A DNA stretch of 5,741 nucleotides, taken from Candidatus Wukongarchaeum yapensis (GTDB lineage: Archaea > Asgardarchaeota > Wukongarchaeia > Wukongarchaeales > Wukongarchaeaceae). The notes under the pieces are model-generated. The model had not been told where the DNA came from and searched no databases. It worked only from the letters and a program-made list of their open reading frames with translations. Of this stretch, positions 1-5,741 are shown piece by piece. Made by a program: the position numbers and the translations under genes. The first letter of the stretch is position 1, and every line of letters begins with the position of its first letter. The stretch is taken from contig JAEOSI010000153.1 of assembly GCA_016840425.1 (NCBI GenBank), positions 1 to 5,741 on the forward strand, in the 5' to 3' direction.

Positions 1-578
1 TCTTGTATTTTCAACGCTTTTTGATAATGTTCTAAGGCTTCCCGAAACCTACCCCAAGCATAATACACTTCCCCGATGTTGTTAAGGGTTGTACCTTCTC
101 CTGCCCTGTCTCCTATCTCCTGGCGTATTTTAAGAGATTTTTGATGATATTCTAAGGCTTCCTGATACCTACCCAAAGCACGATACACTAACCCGATGTT
201 GTTAAGGGTTGTACCTTCTCCTGCCCTGTCTCCTATCTCTTCAAATATTTTAAGAGATTTTTGATAATGTTCTAAGGCTTCCTGATACCTGCCCCAAACA
301 CGATATACTAATCCTATGTTGTTAATGCTCGCGGCTTCTCCTTCCCTGCTTCCTATCTCCTCAGATATTTTAAGAGATTTTTGATAATGTTCTAAGGCTT
401 CTTGAAACCTGCCCAAAGCACGATACACTAACCCGATGTTGTTAAGTATGGCGCTAGCATCATCTTTGCTCTCAATTTTAAGAAAAATCTCAACAGATTT
501 TAACCAGAGTTTTATCGCAGTATCAAAATCATAAACATTTAAGGCCTTTTGACCTGCTGCATATAGATCCATTGCTTC
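1..578 (-). repeat. Intragenic tandem repeat with 120-bp (40-aa) period: degenerate unit R0 459-578, R1 339-458, R2 219-338, R3 99-218, partial R4 <1-98
   Basis: Direct alignment at period 120 gives 103/120 identity for 1-120 vs 121-240 and 98/120 for 121-240 vs 241-360. There is a 48-bp exact match between 72-119 and 192-239. No indels occur and the frame is preserved. Confidence 0.97.
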
Positions 579-590
579 CTCATAAGACAC
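1..590 (-). CDS. Tetratricopeptide-repeat protein with 40-aa TPR-like units; 5' part only, 3' end beyond window position 1
   Basis: Hand translation of the minus strand gives an open frame of 196 codons from GTG (588-590) to the window edge, with an in-frame upstream TAA at 606-608. An SD-like GGGAGTG (598-604) lies 7 nt before the GTG; an alternative ATG is at 570-572. Protein: (M)SYEEAMDLYAAGQKALNVYDFDTAIKLWLKSVEIFLKIESKDD ASAILNNIGLVYRALGRFQEALEHYQKSLKISEEIGSREG EAASINNIGLVYRVWGRYQEALEHYQKSLKIFEEIGDRAG EGTTLNNIGLVYRALGRYQEALEYHQKSLKIRQEIGDRAG EGTTLNNIGEVYYAWGRFREALEHYQKALKIQ... It matches the TPR consensus G8/Y11/G15/Y17/A20/Y24/A27. No signal peptide is visible. Confidence 0.93.
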   Translation of the reverse strand, partial: MSYEEAMDLYAAGQKALNVYDFDTAIKLWLKSVEIFLKIESKDDASAILNNIGLVYRALGRFQEALEHYQKSLKISEEIGSREGEAASINNIGLVYRVWGRYQEALEHYQKSLKIFEEIGDRAGEGTTLNNIGLVYRALGRYQEALEYHQKSLKIRQEIGDRAGEGTTLNNIGEVYYAWGRFREALEHYQKALKIQ

Positions 591-597
591 GCTTAAA

Positions 598-604
598 CAC
601 TCCC
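598..604 (-). promoter_or_regulatory. Putative ribosome-binding site for the TPR gene
   Basis: GGGAGTG on the minus strand, 7 nt upstream of GTG 590. This is the same spacing as the tatA SD. Confidence 0.55.
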
Positions 605-650
605 ATTAGTGAAGGAAAAGACTTTATGAAAGACGGGTTGACAAAAAGTT

Positions 651-670
651 CTTTAAAAAATTACTAATCT
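651..670 (-). promoter_or_regulatory. Possible archaeal TATA-like element upstream of the TPR gene (could instead be a U-tract terminator of folD)
   Basis: The minus strand reads agattagtaaTTTTTTAAAG about 60-70 nt upstream of GTG 590. The match is weak and the region is AT-rich. Confidence 0.2.
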
Positions 671-789
671 TTCATTTCTTATTTTGAAATCCTTCCTTTT
701 TTACTTTTGGTTTATTTCATGTTTTTCTTTGTTTTCGGTTCATGTTGATTAATTTATAAAGTAGGTTTTGAAAATGTTTTGCTGATTTT

Positions 790-1635
790 TTAGGGAGTGA
801 TGTTTTTTGCCGCTATGAGGGTATTTTCTAGGAGCATTGCTACGGTCATCGGGCCTACTCCGCCAGGTACTGGAGTGATGTATGATGCTTTGTTTTTTAC
901 GTTTTCAAAATCTACGTCGCCGTAGAGTTTTCCTTCTATCCTGTTTATGCCCACATCTATTACGACTGCATTTTCTTTGATCATCTCTTTTGTAACTGTG
1001 AAGGAGGGACGTCTTCCCACAGCGGTTACGAGAATGTCTGCTTTTTTTGTTTCTTCTTCTAAGTTTTTTGTTTTTGAGTGACAGGTTGTTACCGTTGCGT
1101 CAGCGTTTATCATCATAGCGTATAAGGGGCGACCTACGAGCTTACTCCGGTTTATTATTACCACGTTTTTTCCAGCGACGCCTATTTGATAGTGGTCAAG
1201 GAGATTCATAATGCCTTTTGGCGTACAGGGAACAAGGAGAGAAGGGTTACCTTGGAAAAGCTTTCCGAGATTTACGGGGTGCAAGCCATCTACGTCTTTT
1301 TCGGGGGATATTTTTTCGATGACGATGTTTTCACTTATTTGATTTGGGAGGGGCATTTGTACTAGGATACCGTGAGTGTTTTCGTCATTGTTTAGCTTGT
1401 CTATGAGGTTTAACAACTCTTCTTGTTTCGTTTCTTCGGGAAGTCTATACGTTTTTGAGAGTATGCCTACTTCACTGCAAGCTCTTTCTTTTATTCCAAC
1501 ATAAATTTTAGAACCAGGATCTTCGCCTACGAGTACCGCGGCTAAACATGGTTTTTTCTCCATCTTTTCAATCTCTTCTTTAAAAGAAAGCCTGATCTTT
1601 TCCGCCAGGCCTCTACCGTCCAAAATTTCCGCCAT
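790..1635 (-). CDS. folD: Bifunctional 5,10-methylenetetrahydrofolate dehydrogenase/cyclohydrolase (FolD), 281 aa
   Basis: Family motifs are present in order: YxxxK (YVGIK), GILVQMPLP, KDVDGLHP, PCTPKG, NRSKLVGRP (GRSxxVGxP-type NAD(P) site), CHS, ADIL, VIDVGINR, GDVDF and TPVPGGVGPMTVAMLLENT. SD-like GGGGA at 1642-1646. Confidence 0.97.
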   Translation of the reverse strand: MAEILDGRGLAEKIRLSFKEEIEKMEKKPCLAAVLVGEDPGSKIYVGIKERACSEVGILSKTYRLPEETKQEELLNLIDKLNNDENTHGILVQMPLPNQISENIVIEKISPEKDVDGLHPVNLGKLFQGNPSLLVPCTPKGIMNLLDHYQIGVAGKNVVIINRSKLVGRPLYAMMINADATVTTCHSKTKNLEEETKKADILVTAVGRRPSFTVTKEMIKENAVVIDVGINRIEGKLYGDVDFENVKNKASYITPVPGGVGPMTVAMLLENTLIAAKNITP

Positions 1636-1654
1636 AACAATTCCCCAACGCTTT

Positions 1655-2389
1655 TTATAAGAGGGATTTTAACGGTTTCCCTGCCTTCTCCCACTCCTCC
1701 TCCTGAAAAACTACGTATTTTTCCTGCCTCTTATCCCATTCTTTTTCCCACTCAACCCACTCTTCCCCAGTTAAAACCATCTTTACCTTCCTATCACCAG
1801 GCTCCGGAGGCTCAACTATTTTATCAGCGATCATTTGAACAGCCCTAGGGAACATCCTATGCTCATAAACCAAAATTCTATCAGCGAGAGTTTCAGCCGT
1901 ATCAGCCCACTTTACCCCCACAACCTCTTGAACTATTATCGGTCCAACATCCACACCCTCCGTAACATAATGGATCGTGCAACCAGAGAATCTCACGCCA
2001 TACTTCCACGCTTGCTCCTGTGCATTAAGACCCGGAAAAGCAGGAAGAATAGAAGGATGAATGTTTATAGACCTCCATTTATAATGCCTAATAAAAAGAG
2101 GAGTCAGTATCCGGTCAAACCCTGCTAAAACCACCAATTCAACACCATATTTCTCCATCTCGTCAATGGCTTTTCTCTCAAAATCTTCACGATTAGCCTT
2201 ATCATAAGGAAAAACAACACTGTCTACCCCATAATCCTTTGCAAGCTCCAAAACCTTAGCCTTTTCATTATTACTTACCACAATCCTTAAGTCAACATCT
2301 TTTAACACTTTAAGCCTTACATGATCCGCTATAGCCTTAAAATTCGAGCCACGCCCTGACGCTAAAAAACCTACATTCATTTTCCCCAC
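1655..2389 (-). CDS. purN: Phosphoribosylglycinamide (GAR) formyltransferase, PurN family, 244 aa with C-terminal extension
   Basis: Phosphate-binding loop ASGRGSN, LAGFDRIL, catalytic N109-I-H111 in NIHPSILP, GCTIHYV, D147 in VDVGPII, and E176-H. There is no N-terminal ACT domain, so it is not PurU. GTG start at 2389 with GAGG 7 nt upstream; an alternative ATG is at 2380. The gene lies 19 bp upstream of folD, which supplies 10-formyl-THF. Confidence 0.88.
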   Translation of the reverse strand: MGKMNVGFLASGRGSNFKAIADHVRLKVLKDVDLRIVVSNNEKAKVLELAKDYGVDSVVFPYDKANREDFERKAIDEMEKYGVELVVLAGFDRILTPLFIRHYKWRSINIHPSILPAFPGLNAQEQAWKYGVRFSGCTIHYVTEGVDVGPIIVQEVVGVKWADTAETLADRILVYEHRMFPRAVQMIADKIVEPPEPGDRKVKMVLTGEEWVEWEKEWDKRQEKYVVFQEEEWEKAGKPLKSLL

Positions 2390-2410
2390 AATCCTTCCTC
2401 TAAATCCCTA

Positions 2411-2433
2411 CTATAATAGAATTTTTATCGATT
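2411..2433 (-). promoter_or_regulatory. Possible internal BRE/TATA promoter for purN-folD
   Basis: The minus strand reads cgataaaaattc-TATTATAG, ending 21 nt before GTG 2389. This is the right distance for a near-leaderless archaeal transcript, but the consensus match is imperfect. Confidence 0.3.
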
Positions 2434-3333
2434 TTAGGTCGCGGTCACTCCTTTTTCTCTTTTTCCTCGCGATTTCACAGCGTGCAACGCTTCTTTTACA
2501 AGAATTTTTTTAGCTAATTCTTTTGTTTTCCTCAAGCTTTCTTTCCTTTCTATACGTTTCGCGATTGAAATAGTTGCGTAATATTCGATTATCATGGGTA
2601 CTAATAATATCATCATAGTTATCCCCGAAGGATCTGGAGTCACCACCGCAGTCACTACCGCGAGAACAAAAATAAACTCACGAGACCGCTTTCTTAAATC
2701 ATCCGTAGTGAAAACACCCGCCAACACAAGCATCGTCAAAAAAACAGGAAAAGTAAAAGCCAACCCTATCCCTATAACCGCTATAAAAAGAAAAGTCAGA
2801 AAACTATCCAAAGTGTAAATGGGCATAACATCAGCATAATAAACCAAATCGATAAGAACACCATAAGTTATAGGCAAAATCACAACAAAAGCAATAAAAG
2901 CACCCGCATAAAAAAGCAAACAAAAAGAAACTACAAACCACTTAAAATACGCCTTCTCCTCCTCAAACAAAGCCCTCTCAACAAAAAGATAAATCTCCCT
3001 CGCAATAAAAGGAACAACAGTCAAAATACCGAAAATAAGACTCACCGCAACATAAGCCCAAAAAATCGCCGAAAAATCCGTCACATAAAGATCCAACCTA
3101 TGAGACAACATATAACCCTTTAACTCTTTAATCAAACGAACACACATAGGCTCATAATCTTTAAGAGACAGCCTACCATCAAGAAAACTCCCCGGCGCAA
3201 AAGCCCAAAAAGCACTAGCTAAAAGAATAGCCGCAAAAATCCTCCTAAGACGCCTCACAAGCTCCTGTAAATGGCTTACCAACTCCTCCTCATAATCACC
3301 AGGCGGGATCCCAAAACCATCACTACTCTTCAA
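2434..3333 (-). CDS. tatC: Twin-arginine translocase subunit TatC, 299 aa, divergent
   Basis: HLQELVRRL (HLxELRxRL-like), F-V-E-R-A-L-F-E-E-E (FxxPxLxxxE-like), FxFP and TPDP motifs; about six hydrophobic segments; adjacent to tatA. TTG start at 3333 has an in-frame TAG at 3337-3339 just upstream and GGTGGGG at 3344-3350. Confidence 0.93.
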   Translation of the reverse strand: MKSSDGFGIPPGDYEEELVSHLQELVRRLRRIFAAILLASAFWAFAPGSFLDGRLSLKDYEPMCVRLIKELKGYMLSHRLDLYVTDFSAIFWAYVAVSLIFGILTVVPFIAREIYLFVERALFEEEKAYFKWFVVSFCLLFYAGAFIAFVVILPITYGVLIDLVYYADVMPIYTLDSFLTFLFIAVIGIGLAFTFPVFLTMLVLAGVFTTDDLRKRSREFIFVLAVVTAVVTPDPSGITMMILLVPMIIEYYATISIAKRIERKESLRKTKELAKKILVKEALHAVKSRGKREKGVTAT

Positions 3334-3398
3334 AAACTACAAGCCCCACCACAAACCAAAAAAATAAAACCCCTGAAACTTCTCAAAAATATTTCTAC

Positions 3399-3674
3399 CT
3401 ATTCCTTCGACTCTAAAATCTCTTTCGCTATCTCCTCCACCGTTTTCCCTTCAGTCTTAATACCAAGCTTCTTAGCAGCCTCAATTAAAGCAACTTCTTC
3501 CGTTACCTCTTTTGAACCACTCTCTCGACCACCAGGCCTTTCCTTTCGACCAGCCTCATACTCAGACTGAGCCTCTCCTACACTTCTCGCCAACCGAGGA
3601 AGCCTCGACGCACCAAACAACAACAAAAATATGAAGAGTATAATTAAGAGCTCTGTAGCGCCCACAGTAGTCAT
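3399..3674 (-). CDS. tatA: Twin-arginine translocase TatA/TatE family subunit, 91 aa; start corrected from 3734
   Basis: MTTVGATELLIILFIFLLLFGASRLPRLARSVGEA gives one TM helix, an FG hinge and an amphipathic helix. A strong GGAGGT SD (3682-3687) lies 7 nt upstream of ATG 3674. The extra 20 aa in the ORF track do not resemble TatA. Confidence 0.92.
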   Translation of the reverse strand: MTTVGATELLIILFIFLLLFGASRLPRLARSVGEAQSEYEAGRKERPGGRESGSKEVTEEVALIEAAKKLGIKTEGKTVEEIAKEILESKE

Positions 3675-3681
3675 ACAAAAA

Positions 3682-3687
3682 ACCTCC
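3682..3687 (-). promoter_or_regulatory. Shine-Dalgarno site of tatA
   Basis: Perfect GGAGGT 7 nt before the ATG. Confidence 0.8.
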
Positions 3688-3837
3688 AAAACACACAAAA
3701 ATTTCCTGAAAAAACTATCTACGAATTTAACCAATAATCAAAACAAAAAGAATAATACCGCATTAAAAACTCTTCCGTTTACGCTAAAAAATGATGAACA
3801 ATTAGGAAAAAAAGGGAACGTCGTTAAAAATCTCAGC

Positions 3838-3910
3838 ATAAAAAAACAAAAATAAAAGCGCCTAAAAAAGCGTAAAAAATGAATAAAAAAAAGGGATAAA
3901 AACCGGTTTT
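3838..3910 (-). terminator. Probable archaeal U-tract terminator region downstream of atpA
   Basis: After the atpA stop the transcript reads AACUAAAACCGGUUUUUAUCCCUUUUUUUUAUUCAUUUUUUACGCUUUUUUAGG. Multiple oligo-U tracts are the established archaeal termination signal. Confidence 0.55.
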
Positions 3911-3914
3911 AGTT

Positions 3915-5708
3915 TTATACAATTTCTTCGACGGCGAACTGGGAAGATTTTAAAGCTTCAATGTCCTTCAACACTTGGTTGTACTTATCTTCGAACTCTT
4001 GTTCCTGGAACCATTTCAGGTTAGCTATTACGTCAAAAGCATCCAGTTCTAACATATCTTTGACTAAAATACCCGCATCGAGCAATTCCTTCATCTTCTC
4101 ATACAGCAAAATAATAGCCCTTAACATCTTATACTGTTTATCCATGGAGCAGAAACTGTCATCCGAATAAGCGCTCTGCTGTAAATAATCTTCCCGGATC
4201 ATCCTAGCAGCTTCAAGGATAACCCTTTCAGATTCAGGTAAAGCATCAGGACCAACCAGTTGAACGATTTCCATAAGCTCTTTTTCCTTCTGCAACAACG
4301 ACATAGCCTCAGTAACCAAATCCGGAAATTCTGGAGAAACATTCTCCCTATACCAATCTCTTAGGCTACCTCCATAAAGAGTATATGATGTCAACCAGTC
4401 AATCGCTGGGAAGTGTCTTTGCTCCGCTAATCTCTTGCTTAACGCCCAAAATACCCGGACTACTCGAAGAGTGTTTTGGGTTACAGGTTCTGAGAAGTCG
4501 CCTCCAGGCGGGCTAACTGCGCCAACCGCGGAAACAGAACCTATACGTTCCTCTGAGCCTATACACACCACTCTGCCCGTCCTTTCGTAAAAGGCCGCCA
4601 ATCTGGAGCCTAAATACGCTGGATAGCCCTCCTCCCCGGGCATTTCTTCTAATCGTCCTGAAATCTCTCGAAGAGCTTCGGCCCACCGTGAAGTTGAGTC
4701 AGCCATTAGGGCGACATCATAGCCCATATCTCTGTAGTATTCTGCTATTGTGACGCCTGTGTAGATGGAGGCTTCTCGAGCGGCTACGGGCATGTTTGAG
4801 GTGTTGGCTATTAGGGAGCATCTTTCCATTAAAGCTTTGCCTGTGTATGGGTCGATTAGCTTGGGGAATTCTTCAAGAACTTCAGTCATTTCGTTTCCAC
4901 GTTCACCGCAGCCGATGTAGACGATTACTTTTGCATCAGACCATTTTGCGAGCTGATGTTGGGACACGGTCTTTCCTGTACCAAAGCCGCCGGGTATTGC
5001 GCCGGTTCCTCCTTTGGCGATGGGGAAGAAGGTGTCGTAAATTCTTTGACCTGTTAGTAGAGGTACTTCTGAGCCGAGTTTTCTCTTATAGGGTCTGTAT
5101 TCTCGGACTGGCCAATCTTGTTTTAATTGAATCGTATGTTCTGCACCGCTGGGGGTTTTTATAACCGCGATCTCCTCATCAATAGTATATTCTCCGTCAC
5201 CTGCAAGGGAGGTAAGCTCTCCTGAAAGTCTTGGAGGCACCATTACTCTATTCTCAATAACTAAAGACTCTTTCACTATTCCTAAAATGTCTCCTCCGAC
5301 AAGCTTGTCTCCTTCTTTAGCTTTTGGAACGAAATGCCACTTTTTATCATGGTTAAGGGCTGTAGCTATAACACCACGTGCAATGAAATCCCCGGTCTTT
5401 TCTTTAATTTCTGGTAGAGGCCTAGCAATTCCATCGTAAATCGATGTAATTAAACCTGGACCCAGCTCGATGCTTAAGGGAGCACCTGTAGCTGTCACAG
5501 GCTCTCCAGGTACTAATCCAGCTGTCTCCTCATAACACTGTGAGATAATGTGATCTCCGAATACACGGATTACTTCTCCTATTAGTCCTTCTTTGCCGAT
5601 TCTGGTGACTTCATACATTTTTGTTCCGAACATTTTTTTTGCTTCAACCACGGGACCGCTGATCCTCGTGATTTCGCCTATGATTCCGCCCTTTTTTTCT
5701 GAAGACAT
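3915..5708 (-). CDS. atpA: A/V-type ATP synthase catalytic subunit A, 597 aa, intein-free
   Basis: Walker [20 protein letters not shown], Walker B region [50 protein letters not shown] and [12 protein letters not shown]. The A-subunit-specific non-homologous region is present. SD-like GGGGT at 5717-5721, 8 nt upstream. The symbol follows archaeal usage (also ntpA). Confidence 0.97.
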
Positions 5709-5741
5709 CTTTTGTTACCCCAATTTGAATTCTTTTTATCA

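Follow-up and report, generated by a model that had tools for sequence, protein, structure and literature searches.

Does a short TPR array in the archaeon Candidatus Wukongarchaeum yapensis carry the traces of a system that shuffles sequence between repeat units? The question arises at one end of a 5741-base stretch of DNA (the window), where three two-state sites within 10 bp of each other combine differently in each of four consecutive units. The sequence-only reading of this stretch had concluded that no simple duplication tree can produce such a pattern, and had proposed that very short-tract gene conversion, or reshuffling from a larger pool of units, generates a combinatorial receptor repertoire. 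If true, this would represent an archaeal receptor-diversification mechanism, and it would be relevant to how immune-type sensors arose in the lineage nearest to eukaryotes. The evidence assembled here reduces the idea to known tandem-repeat behavior. We put a probability of roughly 0.7 on the three-site clash being ordinary homoplasy in an array that evolves by ordinary tandem-repeat events, without a dedicated shuffling system.

The Repeats Belong to a TPR-CHAT Gene Split over Two Contigs

The window corresponds to one entire contig (C158); the assembly comprises 2.16 Mb in 277 contigs and has 38% G+C. All of its genes lie on the minus strand, in the order atpA, tatA, tatC, purN, folD, followed by a frame that matches TPR profiles (TPR_12, E=8e-56; TPR_1, E=2e-39) and contains an array with a period of 120, 3.6 copies and 86% matches in TRF. 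The array comprises four 40-residue units, here numbered W01 to W04 in the direction of translation (Table 1).

Table 1. Features of the 5741-base window, with the state of the three flagged sites in each repeat unit
Feature	Positions	Strand	Basis or content
A-type ATPase subunit A (atpA)	5708-3915	-	ORF + Pfam
tatA	3734-3399	-	ORF + Pfam
tatC	3333-2434	-	ORF + Pfam
purN	2389-1655	-	ORF + Pfam
folD	1635-790	-	ORF + Pfam
AT-rich spacer, folD to TPR-CHAT gene	591-789	-	presumed promoter site, inferred
TPR-CHAT gene, 5' part, 196 codons, GTG start at 590-588	3-590	-	ORF; TPR_12 E=8e-56; exits contig end
N-terminal capping region, aa 1-36, unrepeated	483-590	-	aligns with N-terminus of C108 paralogue
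TPR unit W01, first half cap-like	363-482	-	415/411/406 = TTG, GGC, TTT; differs from A01 only at 411 and 402
TPR unit W02	243-362	-	295/291/286 = TGG, GGC, TAT; 3 differences from A02
TPR unit W03, hybrid of A03 (5' end) and A05 (rest)	123-242	-	175/171/166 = TTG, GGT, TAT
TPR unit W04, counterpart of A06	3-122	-	55/51/46 = TGG, GGT, TTT; 5 differences from A06

The window contig stops inside the repeat array, and the rest of the gene is located on a second contig (C217, bases 1-3274). C217 starts at codon 15 of the gene, and its bases 1-138 are identical to window positions 549-412. Only two CHAT genes are present in the genome. The identical 138 bases and the presence of just two CHAT genes together indicate that a single locus is split between C158 and C217, and the two contigs can now be joined. 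In the C217 frame, 14 units (A01 to A14) are followed by a helical linker and then by a CHAT domain (PF12770; E=3.2e-39, profile positions 6-288 of 289). CHAT is the sole Pfam match in the 511 residues that follow the C217 array, and the window part matches TPR families only. Where the His and Cys of a caspase-like protease are expected, the C217 translation shows the motifs HFAGHG and LSACETG, which may contain the catalytic pair. By its domain matches, the window gene is a TPR-CHAT protein, with the array as the predicted sensor or scaffold part in front of a predicted caspase-like CHAT protease.

The nearest named relatives are CHAT-domain proteins from Helarchaeota MAGs, with ~40% identity. 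Together with a 63% match of the ATPase A subunit to a Promethearchaeati MAG (see below), these relatives point to a genome that is probably Asgard. A search for relatives using the CHAT part found no close orthologue, and the same-genus representative has only a 27-aa fragment at a contig end; the window's own array was therefore compared across species through L011 (see below). A search of metagenome contigs with the N-terminal cap found no independent assembly of the locus and one distant relative with 46% identity.

We compared the gene to the TPR-CHAT family, which includes Csx29 from type III-E CRISPR systems. The N-terminal TPR array, the helical linker and the C-terminal CHAT domain are common to both, and judged by this architecture the gene is a member of a widespread, mostly uncharacterized family. 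Unlike Csx29 in Craspase, it has no CRISPR or Cas7-11 neighbor: its flank in the window consists of housekeeping genes (folD, purN, tatC, tatA, atpA), no direct-repeat array of the CRISPR type was found within the window, and C217 contains no giant ORF, nor any ORF >600 aa, besides the TPR-CHAT gene itself. Csx29 probably also has far fewer units, which are less alike, than the 14 and 19 units of the two genes in this genome.

Three Sites Conflict Among Four Window Units

The letters at the three flagged sites are those given by the sequence-only reading. On the plus strand, positions 46/166/286/406 read A,T,T,A, positions 51/171/291/411 read A,A,G,G, and positions 55/175/295/415 read C,A,C,A, which yields AAC, TAA, TGC and AGA for the units. 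All three pairs of sites show all four combinations and fail the four-gamete test, as had been claimed. In the coding strand, the sites correspond to unit nt 77 (TTT/TAT, Phe/Tyr), nt 72 (GGT/GGC, silent) and nt 68 (TGG/TTG, Trp/Leu), and units W01 to W04 read L-GGC-F, W-GGC-Y, L-GGT-Y and W-GGT-F. The larger-scale mosaic that had been described is present as well: positions 181-206 are identical to 421-446, with 301-326 differing at 4 positions.

We next asked how much weight this clash can bear. The four units contain 48 variable sites, 10 of which are parsimony-informative. Seven of the 10, including the silent one, support the partition (W01,W02|W03,W04), with nt 1 and nt 77 supporting (W01,W04|W02,W03) and nt 68 alone supporting (W01,W03|W02,W04). 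A single tree with two or three homoplasies thus suffices to describe the window pattern, in units that are 10-30% divergent. We then ran a tree-only simulation of unit nt 40-120, assuming one quartet tree and drawing per-site alphabets and rates from the 29 remaining internal units of the genome. At the observed divergence, 39% of runs gave at least two conflicting sites and 18% gave all three partitions; in 1.5% of runs the three partitions lay within 10 nt, a nominally low figure that is post hoc. Among random quadruples drawn from the 33 real units of the genome, 21% hold a mutually incompatible triple within 10 nt and 91% hold an incompatible pair; the consecutive quadruples of C217 and of its paralogue on contig C108 hold no such triple (0/27). 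Taken together, the three-site clash exceeds chance only weakly.

The spacing of the sites is informative in itself. A clash across sites 4-9 nt apart points to recurrent mutation, as recombination predicts that near sites are compatible and far sites are not. An alternative reading holds that very short-tract conversion between units, or with the paralogue, made the mosaic and varies a TPR sensor surface in the manner of fungal NLR repeats. We regard this as unlikely for the flagged sites, which are 4-5 nt apart and could be parted only by tracts of <5 nt. As outlined below, other observations speak for this alternative. With so few repeat units, short and constrained as they are, a four-gamete test has little power.

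Window and C217 Represent Two Haplotypes of One Locus

We compared the two versions of the array. Following the identical 138 nt, the repeats in the window and in C217 differ by ~2.5% SNPs (12 positions) and by a 240-bp indel. W01, W02 and W04 are the counterparts of A01, A02 and A06, with 2, 3 and 5 differences, respectively. W03 differs from A03 at unit nt 15, 57, 81, 94, 97 and 111, and from A05 at nt 3, 12, 57 and 113; it is A03-like at nt 3 and 12, and A05-like at nt 15, 81, 94, 97 and 111. Since W03 is a hybrid of A03 and A05, the window form lacks exactly two units (240 bp).

The silent site is one of the positions at which the two versions disagree: at window position 411, W01 has GGC and A01 has GGT. 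If the A01 state is used instead, the silent site is reduced to a singleton and there is no longer a three-way clash; the clash between the Leu/Trp and Tyr/Phe sites stays. It had been argued that, with one site being silent, protein-level convergence alone is an unlikely cause. The silent site, however, sides with the majority tree and varies between strains. The W01 states (GGC, CAA) are common to B01, the first unit of the paralogue, and the A01 states (GGT, CAG) are common to the internal A units. The two bases are located 9 nt apart, and the difference could represent either a short conversion tract over the silent site or two substitutions. Two nearby bases that both match other units are a point in favor of the conversion reading.

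A different concern is that the end of the window contig is chimeric, between strains or between units, and that the four units were never present in one molecule. We consider this very unlikely, even though several observations fit it: the contig ends inside a repeat, the two contigs disagree at 12 repeat positions and by 240 bp but are identical in their non-repeat overlap, and the longer order of C217 is backed by an independent MAG (L011, see below). Within each unit, however, the three sites span no more than 10 nt. A combination of this size is shorter than any assembly k-mer, so that it must have been read from real molecules and cannot be an assembly chimera. In addition, the window repeat region does not form a path of long exact matches through C217. 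More generally, contig ends within repeats need checking against the rest of the assembly.

Metagenome data bear on the same question. We used 20 listed runs from 13 studies, each with at least part of the stretch, from marine and other sediments, mangrove, marsh and seawater. All of them take the form of Logan contigs; over the array these are unitigs of 50-150 nt, and linkage is readable up to ~150 nt per molecule. Unitigs from four studies were placed on window positions 1-1000; the listed pieces of runs X1, X2 and X4 barely cover the non-repeat part (443-1000), a gap that carries no weight as evidence. Segments matched with zero differences are 376-432/441 in W01 (unitigs from two studies), 256-401 over W02 (X1 and X2), 210-274 across the W02/W03 junction (X4), and 23-101 in W04 (X3). 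The three-site segments of W01, W02 and W04 are hence reproduced exactly, and the W03 sites are covered by unitigs with one other letter. Both junctions, W02/W03 and W03/W04, are also reproduced exactly, in runs from different studies. The covered three-site haplotypes and the two junctions speak against a chimeric contig end.

At positions 57, 228, 255, 308 and 333, the letters of the window and of C217 both occur in the metagenomes, fixed in different combinations between runs. X1 and X2 show the C217 state at 57, 228 and 255 and the window state at 308 and 333, and X3 shows the reverse for 228/255 versus 308/333. That X1 and X2 have only C217-type states at 57, 228 and 255 would also be expected of a chimeric window. 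Both haplotypes are nevertheless real population variants, and further combinations exist; across sediment metagenomes, the locus varies in its number of units and in how its SNPs are combined. SNPs fixed in different combinations by sample, and the existence of unit-number variants, are also what conversion and unequal exchange between units would produce. Of the read-level evidence for population mosaics that the sequence-only reading had hoped for, SNP variants and exact junctions could be obtained, and mosaics of the whole array are beyond what unitigs of 50-150 nt resolve.

Orthologous Arrays Keep Their Unit Order and Toggle at the Flagged Sites

Arrays from other assemblies allowed us to follow individual units. 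An independent MAG contig (L011, GCA_030587555.2) carries A03 to A14 in the same order, with 0-4 differences per unit, where different units within one array differ at 8-60 positions. As the L011 order is that of C217, unit order is stable, and the 14-unit form has been seen twice. A more distant genome (L012, GCA_976602455.1) contains an orthologue of the C108 paralogue at 2390-6066, which is 5.5% diverged outside the array. Two single units are missing from this orthologue, which has hybrid units at B02/B03 and B17/B18. Unit-number changes at these loci come in 120- or 240-bp steps. The remaining orthologous units of L012 and C108 show 1-7 differences each, 61 in all. Units have kept their positional orthology at 1-5% divergence, which argues against the conversion reading.

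Each of the three flagged sites flips once between L012 and C108: B04 at nt 68 (TGG to TTG), B01 at nt 72 and B14 at nt 77. The comparison shows directly that the flagged sites toggle on short time scales. For the new state in B04, other units match the flanks for only 6-9 nt. Since no potential donor matches beyond 9 nt, the Trp-to-Leu flip is most simply explained as a point mutation, and it stands against conversion as the source of the window pattern.

The same 61 differences contain three clusters, each with three changes within 4 nt, where ~0.15 would be expected by chance (P about 1e-4). They are located in B09 and B12 at nt 106-109 (TCTT/GCGC) and in B10 at nt 18-20, and each reproduces the haplotype of other units with 19-63 nt of identical flank. 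These 3-nt patches with matching flanks support the conversion reading. They are good evidence for sporadic short-patch gene conversion between units, with tracts of 3 to ~60 nt, and provide a few clear examples of this process in an Asgard genome. The proposal of conversion or reshuffling was hence right in that exchange between units is real, as seen in the three patches, in the unit-number variants and in the SNP combinations, but the flagged sites on which it was built are poor evidence for exchange.

Two further features of L012 were observed. Its orthologue carries a 7-bp frameshifting deletion in unit B06 and was called as two ORFs (204 aa and 1021 aa); this could reflect a pseudogene, a programmed shift or an assembly error. 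Directly upstream, L012:1-2001 encodes part of another large, unrelated TPR protein (697+ aa, ~42-residue units), with no counterpart beside the C108 copy.

A Larger Unit Pool Deviates from a Tree

The larger pool of units that had been invoked does exist, with 14 units in the C217 gene and 19 in the paralogue. The latter gene is located on C108 (7303-11235, minus strand, ~1306 aa; units B01 to B19), and its CHAT part is 77% identical to that of C217. Unit-like DNA was found on only two other contigs of the genome, C217 and C108. Template copies outside coding sequence had been suggested as a thing to look for; our genome search for similar DNA detected no non-coding unit copies, with matches only inside the two TPR-CHAT genes. 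The 120-bp units are 71-93% identical in DNA, and their mean amino-acid identity is 70% in the C217 array and 65% in the C108 array, with single pairs reaching 92.5%.

We analyzed all units together with those of the paralogue using recombination tests of the kind that the sequence-only reading had recommended, and the outcome agrees with its expectation. The pooled units are not tree-like, with 56-69% of informative site pairs being incompatible. PHI gives significant values both for nucleotides (internal units, p <= 0.0005) and for codons treated as characters (p = 0.0003-0.015), and a Sawyer test in which codon blocks were permuted is likewise significant. When PHI is restricted to third codon positions, significance is lost (p = 0.08 and 0.4), and part of the local signal may thus represent coupling between neighboring residues rather than conversion tracts. 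When restricted to the four window units, the Sawyer test is inflated, because the first half of W01 is capping sequence and no true repeat. Another test, asking whether the differences between haplotypes or orthologues fall on sites for which other units show both states, was significant against an all-mutation null and not against a synonymous-only null; conversion and shared constraint are inseparable in this test, and we did not rely on it.

The significant PHI and Sawyer tests count for conversion and against homoplasy, and conversion could accordingly have contributed to the Leu/Trp and Tyr/Phe pattern; the third-position result weighs on the other side. We nevertheless infer that point mutation, not micro-conversion, made the pattern at these two sites in the window. 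In the scenario that we favor, ordinary homoplasy, the two amino-acid sites would accept mainly two residues, with each site toggling by a single base change, and the silent GGY wobble base fits the majority tree of the four units and differs between co-occurring haplotypes of the locus. In the background, unequal recombination removes or adds whole units, the window form lacking two via the A03/A05 hybrid, and short patches, from a few bases up to a few tens, are occasionally converted between units.

The Flagged Residues Lie Outside the Hypervariable Positions

We aligned the units to consensus TPR structures (8bu0, 9qhb, 1na0) using HMMER, and they align column by column. As in CTPR (PDB 1na0, 8bu0), where NLG is found at positions 6-8 and Q14-G15-D16-Y17 further on, the units here have NIG and L/W-G-R-Y/F. 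The flagged Leu/Trp maps to Q14 of the consensus, the Gly to G15, which forms the turn between helices A and B, and the Tyr/Phe to Y17. The units differ from the 34-residue CTPR in having 40 residues, with an inter-repeat loop that is 6 residues longer; the natural 40-residue TPRs of LGN/Pins and kinesin light chain are a close comparison.

Among the 29 internal units, the Leu/Trp position is W in 21, L in 7 and F in 1, the Gly position is G in 28 and D in 1, and the Tyr/Phe position is Y in 23, F in 5 and G in 1. With 2-3 states each, their entropies are 1.0, 0.22 and 0.87 bits, respectively. Hypervariable positions (entropy >= 2 bits) are unit aa 7, 11, 18, 21, 22 and 40, and the flagged residues are not among them, contrary to what would be expected if conversion varied a sensor surface at these sites. 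The variable positions are grouped in helix A, where unit aa 18, 21 and 22 presumably occupy positions 9, 12 and 13, on the TPR concave face.

Between the two B orthologues (C108 and L012), dN/dS is 0.25 for the whole array and 0.17 for the CHAT part, and the array value is a further point against conversion as a diversifying force. In the same comparison, the TPR array has a dS of only 0.076, against 0.173 for the linker and CHAT part. This lower array dS might reflect homogenization by conversion, or constraint on DNA or RNA.

The notion of a combinatorial receptor repertoire finds no support in these data: unit order is conserved, the array dN/dS is 0.25, and neither a reverse transcriptase nor non-coding unit copies were found in the 92%-complete genome. 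We infer that no dedicated diversification mechanism acts on the array. Targeting of bacterial sensor proteins by diversity-generating retroelements is known (PMC10907252), and such an element, or another form of templated hypermutation, could in principle target this array as well. We give this possibility practically no weight. The 92%-complete genome has no RVT_1 match and no non-coding template copy, and the sense-strand changes (T/G, T/C, A/T) are not adenine-specific, which together exclude a process of this type as far as the assembly allows. Moreover, the variation is spread over all units.

Comparison to Known Repeat Systems

We compared the array to the TPR, ANK and WD repeats of fungal NLRs (Paoletti 2007; Dyrka 2014, PMC4986451), which provide the precedent for the conversion reading. 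Both show repeat-number polymorphism and exchange between units, and in both the variable positions are gathered in helix A on a fixed scaffold (PMC4986451). In contrast to fungal NLRs, the gene has no NOD, NACHT or NB-ARC domain in Pfam, its whole-array dN/dS is 0.25 (two orthologues), and unit order is stable between strains. The highly conserved repeats of fungal NLRs are defined by >85% amino-acid identity between units over >=100 aa (PMC4986451), and the 65-70% found here is well outside this range, which again argues against the conversion reading. It is conceivable that Asgard TPR-CHAT arrays are fast-evolving sensors, in which loss and gain of units and patch conversion between units and paralogues renew binding surfaces. 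We consider this quite unlikely; if true, such arrays would be an archaeal counterpart of the fungal NLR repeat regime, with several haplotypes coexisting in sediments.

The concerted evolution of tandem repeats by unequal crossing-over and gene conversion (for example Persi, Wolf and Koonin 2016, PMC5120217) resembles our findings in the losses by multiples of 120 bp with hybrid junctions, in the donor-matching patches and in units that are not tree-like. As a point of difference, homogenization is weak here, with orthologous units (0-7 differences) being far closer than paralogous ones (8-60).

Neighboring Genes in the Window

A 22-nt tandem duplication (2 copies, 81% matches) is found at 666-709, in the spacer that precedes the TPR-CHAT start. 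In the PurN homologue (1655-2389, minus strand), Formyl_trans_N spans residues 4-184 and is followed by a C-terminal extension of ~55 residues, which is rich in Glu, Trp and Lys and has no Pfam match. The ATPase A subunit (3915-5708, minus strand) has its best species-representative match, with 65% identity, on a contig whose label, 'uncultured Desulfobacteraceae bacterium', probably reflects mis-binning of archaeal DNA. The second match, with 63% identity, is from a Promethearchaeati (Asgard) MAG.

What the first reader, a model, noticed from the sequence alone, without database searches (positions are those of the whole stretch)
841..5030. Kilobase-scale keto/amino (G+T vs A+C) wobble domains that flip inside co-directional genes
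Seen (100 codons each, third-position A+C on the coding strand): atpA 4731-5030 = 80; atpA 4056-4355 = 27; tatC 2701-3000 = 9; purN 2090-2389 = 28; folD 841-1140 = 76. All genes are on one strand, and the switches fall within genes (atpA about 4400-4730; folD about 1450-1600). Gene-level codon bias, gene orientation or horizontal transfer of whole genes therefore do not explain it. Amino-acid content barely constrains this axis because both T/C and G/A codon pairs offer one keto and one amino choice. Established: G+T vs A+C skew normally marks leading vs lagging strand and flips only at origins and termini. Inference: a position-dependent strand-asymmetric process with domains of about 1-3 kb. 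Candidates are dispersed or recombination-driven replication starts, chromatin-linked mutation or repair, or selection for long-range RNA/DNA complementarity. I do not know of an explanation for this scale, but cannot exclude that one is published.
Basis: partly seen in the sequence, partly recalled or inferred. Interest (0 to 1): 0.7.

Follow-up and report, generated by a model that had tools for sequence, protein, structure and literature searches.

The report
Patchy one-strand G/T versus A/C skew
In this uncultured Asgard archaeon the silent codon positions switch every few hundred to few thousand bases between almost only G/T and almost only A/C on one DNA strand. This is a real, genome-wide footprint of a strand-specific DNA-level process that resets at gene-cluster borders and that I found described only for repeated polyketide-synthase genes.

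Summary
In detail: all five counts reproduce exactly. It is far beyond chance. The spread of third-position G+T per 50 codons is 2.1 times a synonymous-codon null genome-wide.

It is a DNA-strand property, not a codon property.
- Neighbouring genes correlate at r = +0.5 on the same strand and -0.5 on opposite strands.
- Spacers follow their flanks.
- All 16 codon boxes and amino-acid usage shift together.

There are three layers: a regional bias over 40 kb or more, sharp-edged patches of 0.3-2.4 kb, and an A/C-to-G/T jump at borders between genes (64 up, 2 down). That jump is strongest between convergent genes and smallest inside tight operons.

A genus-mate shows the same pattern, and it recurs patchily among Asgard families. 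A 460-kb Asgard control shows none. Patch borders have moved between the two species by silent, directional change: C>T, A>G, A>T, with no sequence context.

My best reading is recurrent one-strand exposure and damage anchored at transcription-unit borders; the exact mechanism is open. The closest published case is GRINS, but these regions are single copy. This scan had already noted the pattern on other pieces of this genome and in other archaea.

The parts
3..590 (-). TPR-repeat gene, cut by the contig end. Its third positions are near neutral (+ strand G+T 0.36-0.64), so it serves as an internal baseline.
591..789 (.). Spacer after the folD stop, with a T6 tract on the coding strand. The + strand third-position G+T jumps from 0.38 to 0.76 across it, a border up-step.
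790..1635 (-). folD. The + strand is G/T-rich, so the coding strand is A/C-rich at 0.60-0.84. The value falls to 0.48 at the gene's 5' end.
1636..1654 (.). 19-bp folD|purN junction, probably inside one operon. There is no jump here (0.48 to 0.48); the decline simply continues.
1655..2389 (-). purN. The + strand is A/C-rich (G+T 0.12-0.40) and uniform within the gene.
2390..2433 (.). purN|tatC spacer. Border up-step from 0.30 to 0.64.
2434..2583 (-). 3' tail of tatC, Lys/Glu-rich. The coding strand is A/C-rich (0.64), which matches the genome-wide gene-end effect.
2584..2659 (.). Sharp step inside tatC, with + strand G+T falling from 0.64 to 0.16. At the strictest setting (70-codon flanks) it is one of only 3 sharp down-steps in the genome, against 38 up-steps. 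Among steps inside genes, however, down and up are about equally common.
2604..3500 (.). Strong patch over the tatC body and the 3' part of tatA. Third positions are 84-100% G/T on the coding (-) strand. It is one of 273 such patches in the genome.
3735..3914 (.). Spacer after the atpA stop, with a cluster of oligo-T tracts on the coding strand that looks like an archaeal terminator. Border up-step from 0.32 to 0.60.
3915..5708 (-). atpA, with internal flips. + strand G+T is 0.56-0.60 at 3915-4064, 0.16-0.36 at 4065-4364, about 0.5 at 4365-4739, 0.72-0.92 at 4740-5114, about 0.5 at 5115-5564 and 0.65-0.84 at 5565-5708.

Best explanation
The window shows a few 'teeth' of a pattern that runs through the whole genome of this Asgard genus. 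A DNA-level, strand-asymmetric pressure replaces the amino bases A and C by the keto bases G and T on one strand. Purifying selection holds the proteins, so silent sites run towards saturation, up to about 97% G/T or A/C. Which strand is hit changes along the chromosome in three layers. (a) A regional preference holds over tens of kilobases. (b) Patches of 0.3-2.4 kb have sharp edges of either polarity. (c) At borders between transcription units, the strand that runs 5'->3' away from the border into the unit is always the one enriched in G/T. As a result, coding strands are G/T-rich near gene starts and A/C-rich near gene ends. Inferred mechanism: the strand hit is the one repeatedly left single-stranded. 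Candidates are the displaced strand of bubbles or R-loops, or the lagging-strand template of forks, that start or stall at unit borders. Damage on that strand cannot be repaired from a partner. Such damage would be deamination of C and A, and base loss followed by insertion of A. Shown here: the DNA-level nature, the polarity, the anchoring at borders, the substitution spectrum and the fact that patch borders move. Inferred only: single-strandedness and which cellular process causes it.
For: DNA-level. Coding-strand third-position G+T of neighbouring genes correlates at +0.47 on the same strand and -0.51 on opposite strands. With high-confidence genes only the values are +0.52 and -0.49. Spacer composition follows the flanking silent sites (r = 0.51, all four orientation classes). 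All 16 codon boxes shift alike, and amino-acid usage shifts as well, with V, R, F, G up in G/T-rich stretches and I, K, T, Q, N up in A/C-rich ones. 58 of the 273 patches run through genes of both orientations.
Polarity at borders. Sharp steps at gene borders are up (A/C to G/T) 64 times and down 2 times. The mean jump is +0.20 between convergent genes, +0.18 between tandem genes with spacers over 150 bp, +0.09 between divergent genes and +0.02-0.04 between tandem genes less than 30 bp apart. Metagene G+T falls from 0.56 to 0.39 along genes, and from 0.60 to 0.42 at four-fold sites. The genus-mate G001 repeats the metagene gradient, the excess of up-steps, and the size of the jumps for each type of gene border; a 460-kb Asgard control is flat.
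Spectrum. On the G/T-rich strand four-fold sites are T .53, G .36, A .09, C .01. Where the two species differ in skew, changes from A/C to G/T number 356 against 73 the other way. Per eligible base, C>T is .47, A>G .26, A>T .15 and C>G .07. G>T is also about twofold up, and C>T shows no 5' or 3' context.
In situ and ongoing. In the 34 windows whose skew differs by more than 0.45 between species, silent divergence is 0.37 against 0.17 in the most stable windows. Divergence at codon positions 1+2 is 0.066 against 0.059.
Against: In stable, strongly skewed windows silent divergence is lower, not higher (0.17-0.18 against 0.24). The inferred rates, about 3-5x up in the forward direction and 3-5x down in reverse, fit a selection-like or conversion-like force with S about 2-3 as well as a shift of exposure between the strands. 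A>T and C>G are not deamination products and need a second kind of damage. Mean coding-strand G+T is 0.49 and the EF-1alpha gene is unskewed, so ordinary sense transcription is not the driver. The wings at borders did not scale with the regional background as a simple fork-entry model predicts (the test is weakened by a noisy background estimate). No motif, no clear composition signal beyond the AT-rich spacers themselves, and no gene-content correlate was found. Nothing here measures single-strandedness.
Confidence: 0.5

Rival explanations
1. Error-prone resynthesis. Repeated repair or patch synthesis starts at fixed places and makes G.T-type mispairs or copies tautomeric bases. The newly made strand, which also runs 5'->3' away from its start, would then gain G and T. 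This is the idea offered for GRINS.
For: The polarity is the same as observed. The change follows base class rather than one chemistry, and transversions take part. GRINS show the same correlated GC and TA skews, abrupt edges and amino-acid shifts (PMC8256042). Class-preserving transversions are 1.2-1.6x higher in skewed stretches.
Against: No start motif was found. Nothing identifies the polymerase. Steps inside genes have no polarity (26 up, 36 down). The near-complete loss of C (1%) is the classic sign of deamination.
Confidence: 0.15
2. Selection or biased gene conversion on strand composition. One example would be T-tracts on the antisense strand near gene ends that stop invading antisense or read-through transcripts. 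Another would be avoidance of self-pairing, since a strand made only of G/T or only of A/C cannot form Watson-Crick pairs with itself.
For: The equilibrium rate pattern fits S about 2-3, and silent divergence is reduced in saturated patches. All four A/C-to-G/T changes rise together. The antisense strand of folD carries nine T6 tracts. The jumps sit at gene and operon borders.
Against: The skew continues through genes of opposite orientation and through spacers, so it is not a property of single transcripts. G>T, which keeps the base class, is also raised. Related Asgard genomes with the same genes do without it. A regional bias over 40 kb has no obvious selective reading.
Confidence: 0.12
3. 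Many replication start sites. Forks or the replicative helicase start at unit borders, most often between convergent genes, as when loaded MCM is pushed by RNA polymerase in yeast. The skew would then be a map of fork direction.
For: The polarity equals that of bacterial origins. The order convergent > tandem > divergent, with almost no jump inside operons, is what pushed helicases would give. The regional bias is orientation-independent.
Against: The jumps fade within 0.3-1 kb, whereas a change in fork direction should last to the next termination zone; only about 0.03-0.05 of the step persists. Hundreds of sites per 2 Mb, each with near-deterministic polarity, would be needed. No origin-like motif was found. 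Regional skew is unrelated to gene strand.
Confidence: 0.08
4. Translational selection on wobble decoding. A/C-ending codons pair by Watson-Crick with G34/U34 tRNAs and G/T-ending codons pair by wobble, so the pattern would be a speed ramp along genes.
For: G+T at third positions falls steadily from gene start to gene end.
Against: Spacers share the skew. Opposite-strand neighbours are anticorrelated. Codon positions 1 and 2 shift too. The pattern is absent in related genomes.
Confidence: 0.02
5. Artefact or mosaic: chimeric assembly, small inversions, or import of gene pieces from relatives with the opposite skew.
For: The genome is a fragmented MAG of 277 contigs.
Against: Reading frames run intact through the flips. 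Two independent assemblies agree. Where the skew differs between species, only silent sites carry the excess divergence. Border steps are almost all of one polarity, which a mosaic would not give.
Confidence: 0.02

Closest known systems
[quoted passage not shown]
   Same: Local stretches of 0.3-1.4 kb have intense, positively correlated GC and TA skews, which is a keto/amino skew. The skew is strongest at third codon positions. Changes are abrupt and both signs occur on one strand. Gly, Val, Cys and Trp trade against Pro, Thr, His and Gln. The mechanism is unknown (compared).
   Different: GRINS are defined as duplicated regions (>80% identical copies) inside polyketide-synthase clusters and are tied to gene conversion. 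Here the regions are single copy. They lie in housekeeping genes and spacers across a whole archaeal genome. They also come with a polar jump at gene and operon borders and a regional component.
Replication-associated strand asymmetry of bacteria (G/T-rich leading strand)
   Same: G>C and T>A go together on one strand, independently of gene orientation. The polarity of the border jumps equals that at a bacterial origin. A regional component over >=40 kb exists.
   Different: The amplitude is several-fold higher and the sign changes every 0.3-3 kb. The jumps are local, with wings of 0.3-1 kb. Published surveys of archaeal skews that I read describe nothing of this kind (PMC12999951).
[quoted passage not shown]
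   Same: It lies on the same base axis and is anchored to transcription units. Gene 5' ends are G/T-rich on the coding strand.
   Different: There is no net coding-strand excess (mean 0.49). Gene 3' ends show the opposite sign, about twice as strongly. The skew runs through oppositely oriented neighbours.
Heavy/light-strand asymmetry of animal mitochondrial DNA
   Same: A and especially C are depleted on one strand at four-fold sites to a comparable degree, and the transitions involved (C>T, A>G) are deamination-type. That the depletion is of mitochondrial magnitude is from my own knowledge.
   Different: In mitochondria one polarity holds for the whole molecule and is tied to strand-displacement replication. 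Here there are hundreds of patches of both polarities on one chromosome.

Membership tests
GRINS | Region >500 bp with mean absolute GC and TA skews >0.15, the two positively correlated | tested here: met
   For 300-base windows between 2701 and 3300 the GC skew is -0.39 to -0.45 and the AT skew +0.42 to +0.52. The signs reverse together in folD and atpA. The tatC patch spans 2604-3500.
GRINS | Skew strongest at third codon positions, with matching amino-acid shifts | tested here: met
   The slopes of codon positions 1 and 2 on position 3 are 0.21 and 0.15. V, G, C, W go up in G/T-rich stretches and T, Q, H, P go up in A/C-rich ones.
GRINS | Duplicated: >80% DNA identity to another region of the same cluster | tested here: not met
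   Window 600-5741 matches only itself in the genome. The only repeat in the window is the TPR array.
Replication-associated strand skew | Sign constant along a replichore, flipping only at origin and terminus | tested here: not met
   There are 273 strong patches of both signs, with a median length of 432 bp. The autocorrelation decays over 0.5-2 kb. Only a weaker regional component keeps its sign over 40 kb.
Replication-associated strand skew | Independent of gene orientation, with G>C going together with T>A | tested here: met
Transcription-associated asymmetry | Net G+T excess on the coding (non-template) strand of transcribed DNA | tested here: not met
   Mean coding-strand third-position G+T is 0.49. 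The last decile of genes is at 0.39.
Transcription-associated asymmetry | Strength rises with expression | tested here: inconclusive
   This rests on anecdote only. EF-1alpha is near 0.5 throughout and EF-2 shows the ordinary decline. The ribosomal L2 gene cluster is not in the assembly.
Enzymatic deaminase clusters (APOBEC/AID type) | Preference for a sequence context around the deaminated C | tested here: not met
   C>T conversion is 0.50-0.57 for every 5' and 3' neighbour. All codon boxes shift alike.
Mitochondrial-type strand asymmetry | Skew grows with the time a site spends single-stranded during replication | not testable with these tools
   This needs replication or single-strand mapping in cells.

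The most novel reading that the evidence does not exclude
The jumps mark places where the replicative helicase or forks start in an Asgard archaeon: at the ends of transcription units, above all between convergent genes. That is where RNA polymerase pushes loaded MCM in yeast. Dispersed, transcription-shaped replication initiation would then predate eukaryotes.
Probability: 0.07. Interest if true: 0.95.

Novelty: new variant of a known kind. Interest (0 to 1): 0.68.

Why it matters
If the cause is mutational, these genomes carry a readable, base-resolution record of which strand is exposed where. That is a natural map of transcription-unit borders and of DNA transactions in organisms that mostly cannot be grown, including close relatives of the eukaryotic ancestor.

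It also has practical consequences.
- Codon usage, amino-acid composition and silent divergence in these lineages depend strongly on position, which can mislead codon-based expression estimates, tests for transferred genes, dN/dS and phylogenies.
- A/C-only strands lack stop codons, so they produce long false antisense ORFs.
- It would widen the unexplained GRINS phenomenon from repeated bacterial gene modules to single-copy DNA of whole archaeal genomes.

Tried and rejected
- **GGCC lead.** An earlier scan note tied the switches to GGCC. GGCC lies within 30 bp of 3 of 56 up-steps, against 5.1% of random sites. No other 4-6-mer stands out beyond what the flanking composition explains.
- **Loss of deamination repair.** UDG and endonuclease V are present in G000 and G001, while the unskewed control G003 lacks UDG.
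- **NucS/EndoMS and RNase H1.** NucS is present in all skewed genomes and in many unskewed ones. RNase H1 was not found in most skewed genomes, nor in many unskewed ones. Neither gives a clean correlate.
- **Conserved switch points in atpA orthologues.** Profiles of 11 other Asgard atpA genes do not match G000. One of them (G027) has its own step elsewhere.
- **Orthologues of the window's genes in the genus-mate.** None was found by DNA or protein search; that genome is 87% complete. I used other syntenic DNA instead.
- **Link between regional skew and gene strand.** None was found.
- **Fork-entry prediction.** The wing with the sign of the background should be the larger; this was not seen, though the test is weak.
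- **Composition at steps inside genes.** They are only slightly richer in G+C.
- **Ribosomal-protein cluster as an expression proxy.** The L2 gene is not in the assembly.
- **Literature.** Seven full-text searches found no description of kilobase-scale keto/amino patchworks in archaea.
Full report
**What is in the window.** The window is a complete 5741-base contig (C158) of a 2.16-Mb MAG with 277 contigs and 38% G+C. All six ORFs are on the - strand: a TPR protein, FolD, PurN, TatC, TatA and the A subunit of an A-type ATPase. Earlier notes of this scan call the organism a Hodarchaeales-type Asgard archaeon. My only evidence on this is that the nearest atpA genes come from Asgard and other archaeal MAGs at 60-65% identity.

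- In tatC, 48 of 50 consecutive third positions are G or T (P about 4e-13).
- Heterogeneity inside atpA and tatC exceeds every one of 2000 within-gene synonymous shuffles. In folD it is marginal (p = 0.085).
- Genome-wide, the SD of third-position G+T per 50 codons is 0.157, against 0.074 for synonymous resampling.
- An independent sequencing run has the same DNA at 99.9% identity. A second species of the genus, G001 (88% identical and syntenic), has the same local skew (r = 0.88).

**It is a property of the DNA strand.**
- Coding-strand G+T of adjacent genes correlates at +0.47 when they share a strand and -0.51 when they do not. With high-confidence genes only, the values are +0.52 and -0.49.
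- Spacer composition follows the flanking silent sites in all four orientation classes (r = 0.51).
- All 16 codon boxes shift in parallel. Codon positions 1 and 2 follow, with V, R, F, G gaining in G/T-rich stretches and I, K, T, Q, N in A/C-rich ones.
- These results exclude tRNA or wobble-based selection and gene-wise codon bias.

**Anatomy: three layers.**
- *Regional.* G001 contigs keep one sign for 40 kb. Windows correlate with background more than 2 kb away (r = 0.42), and about 80% of extreme windows share its sign.
- *Patches.* There are 273 stretches of at least 80 codons at |skew| >= 0.65. They cover 7.3% of the genome, with a median of 432 bp and a maximum of 2.4 kb. 58 of them cross genes of both orientations. 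Runs of about 90 pure third positions occur. The tatC patch (2604-3500) is one of them.
- *Borders.* Sharp steps are mostly A/C to G/T when read 5'->3' on either strand: 38 against 3 in G000, 12 against 0 in G001 and none in 460 kb of a control Asgard genome. This asymmetry belongs wholly to gene borders (64 up, 2 down). Steps inside genes go either way (26 up, 36 down).
  - The mean jump is 0.20 at convergent pairs, 0.18 at tandem pairs with long spacers, 0.09 at divergent pairs and 0.02-0.04 at tandem pairs less than 30 bp apart. The spacer dependence is weaker in G001.
  - This fits transcription-unit borders, with a 3'-end effect about twice the 5'-end effect.
  - Averaged over genes, coding-strand G+T falls from 0.56 to 0.39, also at four-fold sites and in every gene-length class. 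The mean stays at 0.49.
  - The average border effect fades within about 300 bp, and the strongest ones within 0.5-1 kb.

**The window re-read.** Read on the + strand, the window shows up-steps at the spacers 590|790, 2389|2434 and 3734|3915. The last of these carries a cluster of oligo-T tracts after the atpA stop. There is no step at the 19-bp folD|purN junction. Inside genes there is one sharp down-step in tatC and several flips in atpA.

**Nature of the change.**
- On the G/T-rich strand, four-fold sites are T .53, G .36, A .09, C .01.
- In saturated stretches silent divergence between the two species is lower (0.17-0.18 against 0.24). The inferred rates are 3-5x up for C>T and A>G and 3-5x down for the reverse changes. 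That fits a shift of exposure between the strands, and it fits a selection-like force equally well.
- Patch borders are not fixed. In 34 of 2201 aligned windows the skew differs by more than 0.45. There, silent divergence is doubled (0.37 against 0.17 in the most stable windows) while divergence at positions 1+2 barely rises (0.066 against 0.059). The clearest case is C96:1267-3800. This is in-situ, directional, ongoing change, not import of foreign DNA.
- In such neighbourhoods A/C-to-G/T changes outnumber the reverse 356 to 73. Per eligible base, C>T is .47, A>G .26, A>T .15 and C>G .07. G>T is also about twofold up, and C>T shows no neighbour preference.
- This spectrum looks like unrepaired damage on one strand, with deamination plus base loss. 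It does not look like a sequence-specific deaminase.

**Distribution.** The ratio of observed to null SD is 2.1 in G000 and G001, 2.3 in G028, 1.9 in G027, 1.85 in G012 and 1.6 in G022. It is 0.9-1.15 in most other Asgard genomes sampled, and only 1.35 in G018, a genus-mate of G028. UDG, endonuclease V and NucS are present in the skewed genomes. RNase H1 is not found in most of them, nor in many unskewed ones. No motif marks the steps, and the GGCC lead from another genome fails here.

**Interpretation.**
- I commit to a strand-asymmetric mutational regime in which the strand hit is the one repeatedly single-stranded. At unit borders that is the strand running 5'->3' outward. This is the polarity of a displaced strand, or of a lagging-strand template, for anything that starts or stalls there.
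- Simple sense transcription is excluded: there is no net coding-strand bias and EF-1alpha is unskewed.
- Fixed origins are unlikely because the jumps are local.
- A fork-entry model explains the stronger 3' effect, since head-on encounters are the more severe. It did not pass the one test I could make.
- Error-prone patch synthesis and a selection-like or conversion-like force remain live rivals.

**Comparison with what is known.** The base axis and polarity are those of replication skew. The anchoring is that of transcription-associated asymmetry. The amplitude is that of mitochondrial DNA. The patch anatomy is that of GRINS (PMC8256042). The regions fail the repeat criterion that defines GRINS. 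They also fail the defining features of the replication and transcription classes. I therefore rate it a new variant of a known kind.

**Earlier notes of this scan.** The pattern had already been noted on other pieces of this genome and in other archaea. The points I did not see in the summaries shown to me are:
- the small size of the jump inside tight operons;
- the roughly additive 5' and 3' effects;
- the finding that the up-step asymmetry is purely a border effect;
- the moving patch borders;
- the raw substitution spectrum.

Noticed in passing
window 6-446: The TPR gene holds three 201-nt copies in register, 120 nt (40 codons) apart and 84-87% identical. It is a recent internal repeat array, and its silent sites are near neutral in skew.
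   Followed up: no
window 3399-5708; G000:C120:5393-6824: atpA is followed by tatA-tatC, not by atpB. The B-subunit gene lies on another contig and has its own sharp mid-gene skew step. The A and B genes are also far apart in G003 and G007, but adjacent in G002 and G008.
   Followed up: partly
window 1655-1840 (3' end of purN): PurN carries a Trp/Glu/Lys-rich tail of about 60 residues beyond the formyltransferase domain. The Pfam match covers residues 4-184 of 244.
   Followed up: no
G005, G013, G014, G025 atpA loci: In these genomes the atpA reading frames are 1096-1169 aa long and the match is split in two. This looks like an intein in the ATPase A subunit of several Asgard genomes; G000 has none.
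   Followed up: no
window 3399-3734: The tatA start is ambiguous. The longest ORF is 111 aa from a TTG codon, while the gene call on the identical Logan contig is 91 aa.
   Followed up: no
window 1835-2128, 3271-3570, 4796-5164 (+ strand): Antisense ORFs of 97-122 aa overlap the strongly skewed stretches. A strand poor in T and G has few stop codons, so such ORFs are expected by-products and a trap for gene callers.
   Followed up: partly
G000:C96:1267-3800 against G001:C19:about 17300-20000: A G/T-rich patch covers about 2.4 kb in G001 but only about 0.7 kb in G000, where the flanks are neutral or A/C-rich. Silent divergence there is 0.35-0.47, against a genome mean of 0.20.
   Followed up: partly
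G003 (complete 1.4-Mb Asgard genome): No member of the UDG family PF03167 was found, yet this genome shows no skew patches at all.
   Followed up: no
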